64,000 bases of DNA from Apteryx mantelli (lineage: Eukaryota). How positions within the stretch are numbered: position 1 is the first letter of the stretch; every line of letters starts with the position of its first letter. Positions 1 to 64,000 of the stretch are shown here, piece by piece. Below the pieces are notes generated by a model. The model had not been told where the DNA came from. It saw only the letters and a program-made list of their open reading frames with translations, and did no database searches. The stretch spans positions 20,838,000 to 20,901,999 of the forward strand of contig NC_089978.1 in the NCBI RefSeq assembly GCF_036417845.1. Reading direction: 5' to 3'. A program made the translations under genes and the position numbers.

Positions 1-833
1 GTGATCATGTAGTCTGAATTCCTACATAAAATAGTCCTAAGATTTCCCCAAATTAATTCTTTTTTGAGTTGAAGCTGTCTTTTTAGAGGAACATCCAATT
101 TTGCATTTACATTTTCTATAGATCTTAGTACCTCATTCTAATTGTTCATCTTCTTTGCTGTTATTAATTTATGACTTAAATCCAAATTTGTTCAGTTACT
201 TTACCTTTGTCTGCTGTACAGAAGAGCTCTCTTATCAAGCTTGTTTCCCACGTACATACACGTAAATTAAAATCAATTCCTCCTTTACATCCTCTTAACC
301 AACCCTTCTGATTCCAAGTTTTAAAGAAGCTATGAAGTATGATGAAATGCAATCTCATACCTTTTATCTGAAACCTCTACAGGTTTTCAGCAACTGTATT
401 AAATTGCTAAATTAAAACTGAAAACAGTATTCCAGCCAGAGCATCACAGTAGTCACACTGGTGCCAATAGTAAAACTGAGGAGAACAGGAAAGGTGAAGA
501 ATTCTAGCGCATTGTTTCTGATGTATAAATAACTTCTGGTTATACAGTGGGATCTCTTCGTCAACTCACAGCCATCTTGACCCCTAATTCCAGTTCAGTT
601 ACTAATTCTGACGATAGAGGTGGTAGGAAGACATTCTGTATTCCTGGACAGATCGTTATGTTCCATTCACCATATGAAAACATGGGTTCAATTCAGCCCA
701 ACTTACCAACAATCCAGCTATCCAAGATTTGTCATTATGTATCATTTTCCCAGTCTTTATCATATATAGGCTTTAACAGTAATGATTATAGTTTTTCCTA
801 AAACAGACAAACATTTTATACAAACAAAAGAAC

Positions 834-1000
834 CTGTTTTTTCTGCACACTGCTTTTAACAAAACTCAAATGGACATCAACAGGAACCCTCTGAGGCCTA
901 CAAGCTGACGGTATGTCAACTGATGAAGTATTTACCAAAGTAAACCAATATTTACCTAAAAACTTCACAATAAATGGTAGCAAATTATTATGTTCAGTAA
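834..1000 (-). CDS. CENPJ: Candidate downstream CENPJ coding exon (boundaries uncertain)
   Basis: On the minus strand a C-rich tract plus AG gives an acceptor at about 1000, with an alternative acceptor 'ttttag' at about 955. The open frame is in phase with the upstream exon, and the donor 'cag|gttctt' lies at about 834. Similarity to my recollection of the CPAP region '...FVLTSKRASPNLFSEA' is weak. Confidence 0.3.
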
Positions 1001-1004
1001 CTAT

Positions 1005-1018
1005 GGGGGGGGGGGGGG
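1005..1018. repeat. Poly-G homopolymer (14)
   Basis: A direct run of 14 G residues lies inside a CENPJ intron or candidate exon boundary. Confidence 0.9.
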
Positions 1019-1075
1019 AAACACCACACACACCAAGTTATCTTAAAAAGGTGCATCTTTCAACAAATGACTAAC

Positions 1076-1378
1076 CAGTGGTATATTTGTCTTCCTCATT
1101 GTTTTTCAAGCAATTCTGCATTTTCAGAGGCACACCCCGACATTGTTTCTCACAGGCAGAGACTGCTGAAAGACTGCTTTTCAAAGATGAGATGCATTCC
1201 TTGTTGTTTAACTTTTGTAAAAATCCACTGTCACGTGTATGTGAAGAAACATTATCGAGAGCAAAAGCTCTGTCTTCATTGTGGTTCTGATATACAGATG
1301 ATGGAAACTGGTGTAAAGCTGTCAAGCCCAGTGAATGTTCATATCTTAGGTTTTGACCTTCAGCTACTAGAGCAGAGC
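1076..1378 (-). CDS. CENPJ: CENPJ internal coding exon (phase 1 in, phase 1 out)
   Basis: The minus-strand acceptor is 'ttttttccttttatttcaag|gctctgctc' and the donor is 'ccactg|gttagt'. The frame continues from the upstream exon as '..TAVLGSALVAEGQ..QFPSSVYQNHNED..', resembling the CPAP segment after 'LLTMVSGQ'. Confidence 0.55.
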
Positions 1379-2225
1379 CTTGAAATAAAAAGGAAAAAAC
1401 CCTGTGTCATTGTATTTGTATTATTATATCCCTACTGTTCCAAAAAGAAAAGAAATGGCACTGAAGAGCAAGACTGATCATCCAGCCTCCATCCTTATAC
1501 TCCTGATCAAGAATAAGCCATGAGGCAATCTGGTTTTTGTTCCACTTAAAACTAATCCCTCAGCTAACTTTCTCAGGTAGGCAGAGTGAAAGAAAGATAG
1601 TCATTTAAGTAGGCATGGGCTGATACTGCCAACAAAAGAAAGTGCCTCTGCTCAGCTGACTGTTTTTTTCCACTCCAGTGTTGTCCCCGCCCTTTGCACA
1701 TAACAAATTGGACTGGAAAACTGATCCATGTTGCAAATGTTTGGTTTGGGTTGGTTGCTTGCTTGGTTTGTTCATGTTTTTTTAAACACATATCAGCTTC
1801 CCAGTCCAGCTCACCATCTGAACAATTTGTGCTGCACAATCACAAACAAGGAAGAACCACTTCTCTTGGATACAGTGCCAGCTTCAAGCAATCAAAAATA
1901 CTGTTAGAAACAGCTAATCAGAGAGGAAAGCAACTGTTTTATCCTGCCTTTTATATTTCGACTATGTTCTTTGAAACAAGGGCTTCCATCATAATGCATG
2001 TTGATTAAGTTACAATTATATTCAGCATTTTATAACAACAGGATATTTGGGTGCTACTGTAGAAGGAATATTATCAAACACTGAAATGACGCAGCACTTA
2101 TCTTTGACTAATTAAGTAGTTTTAGGATGAAGAACATTGAATACGCTTTCACATTTTAACTGGAAAATGAAATCAAACTCCTCAGTTTACTCAAGGTACG
2201 TCATCTGCTTTATTTCTCAGCTTAC

Positions 2226-2349
2226 CAAGAACTGCTGTCTGGCCAGATACCATACTAAGTAGCTTCTGCTGCTCTTCCATAAGCCTTTGAAGTTGTTCCA
2301 TCTGTTGTTTCTTTAGCTGTTCCTGTTTCTGTTGTTGCAATTCCTTCAG
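2226..2349 (-). CDS. CENPJ: CENPJ coding exon encoding the conserved coiled-coil segment
   Basis: The translation '[41 protein letters not shown]' closely matches the CPAP N-terminal coiled coil as I recall it. The minus-strand acceptor is 'ttttgcttgaaaag|ctgaagg' and the donor is 'cttg|gtaagc'. Confidence 0.75.
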
Positions 2350-2562
2350 CTTTTCAAGCAAAAAATAAATGAGTTTGAAGGTAAGTTTACTTAGAATATA
2401 TCTCAGAATAAGTGTTCTCAAAACAACAAGTATTTGCTGTTTTAAAGATGTTCTATTAGGTAAGTAAAACATGAAAAAAAAATCTAAAAATTATGAAGTG
2501 CTATCCTGAACAAAACTGTCATTTTTTCTGTCTGTGAATGCATATACTATTTCCAGCTTGCC

Positions 2563-2622
2563 TAACAATTCCACTAGTCTTAACACTTAACAATTCCACT
2601 AGTCTTAACACTTAACAATTCC
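2563..2622. repeat. Tandem duplication of about 25 bp ('aacaattccactagtcttaacactt', two copies)
   Basis: The direct repeat is visible in the sequence. Confidence 0.85.
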
Positions 2623-3525
2623 TCTTCAGATACCAATATTAGAACGAATATCCTTTATTTAGTTGGATACCACTTACATTACTGGAAAAGTGAATATATC
2701 TTCCTAACATGTAAAACAGGGGGGAAAAAACAGCAACAACTTCTAGCAAAGGGGACAAGGAGGTTAGTGAGCTCTTGATCCCTAATAGCAAGATTTATTA
2801 AAGTGTCTCTTAACATTTGCAGCTAACATTATATCTGGCACCTGGGGAGAGCTACAAGCAGACATAGAGCCAGTTACAGTGGCTTAACTAGCAAGATTGC
2901 TTCAAGAGGCAGGGCGGAGGGAGGAGGGAAATCAATCATAGGGTCATAAATCCATGCTTTTGGTCCCAAAGTCTTGCATACTTCATCATATTCAACACTA
3001 AAATCTCTCATCACCTAAACAGAGCCTGGTATATGGGTGTGTATACCTATTTTGAGAACTAATAGAAGATGTTCCTTGCTATGTTGCAAGAATATACAAC
3101 TTTACTGTGTTCCTCTGTGATTTTCCAATGTACTGAAGTATTTGGACTGAAGTACTACCATTGTAACAACCAGCACTAGCACTCTGTTTCCTAAGCTTTG
3201 AGTGAAGTAATAATGGATTACTCTAAAACAAAGTGCATCTTTTCAGTTAAAAAAAATTGACAGCAAATACTCTGCCACTGAATGCACTTTCATTTCTGAA
3301 CTGGAACCTGTGCCAGCTGGAAACAACAGACATTAATTAGATCTTCAATAACTGCACATTATGAGAAGGAGGACAACAACCTTTATTCGTGTGTAGAGAC
3401 TTGCTCTTTAAGCATGGTCTGTTCTATACACTGCACAGGTTTTGCTTACTTTCAGGTATGACAAATCATGTGCAGGAACAAAATAAATCTTTGTTGGTGC
3501 ATGTCAAGAATTTTATAACTTTTAC

Positions 3526-3927
3526 CTGTTCAAGCTTTTGTAAGAGTGGATCATTGTAGTCTGATTTATTCTGACCATCCACTTCACCATGGACAAACTC
3601 TGTTTTAGAGGCTTCTAAATTATATGCTGCTGCTGGAAAAGATGTTTCAGTGGTGTGTTGCTGAAGTCTACAAGAGCTGCTGGATTCCAGTATTTGTTCT
3701 TCACACAAGGAGTCCTCACTTATAGAGCAGCTGCTTGAAAGATAGAGCACTTCAACAGGGAAAGCTGTGATGTTTTCATGTCCAGATAACGGACTTTCTT
3801 TGTTGATTTTCAACCCAGGAAAATTAGGATCTAGTAAGACTCCAGCACGGGAAGTGTCAGACATCCAATGTGCAATGAAGTTCGGTTCACTACTTAGATC
3901 TTCAACAGTTGGCATCTTATATTCCAA
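3526..3927 (-). CDS. CENPJ: CENPJ first coding exon (ATG at 3925-3927 on minus strand; 5'UTR continues to about 3953-3964)
   Basis: The translation 'MPTVEDLSSEPNFIAHWMSDTSRAGVLLDPNFPGL...DPLLQKLEQ' matches the CPAP N-terminus '[28 protein letters not shown]...DPLFKKLEQ'. The minus-strand donor 'gaacag|gtaaaa' at 3526 joins in phase 0 to the next exon. Confidence 0.7.
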
Positions 3928-4150
3928 TTTAATGTTGCATCAGCAAATAACATCTAGTGTTTATCTAGTGTTAAAACAGTAAAGAGTTTCAAGTGTTTGG
4001 TATGGATGATTATCTTCTTTTTGCACCTAGAAATTAAACAGATAAACAGAATGAGAAGTCTACAAAAATAGATCCTCAAACAGAAATTTACTCTCTTATG
4101 ACCAACTTAATATATTTATAAAACTGAGTCACTATCTATTTTTCTTTTTT

Positions 4151-4186
4151 GATACAATCAATTGATACAATTGATACAATCAATTT
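4151..4186. repeat. Short tandem repeat (gatacaat/caatt)n
   Basis: The run reads 'gatacaatcaattgatacaattgatacaatcaatt'. Confidence 0.8.
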
Positions 4187-5840
4187 AGACCACTAGTAAC
4201 AAACACTTTCTATACAGGAAGTCAACAAAATCTAACTTTTAAACTTTAATATTAACTGCATTCAAATAAATAACATCTCAAACGTTATAAAGCTATACAC
4301 AATATTCTATTCAATAGCACAGGGACAGGTTCAGAGCTTTTAAAAAGCATTCACAGCAAAAGGAGAGAGAAATGTTTTGAGGAGCTGAAAAAGATACACT
4401 AATATGAAGGTCCCGTGAGGGAAGTAATTTTTAAAGTTTGTCTACATACAATCATTTTACTGTGTATATTTCAGTGAGCACTTATCATTTTCATGCTTTC
4501 CTTGGTTTCTCATGGGAACTCTACACTGTGCTGCCTGTTAACCTCTTCCTCCTCCTCCCATCATCTTTTTTTTTTTCTTCCCCCAAACACAGAAAGAGTT
4601 TGAAGACTATGAAAGTGTCAGTGATGATCAAATTCCTACAAGCTTCATGAAGCAGTAATGAATTCAGGTAGCTAAGAAGCCCGGAGCGATGCCCCACTAA
4701 GGCCAGAGCCAGAACTGCTGCTGCTCACGTGGCAACAGCAGTCTGGCCACTCAGCGCTGCTACGTCAAACAAGTCCAAGAGCAGATAACTCTCTGCCTGT
4801 GTGTATGATGTGTCATAAGGAACACAGACAGAAAAAGTGGTCAGGGAACAAAGGACATTCAACCATAGGAAACCAGTCGTCAACAGTCCTGCTACTCAGG
4901 AAACAACATTTTAAAGTTTCCCCATTCCCAAGAGATCAGTCCATGCCAGCTCTTGTTTAATTCTCCACATACACAGAAGCTGTAAAAGGGCTTAAGCCTT
5001 TAACCAAAGTTTCACAGAGGCAACAACATGAGAAGCAGCAGACCGGCCTATAACTAGGGGAGACAGCAAGATTCCCTTAAATGAACGGTTTTCAACTTCA
5101 TCCTGTTTTCAGACACCACTGAAACTTCCCCAGCAAGGTGCAGATTCCTGCATAAGCAAATTTAAACCTGCTGGGTTTACACTTTTTTTCGTGTCACCTT
5201 TTGGAGACCCCTTCAAGGCAGCCTGTCAGTCCACAAGCAGATGCCTGAGCTAGACAACACAGTGAAAACTAGTCTTAGATCACTGCCCACCAGGTTTTGA
5301 GACCCCCCAAAAATACCCTCCTAAAATTTATATGAACTGTCTAATAAAAGTGCGATCTATTTAAAGCTTCTCCTGAAGTTTAAAGGCAGCGGCTCCTCTG
5401 TGCAGACCTTCTGAGGGAGGGGAGGTGGGGAAGGGAAGAAAGGACCCCCCAAAAGCCGGAAGAGCCCTCCTCGGTGGCGAGGAGGCGAGCGCAGCCTTTC
5501 TCCTTGCTCCGGAGCGGAGCCGGGGCGCCAAGGCCAGCCGGCATCTCCCTCCCCCGGGGACACCCCAGCGCCGCCCCAGCCTCCAGCACCGCGACGTCCT
5601 CACAGAAGGCAGCCCGAAGGGCCGAGGGCGGCCGCCCCGGCGGGGTCCCCCGCGCCCGCCGCTCCCCCGCCCCAGGGCAGCTCCGACCCGCGGCCCCTCG
5701 CGGGCGCCGAGGCAGCAGCCCCGATCCTCGCACCCCCGCTCGCCGCCGCCGCGCCGGCCGCCCGCCCTCCCCGTCTCTTACAAACCTGCCGCCATCGCAC
5801 AGCCTCCCAGCGCCACAGGCTGAACAACGCCCCGCGCGAG

Positions 5841-5865
5841 GCATGCTGGGAGTTGTAGTCCCAGG
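5841..5865 (-). promoter_or_regulatory. ZNF143/SBS-type 'ACTACAACTCCCAGCATGC' motif, minus orientation
   Basis: The reverse complement of 5841-5865 reads 'cctgggACTACAACTCCCAGCATGC'. This matches the extended ZNF143 (Staf) motif ACTACAAyTCCCAGCAaTGC. Confidence 0.6.
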
Positions 5866-5910
5866 CCGCTACCCTGCCCGCCCAGCTGCGAGGAGGCCCT
5901 GCGGCGCTCG

Positions 5911-5930
5911 AACTACAGCTCCCACGAGCC
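5911..5930 (+). promoter_or_regulatory. Second ZNF143/SBS-like motif 'AACTACAGCTCCCACGAGCC', plus orientation
   Basis: It carries the same ACTACA..TCCCA core in the opposite orientation, about 50 bp from the first. This is typical of bidirectional CpG-island promoters. Confidence 0.5.
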
Positions 5931-8900
5931 TCAGCGGCCAAAAGGCCGTTGATAGGCTTCAACGGTAACGACCGCCCTCGCCCCTGCCGCGCCCGCGCTC
6001 CCGTTCCTGCTCGGGGCTGTTGGAGGCGGCGGGGATCGGGCTGGGACGGCGTCTTTCCAGCACCTCGAGCTGCCCCTCGCTCCCGGGGCGGCCTTGCAGG
6101 TAGAAGCGGCTCGCTTTTTCCCCCAGCTCCCTCCCGTGTCGCTGCTCGCGGCCCTGGTGTCACCGAAATCACTGCGGGATCGCGGGTTCGCAGGCGTCTC
6201 CCCGAAGCTGCTGCGGGCGTCGTGTTTCACGCCGGGCCCCGGCGCCCCAAGGCGGCCTGGAAAACCTGGGAGGTTAACGGCCGGTTCCGCGCAGTATCCA
6301 TTAACAGCTGCCGTGAAAAGTACGAGGAAGTTCCCGTTTAGTGAGCGGTCCGCAAGCCTCCCGGGGTGGGGCTTCCCGGGGGGGGTGGGGCTCGGCTCGG
6401 GGGATGTTTGCTTTTGCAGCCGGTTCTTACGCCCTTTTAATCTTTAAGTAGCTGCAGTAGGCGAGGAGTGGAAGGGCAAACGGGCCAAGAGCACGCCTTG
6501 TCTTTCTGGCATTTTGCATTTTAGGTGTGCTCTGTCTTGTTGAGCTTCCCCCCCCCCCCTCCAAAATTAGCGGTTTCCTTTAAACTCCAGTAGAAGGCAC
6601 AGCATCACACACTAGAAACTCACGGTGCGTTGCAGGTTGCGACAATCTGGTTTTGCTCTTTACTCTCGTAGGCAAGTACAAAACTGTGCTCTAGGTTGTA
6701 TGTACCCGTGGCAGCCCTTCCAACTGCCGAGTACTAGTTTTAATTTCAGCTCTCTCTTCTTTCTGTAATTCCACCTGGTTCTTTCTCCTAAACTTTAATT
6801 TTGCCAGTTATGAATATATTTTCTACATGATTGTCCTCAAGCTTGATTCTGCATTAGCAGTGTGAAGCTACTGTGATAGAAAAGGTGAGGATTTCTACCT
6901 ATGCCTTTTTAAGGCACAGCATCACTATTAATTCCTTTGACATCTTTATTAGGAAAATATGGTAGAGGTTTGTTTTCAATATTTCTGCATGCTGAAGGCC
7001 TTACTGGACTCCAGATTATTCATGGACTACTTTGGATGATAAAAATTTCTCTTTGGCTCCCTCTGCATGCTAAAAATGTAATCTGTTGTTTGTGATAGTC
7101 CCAAGCTCACAGTTTGATCAGGAAGTGCAAGCTCACAATTCCTTTGAGGAAAATCGGACCTCAATGATCTCCACTGACACAAATTAAAATTGTAGGAATT
7201 AAGCCAGCAGTGATTGTCAACAGTTTTCCTTTACATAACTTCCTTATCTGGTGCTGCCCCAACACAGTTTCCAGTTTAAAGTGTCTATCAGCTGCTAATT
7301 AATTTTCAACATGCAGGTTCAATTGAACGGTCTATTATGATTTTGAAGTTTGAAAGTTTTACAGCTCAAAAAGACTAAAGCCAAAGGCTTTGCTAGAATT
7401 CCTTGAAAAGTTTGATTCTCCAGAAGAATAGAAAAGAGGCTAACATTCAGTGATAGCATTCAGCAACAGTGAAAGAGAATAAAATCCCCTTCACTCAAGG
7501 GAGAGAAAAGCTCCTGGGAGCAGACTCTGAACAGGTTTCAACTCAATTTCCTCTGCTCTGTAAGGTATTCCAAAGTTCACTTACACTGTACAGTGGTAGT
7601 TTCCTCATTCTTCCAAGTTTGGAGAGGGTTTACTGTCCATAGCTGTGTGGTAGACTGTACTTGGCTTGGTTTGATTTATTTGACTGGGTCACAATTAGTG
7701 TTGCTGCCCCTTTAGGCTTTTTACAGTGTTTGAGGAATGAGTGTGTCCTAGCCCTTCCTATCTCACAACACCCGGTCTCTCCAGTTGTATCTCGCACTGT
7801 TGGGAAGCAGGAAAGCCCTTCAGGGAGGGGAGCTGCCTCAGCAGGTGAGTGTAGATGATTTGTGTTGCTTAAAATCTAAAGAGAGGAGTGGGATCAAGGG
7901 TCGTTTAATGCCTGTAGTGCTGGCAGTACAGAAGGGTAGGGGGGTTACTTTGCGAACAAACTCAGAGGAAATGAATCTGTCCTTCTCTCCAGTTTACACA
8001 TTCCTTTCTGCTTGCTGGCTGATGTATGGTTTATTTACAGATCAGTTCTCTCAACAATTTTTTCTCAGTTCGCAGTGAGCAGCATAATTTTCATAAGCAA
8101 AATGTGATATAAAATAACATTGTGGAGCTTTTATGCCACATGTGGCTACCGGTCTCAGGTGTTTCTGATGTTTCAAGGTGATATGGATGTACTGGCAGGA
8201 CTGATGCTTGTAATAGCTTGTATTTATTTCATTGCCTTCTAATAATCTTATTGCTTAGGCTATGCAAATAGAATTCGTTATTTCCTGAGGAGACAACTTC
8301 TGATGAAACTTTGGCCGGAATCTGCTTTAGAGAGTGTATTGAGAAAACTAGTGCATGCAGAGGTCTAGGAGTAAAAAGGGAGGCAGTGCCCTGGTCCACT
8401 CTGTTATTATTAAGGGAAACCTTTGGCGATGGCACATTTGCCCTTATATATGCTCCAAATTTATGCATCTTATTTGTGATGAGATTCAAAATAAAGTTCA
8501 TAAAAGCAGCTTACACCATGCCATAGAGCTTCTTAAAGTTATAGTTTCCCACAGAGCCAAATTACAAGAAGGCTGGCTTGTAAGATTTTTATTACCTCAG
8601 ATACCACGGTATTTTGTGAAAACCTCTCAGTTAAAATATGGAAGAAGAGTTGTTTTTCCTGTGTGAGCAGAGCGTACTTTGATGCCAAAAAGATTGCTAA
8701 TTCCAGACAACAAAAAACAAGAGTCACAAAATACACGTTTATAGTGCCTTCATGTGCCCTTTTGTTAGGCAGTGCCTGCCTGATCTAAATATATGTATTA
8801 GAATTACAGTGTCGCCAGTTCGCTCAGATGTATAGCGTAGTAGATGGTTTGGGCCTTTCCTACAGGTTGCCTTTCTGAGATCAAATTGTACAGCTATGTA

Positions 8901-10906
8901 TAAAATCATGTCTGATGGTGCTGATTTTCCAGGCTTTCCTGAAACCCAAAATTCAAATGAATTATGTTGCTCTCTCCCTTAGACAAACTCCTTCCTATTC
9001 TTCAGCTCGTCACTTAGTTATTCCACAGTAGCTGGCAAGAGTATTGCTTTACTTTCTGCATTGAAAAATGATTTTACTTACATTCATTGAAAATCAAATA
9101 TGCCATAGAGTAAGAAAATATGCTCAGTCCTCAATTGTAATCCCACCTCTAAATTACCGCAGGTTCATTTGTTTATCTGAAACTGTATCGTTTAAGGCTT
9201 AATCAGAATTTGCAGTGCATGTGGGATCTCTCATCAAGTTGGAGAAAGCTCATCTTTTTTCTTCTGAATGGCCTGCCCAAAAGAGAGAGCACTTAATGTC
9301 GGGCATTTTTGGCCAACACAAGAAGTACTTTCCTTTCACATCGTCTTTGCTTTTCGAGGAGCAATTTCTTATTTGTTTTGCCTTATCCTGTGGGTCCAGG
9401 ATGAATTTGGAGAAGGCAAATATTCTGGATTGTCAGTTTTGTCCAGTCATCTCACAGTTAGAAATATTTTGCCTTAAGTCATGGTGAAAAATTTCTATCA
9501 GCAAGTAACTCTTCCAGAAATATGAAAAGTTAGAGTAAATACAAAGTCTTTACAAGTAACATTGATGCTAACCCTCTGTCTGAGATACAGACACAATGGT
9601 TAGCCAAAGAATTACCACTAAAAAGAATTTTCTGACTGAAATATTTTGTTTTACAGGCATACGTTCTCTTCACGCTCATTACTGTAGGGTGCATCTGCAT
9701 TAGCAGTTTGGCTTGGAGCAGAAATAGTTTTAAGCCAAATCTTTTGGTTGTCACCAGTTGCCTTATGTTGATTAAGGTCTCAAAGTGGTTTTGAGATGTA
9801 CAATCTGAATGCCTTTCAGAGAAAACTGAACTGAGCACTGTGCTTCAAATATGTCTAACAGGGACATAAGTGTGGGCCTAGGCGAAGGCCCTCTAGCTTG
9901 CACTTAGCACACATGCCACTCGAAGGCTCTCCTGTGACAGGCTGGGGAGCTCAAGGGATATAAAGAGCTCAGTGGTCATAAAGTGTTCTCGTTTACACTA
10001 CAGTTCTTTTTATCATTCTCATCAGTTTTTAAAATAATAATAACTTTGCACACACAAGCAGCCAGGAAAATAGGTATATACTGAGGATACATTTTAATGA
10101 CTTAAGCCAGACACTGTCTTTACATTTTGTTGTCATAAATTCTACTCCTGATTAAATAAAACTTTCCCAGCCTCCCATATCTTAGTGTAGTTTGTCACAA
10201 ATAACACGCAGCCAATTTTCATTGAGGTTGTTCTACAGGCATTGTAGGCGGACACTGCTAAGAAAAGAAGCTGTCCACCTACATCCATCCCTCCCCTGAC
10301 TACTCGCTTCCACTCCCATGTTCCTATGTAAGTCTTTGCCCTAGGCCACAGGGTGAAGTAAATCAGAAAACAGATCTGAATTAAAACTAACCTCTTGCTT
10401 TGTTGTTTTTTGCTCTGTTGGGTTTAATCTGGATCATTTTTGGAAAGTCCTTTTTGAATGTTGTTTTTCTGTGTTTACAGATTATATACATCTATGAGTG
10501 GAAACATGAGAAACAGTTTACGTTCTTGAAAAAGAGAGTTGTTTTATAGTAGTATTGTCTGAAAGGGGAACAGAAAGATTGTTCTAGTCTAAAATAAAAT
10601 AATTCCACATTACTAACAATGGGTATTAGCAGCAAGAAATCAAGATATGAGTTTGACAATTAGTTCATGCCATGCCTTTACTGAAAACGTAGGTCACACT
10701 AAATTTTCCACATGATTTAAGAAAATGAATAAAACTGATTAAGAACTATTCTCGGTGGATTTGATTACCATGCTAATAAAATGGATTTTGTTTTGATATT
10801 TTCTAGAGTTGAAAAGAGTATATTTGGTGGGAGATTACTTAGATGGATAATAGGAATGAAAGTTTTTTGAGCCAAAAAAACTATTTCCTTTTTTAACAGG
10901 AGGACG

Positions 10907-11032
10907 ATGACAATCTTTTCAAACTGTGTGTTTTTTTTAAAACTGAAGCACTTGCCTATTCAGGAGAAGAATAGGCTGAAAACATGCATTAAAGAAAACA
11001 GTGGAGTAATTCATTTTGTGCTTGATCACAAG
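10907..11032 (+). CDS. PARP4: PARP4 coding exon 1 (start codon; BRCT domain N-terminus)
   Basis: The ATG at 10907 lies 8 nt after the acceptor 'ttttaacag|gaggacg'. The translation 'MTIFSNCVFFLKLKHLPIQEKNRLKTCIKENSGVIHFVLDHK' matches the human PARP4 N-terminus 'MVMGIFANCIFCLKVKYLPQQQKKKLQTDIKENGGKF'. The donor is 'aag|gtatgt'. Confidence 0.8.
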
Positions 11033-13738
11033 GTATGTTTCAGATTTATTTCTGAGATCTCTGTAGGAAAATATCAAATACTGTTAAGTGTTGTAGAGTG
11101 TTAGTCTTACCTCTTCTACAGAAGTTGTAAGAACTGTAGAGATTATTTCTCTGTTTAATATTTCAGTAACAATAATTGTGTTTACATTTTTAATGCATCT
11201 GGCTCTGTAGTTTTGAAATTTCACATAAAAAATTAAGAGCAATACTCTCTCTCCACAAAAGAACCAGGAAGTTTCTTTCCTGGTTAAAACTGCCATGCTG
11301 TTTTTCTTCTCTCATCATCAGGTAGGGAAAACGCTGAATAAGGAGATGCATCGTGAATTGGGCTTTAGTTATGTTATTGTTTGTATTAATGAAAGCATTT
11401 GATTGCTGAGTGAAAATAAATGACTGTGATATTGCAGCTTTTTATTTTAAATCCAGTTTTATATTTTAAATATATATAGAACATGCAACATGGCTAAATC
11501 AAGGAGCCTGCTTGCATGATGTGTGCAACAACAAAACCAGTGGGCTACATTTATATTAGTATATTAAACATGACTAGGAATGTTTCCAGGGACTGTGGCC
11601 ATGTCTGTGCCTGTAGTATGGCTTGGCCCACATCTGTGCTAGTGAACTCTCTTGGTCCTTGGGACCGAGTGGTCTCATCCAAACTGCCTGTTGGGAATGG
11701 TCACGGTGATGTCCTGTCTTCCAAAGCCCACTGGGAACTGGGGGGATGCACATTGGTGGAGGTCAGAAGTATGCCAAGGACTATGCCAGTGCCTTAACAA
11801 TATAGATATTCGCATGCCAGTGACAGGAAATGGATTATGTAACTTATTAGTGAAGGTATTGCATAAAGATACGCCACATCTTTTTACTTCTGGCACTTGA
11901 AAGTGACATTTATTTTTTTCCCCCATAACTCATATATTATGGCAAGCTCGTCTATATTGTCATATTAGAGTGCTTACTTCTGATCCCCCTGGGGGAGAAG
12001 GTAGTGCATTATGTTATGATTTTATTTCTTGTTTTGCCTAGGTTTTGTTTGTTTTTTTAGTTTCAAGAAAAATATGATTAAGTGAGCTAACTTCTCCCTC
12101 TCACTTATGTGCAGTTTTTCCTAATATAACATTAAACATGTTACTTTAGAGCCTGCTGTTGTACATAGAGCTTCCATGGATGATTATTATGTTACAAACA
12201 GCAAAAACTGTAGATGCTGTCCTCAAGAGTCTACAGTTTAAATTGTGCGTAACATAAGGAATTGACATTGAACAAAAGAAAAGGAATGTGTGAAGAAAAG
12301 GAATATTGTAGGTGCATCATCACCTTACTCAGAACACAGCTGTTTCCTGACAACTCTGACAATGCACATCTGTTTAGGAGAGAAAGTGAAAAATAACATA
12401 CCCGTTTTAGGGAGAGTATTTTTGTTTTGCACCGTAAATCCAGGATCTTCTGAGTTGTTTTGACGCATCACTGTGCTATGGCTCTGGTGGTGTAAAGAAC
12501 TATGGGCTGGACAATAAATAAGGTTCTCATTCATCCCTTCAGACTGCTGACCTGTAAATATGAGCTGGGGAAAAAGAAGAGTCAAGGAAATTCCCTCATT
12601 AAAAAAATGGACTTGGAAACAAAAATGCTAAAAAAAATGAATTCCTGAATATAGCAAGTGAATTAAGAGATAATGAAGTACAAACATGCCTTAATTGAAA
12701 CATGTATCTCGAAAAATATTTATAAATACAGTGCAAAGTTAGAATTTCAGTACCTAGAAATTGTGAACTCTGAGATACTGAAAACCACTAACAAGTGGCT
12801 GGCCTGTTCGGAATGGACCTTACCCAAGCTTTTAAAAATTAAATTATGATTAAGCAAGCATTTCATCCTATCTCCAGGTGGGAATCTCAGAATAAATCTG
12901 GGTTTAGTGCTGAGAAACACTGTATCAGGGAAGAACTCTCCCCCCCCCCCCCCAAAAAAGCTGTATTTTGTTATATATGACAAATGAAAGTACATGCATT
13001 TATTATCTTGTTTTCAAGTAAAATAGATCTAATATCATTCTAATGACCTTGCATTGATCTGGATCAGTCAGTTTTTGTATGCTTAGTTTTAACTGCTGGA
13101 GGTGCAAAATTTACTGCTTCTTACTTATGACCATTTTATATGAATTGACTTCTCTTAACATCTCTATTTTGACCTGTGAGGAAAGCTTTAACTTACAACA
13201 TGTATATGATTCCAGTAAAACAGTATAAGATCCTTTATGAGTCTACCAAAACATATTACCATTATTTAGCCCTCTTCCCCATTTTTTTGTACATTCTTCC
13301 TCCTTACCCTTTGAGGTAAGAGAGATCTGGGTTTGGCCTGGGTTTGTACCGTGTTTGCCACAGTAGAGCCTGGCCCGTTATTGGCCCCCCTGTGTGCTGC
13401 TGAGAGCTCTACAGAACGTGAGGCAGCTGGTCACCCTCGTATCTCTGTAGTCGCTGTAGAGAGATTAACTCACTCTGAAGTTGTCCTTACTTTAGCTGGA
13501 CTGAATTGTGGACAACTGAAGGAGTCTTGCTCTCTCTGTTGACAGTGGAGGAAGAGAAGTACTGCTATGTTCCTAAATTAGATGTTTCAATTAAAATATG
13601 GCCCCAAAAGGTTGTGTATTTTTTAAATGTTTCGTTTGGACTCTAGGGTTTTACCAGGATGAATTACAAATAAACGTTATTTGTGTTAATAGTGTAGTTA
13701 TGTGTGCATAACAACTGTATTTGTAACTTGTCTTTTAG

Positions 13739-13934
13739 TGTACACATGTTGTTGTGGATACTGTCAATGTCCTCAGCTCCCATCATCTAAAAATTATTCG
13801 GAAGTATCAGCTCCCTGTTGTATGTGTAGATTTCATATGGAAATCAGTTGAAAAGGGGAAACTTCTACAAATTGATGCCTATGAGGATAACAAATTACAA
13901 GACAACACTTTTAACCAAAAGCTAGATAGTCATG
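13739..13934 (+). CDS. PARP4: PARP4 coding exon 2 (BRCT)
   Basis: The translation '...KYQLPVVCVDFIWKSVEKGKLLQIDAYED..' matches human 'IANPDFIWKSIREKRLLDVKNYDP'. The acceptor is 'tcttttag' and the donor is 'catg|gtaagt'. Confidence 0.8.
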
Positions 13935-14951
13935 GTAAGTTTGTTTAGTGACATGATTTATTCATATATCAATTATTTTGGAACAGAATGTTTTAGAAGG
14001 TGAATATATAGAATTAGCTTTTAAGAAATCAGCAACCCCATATACTGACAACAAAATTGATATAAATAAGAAATTTTCTGAAAATAAATTATTGTCCTGA
14101 AAATTATTAATGTTTTAATTCTTGTCTTTTTCTAGTAACTGTCCTTTTTATTTCTGTTTACTTTTGCATCTCTTAATGGAATGCCATCTCTTGAGTTTCA
14201 TGGGGTGCTAGCCTTTCCTTTAAGTATTTCAAAAAGTAATTCCTTTTGACACAAAACACTGTACTTTATGGACGTGCTCACATCATGAATCGGTACAACT
14301 TTCTGAACTAAATAGAACACTGAGAATCAAGAACCCAGCACTGGGTTACTGTTAGACAAATATGGTTTTGCACAGTAGAGGCCATGGGCATGCATGGCTG
14401 AAACGGGGTAGTTCCTTTTTCTAGCAGTCCTAAACAGTTTTAAGCTAAAAGTGAAGCTGCCTCCATAGGCCATATCTAGAAAAGTTTGGGGGGGGGGGGT
14501 TGTTTTTAAAGCAAAACAAAACAAAAAACTAGCTGTGGATTGTTCTCTGGCACTGGGGCCAAGTGGCACAGAGCAGGTTTCAGCTACATGCCCAAATTTT
14601 CTCCTCTCCCTATCACAAAAGTCAGGGTGACTGCATACAGAGTGCCTGGGGAGAATAGGCTCTGGCATTGCCTGTGGAAGTAGTATTTGACAAGGAGCAA
14701 ACCTCCAGGAAGCACTCCAACAGCAAAGCAGCTGGGGCAGTTACCCTCCAGTGGTTGACTCCATGTTCTGCCCAGTTTTATGTCTGAATAAAATGTGGCC
14801 TCAGTAGCTGTTAACTTGTTTGAACATGTAAAATATTTATGAAGATCAAGTAGCTGTGTTGGCCCTTTAAAAAAAAAAAACAAAAAACCTATTCATATGT
14901 TAAATCAAAGAAACCAGATGTTATGCCAAGTAAATAAAGATTTTGACTGCA

Positions 14952-15075
14952 GGTATAGAAGACTTCTCATCTTCTGAGAATAAAAATGCTACTGAGAAAA
15001 ATGAAAACAATGACTGCAATCCTATTATTACTGAAGAAAGTGGCAGCAGAATTGAGTCCGAAGTGGGGACTCCTA
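14952..15075 (+). CDS. PARP4: PARP4 coding exon 3 (variable acidic linker)
   Basis: The acceptor is 'gactgcag' and the donor is 'cctag|gtaaaa'. The exon is in phase with its neighbours; the region is poorly conserved. Confidence 0.6.
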
Positions 15076-16213
15076 GGTAAAATAAGATAAAATTAAAGGT
15101 GTATTTTGATTTATCTATGTTGATATTTCTGTAAAAGAACAAAAATCCCCTTTGGAATCTGTTTCAGTGACTTATGGAGATGGTTCGTTATCTTAAGAAT
15201 ACTATAGTGGAGGAAAAAGTTATCCTTTCTCCATTTTCTGTACTCTGTGTGTATGAATTTATACCAGCTTCTGATTTATTTTCCCTTTGAATCTGACTGT
15301 GGAAAATGATTTTGCATTTTTCCATTTCAGTGTACACCCACGGTGCAGATCCCTAGTATGTGCAGAGCTTCTACCAACTCAGCAGGCAGTAGGCATTGCT
15401 CAAGCTTCCTGGATTAATGATTGGAGCATTGTTTATGATCACAGTTTTTTTTCTTTTGGTTGTTCATCATCTTTGCAGTCCAGTTTGGTTCATTATTTTT
15501 AGAAGTGCGGAGCACATATCTCTCCCACTAAACTCCTAAGAGAGCTGAAAATCAGGATCATTGAGACTGCTCTTACCTAATAGGAAAAGAGTATTGTTAT
15601 AACTTATTTATTATTGAATTAAAGGAACAAAATGAGCTCCAACACTGATGTATGTTTTTTTAAATGTATTAATAAAATGCAGCTTTTGCTTTCAGAGACT
15701 GCTGTCAGGGATAGGATAGGTGTTTAATTATTCTCTGGGAATATATATACTAGAAGGTGTACTTACTTCATTTAAAAGTCCTGATGCTGAAGGACCCAAC
15801 TACAAGTGTATATCCTAATATAAAAGTCAGGAATGAAAGAGGGATTAGCCTAGGACAGCACAGCTAGCTGACCAAAACTAGAAGCATCTGTTAGAAAATT
15901 AATGTGCAATCAGGCTATGAAAATCTATTAATTTTGTTGCTTCCATAGTTTTTCCAGAGGATGAAGATTTAAATGTAGTCTTCATCTTCAGGTTCACACT
16001 AGATGGTTTGGCTTACTAGTGCAAGTCAGGAGCTTGTCTGGGTGGGATTTTATTTCTCAAAGCTTTTTGTTGTTGTTATTTTGTTGCTGAAAATATATTT
16101 ATCTTCCTATATTAGTTCTTACTTTAGTGTGATGCTGCAGCTTATGACAGTACTGTTTTTATTGATGATGGGTGCTTTTAAATGTTAAAGGAAACTAATT
16201 GCTCTGATTCCAG

Positions 16214-16292
16214 ATTTTACACAGAAAATGATCAAGATATTCCTTTTTTTCCTCAAGATTTTGAAGTTGCAAAATACAATGTCCTTGAAAAA
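16214..16292 (+). CDS. PARP4: PARP4 coding exon 4
   Basis: The translation 'FPQDFEVAKYNVLEK' matches human 'LPQDFEVAKYNTLEK'. The acceptor is 'ttccag' and the donor is 'aaa|gtaagc'. Confidence 0.8.
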
Positions 16293-16868
16293 GTAAGCCT
16301 TTCTCTTACTGTGAAAAAATGTAGGAGAATGTAGGAGGATCAGTAGATGAATAAAAGGTTTGCAGTTTTATACGCATCAACAACTCTTTTATGTTACCAT
16401 GTACCTCAATGCAAAGAGAAGTATTGAAAAGTACTTTAATATTATGTCTTTCAGTGCAGCCTAATTCAACCCAAACAAAACTCTTCTGTTTACTGTCATG
16501 TTCTAATGAAAGCATTACGGTAGAATAATACATATATGCTTCTGACAATGTATGTTGTTATCATGGCTGTTATATTTAAATTACATTTAATACCTAAAAC
16601 ATTTTTATTAAAAAGAAAACTATCAAAACACAATAATAGATGAAACTATATAGCAATCAGTACAGTGAGGCCTGAGAGGAGTTTCTGCTTATTATTGTGA
16701 TACAAATAATGAATAATTTTGCTTGTTTTCATAGCTAGTCATAGAGTGTGGTGGTTCTGAATGGGTGGAAAATGAGTAGAGTGAGGGGAAATATATGGTG
16801 CAGCATTATGTGAACGCAATACTGAAACAATAAACGGGGGGGGGGGCTTTATTTATCTCTCCATTCAG

Positions 16869-16982
16869 ATTTACTCCAAGGAGAGAAAAGATGTTGTAGT
16901 TATTGAATTACAGTGTTCCAAAGAACATTATGAGTTTCCATTTCGAGTGTGTGCGCACTTTAGTGCATCAAATGGATCCAAG
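16869..16982 (+). CDS. PARP4: PARP4 coding exon 5
   Basis: The translation '..DVVVIELQCSKEHYEFPFRVCAHF..' matches human 'EAVVVELQCSRDSRDCPFLISSHF'. The donor is 'aag|gtatga'. Confidence 0.75.
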
Positions 16983-17778
16983 GTATGAGCCACTCATTGA
17001 CATTAGGTGTTTGTTTCTTTATGCACGTTGAACACACCTGTCCCAGAGCTCCAGATACGTTTCATTCTTATTTGTAGTCTGTTTCTTACTTACAGATAAC
17101 AGGAAGTCATTCTGCTAGCTTTATCATAATAAATTTGATTCAAAGTTAACTTCTCTATGTATGTCTACAGCACTCTCAGAAGAGCTGGTTTAGTACTAGG
17201 CAGCAGTACAGCATGGTTCCGAATGTACCTGCTTTCATATACATGTTTGCGGTAATATCTAAACTGTATAATGGCATACTTAAGGGCTAAAATGCTATAG
17301 AGAATAATATTCTGGACATACTTTTGACAGCAAGGCTGTTCTTGAGGGCAGCCTAAACATATTTCTCTGAATACGAGTTATGTGTGCAATCTGGTATAGC
17401 ACAATACCAGTCAGTGTCATTGTGACAATGTTAGGTTCAAGTCAAAGGAGCTGAATCAGGGATGAATTTGGACAAGAAATCTTGATTTATAGTTTTGAAT
17501 CATTTATTTATCAGTTCTAGCTCAGTTGGTAGAACAGGTTCTTCTAAATGCATGCTGGAATAAATTATCTTGTCACTATGGGGTTTGTGAGTAGAGCCTT
17601 GTGCTTGTTCTTCTTGTCCCACAAACCCTCACAAAAGCACTGCCTTACTGGAAGCCTGTTAAATAAAAACCCAGAAGTTAAGTGTGGATTTGTCAGCTGT
17701 TAGAGCAGTGGGCTGTAAAATTAACTCTGTACATCTCCATATAGTTTCTCTGACTAATTTTATACTCTTAAATTACAG

Positions 17779-17928
17779 AACAATAAACAATTCATAATAA
17801 CTAAGACTGCTGAAGAAATTAGAGAAAACTATGAGGCTTTCATTGCAGACCTGAAGAGCCAGAATTTCCTGTTAAGAGAAACTTTTCCACCCAAAGCAGA
17901 ATCTTTAGCTTCTACAAAACTGCAAAAG
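17779..17928 (+). CDS. PARP4: PARP4 coding exon 6, with the 3' end ambiguous between a GC donor at 17929 and a GT donor at 18001
   Basis: The translation 'TKTAEEIRENYEAFIADLKSQNFLLRETFPPKAESLASTKLQK' matches human 'KKTSEDASEYFENYIEELKKQGFLLREHFTPEATQLASEQLQ'. Ending at 17928 requires a non-canonical 'aag|gctagt' donor. The in-frame alternative runs to 'gtg|gtaaac' at 18000 and adds 24 hydrophobic, non-conserved residues. Confidence 0.6.
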
Positions 17929-19228
17929 GCTAGTACAACTTCCATGTTTACGCTTTTTTGTCCTTCATTATTTATTTTTGTTTTCAGCTTTCTGAATGTG
18001 GTAAACATCGTCTTGATTGCAGTGATATAATCATAAGTTAAAGGAAACTGTGTGTAAAAGTTTTGGGGTTTGGTTTTTTGAATATTGAGTGAATGCTGCA
18101 CATGTGTAACCACATTAAAAGCATATAAAGTCATTTTCATTATAGCATATATTCTCAGTAGGCACATTATCAAAATGAATGTGATGCCTAAACAGCGATG
18201 TTCTAATATAGCAACCGGAACTGTTGTGTCATGTGTAACTTAGACTGTCATAATTATTTCGCATGCATGCAAGGCTTCACAGGCTTGATGCAGATCTTAC
18301 TGAAATCAGTACCAGGACTCCCACCAATATACTTCTGGTCCCAGAAGTATATTTCAGACAACATTTTACTGCTATTTAAATTAGTTGTAGTGTCACAAAA
18401 AGTAAATGAGAAAAACCTTTCTCACTATAAGCTACCTACTTCTCTTCTACCACAGTTAACTTGCATTTTAGATCACAACTGGCACCTAGATTATATCCAG
18501 CCTACATACCTCCTCTAGTGATCTCAGAAGCCATGTGGTAGATGCCATATAGACAAGTAATGTAGAGTGTCCAAACTGGTATGATAACTAGTGGAAATGT
18601 CAAGTTTAATGTTAGCTGCTGGGGTTGAAGAACAGTGAGAAAAAAACGAAGTGTTCAACTGAAAGTGTTCCTCAAATACACATGAGAAAATCTGTGTTTT
18701 CACAACTCTTTTGGATGTATGGACTGCACTGATTTTCATGGCCTTTCTATTGTCCTATAGCTTTGCTGCTTCAATTTTTATTTTCACAAAAGGAATATCT
18801 TTCCCACCGGGGCTTTCTGAACTAGAGATACAACAGTCATCTATTACAGATGGTACAAAAGAATGGCCATTTGAATCCATCTGTTCTATTACCAGCTGTG
18901 CAAAAAAGGAAATGGTTGAGATCTGTAGACTGCTATGTTTGTACCCCTGATACTACAGGGTACTGATAAAGATACCTCAAGCAAATCAACTTCTATCTTC
19001 TCCCAGACGTTACATCTCAGCTTTCAAGCAGGCCATGGTCACCTGCCTCTCATGCTCTCCACTCAGAAGACAAATCTTCCCCTTAAGTTGATGGGACTGA
19101 AGAAATCGTACTAAACCTGAATGTGTATTGTGTACTGTATTGCTTATAGGAGAGTTTGTTTATCTGAGCAAGAACTTAAGGGACTTGCATCTTTGTCTTT
19201 TCACTGAATTGTGTTTGTTTTACTACAG

Positions 19229-19366
19229 TTACTTCTAGAAGAAGCCATAAATTCAAGTGCTTTATGTCAGGAAGTTAGTGATTTTGTGGAATTGATCTGG
19301 GCAGAAGCTCTTGGTCACCTGGATAGTTTACTACTTGAACCAGTAAAAAACATAAGCCTCAATGAT
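19229..19366 (+). CDS. PARP4: PARP4 coding exon 7
   Basis: The translation 'LLLEEAINSSALCQEVSDFVELIWAEALGHLDSLLLEPVKNISLND' matches human 'LLLEEVMNSSTLSQEVSDLVEMIWAEALGHLEHMLLKPVNRISLND'. The donor is 'gat|gtaagt'. Confidence 0.85.
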
Positions 19367-21376
19367 GTAAGTTAATTCTTGTTATTCTGCGGGAACGAAT
19401 AGATAAAAACTACTATAAGTAAGTTTCTTTTTTTTTCCCAGCAAACAAATACGTTGTTTCACATATTGGGATTGGAATTACACTTGATAATACTGTACTT
19501 AAGCATATCCATGCTTCAGAAATTTTGATATCAAATTTTGAGAATTACAACACTGAAAACATGCAGTACTCCCTAGAGCAGATGGTTGTCTTTTCCATTT
19601 TATAGTGATTTACACAATCCTTATGGAAGGAACCCTTCTGTGAGGTAAATTGAGGCACGTAAGAAGACAGTCCTTTATTTTCGTATGCTAGAAGTGTGCA
19701 TAAATAGTAGGTTATTGTCCCCTGCCAATATGTTTCAATCATACTTCAGCCAGACATTATCTAGTAATGGAAAAATAGTTCTAATTATAGTCCATGTTTG
19801 TATTATCAGATGAGACATGTAATTAACACATGGCTACTTTTGAAGGCCTTTATATATTACAGCTGTTATTGAGACTAACTGCCTATCCACCCCTCTGTAA
19901 CTCTAGGGTTCATTTAATCACACTTTTCCACATACTTCAGTAGTTTTGCTTTGCTCCCTAGGTGCCTAAGAGGTTAACATTTATTCATATGATTAAAGCC
20001 TGGCTGTTTAAGAAGGCACTTTTGCTCATCTCTGTCACCACTGAAGGCAAAGTTAGTTGGAGAATATGTTGGTTTTAAATTGGAAGAGCTTTGCCAATAA
20101 AAGTTCCTCAATTCTGGAATGTCCTTGCCCTTATCTTATTACATAAAACTCAGTTTTGATGTTCTTCAGCAGCAGATGTATGGTAGGAGAATATCCCTTT
20201 AACTTTTTGAAGTGGAATATACATTTGCCTAGGCATTGGTGAGTAAGCAGTACATTAGGAATATTTTGTGTACTCAGAGATAGTAATGAGTGCATTTCAT
20301 AAATCAGCAAAGACAAAAATGAAATGCTTTTTGTGGTAAATGCTTTTTATGAGATGCAATTGTTTGGATATGAAGATTCCTAACATGTTTCAGATAGGTG
20401 AACAAACCAAATTTGATAGTGTTCAATCATTGATAGCTTTTGCAAGAGCCGAATCATGGACCTAAAAGATTCTGTATTCCAAAGCACATACCTATAAGGA
20501 TATGATAAAACTGTTTTCACTAACTTTTCCCACTAATAATTAATTTTAAGAGAAATAACTTTTGTCCAGGAAGAAAAAAATCTCTTGATTTTTGAAACAC
20601 AATAATTAAGTGAATTCCCGTTCAGTTAGATTAACTCTCCATCCTTTTTCCAAAGGCTTTTGCAAGACAGAGACCAGCCTTGGGTCAATATTGGAACTGC
20701 AGTAAGACTTTGTTATGCAGCCTCTAATATCAACATTTTACTGCCTGTTGCCTATGGTTCATGTAAAGTAAAGCCACTTTGCCTTTTCCCTCCTGCCCTG
20801 AGAAGATCAAATAACATGAGTATTCTGTGAAAAATTTCCATTTGAGAGGCAGTGTACAAATAAAAGCAAATTTATGTCCTGTCTGTCTGGACAAAGTATT
20901 TAATGAATCATTACTTTCTTGTGATCTAGAGGCTGCATGTTATAAACAGGACTTCTGCTCTGCTTTATGTATTTTAGGATAAATTAGTGCACTTAGAAAT
21001 TTCATAAGAAACGTATTAAACTAATTTCTGTCATTATTTCATCAATGCATTAGAGCTGACAATGTGAATCAGCAAGAAGTTAAAGAGCATTATCTTTCGA
21101 TCTAATTCATATTCTGTATTATTTTATGGAGGTTATTTTACTGGCTCTTAGCTCTACTGAGGTGCTTTGCAAGTAGTCAAGTATAAGGACAGAATAATAT
21201 CCAAGTTTTAAATTTCATATCCTAGTATAGAAAAATATTTTGTCGATATTGCACTAACAAAAAGTTGAAGTGGAATTTCAATGTGGAATTAAATGATCCA
21301 TTTTCAATATTTATTTTTTTGTGCTTTTTCTGCAATTTTGTGATGGTTTCCAGTTTAATGATCTCTTCTTTTATAG

Positions 21377-21550
21377 GTGAGCAAAGCAGAAGGTATCTTA
21401 CTCCAGATAAAGAATGCACTGGATGAGGGAGCAAATGAGGTGGCACTGCAAGTGATGATAAAGGAATTTTATCAAGTTATACGTCACAAAACTGGAATAG
21501 ACTATAATGTTTCCAAAAAGCTGTTATCTAGTAAACAGGACCTTTGTCAG
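21377..21550 (+). CDS. PARP4: PARP4 coding exon 8
   Basis: The translation 'VSKAEGILLQIKNALDEG..EFYQVIRHKTG..LSSKQDLCQ' matches human 'VSKAEGILLLVKAALKNG..EFYRLIPHKG..LAKKADLCQ'. The acceptor is 'ttttatag' and the donor is 'cag|gtaact'. Confidence 0.85.
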
Positions 21551-23689
21551 GTAACTTTTCCAGATTGCTAGTAATTCCTGATCTGCACTGTGCTGTATCA
21601 GTTTTAAATGTGCTCACTAGATAAGTTGACTGGGTATTTTGTGCAGCCAGTCACAGACAGTATTAGTTTAAAAAATTAATTTATTGAGATCTCTTGCGTA
21701 GAGTAACGCTCTTGGTGGGGAATTGAACCTGTTGAACAGGAAGACCAGTCAAGGTATGGATGCTGACAGGCGTCTCCTTTGCAATTTCTGTGATGGCATC
21801 TTCAGCTGGATCAACTGAGATTCACAAAACTTTTTCTGGTGAATTCTTATAATCCAGCTGGCCTTAGTAACCACTCCAGCATACACATAATCAGTTTCTA
21901 TTGATCATCTTAAATTAATACAGAACATATCTTAACTCTTTTATTAGTGCACAGAAGACTGTTCTGTGTGATCTCTACTACATATGCAGGAACAGTTTCA
22001 AGAAGCTGTTTAAAATTATCTACCTATGTACAGTTTGGTCAGTTCCTACATCTACAGCACAAAATGGGGGGGAGAGGGTGTGTAGTCTGCCAGACTGCCT
22101 GGATTCTCTGTGCAAGAAGCTAATCAGCACATCTAAACATACAGATAGTGTTTTGTCAGTTGGTGTAAGGCCAGCTGTCCTGCCTAGGAAAATCTCCCAC
22201 CACCACTCCCCCTTAGGTCTCCTGTGTTAATGAGTTCATTTTTAAGCTGGCTAGGAGTTCAGGCAGACAGGAGTTCAGTTGCCCTGTTGCAAATCAGTCC
22301 TCCGTCTCATCTTCGCAGAGTGGCTGGGAAATTCTCAGGCTGCCCAGGGAGCAGGTGCTGACGGGTGCAGAGCGTGCGCGCAGGCAGAGCCCTGACACCC
22401 AGCAGCTGTCGGGGAGCAGCAGGGGCAGGCGAGCCAGGAGGGAAGGTGAGGAAGGCCAGGACAGTTACCTCACCAGCAAGGGCACAGGCCCGCAGTACCA
22501 AACAAGAAGAGCAGAGCAGGTGACGGTGACTGCCAGTGGCAGTAACCAGGGGCAGACAGCAGTCCAGATCACCTCATCATTATGGCCTTGTCTGGCAGGC
22601 CCAAGGTCAAGCCAGGAAGTCAAGTCCACAGGATCAGTCAGAACTGGGGAAGTACCAGGCCAGGTGCAGACATATCTGCAACATAGCTCAGCCAGAGACC
22701 AAGGACAAGAGCTGGAGCTTAAAGGCAGCTCCTGAGTAAAGGTAGGTCATGCCCCTGCTGGGGCTTCTCACAGCTTTTTCAAGGCCTTACAGCTGTACTG
22801 TCAAAGCTGGCCCCGAGCCCAGGCAACTAGACCCTCGGGTGAAGTGAGATGCACTCAGGGCCCTGTCAGCTATATCACACTTGTAACTGTAGAACAAACT
22901 TGAATTTCTTCCTTGTATCACAATTATAATGTAAATTGCATAGATTGTGCTAGAGATCCCTCTTTGTTTTTGCAAAGGATACCCAAAGGTCAGTCTTTGA
23001 GTTACAAAATACAAAGGGGGAAAGGTAAAGAGAGGGAGGCTTCCTACTGGGGTAAAAAAGTAAATGTTAATAGTGTCTTTAATCTGGAAGTATTCCTGAT
23101 ATCAGAAATTATTATGTCTCGTACACCTTTCCCATGACTTAGTGAAATGTAGTATTAAAATTTTATTAACTGTCCTCTTTTTTCCTGGTCTGTGAAAATT
23201 ACATGAATGCGTTGTTCTATTGCCCTAACTAGATAGTGGCACCAGTGACAATATATGACGGATTCTAATAAGTAAGGGTTGCCTTGCAAGCGAAATGAAA
23301 ACAATAGCCGACCATGAATTCTGGTTTGTGGAGCTTTTATGAGCAGGCTCCATCAGGAACTTGATTTGGAGTTGTACAAAAGCAGTCTAACTATTTCTCG
23401 TATTCCTTTTTCTTCTGATTTGTTTTTATGGGATGCAATAGCCGTTTTGGTCTTGTTCCTTACTATATCTGACAAGTGAAAATGTTCTTTTGCATATTCC
23501 ACTTCAGTGATATTACAGTGTAACTTTATATAATTCAGTCTCAGTTTTGTGTTCAGCCTGAGTGTTTCCTTAATTAAAAATGTACCAAGTATTCGTTTGC
23601 AACAGAATTCACTGAAAAAAGTTAATGTTTATTATTCATTCATATGTGTTAATCATGCAACAATTGTAATTTCTGTCATTATTTTCTAG

Positions 23690-23850
23690 CTAATCCGAGA
23701 CATGCTTAATATACGTGAAACAAATATGTCATGCCCAAACCCATCATCTTTGGCCAAATACCAGGCTCTAAGGTGCAAGATTGAAGCTGTTGACTCAGAG
23801 AGTTATGAATTTCTCAGTGTTAAAGAACAACTGTTAAAAAACAATCACAA
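23690..23850 (+). CDS. PARP4: PARP4 coding exon 9
   Basis: The translation 'LIRDMLNIRETNMSCPNPSSLAKYQALRCKIEAVDSES..' matches human 'LIRDMVNVCETNLSKPNPPSLAKYRALRCKIEHVEQNT'. The donor is 'caa|gtgagt'. Confidence 0.85.
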
Positions 23851-26382
23851 GTGAGTGTTTAGTAGTTATACAATGATTCTATACCATTCAAGGGACAGTG
23901 CACGATATACCTCTAAAATGGACTGAATTATCAGGTTTTGTTACGGTGCAGCGTTGATTGATGTGAATATGATGTTCTCTCTAGAGCTAATGGGATTGCA
24001 GAACAGACATATTTACCATAACCTATACTAGAACCAAATGGAAGTAAATTCAGAAAACTGAAAATAATGACATTGTTCAGTTTTTAATTTTGAAAAGCTG
24101 TCTATTTATAGAAGCTAGTGAAATAGGATATATAGGCTTTAGGCTTGTTTTCTCTGCTTTTCAGTGTTTATTTTCAGGTATTTTATAGTATAACTTTCTG
24201 CTGAGTTAAAACAAAACAAATTTTCTGTGTGTTATTAGAAGACACTGATGATGGGGGGAGTACTTGGTCATCTCTTGAATATTTACAGAACTTCCTGTTC
24301 CTTTTGAAATAGTTTTCAGTTGTGTAAACATTATATATTTTTGGAAAGTTATTCTGCAGATTTGCCTGTGATTTTATTTAATGTTCTTGACCTTGACTTT
24401 TAACTGGGTTATAACTGACCTCTGTCTTTTTTAAGTAATTAAAAATGGGTAAATATGGTGAAATAAGGTTAAAGGGATGGTTTAAGAGATTAATGGTTCT
24501 AGAAATGAAATAATCAATGACTAGATCTTAATACAGAGAAGAATGATATGGCCCTCAGTTACACACTTATATAGTCACTTCAGGTTTGTTCCTACTGAGT
24601 AGTTACATTGTTAAACAACTTGGACCTTTGCTCAGGCCTAAACCTACCTCGAAAATACTGGTTACTAACCAGTTGCACTCAAATGTGTATTGATCAAGTA
24701 TGGAAAGAGCACTGTGCTTGGAATGTGAAAACTTCTGTTTGGCTTCAGGAAAGTTCAGTAGTTGTGAGCAGTTGATGACATTTTGTTTATACTTAAGGCA
24801 TTTAAAATTAATACAACAATAGTTTGTGACTCAGTTCCATCTTCTGGTTCTTTCTTTGACAGAACCAAATGAATAAACTTTTTGTGAACTAGCTGTCATC
24901 CGAACTACTCTTTGTGCATAGCGGTTACCTATCTTAGCTAACTTAGGTCTTGAGACTATACTATGTACCATATAAGTCATCCAACTAATAAGCACAGGAT
25001 TTTCCCAGAAAGTTTTGACTTTACTTTTAAACAGGATATAAAAAAGCATAATTACATTGCAGGAACTGGAGCATATTTAGTCCCTTTCAGTCTCTGTATT
25101 TGCAATTCTATTTTTTGTCACAAAACAATTGTTTTGGGGGGAAAAAAAATTCAACTGCAGTAGAAATGTATTGAAGGATCAGTGTCTAAGTAGTTTCAAA
25201 AAAAAAAAAAACCTTTATATAGCAGCTTCATAAATTAGGACATAAAATATCTACAATCCTTAACAGAAGCCACACAGTTTGAGTAAAGTATTCAAGAATA
25301 CAGAAAAGTGCAAGTCCTATTTACCAATATTATTTTAGCACTTAGGAACTCAAGTCTGACTGAAGTTCACTGGGCCTTAAAAGCATAACTGTTTGATTTA
25401 TGCTTTTAATTTCCAGGTAATACCTGCTTTTGGTATCTAATCATTGTGATCCATAAGCCTTTTCTGAATTGCTTTGTAAATCCCAAAGTACATCACCATG
25501 TCACAGTCAGGAATCCCAGAATCCTAAAAATCATCTTCTGAGTATTTCTTAAGGTACGTCTGTCTTGACACTGCTAAGCAGCTCAGTCCTGAGTCCACAG
25601 TCTGTCACCTGAGGAAGTGCATCCCAAGGCTGTGTTCATACCAGACTCCTTAACTAGAGGTGGTGAGCGTGCTGTTCCCCACCCAGGCCTTTACACCATA
25701 GCTAAGGAGAGCGTTCAGCTGGCAAGGATAAAGATGAGAGAGAAAATCTGGCTCTGGTGCTTAGTGTAATCACAAGAAGGGAAGGACATGAATCCCAGTG
25801 ACTGCTCAGTCCAGTAACTATGGTATGTAAAATGCATACATCTTGTGGAAGGTGGGATTGCAACCCAAATTTTTCTCCTCTCAAGTGTATTTTTTAATTG
25901 GGAGGTCTAAGTTACTACCTCCAAATAACTTGAACTATAATGCCAAGATGTTTAGTTCAGCCAAGACAGTGCGTTATCTGAGTGTTCTCAGAATTTTTAG
26001 TGCAAGGTAAGTCTGCTTGTAAAAACTAGATGCTAATGAACTCTGAGCCACATAGAGATATATGGAGTTTTATATGTCACGTCTTTGAATTTAGGTCCCA
26101 AAATGTCAAATAAGATAATTTCATCTGAGTTTAAGCATGAAAAAACATTTTTGGTTTATCTCTAAATGTCTCTAAGTAGCACTTGATTTTAGTCACTAGG
26201 TTTTTAGTATCTCCAGTGATTTCAGTAAATGCTCTGTTATCTTTTTTTCTCTAACAGTTGCAAAAAAAAAATTGAACATTAATTTGAGATTTACAATCAG
26301 CCTTTATCTCTTAGCAGTAGATTGATCTCGAATGCACTTTCTAAGTCATATGATCTCAAAGATAATTTCAAATTCCTTGCAG

Positions 26383-26520
26383 TGACTGTCCAGTGAGAAT
26401 TTTACAAGTATATAGGGTCAGCAGAATAGGTGAAACAGCAGAATTTCTGAGCAGTCTTGGAAATATTCAGTCCCTATTCCATGCATCACCTGTGCGCAAC
26501 TTTGTGGGAATTCTTTGCAG
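26383..26520 (+). CDS. PARP4: PARP4 coding exon 10 (start of PARP catalytic region)
   Basis: The translation '..ETAEFLSSLGNIQSLFHASPVRNFVGILCR' matches human 'ETTEFLSKLGNVRPLLHGSPVQNIVGILCR'. The donor is 'cag|gtaaaa'. Confidence 0.8.
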
Positions 26521-27670
26521 GTAAAAATTTACATTACCTTTTTTTATGAAGCTGAATCAGGATTAATTATTTTCTTAAGTATATTTTGACTTAATAAATT
26601 GATTTTTATAAAGTCCTTTTACATTATGTTTAACCTAATTGTTTACTGTTAACATTTATATAGATATGTCAGTATACTTCTACAGACCTCTAGAAGGAAA
26701 ATCGGTCTTTTGTAATGTTGAATTTAATTACTCTCCAAGTGGGTTAGACTTGAGATGCAAGTGTTTGGATATGGTGGTGAGGAGCATAGTTTAAATCCAC
26801 ATGAAAGACAACAGAATGGAGAAAGTAGGGAGAATAATGGCTGTGTGGATAATTTATCCTGTATTTCAGGAAAGAATTCCAATGATGTCCTCCTCCTACC
26901 TCTATACGTTATTTCTCCATGACCACTTTATGATCATTTAAAAATATGCCACTTAATTTTCTGGAGTAACCTGGCATCTTGTTCTATGACCAAATTCCAT
27001 GGGTTCTCTCAAACATGGCAATAATGTTCATGGCTAAAATAATATAACCTAATACTGCCTACATTATATTTAAATCCCCATCACATGTGATGAATACCAG
27101 ATACTGAAAATTCAAGGATGTTGAAAAGAGCATGTCTGATGTATAATACCATCAAAACTAAATTTATTTCAAAAGTCGTATTAGCATTCTGTTTTCCTCA
27201 CACTGCAGACTTTAACTGTAGATTACAAAACTGTTGAACTTACTTAAATGTTTTGTCTTTTTATATTCCTTTTATGTAAAAGGTTTACGTGGGCATCCAT
27301 CAGTAATAAATCAAATGTCTTATAAAAAGTCTAAGGATGGTATCTCTACACTAATATGTTTGCAAATCAAACACTGAAAATGTTTCCAAGTATCATTCCC
27401 CCTCATTCTGCCTTTAAAACTCCTTTTTTTACTTAGATGCATTCTGCTAAACATAGGAAAAGCAAACAGTCTTTATTGCTTATATTAATCAGTCTTGATG
27501 ACTAGTATTGCCTTGGGATTTATTTTTTTGATGAATAGGCTTCCTTGAGTCTCTATGGGTGGTTTCTGTAAAGTGTATTTTGTTTTAATCCTCTGTAATT
27601 AGTTATTGCACAATTTGAGTTAGCCCAAATGCTATATACAAAAAACATCAAATATCTTGAGCTTCACTTG

Positions 27671-27716
27671 TGGTTTGTTTTTTTGTTTTGTTTTTTGTTT
27701 GTTTTTTTGTTCCCCC
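27671..27716. repeat. (TTTG/TTTTG)n microsatellite immediately upstream of PARP4 exon 11
   Basis: The run reads 'gtttgtttttttgttttgttttttgtttgtttttttgtt'. Confidence 0.85.
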
Positions 27717-27726
27717 CACCTTCTAG

Positions 27727-27825
27727 AGGACTCCTTATGCCAAAAGTGGTCGTTGAAGATCATGGCCTGGAGAGAACTGACGCTGGGAATCTGGGCAGTG
27801 GCATTTACTTCAGTGATTCTATTAG
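27727..27825 (+). CDS. PARP4: PARP4 coding exon 11 (PARP catalytic)
   Basis: The translation 'GLLMPKVVVEDHGLERTDAGNLGSGIYFSDSI' matches human 'GLLLPKVVEDRGVQRTDVGNLGSGIYFSDSL'. The acceptor is 'ttctag' and the donor is 'attag|gtctga'. Confidence 0.85.
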
Positions 27826-28042
27826 GTCTGAATGACCATGGTATCTTCTTTATTTTGCCTTTTCTGTATTCTTTTGACTTTCCAAGTTAAGTAGATACAA
27901 TGTTTAATACTTATAAGGTAATTTAATCATAAAATTTATTCCTGACCATTTTTCCAGAAATACTTGTGAATTCTTAAGCTTTTATGACATTTATATTTAC
28001 ATCAATTTTAATAAAATGTCTATGATCTTTCTTTACATATAG

Positions 28043-28226
28043 TGCCAGTGTTAAGTATTCTTCGCCCAGTGTGATGGATGGAACTCGACTCCTGGCAGTT
28101 TGTGATGTGGCACTTGGCTCCTGCTTGGATTTGTATCAACGAAATTTTTCATTAAATAGTGCACCATCAGGTTATGACAGTGTGCATGGAGTTCATAAAA
28201 CAACAGATGTCTCCTCAGATTTTGAG
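28043..28226 (+). CDS. PARP4: PARP4 coding exon 12 (PARP catalytic)
   Basis: The translation 'DGTRLLAVCDVALGSCLDLYQRNFSLNSAPSGYDSVHGVHKT..SDFE' matches human 'DGTRLLLICDVALGKCMDLHEKDFSLTEAPPGYDSVHGVSQT..TDFE'. The donor is 'gag|gtactg'. Confidence 0.85.
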
Positions 28227-28974
28227 GTACTGTTCCTACGGTATTGGGCACTTGAAAAGACACCAAGTTTGGATGTATTGTACCAGTGATAGATAATAGA
28301 ATGTAACCTGTATTTCAGTTCAGACACTAAATCACTAGATAGCAGTGAGTAAAATGACTATCTGTCTTACTATCTGTAAAGTGCATATAAAACTTCTAAG
28401 GCTCTCTTTATTACTATTTGTAAAAAGATTTAAAATTTTTGCAAGAAAAAATAATTAAATGAAAAAACAATTTTATTATATCTGAATTATTGTATAAATA
28501 TCTGAGATTTGATATTGGAGTTGTTATTTGGAAATGATATCCTGCCTTGTATGGAATAAGAAGTAACCACCATGGAAGGTTCATTGTTTTGTAAGTGAAC
28601 CCAACTACCATAGTCTCTGTCCTTATTAAGGCCTATACTCCAAGGCAGGGATTATAGCTGTACCAGTACACAAATACAGTTGCTGTCTAGGTATCCATTG
28701 AAGTTTGGATTTGGGGTGTTTTATTGTTAATTCTTTTGAGGAAATGTTGTGCTTTAGAGAGAGGAGGGACTGTGGAGAATACAAAATAAGAAGGTAGAAG
28801 AGATGCAAATGCAGGTGTTAGAGTGCTTAGGGGAGTGAAAAAAACTGGCAGATTTTTATTATTTATCCAATACGATGTGCCATTTAGATTCACCTCTTAA
28901 TCAGTTTGCAGGTTTTTTTGAAATAATACCTGTGGCTTTGCTTTTCTTGTAAAATGTCTTTCTTTTTCCACCAG

Positions 28975-29131
28975 GATGATGAATTTGTTGTGTATAAAAC
29001 CAATCAGGTTAAAATTAGATATGTTGTTAAGTTTTGTGTTGCTGAAGACCATGTAAAACCATTTCAGCCTGGAACTGGGGTGGAACTGGAGCGAGATCAG
29101 CCAGTGTCACAACATCCTTTACAGCATGAAA
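28975..29131 (+). CDS. PARP4: PARP4 coding exon 13 (end of catalytic domain)
   Basis: The translation 'DDEFVVYKTNQVKIRYVVKF' matches human 'DDEFVVYKTNQVKMKYIIKF'. The acceptor is 'ttccaccag' and the donor is 'gaaa|gtaaga'. Confidence 0.85.
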
Positions 29132-29657
29132 GTAAGAAATGTTTTCTGTTTGTAGCTTGATTGCTTCAAGAATATCCTAAATATTTATCAGAACCCTTTC
29201 TAGAGTACTTGTATGAAACTAACATTTTAATAAAAATTAATTTGCAGTTGATTTGCAGATGTTGCCAAATTAGACATGACCATGTGGCATCTTTATAGCA
29301 TCTGTTTAACAGATTTCCTATAGGCGTAATTACCGAGAGCAGTTGCAACTCCTTCTGTCAGAGCGTGTTTCAAGAGACCTAGCAGGAAATGCTTTTGCAT
29401 AAATCATCAGATGGTCTTAAATAATTCCAATCCAAGTTTTAAAACAAAGGCTTCATAAGACCTTAAAGACCTATCATGCTCAGGTAGCAATGAAACACAA
29501 GTATTCCTAAAAGAAACGGAGTATTACTTTTAATTTGTGTCTTCTGAATTGCATAGATAAATATGGGCCATTGATGGATAGGATTATTTTCAGACCACTT
29601 TCCTGGATATATATTTCAAAAGCTAACTTTCTAATCTTTCTTAAACTCTTTGTTTAG

Positions 29658-29782
29658 GCTATGCCCTCCCAAGTGTGAATCTTGTGAATGCTGTAAAAAC
29701 TGGTCTTCAGGACAGATTGGGAAATCTTGTCCCTCTGAAAAGTGTTAACATCAAGGGGAGGATAATAGACTTTGTAGCACAG
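29658..29782 (+). CDS. PARP4: PARP4 coding exon 14
   Basis: The translation '..TGLQDRLGNLVPLKSVNIKGRIIDFVAQ' matches human 'AGLQDASGNLVPLEDVHIKGRIIDTVAQ'. The donor is 'cag|gtagag'. Confidence 0.85.
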
Positions 29783-31487
29783 GTAGAGTACACTACTTAC
29801 TGTCCTTTTCCATTATGGAGGTCTGAAATATTATTCCAGTTGTTATATAGCACTTTAGTTGTTTAAAAAAAAAAAAGGAAAAAAAAATGGCAATTCTATC
29901 TCTAAATGAAGACAAGTTCTGAAACTGAGAGAAAGCAAATTTTATTCTTAGAGAAGCACAGTCAAACAAATGCCAAAAACTCTTTGGTCAGTGAAAGGCT
30001 TGGCTTTATTTTTCAAAGTTTTTTTTTTTTTCTGCCTCTGAGTCATCTAGTCAGCACTGAAAAGGAACTTTTTGCAGCAGCTTACGCATTCTCTTCTCTA
30101 TTGAAAACTTTATTGCTAATCGTTTGGCTAACTGAATTAGAAACCAGTAAGAAATGCGTGGTATGATTAAAGGTCTCTGGAATTACATTTCTGTGGTTTG
30201 TTTTTAACTTTGGTTAGACAACCTAAATTAGCTGTCTCAAGTAAAAAGAACTTCCTATTCTAACCTGAAAATTAGCTAATAAAAGTTAGCCAAGCAAAGT
30301 TAAGGGCTTACCTTATTTTTTTTTTTTAATATATATGCCCTACAAATATGTTTTGTTACATCAAGTCATGGGTCTTTTCCTATCCTGCAATGTAATTCCA
30401 CAATTTTCCCCCTGCAACTGAGTTCTGTATAGAGTGGTCTCAACCACGCTAAAGCCTGGTTCTACTGAATTCTGGCATGCATGTCTCGCTGCATGGGAAT
30501 CTGTTTTCAGGGTTTTCCAGTGCCAAAGTAGCTCCTTAAAAGCAAATTATGTTGTTATTTGTTGCTAAAGCCTTAGTAAAGAGAGCAGGGAAAAAACAGG
30601 AAAAAAAAAAAAGAGATTTTAAAGAAGCCTGTGCTTATATTATTCTGACACTGGCAACTGTTGTCTGGTCAGTCTGATTCTGATTTGAGCAACTGTTCCT
30701 CTCATGAGAGAATGTCTTTTTTTAGTCTGTTTTTCTATGGAAATGAATTACTATCTAGTAGCATCTGTTCTATGACCCAGTCTACCAAAGCAGAAAATAG
30801 TCTCCAAGGCTGAGGAATAGAGCATAAATCAGAAATGATCAGATGACAAGGGACAACAAAAGTGCCAGCAAAGGGAGATGAGAAATTCCTGGAATCTTGT
30901 TAGGACACAAGAAGTGAACAGAAGAACAGATGTAGGAAGAAAGTCGGACTATCTGCCACCTGAAAGACAGAAATTCTGTCATTAGAAGATAGATACTACA
31001 CCTATAGAAGCGATATTGGCTTTTTCAAACATCCCTTTCAGTATATCTTAAAAATAGACCAATTTTCTTTGAAGGTTTAATCTTCCTTCTTGTTTAGTCT
31101 TTACGGCCTTGAAACTATCTTAGACATATTGCAGTGGTGGCTTTTTAATGTGGACTCTTCTTTTGTAAAGAGTAGTTTGACAGCTCTAGCTCTGCCAGTA
31201 CACCAAATGAGCTTTAGAAGGCCATGGCTTACTCTTCTTGTGGAAGAGATTTGATTAATGATTTAGAGTTTAAAAGTTCCACAGCTCCTTGCATGTTTCT
31301 GGATGTACCTATTCCTCAAGCACTGGCGAACGTTTTACACTTATTTCTAATGTACACATAAGTCTTCCAGTTAGGGCGTACTTATTGACATTTTGCAGTA
31401 CAAAGCAGTTATGCTGTTACACTTGAAATACTGCTGTTTTTATCGTATTTTAATGTTACAGAGTTATGAAAGAAATACTCATTTCAG

Positions 31488-31619
31488 GTAGTGATGTTTC
31501 AGACTTACACCAATCAAAACAGTAGTCCGATTGAAGCTAAATATGTCTTTCCTTTGGATGATAAAGCTGCTGTGTGTGGATTTGAAGCTTTTATCAATGG
31601 AAAACACATCATTGGAGAG
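31488..31619 (+). CDS. PARP4: PARP4 coding exon 15 (VIT domain)
   Basis: The translation 'VVMFQTYTNQNSSPIEAKYVFPLDDKAAVCGFEAFINGKHIIGE' matches human 'VIVFQTYTNKSHVPIEAKYIFPLDDKAAVCGFEAFINGKHIVGE'. Confidence 0.9.
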
Positions 31620-31806
31620 GTAAAATGTTATTGCACTTTGATGCATCCAATCTCAAGATTTGAAAGCACTTAATTTTGTTTTTTCTCAAGTTCTTTGTTG
31701 TTACCACTTGACCAGATTTCAAGGTAGTCATGTCATTTGAAATAATATTGGCTAAGTGTTCTGTATATATAAATGAAATAACTCATTTTGGAACAATCTT
31801 TCGTAG

Positions 31807-31893
31807 GTTAAAGAAAAGAAACAAGCACATAGGGAATATAGCAAAGCTATCAGTCAGGGTGATGGAGCTTATCTAATGGACCAGGATGCACCG
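31807..31893 (+). CDS. PARP4: PARP4 coding exon 16 (VIT)
   Basis: The translation 'VKEKKQAHREYSKAISQGDGAYLMDQDAP' matches human 'IKEKEEAQQEYLEAVTQGHGAYLMSQDAP'. The donor is 'ccg|gtatgt'. Confidence 0.85.
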
Positions 31894-32449
31894 GTATGTT
31901 GAATATGGTGGTTTGTTTACCTATATGAAAATTTTGTAATGGTCAGATTAGAGACAGATTATCTGGACATGAGTGAATATTCCCTTGGAATCTTTACAGA
32001 ATCATGTCTTTATTGGGAAGTTCCTTTTTATTGGAACTTATTTAGACAGTACATGTGATCACTTTTAAAAACTAGTATTTTTTCTTTCAGTATGTCCTAC
32101 AGCTTATATAAGATACTTCTCTTTCTGGAGCTTTTCTTTGTAGAGAAATCCAAACTTTTTTTGTAAAAGAATAATTTTTTTTTTTTAGTTAATATTGGTC
32201 AGTTTGGCCCAGAAATCTTAAAGAACTATTAAAGGTTTGTCATTTCAAATAGTACTTTCTGTGCTAGCATTTGGTCTCAGCATATGTAAACAACAATTAA
32301 ATTTGGGGGAGGGGGGAGTGCAGGCTTTAACAATGTCATTAAAGCTAGCCACTTTGTTATAGGTAAACGTGACAAATCGTAACGACCACTCTAACTGGGT
32401 TGCATAAATTCCAATTTAATAAAATAACTGAGCAAGTCACAAGTAAGCA

Positions 32450-32830
32450 AAACAGCGCTGGGCGGCCAGGGAGCCTCCGCTCCACCAACGGCGCGCAAAA
32501 TTCCCCCGCTCACAGTCTCCTTATATGCGGCTCTAGTTCCGGGTATACGTGGCACTTCCTGTAACTTCTGCGGTTGCGCCGACTGTTGCTAGGGGGTCTT
32601 CTGCAGCGGGGATGAAGGCTGCAGTCTTCCTCGGCGTTGTGAGTGATGACCTTCAGGTCGTGTGCACACATTTCACAATACAGTTGTGCAGTACCGCCAT
32701 ATTAGGTAATCTAAACTAACATTGCAGTTTCGCTAGCTCAGTGGAATCATCTCGGGTGGGGGACATGTTTTCGTTACAGGATGTTGTAGTTTAGCCCGTA
32801 CTTAGCGCCTAGTTTCATCGTACAATCACT
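32450..32830. promoter_or_regulatory. Orphan CpG-rich, promoter-like block inside PARP4 intron 16
   Basis: A roughly 380-bp island of high CpG density lies in otherwise AT-rich intron. It contains 'ccttatatg' (TATA-like, 32519-32527), GGAA/ETS-like 'cacttcctg', a TGATGA box, a tRNA-like A-box 'tagctcagtgg' (32735-32745) and a T4 run (32768-32771). No ORF of 60 aa or more overlaps it. Confidence 0.45.
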
Positions 32831-32911
32831 TCCCGAGTTGATGTAACAAATTAGCACGTATCACAACTTCCTCTCCCCTTCTCTCTCCCCCTCCCCCACT
32901 TTTTTTTTAAG

Positions 32912-33076
32912 GATATTTTTGTAATAAGTGTTGGAAACTTACCTCCCGACTCTACAGTTCTCATCAAAATCTCCTATATCACTGAACTGAGTTTTCATAA
33001 TGGTTGTATCTCCTTTCATTTGCCTGCTTCTGTGTCACCATGGCAACAGGACAAAGCATTAAATGAGAACACACAG
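32912..33076 (+). CDS. PARP4: PARP4 coding exon 17 (VIT)
   Basis: The translation 'DIFVISVGNLPPDSTVLIKISYITELS..SPWQQDKALNENTQ' matches human 'DVFTVSVGNLPPKAKVLIKITYITELS..APWQQDKALNENLQ'. Confidence 0.85.
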
Positions 33077-33892
33077 GTTTGTTAAAAGTCTTAAAATAGC
33101 GTCTTCGGCATCTTTTTGTTTTGAAGCAGAAGTTCTGTGCCTAGCAGATTGTAGTTACGCAAGAGGCTTCTGTACAGTCATGATTATTTTCCTTTTAGTC
33201 TCTTATTAAAAGATAATTGCTTGCAACCTTTCTTGTCGTAACGAGGGTGCCAAAAAGCAATGTGAGCACAAACTTAAGCAGGAGTGCTGCAATTGGTAGA
33301 AAGCTTCTAACTATCTCTGAGGATTTATTTACACCTGCAGTACTTAGAAAGCTGACTTAAGTTGAAACATGTTATATGTCATATAGTTAGACATATAGTG
33401 TCAACAGTTAGATGTCATATTTTGTTCTGCATTATCTGGTGCTTCTGTACTGCTGTTCCTCCTTCACAAGATGTTTGCAGACATTTACAATGCATTTGTT
33501 TGCAAGAAAGACACTACCTCCATCATGAAACAACAGCTGAGCATCCGCTAAACACTCTATTATCCTTCTCTGCTTCATGGACAAGGTTGCCCATCTGTTT
33601 CCTTGGGTGCCCTTGATGGCTCCAGAGTTCTCCAGGTGGGAGGGGAGGTCATCTCTCTGTTTAAATGCTGGTTCTTTGTGATGCAGCTCCTGTGAAATCA
33701 TACAGCTGTATCAGATTTCCAACTTTTCGACAAACCTGCCTTCTACCTCAAAGCTGTATTATGCTGAGTTCTGCAGTTTAATTGTGGGAGAGAAGCATAT
33801 GCAGGTTCATCTGAATTTTAGCTACTGTTATGCTCAGATAACATCTATATGAATAAATAAAGTAGAGAGGGTTCCATGCAATTCCAGCTTAG

Positions 33893-33955
33893 CAATATAA
33901 GTGGAATGAAATATGAAATATGAATATAAGTGGAATGAAAGTGGAGTAGCATACA
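33893..33955. repeat. Tandem repeat 'aatataagtggaatgaaa', about 3 copies
   Basis: The direct repeats are visible in the sequence. Confidence 0.8.
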
Positions 33956-34002
33956 AGTATTTTTAAAGTGATGCAGTTTAAAAGTTCTTTTTTATTTTGT
34001 AG

Positions 34003-34049
34003 GATATGGTAAAAAAGGTTTATGTTAAACAAGTAGATACACGAAAGAA
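34003..34049 (+). CDS. PARP4: PARP4 coding exon 18 (short, 47 nt)
   Basis: The acceptor is 'ttattttgtag' and the donor is 'aa|gtaagt'. The translation 'DMVKKVYVKQVDTRK' corresponds to human 'DTVEKICIKEIGTKQ', and the exon is in phase with its neighbours. Confidence 0.7.
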
Positions 34050-35486
34050 GTAAGTTGCTTTCATTAATATTAATCTGCTTTATTGTCAATACTTTAGATC
34101 ATTAAAGTAAAACATCGTTTTAAATTAACTTTTTTTCTCTTTGTATGGAAATTGTGATGTCAGGTAGCATTATCAAGAGATGAAAGTAATTTCACTTCTC
34201 ATTCTCATCTATTGTTATTCTTAGCTATTATCATAGGGGAATAATTTTTAATTAAGCATCATTCTTTTTTTTCTTCACTAAATACTTCATTTTGTTTCTT
34301 TTACTAAGGTTTTTATATAAATTCCCAAGTCACATAACCTAGTGAGCCTCGCATGATCTTCATATTTGCAGTATCATTGCACTTAATACTTTAGCCTTTC
34401 TTTCCACTTGCATTTTAAATAAAAATTCACAATCATTTGAAACTATGATGTTACTGGTAAAGTAATACTTGTTGGAAACTGATTATTATAATTTTATTTC
34501 CTGTAACACTTCACAGATGGCTGTTCTTAACCAAAACCAAAAGCCATCAGGTAGCAATAACAGTAAATATGCCAAAGAGACAGCTGCTCTTCAAGGAGTT
34601 GGCTTTTCAGTTTAAAAAAAAACAAAACATGAAAATTTCTCATGAGCATGTCCTAGTTTTTTTCTTCTATCTACAAAGCAGGCACAAAACTACATCCGTT
34701 ATTTTCTCAAGTTTTATATTATCTTGAAATGGTGGTTCCTATTATCTTGGTTTTGTTCAGTATATTTACTGCTTGTTAATAGAAATGTTATACTGCTGTG
34801 CTAAAGGTTTGATGCTGTTTCTGCCATGTATCAGGAATAAATTAACCAGTTTGTATAATAGGCATCTAGCTGTAGAAAAGGTATTTAAAATTATAATACA
34901 ATTTTAAATTGATATGAAGGAAAAATTCAACTGAAAAAATTGGGAAACACGTAAGAATAGATATTGTGTGGGAAAAGAGATCAGGTATCTCAGGGACGGA
35001 AAATACCGTCTGACAGACTGGTTTTTAATCTGGCTACAAAATCAACTAACAAGAACCAATGACTGCAATCCGAATGAGAGGAGGTGGTGTGCACTTTAAC
35101 AGTAAGGACTGGAACGGTTAGTTAAAGGAAATTATGAACTTGCTCTTTCTGAAATCCAGATTGGTTGTCTGTTAGGAAGTTATGCTTTAGACAAATAAAA
35201 CATTACACTAAATGAGGAGAAAATTGGTTAAAATGCTAGTGTGTTATAGAGATCATGTCAAATGACCTGTTGATCCCTTCTGGCCTTTGAAGGTGAATCA
35301 GCAAGGTTATTTTTTGAGTATCCTAGGGACAGAAACTTGTCTAGGTAGTTTGCTATTCCACACTTCTATCCAAAGAATTAAAAAGGACAGGAAACATAGC
35401 TCATTTTCATGGAGATGTCATGGCATGCAGATTAAATATCTTCCATTCTAGAATGCCATTTGATCGCTTCCTTTCTCTTTATATAG

Positions 35487-35568
35487 TGGATTTTCCTTGG
35501 ACATGTCTATTGAGATGCCGTACAGTATTGAATGCATACATAGTTGGACACATGAACTTAAAATAAAG
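35487..35568 (+). CDS. PARP4: PARP4 coding exon 19
   Basis: The translation 'GFSLDMSIEMPYSIECIHSWTHELKIK' matches human 'SFSLTMSIEMPYVIEFIFSDTHELKQK'. Confidence 0.85.
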
Positions 35569-36016
35569 GTAAATTAATTTCACTATAACTATGCATCTGC
35601 CTTTGCAGTTCTGCTGTATATTTTAAAAGGACATTTTATGCTAGGAGGTGTGTGTACTAGATCTGTCTGGTTTGTACAGAGGGTTCATTGTGCAGACTGG
35701 TTGTTCCTGTCTCAGATGAAAACTTCTCTTGTGCTTGAAGCTTTAAAATACCTTAAAAACTTATATTCTTTAAAATATCATTTACTTGAATGTATTTTAA
35801 AATACATTACATAAGTAGAAACTGCACCTTGTAAACTTTGTATAAACTTTTTAGCAAAAACCTTTGGGACTACTCATTAAATGTGCTGTCTTCATTCCCT
35901 GTCCTCACAAATCACAAGTTTGTTTTAAAACATGCTGTTTGGCACAAGTAATTACCATTTACTGTACTGTTATTGCTAAATAAATATTTAAATGACTGGA
36001 TTTTTTTCTTTTCTAG

Positions 36017-36154
36017 AAAACAGATTGCAAGGCTGTAATTAAGACTGTGGAGAACAGCTCTTTGGACGTTAGTGGCTTTGCTCTAGAAATCTGGATTTCT
36101 CAAGTCTATCTACCCCGGATGTGGGTAGAGAAGCATCCCAACAAAAGGAGTGAG
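36017..36154 (+). CDS. PARP4: PARP4 coding exon 20
   Basis: The translation 'TDCKAVIKTVENSSLDVSGFALEIWISQVYLPRMWVEKHPNKRSE' matches human 'TDCKAVISTMEGSSLDSSGFSLHIGLSAAYLPRMWVEKHPEKESE'. Confidence 0.9.
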
Positions 36155-37950
36155 GTGCAGTAATTGTGGGCATGACCCAAGTTCCAGGATTAAATGCACA
36201 TTATTATACTGTTCCTGAGGCAATACTGACAATGCTAAAATATAATAGACAGAAACAGTTTCTTTTTGATGGGTAAAAGATGAACAATTTCACATCATGG
36301 ACAATGTTCAGTTCCTCCCCCCCCCTCCCCAAGCTGAGTATTCTCCAGAAATGAGTTTTTCATTTCAGTTACTTAGAATCTTGTCCCCTTTGTTCTATCC
36401 TTTGTCTTGTAATAGAGTAAATGTTGAGGTGCATTTTGAACTCTCTGTGTCCAGTCATATTTCTGTTAAAACACTTTCTTTCTCTAATTGTGCTGCAGTT
36501 GGTATTTCATAGAAATGCAGCTACAGTGTTTGATACAGATGTTGCATGCCTGAGGCTGGAACTAAGTAGCTTCAGAGTCATGCAGTCACTATATTGATTA
36601 AAAAATAAGCAGCATTTTAAGCTATTTTATTCTCCAGACAGTTATGTAGAAAACGTATAAGAGAGCAGCAAAAAAAGAAAGAAAGAAAAAAGTAGATTCA
36701 AGAGCTAAATTTGCAGGGGCTACATTTACAACACACACACAAATGTTTATAGAATCTGTAAGTGTTTTATTTTAAGGGATTTGGCCTTCCTAGGTAATTT
36801 CACATTCTGGTGTAGTTCTGACTGTTGCACTGATTATTTGCAAAGGCATTTAAAGCTAATCTTTTTCACTAATAAGTAAAAGAGAAATAAATAGCAGTTC
36901 CACAGCTTCAGATTACCCAGAAGCAGATGTGGCTGCAGCTGTGACCATGTCATGAAGAGCCCATCATCAGCCCTGGGAGACATTAATGAAAGATTAGGGA
37001 AGAAAGGATGGATCGGTTCAACCTCTTTTGTCTTTACTGGCAGTAATTTCTTGCCTGAGAAATAAGTGTAACACTTAAGAGTATATCTTTAAATATGTGA
37101 TTGCAGGTTATTACAAACTGTCTCATTCCCCTGCATTTTTGTGTGACCACAAGGATAAGAGTGGAGCCCCTGGCACTTTTAGCTATTTTCAGCTGCTGCT
37201 TATCAAAGTTTTTTCTTAAATAAGACAAAATGCTGCAGAAGTGACATGTAAAGTCTTGGTGTTACCAGTCCTGTTAATCCAGTGTTGATTAAAACAAGTA
37301 AAATGACAGATTAGATTGTTTTCTTTGATAGTTATGTCTAGTTATGTCTTTTATGTTTTTTCCTCCTTTAGTCAGAGTTGCTTGTTTAAAGGGATTAGTT
37401 TAGGGATTACTTTCTGATGACTACAGTAATATTGATATTCCCCTGAGGTGAGGAAAGAGAAAGAAATTCCTGTTTGTGTTTCCAGAAGCTTTCCCTCCTG
37501 TTGGAGACAGGCTTTTCAAAGCATTTGTTTTTTGTTTTTTGTTTTTTTTTAATATCCCCTCTGCTCATAAAGAGGGCAATAGGCACTTTTATGCTTCACC
37601 TATTTTTTAGTTCTAGTACCTTCTCACAAGCTGATGGTGGCAGTGATGATTGTAAAACATAATATCTGGGACTTTTTAACTTGGAGAAGTGAATCCAGTG
37701 CTGATTGCAAAAGAATGAATTGGATAGGAACAAAAAACCCACAAAATTCCTTCTCCTGTTTTTCATATGAGAACAGGTAAAAGACAGGGAGGTTGCGCTT
37801 TTCAAGTATTAAGAATAAATGAAATATATTTGCTAAAACTTTGATATATAGTTATATTCTGCTCTCATTCCATAATAAGAAAATTTGGGTACACTTCAAA
37901 TGAAGTAACATTTGTCCACTGCAATGATGATCTTACTTCTCTCTCCTCAG

Positions 37951-38146
37951 GCTTGCATGCTTGTATTCCAACCAGAGTTTGTAACAGCTTCTGAAGAAGT
38001 GCAGCTGTCCAATGAAATTATTATTTGCTTAGACTGCTCCAATTCCATGGCAGGTTCAGCCCTACAGCAAGCAAAGCAGATTGCTTTACATGCTTTGGAA
38101 CTGTTTTCTTTAAGACAAAGAGTGAATGTTGTCAAATTTGGCACAA
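37951..38146 (+). CDS. PARP4: PARP4 coding exon 21 (vWA domain start)
   Basis: The translation 'ACMLVFQPEF...EIIICLDCSNSMAGSALQQAKQIALHALELFSLRQRVNVVKFGT' matches human 'ACMLVFQPDL..EVIICLDCSSSMEGVTFLQAKQIALHALSLVGEKQKVNIIQFGT'. Confidence 0.9.
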
Positions 38147-38343
38147 GTGAGTTTTTGTTTCCTTTTTAAATGAGAGCCACCTTTTACTTTCTTGTCATGA
38201 CTAAACTGTGGTCTGGAACACCTAGTACAGTAATATGGAATACTCTACTCTGATAGTCTAGTCATAAAACTTAAACTTTTATTTCCAAAATGGTGCCACA
38301 TGCTTAATATTTTAATGCTCTTAATATCAATCTTTATTCACAG

Positions 38344-38414
38344 ATTTCACAGAACTTTCTTCATTTTCAAAGGACATCTTGGGTGATCTGGCATCACTGA
38401 AGGAGTTTATTACA
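38344..38414 (+). CDS. PARP4: PARP4 coding exon 22 (vWA)
   Basis: The acceptor is 'tattcacag' and the donor is 'aca|gtaagt'. The translation 'NFTELSSFSKDILGDLASLKEFIT' corresponds to human 'GYKELFSYPKHITSNTMAAEFIMS'. Confidence 0.75.
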
Positions 38415-39639
38415 GTAAGTAAATTAGTTTGGCTGCATTCTATTGAACACTTTTTTGCAAGGAATACTCATCATTGTAAAACACTTGCACAAATTTTCCT
38501 CCTTTTTTACTTTTTTTCTAGGCCAACATCTTGAATTTCTTCTATAATTTAGTCTATTTAAAATCTGTTTGCCCTAGCAACAAGCACAGGCATATCTGAA
38601 TATTAATTCCAGTTTGATTTTGAGTGACTGCTTAAGTGGTTATTTTGAAGCTTAGTAGATATCAGTGTTAGGACATTTTTCAGTGTTTTCCCCTAAGCTT
38701 ACCTTTTTGAGTTTCATGCCTCTCCGTTGCTTGCTGACAGCAAAAGAGAAGAATCAATAGACTTCCTTCTGGAAATCCATAATTTGTAAATGAAGAGAAC
38801 ATTTAGAGGCTAAAGCACTTTTAGTGAAAAGAAAAATGCTTTTGAGTCCAAAAGATTAGATGTGAACTGTTTAGGACAGCAGTTTTTGGTTAGTACTGTA
38901 TCTTATTGCCAAATACAGGCTCCTCATCTGCAGCTAAAGCTTCCTGATGCTAGCATAACACTTAAAATACTAACATAATAGATATCCTGAAGATGGTATG
39001 GTAAGATGGCAGATGGTGTTAAAGGCAAAGTAACACAAAGGGGAAAACAGCACTAATTATACATATAAAGTATAGGGCTTCACTCAGAAAAGAGATATTG
39101 GAGCCACTGTGGATAGTCCTTTTTTAAACAGTGGCCTAATATTCAGCATCAGTCAAAAAAGTAACAGGTAGCTGCATAAATCTGCGTTGCTCTGGTATCT
39201 TGAATACTGTAAGCTCTTCTGGTTGCTCCATCTCAGAGAGTAGACTTAGAAAGGTAGAGAGACAGAAAACAGAGATGACTGGAGATATGGAAAACCTGCT
39301 ATGCAAGGAAAGGACTCTTCATAGGTTTTTAAGCCTTTGTTGCATCCTTACTCAGTTGTCTCTTCTCCAGGATAAACAGAGAGGAAAAGGAGAATAGGGA
39401 TGGTTAATTACTGTTTCTCACATCATAAGGATCATAGGACGTGCAGTGAGATCAGGCAGCAGATTAAAAAACAAAAATGAAACAGTTTTCTTCATGCTAT
39501 CAGTAAATAGTGGACCTTCTTGCCACATGATGATGTTGAGGCTAGAACTGTAATTGAGTTCAGAAAGTAGGTTAGGGCATTAGAAAACAGTGCTTAAGCA
39601 GCTCTTGGACACAATAGTCTGGATGAAAACTCCAGTTCA

Positions 39640-40075
39640 AGAAGTCACAGAATCACAGAATCGCTGAGGTTGGAAGGGACCTCTGGAGATCATCTAGTCC
39701 AACCCCCCTGCTCAAGCAGGGTCACCTAGAGCACGTTGCACAGGATTGCATCCAGGCGGGTTTTGAATATCTCCAGAGAAGGAGACTCCACCACCTCTCT
39801 GGGCAACCTGTTCCAGTGCTCTGTCACCCTCACGGTGAAAAAGTGTTTCCTCATGTTCAGATGGAAGCATCTGTGTTTCAGTTTGTGCCGTTGCGCCTTG
39901 TCCTGTCGCTGGGCACCACTGAAAAGAGTCTGGTCCCATCCTCTCGACACCCTCCCTTCAGATACTTGTACACGTTGATAAGATCTCCTCTCAGCCTTCT
40001 CTTCTCCAGGCTAAACAGGCCCAGCTCTCTCAGCCTTTCCTCATAACAGAGATGCTCCAGTCCCCTAATCATCTT
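39640..40075 (-). mobile_element. CR1 (chicken repeat 1) LINE 3' fragment, minus orientation
   Basis: The reverse complement carries the diagnostic CR1 3' end '...GGTCCCTTCCAACCTCAGCGATTCTGTGATTCTGTGA'. The minus-strand ORF fragments encode the CR1 ORF2 C-terminus ('...[26 protein letters not shown]'). Confidence 0.9.
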
Positions 40076-40228
40076 TGTAGCCCTAAAGTCCCTAAACCAA
40101 TGATTAATGAAAGCTCTGAGAATATTTCACGGAAAGAATTTACCATATTTCTTACACATTTTTGCCTAAGCATCCTTTTGCCTAAGCCAGGGAAGATACA
40201 GGACTAGATGAACCTTAAGCTGTATCTC

Positions 40229-40262
40229 TAATAATAATAATAATTAATAATAATAATAAAAG
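40229..40262. repeat. (AAT)n microsatellite
   Basis: The run reads 'aataataataataattaataataataataaa'. Confidence 0.9.
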
Positions 40263-40416
40263 AGCAGGAACAGAATAAAATTTAAGAATTAATTAATCAT
40301 TTGTATTTGGAAACCTGAAAACATGTATAATGAAAAAAAGATTAAATTATGCCTTATATGTTATTTTAGAAAAGGTAATGAAGTTCGAACTAAAATTGTA
40401 TTACTTTACTTTTCAG

Positions 40417-40604
40417 TGTGCTACTGCAACATTGGGAAACACTGATTTATGGAAGGCCTTACGTTACTTTAGTCTGCTTTTTCCTTCCCAAGGGCAGCGT
40501 AACATTCTTGTTATATCTGATGGACACATTCAGAATGAGAGTGTGACCTTCCAGATTGTGAAAGATAATGTCCAGCATACTAGGTTATTTACATGCGGGG
40601 TTGG
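40417..40604 (+). CDS. PARP4: PARP4 coding exon 23 (vWA)
   Basis: The translation 'ATLGNTDLWKALRYFSLLFPSQGQRNILVISDGHIQNES..HTRLFTCGVG' matches human 'PTMGNTDFWKTLRYLSLLYPARGSRNILLVSDGHLQDES..HTRLFACGIG'. Confidence 0.9.
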
Positions 40605-42440
40605 GTAAGTACAAAGTTAGCTGGCAATTGCATTGTGTTTAAAATCACTGATAATTTATTTGAAGCAAGAGGTTAATGAGTTGAGAACTGCCAGATGCCA
40701 GTGTGTGCTGTATTAAATATACATGTATGCTTAGATTAAATGCAGAAATGTTTGTATACGTTTTATAACTGAAATGAAAAACACATCAGATATTTCAAAG
40801 GAAGGATGCCTACATTAAAGTCAATTTTGTGTGCAAGTAATCTTACCTATTAATATTTTTCTTTATGATAACAACTTTACTTTTTAAGGAATATAATTGG
40901 AGAGTATCTGAGTAAGTATTTTAAAACTTGAATTTCATGTTTTGGGATAGTCTCATTTTAACAGTACAATTTCAGTATAACATTAAGATAGTTGCATAAT
41001 AGAATTTCATGATATTTATTGTAACAGAATTATATCTTAAATAGTAAAATAATATAAAATTATACAATTTTATTATTTAATTTTTCATTTGTTTTGAAAG
41101 ATAATGACTTAAAGAGAAATGACAATAGCTTACCAATGTAAGCACTAGATACCTGTGGGGATTCCCAAACCTGTGGTACATGTGTCACTACTAGAATGCA
41201 ACCCACTTCAAAATGATGTGAAAATAAACCTCTTCTACACCAAAACAGTCTTTGCCTTTCACCTGGCAAGACAGGGTGTGACTGTTGTACAGGCAGTACT
41301 TTCCTGAACAACGAACTTACTTCTTCCTCTCAAGTGGAGACAGCAAAGGAGAAGCATGATTTCCGCTTTACTTGTGCGCTGCCTGCCCAGAGAGGGGGAG
41401 CAGGAGCAGCTGCCACTGTGGTGGCAGTATGAGAGGGAATGAAGTTTGGGAATATCTGGTATAAACTCTGGTATATGGGTAACTCTGATATATGGATATA
41501 AGATGTTATCTGTGTTACAATGACTTCTCCTCAAAGATCGGAGGAACAGGTAAAACCTCACTGAAATTCTGTTTTATCTGTAATAATTCTTTGTGGGTAA
41601 ATGAAAAAAAAAATCTTTAAATAGTGCAAGACTTGCACTTTACAGTGTTGTACAAAGCAGCAAAATCTGGAAAAAGATTTTTAAGAGGGCAGTAAACCTT
41701 TTTAAGCCCAAGACATTATGTGTTCCTAGAATAAATACAATTGCATTGTATTTATTTTGCCTTGAAGGATTTTGGTGGGGAGAGTTTTCCAAGGTTTCAC
41801 TAAGACAGTAGTGTGACCCTGGCCAGGAGTGAATCTGTTACCTGTTTGAGAAGGATTTGAGGTGTACTGGGTTGTTTCTCACCCACAAGAATCCTCATCT
41901 ACTTAATTGTTCTCCTTTAAATCCTCTATAAAACTCTCATTTGTCTCTATACCCACCAAATAGTTTGATAGTGGTCAGACTGTTAGTGAGCAGAGCCTAC
42001 TGTTCTGTCAGGCTAATAAATGTTATCGTATCAGTTATATCCATATTGCCCAGACAGTAACATTCTCTAGCTGACACTGGACTTAACTGCGTTCTCATTA
42101 AATAGTTCTGCTGAGATTAAGGTTAATTAATTCAAGATTAGAATCATGTTGATGCAGCCTTATAGGTGTTTGAACCTAAGGTAATTTACCTGCACAATTC
42201 TGCTATGCCATATAAAAACTCTTATGCCATGTAATTCCCTCAAATGTTGTTAGGAAATCAGTAACACAGCAGGCCATTCACTGGCCCAGTTGCTTCTGTT
42301 TGGTCTGTATCCTGAAAAGGGGATGGGATTTAGAAAGTTCAGAAAATTTGCAGCACTAATCAAAGTAAAATATTTGGAAATGGTATCAGATGACAAATTT
42401 AACTAAGTAATTGCATGAAGAAAATTTTTCGTGTTATTAG

Positions 42441-42540
42441 TTCCACAGCAAATCGTCACATGCTGAGATCTTTGGCCCAATATGGTGCTGGAGCATTTGA
42501 ATACTTTGACCCGAAGTCAAAGTATAACTGGGAGGAAAAG
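42441..42540 (+). CDS. PARP4: PARP4 coding exon 24 (vWA end)
   Basis: The translation 'STANRHMLRSLAQYGAGAFEYFDPKSKYNWEEK' matches human 'STANRHVLRILSQCGAGVFEYFNAKSKHSWRKQ'. Confidence 0.85.
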
Positions 42541-43841
42541 GTACATTTATAAATCCTGAATATCTTCAATATGTGATCGTTATCAGTATATGAGATATAT
42601 CAATATCTGATACTGAATATCTTCAACAACCCAAAATGGGAATTACTACTTTCCATGGGATCATGTGGCTTTGGTATTGCATTAACATAATTTAAGAAGA
42701 TACATTTGACAGAAGGTGGAAAGAAAGATGCTTGTCTGTTAAGTTTTATTTTAAATGTAAATGCATCTGAAGTGAGAATGGAAAGTATTTGGTCTGAGTA
42801 TTATTAAGGTCTCAAGTTTGTTCCTTATTTTCAGTAGGACCACATGTTGCTAGGAAGGGACACGAGAGCTGTAGGACACCCTAGGTTCTGTGCAAGGGAG
42901 GGCATTTGCCACTGCAGCTGCCCCACCTTCTCACTAAGAATGGGCACGAAGTGTGTTAAAGCAAGGAAACCATGACTTATTTTATTTTTCTGCTCTTAAT
43001 GAGAGATCTGCACTTTTCTTGATTAGTGCAGTAACACCAACTTGGAAAAAGACTATGAACTGTCAAAATATATAGTATATAAATTGTACCTGAATAGAAA
43101 AACAGTGCTTCACTTCTGTCATGGCTCACAGTCAGTCTACAACATTGCCCTTGTTATAGTGATGAAGCCTGTAGCAATTGTATTCTGTAACTTCTGATGG
43201 TTAACTTCTGATGAATCTATGATTTTTTTCAAATAATCCAGGACCCCATGTGTAAAGCTTTTCAGGCTCCTATACAGTTATGTTTCTACAGCTCTACCCC
43301 GTGCATTGAGTCTGTTTGCTCCTGGAACAATGTCAGTAGAGAATGGGCAGCAGCAGGCTGGTATCTGGCCTGTACCTTGGTTTTTGGCTAGGGGGGAAGG
43401 ATGAGAGCACAGATTTTCCTCTTGCTATTCTGGCTGTCATTTGAGTGATATATGCAGAACTAGCCAGAGCAGGCCGTGGAGACGTGCAGTGCTGTTCATA
43501 TACCTGAGTTCGTGCTTAGGAGATGGTGCTGTATGGCATGCCATATTCCTTAGCCTGCTTGGCAGCCCTGACGAATACCCTTTATTTCAAGCTTCAGCTT
43601 TCACTTAAAAGGAATCTTGTTATTCCAGAAGCCAGTGCAATAATGGCTGAGTGAGCTTCCTTATTACCTCCAAATGTTAGATTCATTTTCACCAGTAATA
43701 TCTGGTTTGTTTTACTTGCAAGAGAAAAGAGAAAGTGTGTTCCATTCACATAGCAAAATACATTATTTTTGTAATGAAAGATTGTTTTCTTTTGAAAGCT
43801 TAGTAACAAGCTGAGTTAATTTGTTTTGTGTCTTTACGCAG

Positions 43842-44012
43842 ATACAGAGCCAGGTATCTAGAATGTTTTCTCCAGGATGCAGTTCTGTTTCTATTAAGTG
43901 GCAACAGTTTGATACAAATGCACCAGAGCCAATGCAGGCTCCTGCTCAAATACAGTCTTTATTTAACAATGAGAGGCTTCTTGTCTATGGATTCATCCTT
44001 CACTGTACTCAG
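43842..44012 (+). CDS. PARP4: PARP4 coding exon 25
   Basis: The translation '..SVSIKWQQFDTNAPEPMQAPAQIQSLFNNERLLVYGFILHCTQ' matches human 'SVSVKWQQLNPDVPEALQAPAQVPSLFLNDRLLVYGFIPHCTQ'. Confidence 0.9.
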
Positions 44013-44464
44013 GTAAAGACTGGGATACACATTCACTTAACTGGATAGAAATTTACATATAAAAAGATTGCAAAGGACCCCTTGTATTGTATTAAGTACC
44101 CTTTCCAGAGTATGCACTTAGCTAGCTTCTTTTAATTGCTAAATCTAATTAAGTAACTGTTTAAATCCCATTATTGGTCCTCACTAGAGAAGAAATATCT
44201 TCAGTATGTGATCATTATCAATATATCAGATATATCAATGTCCATTTGTGCTTTTGTAAATACAAGATTCCTTAATTTATGACTGTCCCCTTGCCATAAG
44301 GGAAAAATGTTTTTAAACCTAGACACCTAGAGACTCTCAATTTGAGTTATAATCACCCTTCTGGAAACAGAATAACATGCATATGTGCTAATAACACAGA
44401 ATGGGGGGGGAGAGAGAAGGAAACAGTGTGGGGGGTTTTTTTGTTTGTTTGTTTTTCCTTTTAG

Positions 44465-44545
44465 GCCACCTTAAGCACAGTAATAAATGACGAAGAAATA
44501 CAAACAATGGTGTCAACTACTGAGCTACAGAAGACGACAGGAACA
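44465..44545 (+). CDS. PARP4: PARP4 coding exon 26
   Basis: The translation 'ATLSTVINDEEIQTMVSTTELQKTTGT' matches human 'ATLCALIQEKEFRTMVSTTELQKTTGT'. Confidence 0.9.
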
Positions 44546-45786
44546 GTGAGTTTGGCCAATGTTATTTTTACATGCCATATTGAGACAAGCTGCTTTAAAC
44601 TACTGCATACTTTTGTGCATTTCTGAAAGGATCGAGCATCCCTGTTTTCAGCAGCTCTTGAACTTTATTTTTGCTTCTGATGAACAGTCTTTCAGTCTTC
44701 AGACTTGTAAAAGGAAACTGTTTTGCACAGAGAAAGGTGACGCTTCTTCTATGTTTTCTAATCAGAAACTCATGCTTCTCAGAATAGGAATGTGCTGCTT
44801 TTTATTCTGGCAACTTGTTTGGGCTCTAGCTTTACCCTTGGGTTGGCTGTTGTTCTTTAGGTGACCTCTGTGAAGAAGCTGCTGCAGCATTCTCTTTCAA
44901 GTCTTAAATTGTTGCTATGTGGAACATCTTGTCCCCAGTCTGTTATCTCTAGAAATGTAGGGAAAAAGGGACATTTTAAGTGTTACTAGCCTTTCTGCTG
45001 CTTCAGTAATGATGAAGTTACTTCAGAATCTTTGTACACAGGAGAGCACGGCACCCATCTTGAAAAGGTATAATCTAAAAAAAACACTTATTTATTCTAA
45101 CAGATGTCCTTTAGTAGTAATTTTGATATAACTCTCACCCCATGCCCACCAAGGTAAGCTGATTTGTTTTGAAACTGAAGTGCCATTCCTTATTTAATGT
45201 AATCCACTTCAGAAGCTACTATGGTGGTTTCCATGGACAAGCCCTTCTACAGACAAGTGAAACCAGCAAGTAGAGGCAATGTATGTCCCCAAAACTGTGT
45301 TTTTGTCCATTTTTGAGTTTTCTATAAATTTCAGATGCAGTTTAAAAAAAAAAACAGTTTTGGAAGGTATGAATTGAAAAGGTAAAAATAAAAATTAGGG
45401 CCAGAAAGAGATTGTTAATTCTTGATGTTTTTGATGGACTGAGAATTCCTACCTGTTTCTTTGCCAGTTCACCTCAGTTCATCTCAAAAAGTAACTACTT
45501 GCATATGAGGTTTCCTTCAGAAGTGGCTCTCTTCAGCATCTATCATATTCTTCCAAAAATGAGCCAGTAGAAATGTCCAGGCTATTGGAATATAGCTGGA
45601 CTTTATCACATTGCCTTCACAGTGCTCCCTCTCTGTTAGCTTTAACATACTGAAGAGACTGAAATTGTTTTCCTTTTGTATGAAAGACAGGTTCAGTTTC
45701 AAAAAGTAATTTCTAGTTATTTCAGTATTTCCTCTTTCTTCATACCACCCCTCAGGTCAAAATTTACTTGATTATGGTAGACCTAA

Positions 45787-45808
45787 TTTTTTTTTTTTTT
45801 TTTTTTTT
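45787..45808. repeat. Poly-T (22)
   Basis: This is a T homopolymer. Confidence 0.9.
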
Positions 45809-46301
45809 AAAGTTAAACAGTCTGGGCTCGCTTCATTTCCCCCCCAAATTCTGTGTTTCTATGGGCAGGATTCATTTATCTAACTTCAGTTATCTAAATG
45901 TTGTTATCTAAGTCTGAGCTAGACATTTCAAGATGGGCTGAATTGCCTGGTAAACGGTTGGGGGTGGGTGAGATTTAGGGGAGGGGAGGGTTGTTTGTTT
46001 AGGGTGGCTTTCTTTTTTTGGTGGTCGGTTGGTTTCCCCCATCTCTATCCATTGTGCAGATTCTTTCCAGAGCCAAGTGAGGAGGTGAGTATCTTTTAGT
46101 TAGCTAAAGTTAGGTAAATTAAAATGACCTTAGATGCAGGTTGTGATTGTTTTTTAAATGGAAAATGTAGCTTGACACTTAGAAAATGGGATGCTGTGTA
46201 AATATAGAAGCTAACTGCATGAAGCTGGACCTCATAAATAAAAGGAATATTTAAAAAAAAAAATTGCTACTCTCTTAGCATCACCTTTGTTATCTTTCTA
46301 G

Positions 46302-46382
46302 GTGCTGCACAAACTCACAGCAAGAGCTTTCATTAGGGACTATGAAGATGGGATTCTTCATGAGAATGAAACAGAACATGAG
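46302..46382 (+). CDS. PARP4: PARP4 coding exon 27
   Basis: The translation 'VLHKLTARAFIRDYEDGILHENETEHE' matches human 'MIHKLAARALIRDYEDGILHENETSHE'. Confidence 0.9.
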
Positions 46383-47208
46383 GTTTGTTGATCTGAAAGA
46401 AAAACTATACATTTAAAATGTGAAGTAGCAAATGGTTCAGTGGAAAAGAGAAGGTGTGGGGTTTTTTTGTTTGGTTGGGTTTTCTAGTTTTTTTGCTTTG
46501 TTAAACATAACTAGAAAGTTGCAATACCATTTTAAGGTTAAATTCACCATATAATAACATATTTTCCCTCCCAGGTATGACTGGAAGAATTTGGGGTCAG
46601 TCTGTCTTCCTCCCCATTATAAGAATGTCCTCTGTTGGAATAATGTGTGCATATTTTTCCTAATCTGCACTCTGTCATTGCAGCCTTTTGTTGGCTTTTC
46701 TTTGCCTGTGGCATGTTAACGCTTTAGTTTCTTGAAGATTGAAATGTTTTAGACCAACCAGAGTCCTTGGTTTTTATATAAAGTGGAAGATAATGACCTC
46801 TGTTTTACAGATCACCTTAAGGATCTGATGATCTCTAAAAACTGGCTTTTAGCTAGTTGAAAACTTACAAAATTAATTTTTTTGCTATCTTAGCTTATTG
46901 GGGACTTTAGACAAGTTCTTCTGATAAGAATTGTTAGTACAGCTTCCCCTTATATTGGAAGAAACATAGAACCAAAAGAAGCCTATAATTAGGGAAAATG
47001 CATGTTCCTGCCCAAAACTGAGTGAGGGAGTAGGGAAAGTTAGAGGGAGTGGAATGCTAGGCAGGCCAGTATATTCGCTCAAGTTCTTGCTCTTACATCT
47101 CCCTAGTTAGAGTGTGTAAATCTGTTTATAGGTATGTGTTCAGTTTTGGCATCAATATTTCTTTTAGCTGATCATATATTTTTTTTCATTTAATACTTAA
47201 CAATCTAG

Positions 47209-47304
47209 ATGAAGAAGCAAATCTTGAAAAACATGATTATTCGTCTCAGCTTGGAGAACTCAATTATAACCCAGTTTACAAGCTTTGTTGCAGTTGAGAA
47301 AAGG
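47209..47304 (+). CDS. PARP4: PARP4 coding exon 28
   Basis: The translation 'MKKQILKNMIIRLSLENSIITQFTSFVAVEKR' matches human 'MKKQTLKSLIIKLSKENSLITQFTSFVAVEKR'. Confidence 0.9.
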
Positions 47305-49489
47305 GTATGTGTTTTCTTTAAAATATCGTGTTCCCACTGGCTTCTCTTTCAAAAGATTCTAAATTCTGTAACCTTATAAACATCAAAACCAGTCTTTCCT
47401 TTTGCTGAACAGTGTTCGTTCTTTTACAGTAGAGCTGAAATTACAATTTTTGCAATGGTTTTTGTTTCTTTTGCATTACAGCAAGTTATTTTCCTTTTGA
47501 AATATCTTTTCCATCTCCTATCTTGCTTGTTCTCATGTTACAATCAAACCTTGCCAATCAGTGTGTTCCAGCTATGATTTGCCACAGGGGTTTGTATTTC
47601 CTGATAGCGCTACAGAAGTCAGACAGGTCGAGGGCAAGACCAGTAGTCTTTGATCCTCCTTAGTACATGAACCACAGAACAACCCTTCCTCTTAAAAAGT
47701 AAGGATTCCAAAATACAGCAAAATAGCTACTCTGGCCATGGATTGCTGAAGAAATGGATTTTGTATTGGCAGAACTCATTCCAAGGGAGCCTGTGTCAGG
47801 GTGGAAGTCACAAGAAAATCAAGACCTGAAAATTGTCTCTTCTAATACTGCAATAAACTATGGAACTTTTTGTTTTGTTTTCATCATTAGAACAGTGGTA
47901 GGAAAAACATACGCTTTGCAGCAAAAGGAAAGAAATATGTGTAAATAATAATCTTGAAATTCCAGAGGTTGCAAAAAGAGTTTTGAAATGGAAAGCAATA
48001 TCATAATGAGCAAGATGGTATCAGTTAGAGTAAGCTTTAAATGTGGCACAGAGAATGGGAATAGATCTGACCAATCTGTGTGTGTGTACATTTAGCAATA
48101 AAGTAGTCATGTTTGACTTCCTTTCATAGTTAATGGAAATAAATACATGTTTCAAGAGCTTGATTCATCTCATCCTGAAGTTAGATACCTAAAAGAATTC
48201 AGATGCTCAAAGATCCTCGAAAGATCTTTTTCTCAGCCCTGACTATAGGGGGACTTAGAGTCACTATTTCAGATACTGTTACCTATATAACCACTCAAAG
48301 ACTAATGAATAACATTGCTTTCCAATAAAAACTTAAATAACAGTATCTGGATGTTATATTTAGAGTGCTATAATAGACAACTGGGATAAATAAAGCAAAC
48401 ATCACTTCTATAGTATCACTTCTAAAACCTGCCAGTTTTGACAAAATTGATATACCTGACACCTGCTTAGTAATAGTGAATTTCAGTGGCACTTTCAGAG
48501 CATTCACAGTAGTGAAAAGAAGGGAACCCAGCTGAGTCAATTTAAATATCCTAGCTGTAATGTACCACCAGGAATATTCAGAAGGATAAAAATCTTGCAG
48601 ATTGGCAAGAGAACATTTGTGTGGGTTCATAAAGTAGTTGTTTACCAATGTCAACAGATGATTATTTGTCATTCTGATTTTTAGATATGTTTTTGTAAAT
48701 TATTTAGAAAATTCAGTTTTCCTCTTACATATATGATGTCTCTCAGAGAACAGACTTCTGTAAATGATCTATATTTGAATTATGTCTGTAAATATAATAG
48801 CTATAATCTCATCTCTAATCGAGGATGACCTTTTTGATACAATGTGACAAAATATTGCAAACCTTTTAGGGCAAAAGTATCTACACATGATACGGTGAAA
48901 TACCCAAATTGGCCCATTCAGCATGGTACTGTATTATGCTGTGTAATGTGTCATCTTCCGTGATTTTGCAGAGGCAACATATTTTAAGCATAAATATAAT
49001 ATTGCATATTTATGCAACATTGCATAAATGTTGCATATTTATGCAAAATAATTTAAGCGTAAATATAATAATGCTTACGTTTACTTTCTTTTGAAGTGTG
49101 CTAATAGGATACTGACAAAAAGTACTGTGTAAGATTTAGATTTTATTTTGAGTATTACTGACCAGGATTTGAACAAATTGTATGTGCAAGTGTGTACCCT
49201 TGACATTAAGGTCCACCTTCCTATTTCATGTGAATCTATTTACCAACAATATGTTGTCCCTCAGTATAGTCAAAAGTATAAAGTTACATGTACTGCATAT
49301 TTTCCTACACTGAGTATTTTTAATGTACTGCTTCAGCTGTTTATTCTTTGTTTTCAACCCATTTCCAACTTACAAAGGAAAAAATACACCACCTTGCAAA
49401 GAGGAAATTTCTGGCATAACAGCTACCACATCTAAGAACTAAAAACTGAAGAGTTTTCTAGTTAGTAACTTTGATCTGTTTTAATTTAG

Positions 49490-49639
49490 GATGCTAATGA
49501 AATTTGTTCTGCTGATGTTCCAAACCTCCTGGAAATTATAGCTCAAGAAGATGTAGATTTTTTACCCTACATGGACTGGGAGGAAAAGTCAACAGAATCT
49601 GGCTTCTTATTTTCCAAAGGATTTAACTTTGACAGCCTG
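49490..49639 (+). CDS. PARP4: PARP4 coding exon 29
   Basis: The translation '..LLEIIAQEDVDFLPYMDWEEK..' matches human 'VSELIAKEDVDFLPYMSWQGE'. The acceptor is 'ttaatttag' and the donor is 'ctg|gtaatt'. Confidence 0.8.
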
Positions 49640-51572
49640 GTAATTACATTTAATTTATGTTCTTATTTGTAAAATTTTTGGTACGTTATCCAGTTGTGGT
49701 GCTGTATGTATATATGTGTACTGTATGTGACAAAATTTAGTAGTCGTTCATGAAGTCCATTCAATTTTTAATTACTTTGAATGTAATTAATTCACACAAG
49801 TTGATATAAACAGTAAAAATTGGAGGATCCCCCCCCCCTCCTCCTCCCCAAAAAAGTACACTTTTTATAAAGTATCATGACTGCAGCAGGGCTTTTGAGA
49901 GAGAATATGATAACATAGTCCTCCTCTTCCTTCCAGTGGAAACTCTCTAATACCTCTCAAATTTAAGGCTTTGTCTACACTAGTATATTCTTATGAGGAC
50001 ACACTCTAACAGTCTTGTTGCCCTGACTGGACTACTCTCAACAGTCCATAGTACCATCAAGAAATAGCACTAGGCTTATGGCTCCGTTCTTGCTGATGCT
50101 ACCTCAAACTGACTGGGATGCCAGCTGTCATATTAGTCTTAGCTTGCAATCCCCTGTGGTTTGCTGTCTGTATGTACTCTTACCTGCAGTATGCCTCATC
50201 ATTCAGCTACAAAATACCTTAACTACTCTTTTACATACCTCTTTTACAAGACCTCAGCTGAAATCCATTTGCAGATCACTAGCTCAAACTGTTTCTTGTT
50301 TCACTTGGCTGTATTTCATCCATATATAACACAGCGGTAGCCAGCTCTGCAAGTGACAGGCCGGAGGTGTCTGAAAAGAGCTGCTTCTTGCTTCTTTCTC
50401 CTGCTAGTAGATTCAGTCTGACCGAAGCATTTTCACTCTAAGAAGTTTCCTGGGGGGCGATTCAAGGAAGATTAAGTTTTTGCTCCATAGCTAAGTCACC
50501 ACTAGCAGAGGGGCACAGCCAAAGCAAAGAAATAACTGGACATGGCGGGGGTAAGCATGACTGAAAGAAGAGGAAATATTGCTGACGTGCAATGGGACAG
50601 TCTCTTTTGAGAATGTGTAGTGCACACAAAAAGAAATATGGAAAGATAGGCTTACTTTGGGGAAAGGAGGAATTACAAAGAACATTGAAGGGATCACGTT
50701 GTTGGGGGGTGGGCAGCAATAAGAGAAAGTTGAATAAAGGAACTAGGATGTTAGCTGGTTATGACTGCTCTTGACTTTGGAAACCACAAGAAATGTCTGC
50801 ATCAGTTAGCCAGCAGGTATAATTCTGTCAGTCTGTGGAGTCATAATATGCTAAAGCTTTACATCTCCAATATTATGTTGTGCATGAACATGATGTACAT
50901 TTAAAATGACTGAGGAACATCATCTTAACTGGAGTCTGTAATGTATTGAGATCATAGACTACTTAGAACTGTCCTTGGGCATTTCCACTATAACTTAGAT
51001 GAACTCATATAAAGCCATTTTCCCTGTCTTTTGACCCGAAAATTCCCAGGGAACAGAGTATATAGACATCTACATTGGCTTATGGTTGCAATTTAGCCCA
51101 GGGTCGCTAGCTTGTAGGCAGTGGCTGCTGGACCGTGGCTGGTACATGTACCAGAATTGCTGTACATCATGTGGGCTTCCCAGCTTGAGTCAGTGCAAGC
51201 AGGATCCGTGTTTCACTTTGTGTAGATCTACCCTCTGTGTATCTACAACAGCACTGTACAATGGAACTTCTTTGGCTCCTAATCATCATGGTGCTGATGA
51301 TTGTCATTTTCATCATTTTTATGTTAATAATGTAAAATAACTCCCTGCTCATATTTTGTCGGAGTCAAATTTTACTCTGAATTTGCCCAATGTAAAGTAG
51401 AATGGGGTAAGAATTTTTTAGTTTAACTGGTAAGTATTTTACTTTCTTTCTGAATATATGAATGACTATAATAATACTGTGTGTAATATAAGTAGTATAG
51501 TTTTGATTAAAAAGAGAAAAATGTCCCACTAACTCTAGAATTATTTTGTTTCCTTGTAAATTCCCTAAACAG

Positions 51573-52250
51573 GTATGTTCTGCAGCAGTAGCTGATGTTT
51601 GCTCAAATGCTTTCGTAAATGGGAGAGATGAACCTAAAAGCTTCCAATTTCAACCTGAAGAAGAAGTTTCTGTTATTCAAAAGAGCATCTCACCAAAAAA
51701 TATGGGACAAGGCTTTGTAGATGTTCCTGAACTTGATAGTCTCAAATTAAATTTGAGTTTTTATACTGACTTCACGAAGGAGAGATCTTCAGGAACAAGA
51801 TCATCTTCGCCAGATGACCTTCATCTGCTGCATGCTGATGAAGCTTCCTCATTTGGTTTTAAACCTAAGGCCAAAGCAAGCATTACTCGCGCTCGTAAAA
51901 AATCACGTCGGATGTCTGCACTTCAGAAGTTAGGCACTTGTGCGGATGTTCCTGAATTTCCCCGTCTCCCTCCTCTTTCATGTCTTCCTCCAGTTTCTGA
52001 ACAGCTTCGTGGTTCTCCTATTCCTCAGATACAGGATTCTGCATTATTTAGTTCACCTGCTCCTCCAGGCACAACTTCTGAAAAGACTAATTTTGAAAAA
52101 CTAGTTATTCCCAGATTTCCTGGTTTGCAAGCTTGTCAAAGAGCAGCATTACCAAGGGCACTGCTTACACTAAGGAGTTCACAAAGTGCAGGAGTTCTGA
52201 ACGGTGTTACAGCTTCTGAAAAAGGATTTACTGGAGGAGTTAAGGATGTT
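51573..52250 (+). CDS. PARP4: PARP4 coding exon 30 (large 678-nt exon; Ser/Pro-rich low-complexity linker with a basic 'RARKKSRRMS' cluster)
   Basis: A 226-codon open frame runs between the acceptor 'ccctaaacag|gtatgt..' and the donor 'gatgtt|gtaagt'. It corresponds positionally to the long proline-rich exon of human PARP4. Its phase-0 boundaries fit the neighbouring exons, but the residues themselves are poorly conserved. Confidence 0.75.
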
Positions 52251-52579
52251 GTAAGTCTTTCATTAGCAGTCTTTTATATGGAGGATGCTACATGTACTGA
52301 AATGTAGCTTACATTAAGCTAAGAGGTGCCTTAAATATTTGTGTTTCAAGATTCATGGATATACAGCCAAAAAAGGAACACTAAGGCTGGTAGTGAGGGT
52401 GCTTTCCAATTCAAGAATTCTGAACTTGAAATATGGGGTGTGGGGGGTAGCTATTCTTCTTTTTAAAGTGATAATCATATGGTCTGAATTCTGCCACTTG
52501 TTCCATACTAACAGGAAAATACTAATGTTAATAGGAAACTTTTAAATGGGAATTACTTTGTATCATGAAGTAGTAGCTG

Positions 52580-52720
52580 CATGGGTAATGATAGAATTAG
52601 ATTTTATTATTTATTTAAAATTATAAATAAATAATATAGTATTTTATAATATATAGCTGTTTAAATAATATAAATATAACTTACAAATAAAGATAATTTA
52701 TAAATAAATAATAATTTCCT
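52580..52720. repeat. AT-rich low-complexity block (taaataaata/atataa motifs)
   Basis: The block is visible in the sequence just upstream of PARP4 exon 31. Confidence 0.8.
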
Positions 52721-52735
52721 ATTCTGTTTGTTCAG

Positions 52736-52834
52736 GAAGAAGTACAGTGTTTTGTGACAACACAGAAAGAGATCATTAAACAAAAACTGTTGACTTCTGT
52801 AAACTGGAATGAAATTTTTGACCTTCAGAATCAG
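52736..52834 (+). CDS. PARP4: PARP4 coding exon 31
   Basis: The acceptor is 'ctgtttgttcag' and the donor is 'cag|gtacag'. The translation 'EEVQCFVTTQKEIIKQKLLTSVNWNEIFDLQNQ' aligns loosely to human 'EEDEIVCTQHWQDAVPWTELLSLQTE'. Confidence 0.65.
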
Positions 52835-54812
52835 GTACAGTACCCATCTGTGCATTACTTAAAAATAAGATATGAGTAGAAGGAAAATTATTTTAGTCCT
52901 GTCCTGAGATAAACATTTTGTAAATGCGTTTGTTTTCTGTGCTTTATAAACTGATTTTGCAAAGTGCATGATGAGATCAGTAATGCTATTTTTTGTTGCT
53001 CTCATTGGCAACCCAACAATGGATGCTTAAGGAACAGTATAAAATCAGGGCCAGTATGTAGTGTGATAGATCTCCAGAACTTTCTTAGAGCCTCCATCAG
53101 TTTGGAGCATGGACTTCCTGAGGTAAGTATAAGAACACTTAGTGGAAGCTAGGAAAAAGATGTAGATGCATTTCTGAAATACATCTCTCCGAGATTTCGT
53201 TACTGACTGATAGCAAATAATGCACATGATGCAAGAAAATAAGAAGTAGCTGGGCTTTAGGTGATTGGACTGAGTGATGTTGCAGCAGGACCTTCCTTCT
53301 AGTGGACAGTCTGATCAGCTGCTAGGAAACCTGAATTAAACAATACTATCAAGAATCCTGCAGGTAGGAATCATAACATCAATGTGCGCATGGGCCAAGC
53401 ACGTAATGTTAGCAAGCGAAATTTTGCTGTTTCAATGTGCCCCTTTGTGGTGGGAGAAGTCCCCGTTTTGCACAACTGATCAACTTCCAGTTTGTCAAGC
53501 TTACCAAATCAGGGGTATGCAGTGAGGAGGTGAGCAACAATCAGATTGTAGGTTATACAGTAAATATCTCTAAGTAATCAACAGAAGGAGGTTTGGGGGA
53601 GTATTACCTGATCCAACTCAAGAAGCCACGATGGGATGCCTTCAGAGGAGATGCCTGTCATTTCTGGGCAAAGGCGCCTAGTGGTTTGCTGAATTCCCTT
53701 TTGTTGCAAGTATACCCTATGCACAAGATCCAGGAAAGGCTTCCAGCTGCCTCATCTTCAAGTACCTTTGTGCAACAGAGGCCACCTAGTATGGGCATCC
53801 TCATGACTTTCTTGCCCCCCACCCCCACTTTTTTTTTTTTTTTTTAAGCAATGCTCTGCTCACTCTGTGAGTAATTAACTTTGCTTTATTTTAAATATAA
53901 GGTTTGTATGTGAAAGTAGGAAATTACTGCCAGCCTAATCATCAAGAAGATATACATAGTTGTCCTATATTTCTGACAGAAGACTATCAAATAACTTCTA
54001 AACATTGAACTATTACCACATGCCACACATACAAGGATATTAAGTAATATTCTTGTGACTAACTCTTGTGGGATTCAACTCTCAAAGTGTGCTTCAAGAT
54101 TTCTTTTCTTTTTCAGCAGAATTGCCAATTTTTGAGCTTTAGGAAAAAAAATAAAATTCCAATAAGCTATAGTTTTTTTACACTAATTAAGTATAATATT
54201 CCAACAGAATCTCACTTTTTACATAATTAGATGTATAATACCTAAATATGCATTAGCAAACTGTTTGGCAGATAATTTTAATCCATCAGAGTTCTCTGAT
54301 TTTTGAAAGGGGAAGTCAGATAAAATAGGATTGGTTTTGTTAATGTTGTATATAACAACATAAATAGTAAACTTAACTTCATAGAGACTCTGCATTCCTA
54401 GCCGAGATCTTTTACTGTTCATTTGTGGTTAGAGAATTGCTCATTTTTGAGCACCTTTAAAAATAATTTTCAGAAGGAATTTGCTTGAAATGAATTTTGA
54501 CTAGGTTAATACTGTCATTGTGCTTACTTTGTACGTGAGTGATTTCTGAATGGCTTTGTTGTTTAAGGGTTTTTTACAAGACAGGCTAGATATAACAATC
54601 CAGGACAATTGCAAACATTCGATGATATATTAAATGCTTTTGAAGTTTAATATTTGAATCACCTAAGCTGATCATGTGCATTTCAACTTGTGAGTTTTTA
54701 TAAGCTTTTTGATTATTTTTAAATAATTTTCCTGTCTGTTACTTTGTTCTTATCAAATATATTTTCAGTGTCTTGAATCTTTGGCTTATCCATATCTTTG
54801 CTTATTCCATAG

Positions 54813-54915
54813 GATGGCTCTTGGAATCTCAGTCCACAGTTGGGAAAAATCTTAAAATTTGACGTTGATTATTTGATTAATGATTTCCTTATTGGAAAAG
54901 GCATTCAGTCACTTG
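54813..54915 (+). CDS. PARP4: PARP4 coding exon 32
   Basis: The translation 'DGSWNLSPQLGKILKFDVDYLINDFLIGKGIQSL' matches human 'DGFWKLTPELGLILNLNTNGLHSFLKQKGIQSL'. The donor is 'cttg|gtaaat'. Confidence 0.8.
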
Positions 54916-55802
54916 GTAAATAATTTCCTCTCATTAAAAATCAGTAAATTGCATCATATTTCATATTTTTAAGTGTAATTACTCTATATGTCTTGTGGAA
55001 CTTTCATTAAGGTGTGCCCAGAATTTAAACGGATCTCTTAAATTGTTCCGCAAGGGTCTGGTTTTAATAATAAAATTTCTTCTCAACTTCTCTAACAACA
55101 TAGTGTCCTGATTGCTAAGGGCATCACCTGTAGAAATATGGGGAGGATGTGAGATAACTGGCATAGCAGTAGAGGTTCTTTTATCTCAGTTATTTTATCT
55201 GCTATATTAAAGTATTAATGTCTTATTGGGGGAAAAAAAGGAAGAAAGTCTCTCCTAGGAGAGAGACTGAGACCACTTCTGCTTTTCACCCTTCAAATAA
55301 TATGAATAATATTTATATAATTCTTTCCCCCCACCACTGTCTCCAGCATGCGGTATACATTCTGCTTATATACACTTTGTCTGCTCTTCTGTTTCATTCT
55401 GTCAGTCTTTGCTCTTTGCTGTCAGCAGACAGAAAACTTTAAAAAAAAAAAAAAAAAGCCACCTTTCAGAGTTATTAGAGGATGCAATGCTTCATCAAAG
55501 GACAGAAATCACACAAGTTTCCCATTATTGTATGCATTAAAATCAAAGGAGATTACAACCAAAGCAAACACAAACTGCAGAAATCCCAACAAAGCATTAC
55601 CAAGTTTAAGTTTGAAAGCCAGGAGCATGTTTGTCAAATCACTAATGTGAGCACTGTTGATAGAGCTGATTGTATAGTGAAACAAACAGCATCAGGACAA
55701 TTACTGTTTTAAAGTGCTATAGAGTACTTTGTGGAAAGTACTTTTTCTGATGACAAGAGATCTTTTAAATAGGAATACTACTTCCCTTCTCTTGTTCCTT
55801 AG

Positions 55803-55935
55803 GTCAAAATGGAAAAGAAAAGATACTGCAGTTGATTGCTACTCTTCTTGTGCTACAGTTTATACGCTGCACGCAGCAACTGAAAGGGATAGTCTTCAAA
55901 TCACTGATGAAACTGGATGATTTATCAACTTCAAG
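55803..55935 (+). CDS. PARP4: PARP4 coding exon 33
   Basis: The translation '..KILQLIATLLVLQFIRCTQQLKGIVFKSLMKLDDLSTS' matches human 'ECLLDLIATMLVLQFIRTRLEKEGIVFKSLMKMDDPSIS'. Confidence 0.85.
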
Positions 55936-56204
55936 GTGTGCTTTTAAATACAGTCTCATAACTTATTGTACTAATATAAACCCTTTCAACATATAGAAGA
56001 TTAATTTTATTACAGAGAATCAATGACTATGCTACTGCATATCGCTTAGAAAAGGGAATGGAAAATAATGATATTGGTGGCATATGGCTTCTTTTAAGAG
56101 GATGCATAGAGGAGGAAATACTTTGCAAAATGTGATACAAAAATTGATAAATATACAAACAATGTATTGTAGTAATAAAAGATATTTATACCTCTTACTA
56201 GAGT

Positions 56205-56400
56205 CATTGCATAATTCAGGTTGGAAGCAACCTCTAGCAGTCATCTCTTCCAAACCCCTTGCTTAAAGCAGGGCCAACTTTGATGCTAGAAAGGTTATTC
56301 AGGATCTTGCCCAGCTGAGTTTGGGATATTTTTAAGGATGGAGATTCCACCACTTTTCTGGGCAACTTGTGCCAGTGTTTAACCACACTTATTTTGGAAA
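56205..56400 (-). mobile_element. Truncated CR1 3' fragment, minus orientation
   Basis: The string 'ggttggaagcaacctctagcagtcatct...ggagattccaccacttttctgggcaacttgtgccagtg' is colinear with the CR1 copy at 39640-40075. Confidence 0.8.
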
Positions 56401-57383
56401 TTCAGAGGAAAAAAAAAAAATCTCTCAGACTTTTCCTTAATGCAACTTGTGTCTGTTGGCCCTTACCCTTTGTAGTCTTTGGAACATGAATATTTTTAGC
56501 ATTATATTTATGGCTTGATGTTGTTCACAAACATACACCATAAAATATTCTAGACAAGACTTGAAATTATTAGGACAGAAGATTCTTCACAGTACAGCTT
56601 CCACCCTTTCTACTAGCCCAAGGGGATGCTAATGCTGGCTCACTCTGACAAGGTCCCCTCATTTCAGTATGTCCCAGTGCATCTAGAAATTCCCTTTCCT
56701 TTGTAGTGCAGTGAACAGTTGTCAGCTTGGAAACTTTTTGATATAGAGGGAAGACAAAGGTCTAAGAGCAGGCATGAAGGAATAGGTCTCCAGTAAATCC
56801 AGCTTGTCTCAGCTACCAACAGGCTCTTTGTGCCAAGCTGGGAAGCTTGCACCCTTCATGCTTATAGGGAATATAAGAACAGGAAAAAGTAGCTGCCAGA
56901 AGAACCCTGCAAAGTCTTCCTCCCTCTTGAAATTCCTTGACAGAGGGATAAATTGGTTTGTTTTATAATTTTGGCTACTCCAATCAGTAATAAAAATAAA
57001 GTCACATTGACTGCTGGATGAAAGCAGACCAGGTAGGCCAAAAAAGGGAAGGAATTCTGACATATGTGAATGTACTGAGGAGTCAAGTTTGTCTTTGTGA
57101 AATACATCACACAGATCAGTTTTGCTTCACTGAGGTGATTGGAATAATGTGAACGAGTGCAAGCAGTGATTACAAGTCTGCATACTTTCCATGTGGAAGT
57201 TTCTGAAAAGATCTGGGGGGGACAGATGATCTGTTTTTCTGTATTAGATGATATTGTATACAGGCTGGGTCATTGTGCTATAGGTAATTTTCTTTCAAAT
57301 AATTATACTTGAAATGTTTTCTTCTTGCTTCTTTTGGGGATTTACAAGATTTTATTACAATAAAACTTTATTTGTACTCACAG

Positions 57384-57534
57384 TGCTGTTCATTGGGCTT
57401 TTGAGTTGATCAAGAAAGCCGTAGAGTGGGTAAGAAGAGTTGAAAGACGATTTCCAGCTATTTGCTATCGACTTGAACTTGGGAAGGACTGGGATTCTGC
57501 CACCAAGAAGATATTGGGTATCAAGCTTAACTAG
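57384..57534 (+). CDS. PARP4: PARP4 terminal coding exon (stop TAG at 57532-57534)
   Basis: The translation 'AVHWAFELIKKAVEWVRRVERRFPAICYRLELGKDWDSATKKILGIKLN*' matches human 'NIPWAFEAIKQASEWVRRTEGQYPSICPRLELGNDWDSATKQLLGLQPI'. The 34 exons total 4914 nt, which is divisible by 3. Confidence 0.85.
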
Positions 57535-57913
57535 CATCAATTCTCTTTCTAATTAAAATATTTAATCACATCATAATTCTTTAAGTTAACAGCCGAGTTA
57601 GCTTTCCTTGCAATTTTACATAAAATGTTTTAAATTGAGGACATTTGATCCTCTATTATTATTGAATAATAATTTTCATAGTGATAGGCTTCAATTAAAG
57701 GCATGGAGATATGGGATTTTCTAATAAGTCTTAATTTTATATATGTAGTATTTTACTAGGAGTAAACTTACCTGTAACTCTGTTAAATACCTTAGTAATT
57801 AATTATTTGACATAAATCTCTCTGCTTCATTGCACATTACTGGTGCTTTAATAATGTCTTTGATGTCTTGATTTCTTCCAAACTCTTACATACTTTATTA
57901 ATGGTACTGTGTA

Positions 57914-57919
57914 AATAAA
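57914..57919 (+). promoter_or_regulatory. PARP4: Candidate PARP4 polyadenylation signal AATAAA (an ATTAAA at 57552 is an alternative)
   Basis: A canonical hexamer lies about 380 nt after the stop codon. There is no downstream evidence to choose between the two sites. Confidence 0.4.
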
Positions 57920-59499
57920 GTGTAATGTAATACCAACTTAATTAAAAAATACTGCAGTGTATGTTTTGACAGATATTAGAATGTGTTTAAGGAAGAACTA
58001 ATAAATATCGTTGTAACATATCAGTGTTTTCAACTGAGTAGTTTTGTAACTCCTTCAGGGTGCCTTGAAATACAAACAGCAGAACAGTTGCTTTTCTCCT
58101 GCACTGCTTTTCTTATCAGTCATAGGTCAATTTGTGAATATACAGGTCAGTTCTTTGAGAATGAATGGGGACCCTTTTTATTTTGCTGTTACTCAGTATT
58201 CTGATTTTTATCCTGTGAAAAAGCTGACTAATGTTATTTCAAACTGGATCAAACACTGAAGCCTGGTAACAAAACCAGAGTAAAGGTGATTTTTCTTAAT
58301 TTAATGTACTTTTCACAGGTGTTTAAATGAACACATTACCTCTTCTAGATCAAGCAGCTGTGCAGAATCACAGCCTGGTACCTTGTGGCCTGAGGACCTT
58401 TAGCGAGGGACTTAGTACAATTGCATGCACTGAGGCCGGATCAAGTGTGTACAGAGCATAGTCTTCTGTTGTTTGTCTTGAAAATTGCTTGAAAATACTC
58501 AGAAGTAGCAGATTCAACAGCCACCATAGGTAGCATGTTACCATGCCCTAGGAAACAAAGTGTGTTCTAGCAATAACAGAGAAACAAACTGTGCAATCTC
58601 CTTCATATGTATTTTCATGAGAAGCTAAGCAAGTATCTGCCACTGGTGGAACAGATTAACTTCATCCTGTGTTAAGTGCAGGCAGTTGCTAAGAAGATAT
58701 CCTGAGATCCTTCTGTTCTAAGATGCTATGAATCCTTGTTTTCACATCTGTAAGATTTTCACTCTTTTTAGTAAATAATACAAACGAAAGAGTTGTGCTG
58801 CACTTTACCTGAAAAGAAATAGGATATTGGTGTCATAAGATCTAGAAAGACTCCTGAATTTATACAACTACAGACTAGCTTCTAAGTCTGCTGTTAAGTA
58901 TTTGGTCAATTGATGATGGAGTCATCTTAGAAAGAAATCGTTGGCAAAATTATGAATAAAAGATTAATTTTTTTCCTTCATTGCAGTTAATTACTTAAAT
59001 AGTAACACCTTGCATTTTCACTGTTGTAATGATGCATCCTGTATAGGCACTTTTACAGTGTATATGTTCATGCTAAAGCCTGACTCTCCTTTAAGTGATG
59101 TGCATTCCCTAAGAAACTGTTTCTGGGATACATGAACGCTTTGGCACTAGGAAAGGCAGTTAAACAAGCAACTAGGATGGGGTTTCTTTGCTTTTTCTCA
59201 CAAAAAAAGGTTATCTTTTTTTCTTCATGTGCATTACATAAAATAATTGCCTATAGGTAAGCACACCTGTTTTTAAGATGCAAAACACCATGGCATTTAA
59301 AGGGGGTTTTTTTTGTTTTCCCAGAGAGAAACCCCATTCCCCAGTGGGATCATCTAGCTCTTCCTGAGGTATTAATGTATGTCTTTTTTTTTTGCATTTC
59401 CCCAGTCAAGTGCCTTTTCTCTTTTTATTTGGGCAAGGCAATCTCATCTGGGCACTTCATCTCTTGGCAGAAAGGTCAGCAGTATGAATATGAAAATCT

Positions 59500-60580
59500 C
59501 CTTCCGGCACCCCTAGTCGGGGTAACTGCCCCCCTCGCTCGGGGAAGGGCCGCCGCCGCCCGAGAAAAGCGAAACCCCACGCGGCTGCCAGGGCGGGATG
59601 TCTGTCCCCAGAGCAGGGGCGCCGCAGCGAGCGCGGAGCCGCGCCGCCCGTCACCGCTCCCTCCCAGCCGGCAAGGCCGCACCAGGCGCTCCCGGGGCCG
59701 CCCGCGCAGCCGCCCGCGCCCCGGCGGCTGCAGACGCGGTCGCCCCAGGCGGGCGGAGCGACGGAGCGCGGGCCTGGCGGCGGCGGGAGCGGCCGCGCCG
59801 CGCCCGCCTCCTCTCAGGGCGCCGCCGCGGTCCCCTGCGGCCTCCCGCCGCGAGCGCCGCTCATTGGCTGCGGGCGACTGCCACGCTGAGGGCACGGAGG
59901 CTGCTAGGCTTGGGCCCCGCCTCCGTGCGTCACGGGCTGGCGGGGCGCCGATTGGCCGCGGCGGCCGCCCTGCCGCCTCCTCGCCCGGCGGTGGATGTCG
60001 CAGCCTCTTTTGCCCGTTGTCGTTTGAAACTCGGCCCAAGATGGCGGCGGCGGACGGGAGCGGCGCTGAGGCGGCGGCGGTCAGGCTGGAGGGGGCGGCG
60101 GAAGAGGAGGAGACGGCAGCTGCGGCCGAGGATGAGGAGGACGAGGAGGAAGACGGTGGCGGCGGTGGGTCTGGCAAGGCGGCGGGCGCGGCGGCTGCCG
60201 GTGGGGAGGCCGGCGGCGGCGGGGAGAGCGACGAGGAGGAGGACGTGTTCGAGGTGGAGAAAATCCTGGACGTGAAGACCGAGGGGGTGAGTGCGCGCCG
60301 CCGCCGCCTGTCAGCGGCCGCCCTGCGGCGGGGCCCGCGCGGGCGGCGGCGCCGGGTGCCTCGGCGGGCTGGCGCGCAGCCCGGCCGCCCTCCGCCCCGG
60401 CGGGGCCAGCGGCTCCCTAGCGGCCGGACTCCCCCTGCCCCGGGAAAGCGCACGGGAGCGCGGCGAGCAGGGGCGGCCGCCAGCGCTTGCAGCAGGGCGG
60501 GCCTGGGTGGGCTTGGTCGCGTGGCGCTCTCCCTCAGTCTTTCTGCGCGCAGGCTTTGCAGGCTGCGCAGGTAAGAGACC
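59500..60580. promoter_or_regulatory. MPHOSPH8: CpG island and promoter of MPHOSPH8, extending through its first exon
   Basis: The GC/CpG content is extreme. Two inverted CCAAT (ATTGG, NF-Y) boxes lie at about 59862 and about 59950, a 'cgtcac' CRE-like half site lies at about 59927, and the Kozak ATG follows at 60041. Confidence 0.7.
60041..60286 (+). CDS. MPHOSPH8: MPHOSPH8 (MPP8) coding exon 1: acidic N-terminus and the start of the chromodomain
   Basis: The context 'cccaagATGG' precedes an 82-codon ORF, 'MAAADGSG...ESDEEEDVFEVEKILDVKTEG', ending at the donor 'ggg|gtgagt'. The segment 'EDVFEVEKILDMKTEG' is the start of the MPP8 chromodomain in human. Confidence 0.8.
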
Positions 60581-62479
60581 GATGTTTCATGCAGCTTTTT
60601 CTACCCATCTTTTCTTTACTTGCACGAGAAACACGCAAAAACTGTACTTCTATTATAATTGTAGCTTAAAACAGTAGTAGTTTTGTAAAGAAGCTCTTCT
60701 ACTTTTTTTTTTTTTTTTAGTTGACGTAAGATATATCTGGAATGTCTTTCCTGATTTTTCTTTTTCCCTGCAATGTTAAACTATTTTTTTGCTCTTCTGC
60801 CTGACCTATGATTGTGTTTCGATGTAAACTTAGAGTGCTGAAATTTGCAGAATTGAATATGATGGAGACCTTGAAGTAGTTTCAGAGTATGTTTGCTGGG
60901 AAACACTACTGGCATATAAAATGTGTGAAAGCCTTTTAAATAGAGGGGCTCTTTTCAATTAAAATAACTAACTATAGTGCTCTTCTTCTCTTTGTTTAGA
61001 GAGATTCTTCTTTCTTTGAAAGTAGCCTGAATTGGTTGAAACTTTTCTAAAATTTCATAAATTTCAAATGCAAAAAATTACATAACTTTTTTTAATGATT
61101 TTATATTTGCAAGTTGTTTAACTAATTTATAAGTTTGGCTTTAGGCTTTAGTCAAACACATGGTGGTATAGAAGTGCCTGCTTAGTGTATCAAGATTTTG
61201 AAACTCTTAGATCAGAGAACCTTTGGACCAAGAATTTTTTTATATGTCCATGATGCTGCCACAGTTAGATTGTGTCTTGATTTCTTAAGAATGTTATGCT
61301 TCAGAGATAATATTTATAGTTTTGCCTATGAGAGTCATTGGTCCAAATAGTACGTCAAGCTTAAATATAAGAGTACCCTTCCGTTACAACGATGGAATGT
61401 AAAATTTATGTATTGGAGAGTCATACCGCTCCACACGCTTCTAAAGAACATCAGCATACATGGATTACAGTCTTTCCTTTTTTTTAAAAAGTTGTATGTG
61501 CTGACTGAAAGGCATCTCCCACCCCCTTTTTCTGCCTCCTTCTTCCTCTAAACAGTTTATTCTGTATCAGGTTCTGAACTGTATTCTGTTGGGTATACAG
61601 AACTGAAAAAAAGCTGTACGGGATATTCAGTGGCATATATTTAATGTAGTTGGCGTTCGACAAGAGGTTCCCAGTTTGCAGGTTCCCAAGCACAATACGT
61701 GGCCCGAGCAGGTTGGCTGTGCTGGACAGAAGCTGGCTCAGTGTGAGGCCAGTCAAGCACTGCCTGGAGAAGCTCTTGTCATTCCCTGCCCTGACACTGC
61801 TGGAGCTAGTGCAGAGAGGCAGCCCATCAAGAATGGCATTAGGCTGGGGAGTTGGACCTACTGATAAGTGAAACATTAAGATGTTCTACTTAAGACAGTT
61901 GGCAACAAAAGTTTGGGAATGTTTCTGTTTTGTATACCTAGAAAGCTTCTTCTACTGTTCAAAAATTCTTCTAAAATGACAGGCTTCAAGACAAATTGTG
62001 GTGTAACCTATAAGCAGGTAACCTTAATTTTGCTCTTTAATTACATGGTGATATCCCTTTCCATAAGAGTTGGTTTTGGCCCATGACTAGCTCTTGTAGA
62101 AACTATAGCAGTATAAAAATGTTTTAAAATATTCTCTTATTTGTAAGTAACAGAACAAATAATAATATGAGTAAAATAATTCTAGGAGATGAGTGAAAGT
62201 CTACAACTTTAGTATGATGAACAGCAATCTCGTCTTCATTTAATTCACTTTGATAAGCTGCAATTTTGTATCATTCAAGTATGTACTGAACACAGAGTCA
62301 TTTCAACAGCTGAATAGTCTCACTTTGGTTTATTAAACATAATGTAAGCTTAAAGACTTATATTTACATTCCAGTGAACATGTTAAGTTCCCTATGAACA
62401 AGTTAATTTAACATGAGTCAGCAGTTTTTGCAGCAAAGAAGGTTTTTGCAGCCACATCCAAGAGTGTAGCCAGCAGATC

Positions 62480-62780
62480 AAGGGAAATGTTTTTTCTCTA
62501 CTCAGCAGTGGTGAGACAGCATCTGGAGTGCTGTGTCCAGTTTTGGTCTCCCCAGGACAAGGCGTGGACCTACTGGAGTGGGTCCAGCAAAGGGCCATGG
62601 AGGTGATAAGGAGGCTAGAGCACAGGACATGCAAGGAGAGGTTGAGAGAGCTAGGTTTGTCCGCCTTAAGAGGAGGAGGCTCAGGGCTGATCGTAGCACT
62701 GTCCACCCTACTCAGTGGGAGGGTGTAGAGCGGACAGAGTCAGACCCTTCTCAGAGGTGCACACTGAAAGGGTAAGAGGC
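62480..62780 (+). mobile_element. CR1 fragment, plus orientation
   Basis: The plus-strand ORF reads '[36 protein letters not shown]'. This is the conserved CR1 ORF2 C-terminal region, compare '[23 protein letters not shown]' in the other copy. Confidence 0.8.
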
Positions 62781-64000
62781 AGCAGACAACCTGGAACATA
62801 GGGAAATCTGTTTAGAAACAAGGAAGAGAAATCTTGCTGTGAGGGTGGTCCAGAGGAGCTGTGCAATGTCCGTCCTTAAAACTTGACTGGGCAAATTGCT
62901 GAGCAGCCTAATGTAGTTGGACCTGCTTTGAGCAGGGGATTGTACTTGTTGACTTCCAGAGATCCCTTGCAACTGAGGTTGTTCTGCGACTGTAGTAAGA
63001 GGATGTCGCAGATGAGTGGAGAGTGATGTACTTCATTCGTACGAGGGAAGCAGTACTATGTTTATTGTGGTAAGATAGTGATTTAACAAAGTTCAGTCAT
63101 AAATAAGAATGATTTAACGAGGTTCGATTGGCAAGATTCACTCAGTTATTTACTGCATGGAGGACAGGGTCAGATGCAAGTGCAAAGGAGACCCTCCCCT
63201 TGAGTCATGAGGTTCAGAAAGGACCCCCTTGCTTTCCAAACTCCTTCTGAGGGGAGCCTGGGTGCAGCTGGATCTGATCCTAGTCTCAGACTTGGTCAAC
63301 AGTTTACGTCTAAGGGATTATGTGCACAATCAGTCAGAGATATAACTTAGCAAAGTTTGCAAAGTTTCAGCATGCTGTTACTCACTGAGGATCTGTCACG
63401 GGTAAGGAATCTCTCAGCCTCGAGGAGTAACCTTGAGAGGCGTCCCTGCTCAAGAGGAGGTTCTGCAGTGCAGCCCACTGCCGTGCAGGAGAGCTCAAGG
63501 GCCTCTGGACTGCCCCCTATTTATGGGGGGGAGATGATTGACTCATAGTCATATTTGCATGCTAGACGGTCTATAGCTTGCACATGCTCAATTAGCCCCC
63601 TGTCTACATGCTGTTTAGAGGGAGGTCAGGTTGAGGGGGAAGGAGTGTACCATCACAGAGGGATACTAGTTGCTTATTTGATGAGGAACCCCATTAAAAG
63701 AAAGAAAGGGAGATGGATGAACATGGTTTTGAAAACACATTCCTGAATCAGAAGTGTATGGTTAAGCTAAATTGCAAGAGGGGAAGTATACTACTGTGTT
63801 TGAATATAGGCTACTTGTTTATGTGGCTGTGAAGCAAAATACTGATAAAGATTATAATCAGTTTTGCTTACTGAAGTTGAGTAGCATATATATGACCTTG
63901 GAAAATGGTTAATGGTGCTCTGGCGAAAATTGTGGAAATATATTTAATAGTAAATGTTAAATGGCAGTGCTTCTGAAGATTCCCTTCTCCAAACTTGATT

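Follow-up and report, generated by a model that had tools for sequence, protein, structure and literature searches.

Opposed ZNF143-type motifs with conserved spacing in a candidate divergent promoter between CENPJ and PARP4 in birds and squamates

The Staf/ZNF143 binding site (SBS) is an 18-bp element with the consensus YWCCCRNMATSCMYYRCR (PMC5006282, PMC3627581), with high conservation of CCCR (positions 3-6) and of C (position 12) (Anno et al. 2011, PMC3082894). It is present in 46.7% of 839 human bidirectional promoters, which serve two diverging genes whose starts are separated by less than 1 kb, and an SBS-containing fragment is sufficient for bidirectional activity (PMC3082894). Promoters can hold more than one copy, with 601 SBS in 392 promoters (Anno et al. 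2011, PMC3082894). An ACTACAN extension defines the SBS2 form and the THAP11 site ACTACANNTCCCA, also described as motif M4, ACTAYRNNNCCCR (PMC3627581, PMC5006282); in mammals the SBS2 composite is bound by ZNF143 or, alternatively, by THAP11-HCFC1. The M4/ACTACA motif reportedly peaks around -89 from annotated start sites (PMC5006282). ZNF143 stimulates initiation when bound upstream of a start site and represses it when bound downstream, and the Puffin model represents it as acting almost symmetrically on both strands.

Here we describe a 64-kb window, the whole stretch of DNA analysed, in which positions 5786-5964 are probably the core of a CpG-island promoter common to the divergent genes CENPJ (minus strand) and PARP4 (plus strand). 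Our literature search found no link describing these genes as a bidirectional pair or placing ZNF143 at either promoter. The first coding exon of CENPJ lies at 3526-3915 on the minus strand (ATG at 3915, 130 codons, donor CAG/GTAAAA, the slash marking the splice site). Its translation matches proteins named centromere protein J in Protopterus and Crotalus, as well as exon ORFs on contigs that carry a downstream PF25779 Tubulin-bind_CPAP exon. In the protein collection, this exon-2 ORF retrieved genomic exon ORFs only, with a best identity of 76-77%, no exact or >90% match and no spliced contigs; the PARP4 N-terminus had three matches there, none from spliced contigs. The first coding exon of PARP4 is found at 10900-11032 on the plus strand (acceptor tttttaacag/G, ATG at 10907, 42 codons). 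Joined to 13739-13934, it encodes a BRCT domain (PF00533, E 4e-10) with 65% identity to a Varanus ‘PARP4-like’ protein, and PARP, VIT and VWA exons follow downstream of the BRCT exons. The coding exons of CENPJ on the left and of PARP4 on the right are thus arranged head-to-head, and the translations and domains bear out the preliminary description, which had named these two genes as the divergent flanks of a promoter. The same adjacent, head-to-head order is presumably found in mouse, with an inversion separating the two genes in human. In the window, splice acceptors precede the ATG exons of both genes, and the Varanus PARP4 ATG exon is preceded by ctttttgcag. Because the PARP4 ATG exons in the window and in Varanus begin at a strong 3′ splice site, a non-coding PARP4 exon must exist upstream.

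Between the first coding exons of the two genes there is a single CpG island of 1.1 kb (5400-6500), with a GC content of 0.53-0.85 and a CpG observed/expected ratio mostly of 0.65-1.26 in 100-bp bins. GC skew on the plus strand is -0.13 to -0.37 in every bin of 5501-6000, mixed around zero in 6001-6300 and positive only in 6301-6500. In the middle of the island lie the only two matches to ACTACANNTCCCA in the window, at 5847-5859 on the minus strand (ACTACAACTCCCA) and at 5912-5924 on the plus strand (ACTACAGCTCCCA), and the M4 form ACTAYRNNNCCCR finds the same two sites and no others. Whole-window shuffles predict about 0.05 matches in 64 kb, and none of 100 shuffles contained two or more; within the island, 20,000 dinucleotide shuffles gave a mean of 0.00000, with an analytic expectation of 0.00013. 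The 12-nt cores are separated by a 52-bp spacer (5860-5911) and are 64 bp apart from centre to centre. Their ACTACA ends face inward, and the 3′ end of each points to its own gene. The paired, opposed ACTACA(N)TCCCA motifs about 50 bp apart that had been noticed previously are therefore confirmed, and they stand far above background.

Both motifs continue into an SBS, so that ACTACAN lies directly 5′ of the SBS and forms with it the ACTACANNTCCCA core that defines an SBS2/THAP11 (M4) site. The left, SBS2-type site (5835-5859, minus strand, ACTACAACTCCCAGCATGCCTCGCG) is composed of ACTACAA and an 18-bp ZNF143 SBS oriented toward CENPJ. This SBS (5835-5852, CTCCCAGCATGCCTCGCG) agrees with the consensus at 18 of 18 positions and is the sole match in 64 kb without a mismatch. 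The right, SBS2-like site (5912-5936, plus strand, ACTACAGCTCCCACGAGCCTCAGCG) is oriented toward PARP4 and matches ACTACANNTCCCA exactly, with an SBS (CTCCCACGAGCCTCAGCG) that agrees at 14 of 18 positions. The CCCR at positions 3-6 and the C at position 12 are present in left and right sites alike, and the mismatches of the right SBS fall at positions 8, 10, 13 and 15, consistently across all species compared. The right site may therefore be a THAP11-type or a weak ZNF143 site and not a canonical SBS2.

The promoter could be compared in five sequences: the window, two avian-type contigs (L004 and L009), Varanus komodoensis and Crotalus adamanteus. Of 12 loci with homologues of CENPJ exon 2, L004 and L009 alone extend into the promoter; the rest break off inside the GC-rich island. 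All five sequences keep both motifs in the same orientations, with spacers of 52, 52, 52, 51 and 53 bp in the window, L004, L009, Varanus and Crotalus, respectively. The Varanus locus has PARP4 across the pair from CENPJ, the same divergent arrangement as in the window. The left SBS scores 14-18 of 18 across the five species; the right SBS scores 13-15 of 18 across all species compared, with an invariant core in the five. An invariant GGCGG(C/T)AG/GTTTGTA donor follows 48-50 nt from the left site in all five. The sequence of the spacer is not conserved between birds and squamates, and the L009 spacer is the window and L004 spacer in reverse complement (40-41 of 52 matches reversed vs 29-30 forward). 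Judged from these sequences, the motif pair is conserved in position, orientation and spacing among birds and squamates, and the only unusual details are the fixed spacing and the micro-inversion of the spacer in one lineage. A metagenome scan with the donor block gave no match, one with GCGCTCGAACTACAGCTCCC gave only four unrelated bacterial-type contigs, which are chance matches, and a spurious ORF that spans the promoter (5384-5965) recovered only its counterpart in L004.

The shared-promoter model that we favour has as its core two back-to-back SBS2-type elements, each combining an ACTACA(N) extension with an 18-bp ZNF143/Staf site and placed upstream of the gene that it faces, on that gene's own strand. 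ZNF143-type factors on both elements would maintain the island in an open state and promote outward initiation by Pol II on either side. The CENPJ start would fall in the 49-nt interval that separates the left element from a donor at 5786, so that exon 1 would be non-coding, very short and equipped with a YY1-like (+ATGGCGGC) element. The PARP4 start would lie beyond the right element, on its right-hand side, with a non-coding exon 1 spliced to the ATG exon at 10900. The single 1.1-kb island, the invariant CENPJ donor at 5786 and the acceptors ahead of both ATG exons suggest that the two starts would be within 1 kb of each other. We infer factor binding, start sites and donor use, and the reading as a compact divergent promoter of the ZNF143/THAP11 type is partly supported.

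On the CENPJ side, the segment between the left site and the donor (5786-5834, minus strand, 49 nt) would contain the start site or sites as well as a short exon 1 that is non-coding. Within this segment lies the block TCAGCCTGTGGCGCTG (5808-5823, minus strand), which is invariant or nearly so in the five species. The putative exon-1 donor GGCGGCAG/GTTTGTAA (5778-5793, minus strand) has its last exon base at 5786; the string GCGATGGCGGCAG/GTTTGT is thus present where it had been reported, and we infer its use as a donor. All five sequences carry TACAAACCT.CCGCC unchanged, and the donor sequence also appears at the start of another contig, L005. With a simple donor matrix, whose values are approximate, GTTTGT scores about 5.0 bits, compared with 7.5-10.5 for internal donors. 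The YY1-like sequence GCGATGGCGGC (5788-5798, minus strand) stands in CENPJ sense orientation, 1-11 nt before the donor, and ATGGCGGC is found in the window only in this segment and at the start of MPHOSPH8, where the canonical AAGATGGCGGC coincides with the start codon. The YY1-like sequence is comparable to the downstream core-promoter element of YY1 (AAGATGGCGGC, immediately 3′ of the start site), but the CENPJ copy is without the AAG prefix and the squamates are without the CCAT core (ACGGCGGC and GTGGCGGT). Because the squamates have lost this core, the element may be bird-specific, or no YY1 site at all.

The PARP4 side is less sharply defined. The string caacg/gtaacg is present on the plus strand as previously described, with 5964 as the last exon base, and would serve as the PARP4 donor. 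The interval from the right site to this candidate (5937-5964, plus strand) holds the conserved block AAAAGGCCGTT, and the GT at 5965 aligns with a GT in L004 (caaca/gtgaag) and L009 (ccaca/gtggcg), so that it is kept in three of three bird sequences. However, among seven plus-strand GT sites with 4.2-7.0 bits on the approximate matrix, this donor is no better than the other six: its 5.0 bits equal the score at 6099/6100 and are below those at 6524 and 6624. Were initiation to occur downstream of the elements, exon 1 would be at most 49 nt in CENPJ and, with the donor at 5964, at most 28 nt in PARP4, both unusually short. The peak of the M4/ACTACA motif at about -89 would mean that the starts lie beyond these donors, or that each element serves the opposite gene. 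Further points count against the shared core: GTTTGT and GTAACG are both weak, several GT sites in the island scoring equally well or better on the simple matrix, the right SBS agrees with the consensus at no more than 13-15 of 18 positions in any species, and two opposed copies are not obviously needed, since Puffin models ZNF143 as almost symmetric on both strands.

In a different reading, the ZNF143-type sites are functional and form no compact shared core. Their target would then be chiefly a single gene, and CENPJ, with its exon-1 donor held at 49 nt from the left site, is the likeliest candidate. Alternatively, one of the two sites would be a roadblock downstream of a start, in keeping with repression by ZNF143 from such a position. 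PARP4 would start further right in the island, using donors such as those at 6099, 6524 or 6624, or would have a promoter of its own before 10.9 kb. The very short exon implied by 5964, the abundance of comparable GT sites, the 560 bp by which the island continues beyond the pair on the right and the poor alignment of birds with squamates to the right of the right motif all fit such a start. Against it, the right site points to PARP4 and is conserved as well as the left, the GT at 5965 is kept in all the bird sequences, and no second CpG island was found between 6.5 and 10.9 kb. On balance, we regard this reading as unlikely, although it is the strongest competitor to the shared promoter.

Could the inverted repeat matter instead as a hairpin or cruciform, for example as a TSS-miRNA-like precursor of small RNA akin to avian mir-1805? 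Positions 5836-5936 fold to -57.9 kcal/mol (z = -5.5), and small RNAs that depend on Dicer are known to arise at Pol II start sites (PMC6009592, PMC8675727). The whole 84-position Rfam model RF03779 (mir-1805) aligns to 5838-5932, in a full-length but weak match of 26.1 bits (E 0.0014-0.0047) whose likeness lies in the hairpin arms GGAGUUGUAGU and ACUACAGCUCC, an inverted pair of the same motif core. We reject membership of this family, as the score is far below the gathering threshold of 64 bits, the loop is 15 nt longer, and the match is absent from the orthologous L004, L009 and L017. The ortholog hairpins are unremarkable (z of -1.4 to -2.8); pairing over the five species is 84.5%, compared with 83.1% for shuffled partners (87/500), significant covariation is absent, and the variable NN positions disrupt pairing in three of the five species. 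The shared-promoter model would also place the hairpin between the start sites, and hence leave it untranscribed. A function as a hairpin is thus very improbable, and the fold appears to be a by-product of the repeat. The weakest reading, a tRNA-like gene (ARAGORN tRNA-Cys, anticodon ACA, 5802-5892, minus strand) activated by the ZNF143/Staf site as in tRNA-Sec/snRNA-type genes, has the ARAGORN prediction and the naming of Staf/ZNF143 as activator of the tRNA-Sec gene (PMC5006282) in its favour but is effectively refuted, as the 91-nt prediction overlaps the motif itself and its anticodon is unusual, Rfam yields neither a tRNA nor a tRNA-Sec match even at E up to 10, the fold does not surpass that of shuffles (z = -0.02) and ARAGORN predicts nothing in the orthologous L004 and L009 regions.

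Returning to the shared promoter, one small, deeply conserved unit probably drives both CENPJ/CPAP, a gene of centriole duplication, and the gene for the vault poly(ADP-ribose) polymerase. Birds and squamates split about 280 million years ago. In the time since, the spacer has acquired a different sequence, and one lineage has it flipped, but the spacing has shifted by no more than 1 bp. This amounts to a natural experiment, and it makes a spacing requirement for paired ZNF143/THAP11 sites directly testable. With 63-65 bp between their centres, or about six helical turns, the two motifs would lie on the same face of the DNA. A more speculative idea, to which we give only a small chance, is that the segment of about 150 bp formed by the right SBS2, 52 bp, the left SBS2, 49 nt and the CENPJ donor is a rigid ‘double-SBS2’ module, its function set by exact distances and not by the sequence or orientation of the spacer; orientation would be irrelevant because one lineage carries the spacer inverted. 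In such a module, two ZNF143 (or THAP11-HCFC1) complexes would cooperate and jointly fix the two start sites, and a spacing rule for paired sites (back-to-back ACTACANNTCCC) might extend to other bidirectional promoters and to the mir-1805-annotated locus. A fixed back-to-back spacing of 51-53 bp was not found described in the ZNF143/SBS papers that we consulted.

As bidirectional promoters of the ZNF143 type are a well-documented class, the overall picture is unchanged, and the CENPJ-PARP4 promoter appears to be a conserved, newly found case of this known class. It resembles the human Staf/ZNF143 bidirectional promoters (Anno et al. 2011, PMC3082894), such as that of TMEM186-PMM2, in its head-to-head genes, its CpG island and the presence, in the intergenic core, of multiple SBS with the RRACTAYRN/ACTACA extension; the BUB1B promoter (PMC3082894) likewise combines two SBS with an ACTACAA motif. 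With the SBS2/THAP11/M4 element (Ngondo-Mbongo et al. 2013, PMC3627581; PMC5006282) it shares, at both sites, ACTACANNTCCCA followed by the rest of the 18-bp SBS, the left site fitting the consensus at every position and the right site deviating at 4 of 18. It differs from the human promoters in being a sauropsid locus and in the strictly back-to-back arrangement of its sites, with a spacer of 51-53 bp in birds and squamates.

Within the 64 kb, ACTACANNTCCCA matches at only two places, 5847–5859 on the minus strand and 5912–5924 on the plus strand, both inside one CpG island, where 0.05 matches would be expected from dinucleotide shuffles of the whole window and approximately 0.0001 from shuffles of the island alone. 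A looser form of the motif, M4 (ACTAYRNNNCCCR), again picks out just these two sites. The left site, which faces CENPJ, is the 25-mer ACTACAACTCCCAGCATGCCTCGCG (5835–5859, minus strand), and the right site, which faces PARP4, is ACTACAGCTCCCACGAGCCTCAGCG (5912–5936, plus strand); their ACTACA ends lie on the inside, flanking a 52-bp spacer (5860–5911), so each site is directed outward. The 18-bp Staf/ZNF143 binding site (SBS) has the consensus YWCCCRNMATSCMYYRCR (PMC5006282), with strong conservation of CCCR at positions 3–6 and C at position 12 (PMC3082894). With ACTACAN immediately upstream it becomes the 25-bp SBS2, which includes the THAP11 site ACTACANNTCCCA, and binding of ZNF143 and THAP11 to that site is mutually exclusive (PMC3627581). 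The left site agrees with the 18-bp consensus at 18/18 positions, the sole perfect match in the window, and the right site at 14/18, with both CCCR and C12 present; the ACTACA extension is found in both. Judged by sequence, the left site is a classic example of SBS2 and the right site is SBS2-like or THAP11-type, which bears out the paired, opposed ZNF143-type motifs of the preliminary description. Separately, 5771–5880 (minus strand) has very weak similarity to Rfam ZNFX1-AS1_1 conserved region 1 (20.4 bits, E 2.7), and the core of that alignment, GACUACAnnUCCCAG...GCGCG, is one more promoter-proximal SBS2.

The window is vertebrate-like and approximately 35% GC, with two CpG-rich peaks at 5–7 kb and 59–61 kb. 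At fine scale, the first peak is an island at approximately 5400–6500, with GC up to 0.85 and CpG observed/expected mostly 0.65–1.26; it is the sole CpG island separating the first coding exons of CENPJ and PARP4, and it contains the motif pair. The CENPJ ATG exon (3526–3915, minus strand) starts with ATG and encodes MPTVEDLSSEPNFIAHWMSDTSRAGV...; together with the next exon it matches Protopterus and Crotalus proteins named centromere protein J, and the CENPJ exons also match exon ORFs of contigs that have a Tubulin-bind_CPAP (PF25779) exon further downstream. For CENPJ exon 2, a search for the exact ORF gave no match, and the best protein matches are 76–77% identical. Its DNA shares 86–88% identity with a first cluster of contigs and 79–80% with a second, the clusters being 83–85% identical to each other, a pattern that fits a bird outside both groups. 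The PARP4 ATG exon (10900–11032, plus strand, ATG at 10907) has a strong acceptor, tttttaacag before G. Joined to 13739–13934, it encodes a BRCT domain with 65% identity to Varanus komodoensis ‘PARP4-like’, and plus-strand exons further downstream carry the PARP catalytic, VIT and VWA domains of the PARP4 architecture. The second CpG island (approximately 60 kb) opens an ORF that at its end matches PDB entries for the MPHOSPH8 chromodomain (9h77 and 3qo2; E 2e-4 to 1e-3). From exon identities and strands, the gene order is therefore CENPJ (minus), PARP4 (plus), MPHOSPH8 (plus), with CENPJ and PARP4 head to head as the divergent pair that had been proposed. A lone GC-rich stretch inside a PARP4 intron (22200–22740, GC 0.52 per kb) has a 172-codon open frame of no obvious identity. 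The ORFs at 62395–62772 and 39627–40204, for example ...VRQHLECCVQFWSPQ..., are presumably avian/reptilian CR1-type retroelement fragments, which, if true, favours a sauropsid origin of the window.

Most short-read contigs end within the GC-rich island, and four sequences that reach the promoter were compared with the window: the avian-type contigs L004 (SRR9860178) and L009 (SRR10498953) and the annotated squamate genomes of Varanus komodoensis and Crotalus adamanteus. Two opposed motifs occur at the equivalent place in 4/4. Invariant columns of the five-way alignment fall into four clusters, namely the CENPJ donor block (GGCGG(C/T)AG, then GTTTGTA across the junction), CCTGTGGCGC as read on the CENPJ sense strand, the left core GGGAG..GTAGT and the right core ACTACA..TCCC. 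The spacer measures 52 bp in the window, L004 and L009, 51 bp in Varanus and 53 bp in Crotalus, and the distance from the 3′ end of the left SBS2 to the donor is 49 nt in the window, Varanus and Crotalus, 50 nt in L004 and 48 nt in L009. Because this geometry is almost fixed although bird and squamate spacer sequences are essentially unalignable, we infer that constraint acts on the distances themselves. In Varanus, the PARP4 body lies beyond the motif pair on the strand opposite to CENPJ, and a 3′ splice site precedes the PARP4 ATG exon there too; a head-to-head order with a non-coding PARP4 exon 1 is therefore not specific to the window. The Varanus BRCT exons occupy a 4.6-kb segment flanked by two 100-N gaps (L017:9681-14300, GCA_004798865.1), which lies on the strand opposite to the remaining PARP4 and has its own ‘PARP4-like’ gene annotation; the flip is probably a scaffolding error, from a misoriented contig.

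The L009 spacer (1449–1500) is the reverse complement of the spacers of the window (5860–5911) and L004 (619–670), matching them at 40–41/52 positions in reverse complement versus 29–30/52 forward, and L009 stays collinear outside the motif cores. This single contig points to a likely micro-inversion, of either polarity, mediated by inverted repeats, with breakpoints within the 12-nt inverted cores. The motif pair and its spacing outlasted the inversion, which fits a function set by spacing and not by spacer content.

The same region could be read as a structured RNA. The 101 nt at 5836–5936 fold as a long hairpin (−57.9 kcal/mol, z = −5.5), as they would because the sites are opposed copies of one motif, and the avian Rfam family mir-1805 gives a weak full-length match at 5838–5932 (plus strand; 26.1 bits, gathering score 64), its consensus arms, GGAGUUGUAGU and ACUACAGCUCC, having the same core sequences as the motif pair. 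The orthologs have no mir-1805 match and unremarkable folds (z −1.4 to −2.8), and in the five-species comparison the arms pair no better than shuffled partners do and show no significant covariation. These results argue against a functional hairpin, and we regard the fold as a by-product of the motif pair; the shared cores suggest that the annotated avian mir-1805 locus is itself built from two opposed copies of this promoter motif. A 91-nt ARAGORN tRNA-Cys call (anticodon ACA; 5802–5892, minus strand) that overlaps the left motif is a false positive, since it lacks Rfam support, a fold signal and any call in the orthologs.

On the CENPJ side, the putative exon-1 donor (last exon base 5786) is present, and the five species are invariant from 8 nt before the junction to 7 nt after, save the sixth of the eight exonic bases, where Crotalus has T and the rest have C. 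Its GTTTGT is weak on an approximate matrix (5.0 bits, versus 7.5–10.5 for internal donors); despite this score, the invariance is good indirect support for use of the putative donor. CENPJ exon 1 would be at most 49 nt if transcription begins downstream of the left site. A YY1-like GCGATGGCGGC lies at 5788–5798 (minus strand) in CENPJ sense orientation, 1–11 nt before the donor, and is shared by the three bird sequences. Its ATG, which these birds keep and the squamates lack, has a favourable start-codon context and would open a uORF of 6–7 codons extending into exon 2. Because YY1 motifs are strand-specific and typically sit just downstream of start sites, this position would fit a CENPJ start approximately 10–30 nt upstream of the element, at roughly 5808–5830. 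A canonical YY1 motif, AAGATGGCGGC, also provides the start codon of the MPHOSPH8-matching ORF (60038–60048, plus strand), and ATGGCGGC occurs in the whole window only there and at CENPJ exon 1. The stretch from the left site to the donor includes a block, TCAGCCTGTGGCGCTG (5808–5823, CENPJ sense strand), that is near-invariant across birds and squamates; it may mark where transcription starts or be an E2F-like element (TGGCGC).

On the PARP4 side, the candidate donor at 5964 retains its GT in 3/3 bird sequences and, on the same approximate matrix, scores no higher than those at 6099, 6365, 6384, 6524 or 6624; with this donor, a start past the right site would leave an exon 1 of at most 28 nt. 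Given these scores and so short an implied exon, the earlier placement of both start sites inside approximately 150 bp is only plausible. Immediately right of the right site is a conserved block, AAAAGGCCGTT (5940–5965, plus strand). In the window it belongs to a small palindrome, CCGTTGA...TCAACGG, that overlaps the 5964 donor and fits the MYB site YAACGG whichever strand is read; its CGTT is invariant in 4/5 species, Crotalus having the G replaced (ATT).

In mammals, 46.7% of bidirectional promoters have ZNF143 sites, and an SBS-bearing fragment is enough for bidirectional activity (PMC3082894). Rapid-depletion work indicates that ZNF143 binds upstream of the initiation site and stimulates initiation, whereas in the Puffin model the ZNF143 motif is nearly symmetric. 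If ZNF143 action depends on orientation, a divergent promoter with balanced output is predicted to have two sites back to back, each lying upstream of its gene and oriented with it. The match to this prediction led us to adopt a model, which we consider fairly probable, in which two ZNF143-type complexes drive a divergent CENPJ/PARP4 promoter. Complexes on the left and right sites, possibly alternating with THAP11–HCFC1, would keep the island open and push initiation outward, with a YY1-like element on the CENPJ side in birds. Of the shared promoter first described, support extends to the two genes, the kind of motif and the divergent layout, and this layout is conserved. Only two features, the fixed spacing and the inverted spacer, might merit a specialist’s experiment; the CENPJ/PARP4 core is a new, well-conserved case of an already known kind of promoter.

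Follow-up and report, generated by a model that had tools for sequence, protein, structure and literature searches.

A 540-bp block of CpG-rich DNA in an intron of a PARP4-like gene is almost certainly a lineage-specific insertion, since the site is intact and empty in the other birds that we sampled. The window in which it lies is the whole 64,000-nucleotide stretch of DNA analyzed here. By its sequence features the insert is most likely an ordinary, young transposable element of LTR-like type, and we consider it probable, with moderate confidence, that it derives from the 3' end of an endogenous retrovirus (ERV) lying antisense to PARP4. The main value of this result is a corrected annotation: what had the appearance of an orphan promoter or small-RNA gene would be a young transposable-element insertion.

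The CpG-rich block and its host intron

The window is vertebrate and bird-like in character, with a plus-strand gene that is preceded by a CpG island at 5.4-6.5 kb. This gene is PARP4-like; the exons near the block match proteins labelled poly[ADP-ribose] polymerase as well as the Pfam families VIT and VIT_2. The first-pass annotation had already named PARP4 as the host, and the two exons that bound the intron agree with this, both encoding VIT-domain sequence. The upstream exon (31807-31893, plus strand; VKEKKQAHREYSKAISQGDGAYLMDQDAP; VKEKKQ...DQDAP) ends at a GTATGT donor, and the downstream exon (32912-33076, plus strand; DIFVISVGNLPP...NENTQ) begins at an acceptor 9-16 nt from the insertion. 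Both exons are intact and in frame. The intron between them (31894-32911, plus strand) is 1018 bp long and of phase 0.

All of the CpGs in this intron (29/29) sit in a single block of 540 bp at 32356-32895, which has a GC content of 49% and is read here on the minus strand. The outermost CpGs are at 32368 and 32857, and there is none in the remaining 462 bp of the intron, as expected from the earlier remark that CpG is rare elsewhere in this AT-rich sequence. That remark went with the description of a CpG-rich segment of roughly 380 bp; the enrichment holds, and the extent has to be revised, the discrete unit being the full 32356-32895. At the CpG density of the background introns, about 3.0 CpGs would be expected in 540 bp (P~3e-19), and 5.7 would be expected once the base composition of the block is corrected for (P~3e-12). 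The observed/expected ratio (o/e) of CpG is 0.88 for the whole block and 0.96 for the LTR core, i.e., the block without its purine-rich end, compared to 0.17 for 46 kb of surrounding introns. In 300-bp segments of 32301-32900 the ratio ranges from 0.74 to 0.86, against 0.30 for the window as a whole, and only the two promoter islands of the window are richer in CpG than the block. According to the criteria of Gardiner-Garden and Frommer (>=200 bp, GC >= 50%, CpG o/e >= 0.6), the segment 32401-32700 is a CpG island, with a GC fraction of 0.53 and an o/e of 0.86; under stricter criteria (500 bp, 55% GC) the block is not one. TpG shows no excess in the insert (o/e 0.93-0.95), and CpA has an o/e of 1.18-1.30.

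Absence of the block from other birds

We used the 60-aa ORF that spans the upstream VIT exon as a query to find orthologous exon ORFs in Logan bird assemblies, and the corresponding contigs were fetched. Those with an empty site (L001, L005-L008, L015/L016, L003/L010, L009, and L011) represent at least five bird lineages as judged by intron distances, each about 0.13-0.28 substitutions/site from the window. For every sampled bird contig, the alignment with the window breaks off at about 32348-32363 and is taken up again only at about 32899-32903, so that the block is skipped; the limits of the CpG-bearing DNA coincide with the boundaries of the indel. The orthologous introns are 439-507 bp long, with a GC content of 28-30% and 0-3 CpGs, and their empty sites read ...cattaaag(a/c)tagt(c/t)-T-rich-ag/GATATT, where the slash marks the splice junction. 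A non-avian outgroup contig (L013), with an exon identity of 58-80%, has an intron of only 104 bp at this position. Contigs L001 and L005-L008 are chicken-like. The ORF variant P0222 occurs on 259 contigs, gut metagenomes among them; these are presumably chicken host DNA, and they are only about 70-72% identical to the window in introns (BLAST identities). The window species is itself not chicken, and ten of its ORFs, looked up exactly in a collection of 15 billion proteins, gave no match.

Because the sampled birds lack the block and the outgroup intron is 104 bp long, we take the absent state to be ancestral and the block to have been inserted in the lineage of the window. Whether the segment is conserved at this intronic position in chicken and other birds had been posed as a question by the first-pass annotation, and sequence comparison answers it in the negative for all birds sampled. 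Judged from these alignments, the insertion postdates the split of the window lineage from every other sampled bird lineage. A lineage-specific block, with a site that is intact and empty in other birds, is what an LTR insertion should present, and the clean presence/absence state is a possible phylogenetic or population marker for the lineage of the window species.

The difference in CpG content between the insert and its surroundings may be a matter of age. The surrounding intron is old and presumably methylated in the germline, and it has lost all of its CpGs. The insert would have kept its CpGs either because it arrived recently from a source not depleted in CpG or because it was held unmethylated in the germline. 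We favor youth over protection, since none of the other sampled lineages has the element, and the age of the insertion is accordingly put as young on comparative grounds.

Junctions of the insertion

The sequence CCACTTT stands exactly at both insertion junctions. Its left copy is at 32349-32355, and its right copy, at 32896-32902, runs into the T-run of the splice acceptor; the alignments of L011 and L015 overlap both copies. From its position this direct repeat is the signature of a target-site duplication, which would be 6 bp long (CCACTT) if the element ends in ...ACA. Retroviral integrase generates CA ends and duplications of 4-6 bp (PMC4176367). CCACTT(T) flanks the block directly, and a 6-bp duplication lies within the integrase range, as in alpharetroviruses. 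It had also been foreseen that the segment might turn out to belong to a known CpG-rich repeat present at many genomic sites. This is borne out in part, in that the block was inserted and is bracketed by a target-site duplication; as to further copies, BLASTN of the block against the 64-kb window and 65 kb of fetched loci returned none.

Another change specific to the window lies 35 nt outside the left target-site copy. Here an 18-nt G-rich patch, TGGGGGAGGGGGGAGTGC (32303-32320, plus strand), substitutes for sequence that is conserved in all other sampled birds, with no change in length. The patch gives an inverted match of 88% over 17 nt to the purine-rich end of the insertion, of which it is an inverted copy, and it may be a templated repair scar. 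The presence of this patch indicates an event more complex than simple integration.

LTR-like organization of the minus strand

On the minus strand, the block can be read as a polypurine tract (PPT) followed by an LTR. The tract, GGGGGAGGGGGAGAGAGAAGGGGAGAGGAAGT (32866-32897, minus strand), has purines at 31 of 32 positions. Within it, GGGAGGGGGA agrees at 10 of 11 nt with the PPT of avian myeloblastosis virus (AMV), AGGGAGGGGGA (PMC3407194). After the tract come GT and then TG..., the latter being the start of a candidate LTR proper, 5'-TGTGATACG...CCTATAACA-3' (32355-32865, minus strand). This candidate has TG...CA ends that form a terminal inverted repeat of 7/9 nt (binomial chance about 1.3e-3), and its terminal CA directly adjoins the 6-bp repeat.

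At the 3' end of alpharetroviruses such as AMV and Rous sarcoma virus (RSV), the PPT is immediately followed by U3. The block resembles this arrangement in having a purine tract and then an LTR, and in the 10/11-nt motif; unlike AMV and RSV, it has 20 further purines between the motif and the TG, and the likeness is that of a short motif only.

Within the candidate LTR, a U3-R-U5 layout can be traced as a reading of motifs, namely, CATATAAGG, ATTAAA, CA, and a GT-rich stretch, all on the minus strand. The putative U3 (32497-32865, minus strand), whose boundary with R is placed from the position of the TATA box, contains a perfect CArG box, CCATATTAGG (32697-32706), an ETS site, ACAGGAAGTG (32553-32562, minus strand), and the TATA box itself (32519-32527, minus strand). 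An ATTAAA hexamer (32415-32420, minus strand) is located about 95-105 nt downstream of the TATA box, and the predicted R region of about 95 nt (32401-32496, minus strand) ends at a CA about 14 nt past this hexamer. The predicted U5 (32355-32400, minus strand) is G/T-rich after the poly(A) site and ends ...TATAACA. The U3/R/U5 borders are inferred ones. An LTR of this kind would supply a compact Pol II promoter, made up of the CArG, ETS, and TATA elements, along with an R region and a signal for polyadenylation, and the promoter-like look of the block would then arise because LTR promoter signals were read, mostly from the wrong strand.

Bird genomes are unusually rich in solo LTRs, and promoter activity has been measured for a 405-bp ERVK solo LTR of passerines (PMC11009239). 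The block is like such avian ERV solo LTRs and truncated proviruses (ERVK solo-LTRs of Passeriformes; PMC11009239) in its size class (0.4-0.55 kb), in being lineage specific, in its short target-site duplication, TG...CA ends, TATA promoter, and poly(A) signal, in its intronic, antisense location, and in its retained CpGs. This is a likeness of layout rather than of sequence homology to a described family. Unlike a textbook solo LTR, the block has a 32-nt polypurine tract between the upstream repeat and the TG start.

Searches for relatives and the retroviral reading

Classification of the block rests on anatomy because the block is without coding potential and no relatives were found, and the motif-based reading of U3, R, and U5 is a post hoc one. 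That coding potential is absent had been stated before, and our searches concur: the six-frame translated block, used as a protein query, gave no match among the 8000 candidates compared, and HMMER with the longest ORF of the block (60 aa) against 1.84 billion representatives gave a single marginal match (E=9.6e-4). This match was to an 1884-aa protein with 12 matched stretches, and we dismissed it as not meaningful. Exact-pattern scans of viral_contigs and metagenome_contigs, in which one pattern allowed for CpG decay, gave zero matches, and BLASTN of the block against plasmids and phages gave no similarity. Homology to a named ERV or LTR family was found neither in the window and the fetched loci nor in the viral and metagenome contigs or the protein collections.

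Several other sources of inserted DNA were considered and rejected. A nuclear copy of mitochondrial DNA (NUMT) does not suit the base composition, which is balanced and not G-poor. A DNA transposon was rejected because terminal inverted repeats are missing, a CR1 element or SINE because the block has neither the characteristic tail nor A and B boxes, and a processed pseudogene because it has neither a poly(A) tail nor a protein homologue.

Under the retroviral reading, foreign DNA would have integrated into the PARP4 intron in the window lineage, 9-16 nt upstream of the acceptor of the VIT exon, and the inserted piece would consist of a polypurine tract and then an LTR (PPT-U3-R-U5), antisense to PARP4. 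A point against this reading is that the canonical TG start is not next to the upstream repeat: the CA end abuts its repeat copy, and the start TGTGATACG lies 32 nt inside, behind the purine tract. Placing TG...CA at the very ends (32355-32898) would leave a duplication of no more than 3 bp, a length atypical of integrase. The insert could be a provirus from which a microhomology-mediated deletion at GTGG removed the 5' LTR together with the internal region. Such a deletion would have run between the 5' copy of the target site (AAGTGG) and a ...GTGG just before the PPT, leaving a junction that shares GTGG; this version needs one extra deletion event. The insert could also be a solo LTR whose first bases are purine-rich, starting TGGGGGAGG... 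at 32898, with the atypical 3-bp duplication as a consequence, or it could be a non-canonical LTR.

Alternative explanations

An insertion that is real but not retroviral is unlikely, although it deserves appreciable weight. The inserted DNA would in that case have been copied, by way of DNA or RNA, from the CpG-island promoter and first exon of a host gene, or it would be a transposon of another class. The formal status of 32401-32700 as a CpG island would suit such a copy, as would the E2F-like, ETS, and CArG motifs in the block and a plus-strand ATG that is followed by a consensus donor; the protein, viral, and metagenome searches, with no LTR-family homology among their results, also leave room for it. 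The flanking target-site duplication, however, points to transposition rather than to repair-mediated capture, and the block has neither the terminal inverted repeats of a DNA transposon nor a poly(A) or CR1-type tail. The short ORF has no protein homologue, and a polypurine tract, TG...CA ends, TATA, and ATTAAA on one strand form an LTR-specific combination. We also consider it very unlikely that PARP4 ancestrally possessed the block as a functional orphan CpG-island promoter and that the other lineages lost it. It does satisfy length, GC, and o/e criteria for a small island in a gene body, as orphan and intragenic CpG-island promoters do, its CpG o/e is high and its boundaries are sharp, and an in-frame ATG with a donor could yield an N-terminally truncated PARP4. 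Since the block is missing in at least five other lineages of birds, and in the non-avian outgroup with its 104-bp intron, several independent exact deletions would nonetheless be called for, whereas an insertion agrees with the direct repeat and with empty sites that are intact; unlike those promoters, the block stems from an insertion that is recent, and it lacks conservation. Misassembly or contaminant DNA is scarcely credible as an explanation. The junctions are known from the window assembly alone, but they show no seam and the target site is duplicated at them, similarity to plasmids or phages is lacking, and the motif content is eukaryotic.

A plus-strand small-RNA gene, either a type-3 Pol III unit or a snoRNA, is likewise highly improbable. 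The motifs that led the first-pass annotation to suggest one are all present: the TATA-like ccttatatg at 32519-32527, a weak PSE-like string, ccaccaacggcgcgcaaaatt, at 32482-32502, TGATGA at 32644-32649, the A-box-like 11-mer tagctcagtgg at 32734-32744, and a T4 run (TTTT) at 32768-32771. In a type-3 unit a PSE would stand about 55 bp, and a TATA box about 30 bp, upstream of the start site. Individually these short motifs are not significant; the A-box pattern TRGCNNAGTGG, for instance, occurs once in the window against 0.83 expected, which is chance frequency. The block lacks a B box, as had been noted, and also a D box accompanied by a terminal stem. A scan of the whole window with Rfam at the gathering score returned no relevant family, nor did one of the intron at E<=10, on either strand, and ARAGORN found no tRNA in the block. 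The putative 225-nt plus-strand transcript has a fold z-score of -0.02, no better than shuffled sequence, and the TATA box at 32519-32527 reads better on the minus strand than on the plus strand. Absence of the block from all other birds sampled also means that it is not a conserved gene. In sum, the block shares with type-3 Pol III genes (U6, 7SK, RMRP, vault, and Y RNAs) a TATA-like element that is preceded by a GC-rich motif and followed by a T-run, and it differs from them in that its PSE-like string is weak and in lacking a covariance-model match, a structure signal, and conservation. The broader claim of a promoter-like element survives in part: the promoter motifs are real, but their most coherent architecture is on the minus strand, in what appears to be a mobile insertion rather than a conserved orphan gene.

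Possible consequences for PARP4

The insertion lies close to the downstream VIT exon, and its effect on splicing can be predicted from the sequence around the acceptor. With the element antisense, the PARP4 strand has pyrimidines in place of its purine tract, and the polypyrimidine tract of the acceptor is lengthened by them. The last 44 nt of the intron contain 41 pyrimidines (41/44), and the only AG dinucleotides in its last 80 nt are those at 32836, at 32853, and at the acceptor itself. This extended tract would help PARP4 to tolerate the insertion. The insertion has left the ancestral branch-point region (...ctttaataatgtcattaaag...) at a distance of about 550 nt, and therefore the branch point of the downstream VIT exon is presumably within the inserted DNA. 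If this is correct, the branch point and the polypyrimidine tract of a conserved exon were replaced and the gene was left unbroken.

Intronic LTRs can turn into alternative promoters, and the locus may in this respect be relevant for expression. The plus strand of the insert contains an ATG at 32612 with 9 codons (MKAAVFLGV) and a GTGAGT donor at 32639, which together make up a hypothetical alternative first exon (32612-32644, plus strand) in frame with the exon at 32912; such a match of frame has a chance expectation of 1 in 3. This ATG-donor unit is the sole basis for the idea of an alternative first exon. We regard it as very doubtful that the insert serves this lineage alone as an internal promoter, firing in both directions or against the orientation of the LTR, from which a transcript would start translation at ATG 32612 and splice from the donor at 32639 to the exon at 32912, in frame, to give a truncated PARP4. 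Such a protein would be without the BRCT and catalytic domains and would keep a portion of the VIT domain along with all that lies C-terminal of that domain.

On the sense strand of PARP4, an AATAAA (32418-32423) also comes with the insert. An acceptor, ...tcttctgcag/C at 32606/32607, could pair with the donor at 32639 to define a cryptic exon of 32 nt. From their sequence alone, the sense-strand AATAAA and GTGAGT could lead to premature polyadenylation or to use of a cryptic exon.

Other features of the window

ARAGORN reported a 91-nt tRNA-Cys with anticodon ACA at 5802-5892 (minus strand), inside the promoter CpG island, where the GC content is about 75-80%. Its length, anticodon, and context suggest that this call is a false positive. 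A block at 22000-23000 has a GC content of 50-54% and a low CpG o/e of about 0.35, and its 126-aa ORF has no Pfam match; it may represent an older repeat whose CpGs have decayed, or a GC-rich segment free of exons.

Upstream of PARP4, at 3466-3927 on the minus strand, there is a 153-aa ORF (MEYKMPTVEDLSSEPNFIAHWMSDTSRAGVLL...) without a Pfam match, which we take to resemble the N-terminal exon of CENPJ. If this ORF is CENPJ, then CENPJ and PARP4 may share the CpG island at 5.4-6.5 kb as a bidirectional promoter. At the other end of the window, a second large CpG island (59375-60574, i.e., 59.4-60.6 kb; GC about 80%) carries an ORF segment, ...EEEDVFEVEKILDVKTEG, that we take to resemble the acidic N terminus and the start of the chromodomain of MPHOSPH8. 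If so, an MPHOSPH8-like gene is the next gene downstream of PARP4.
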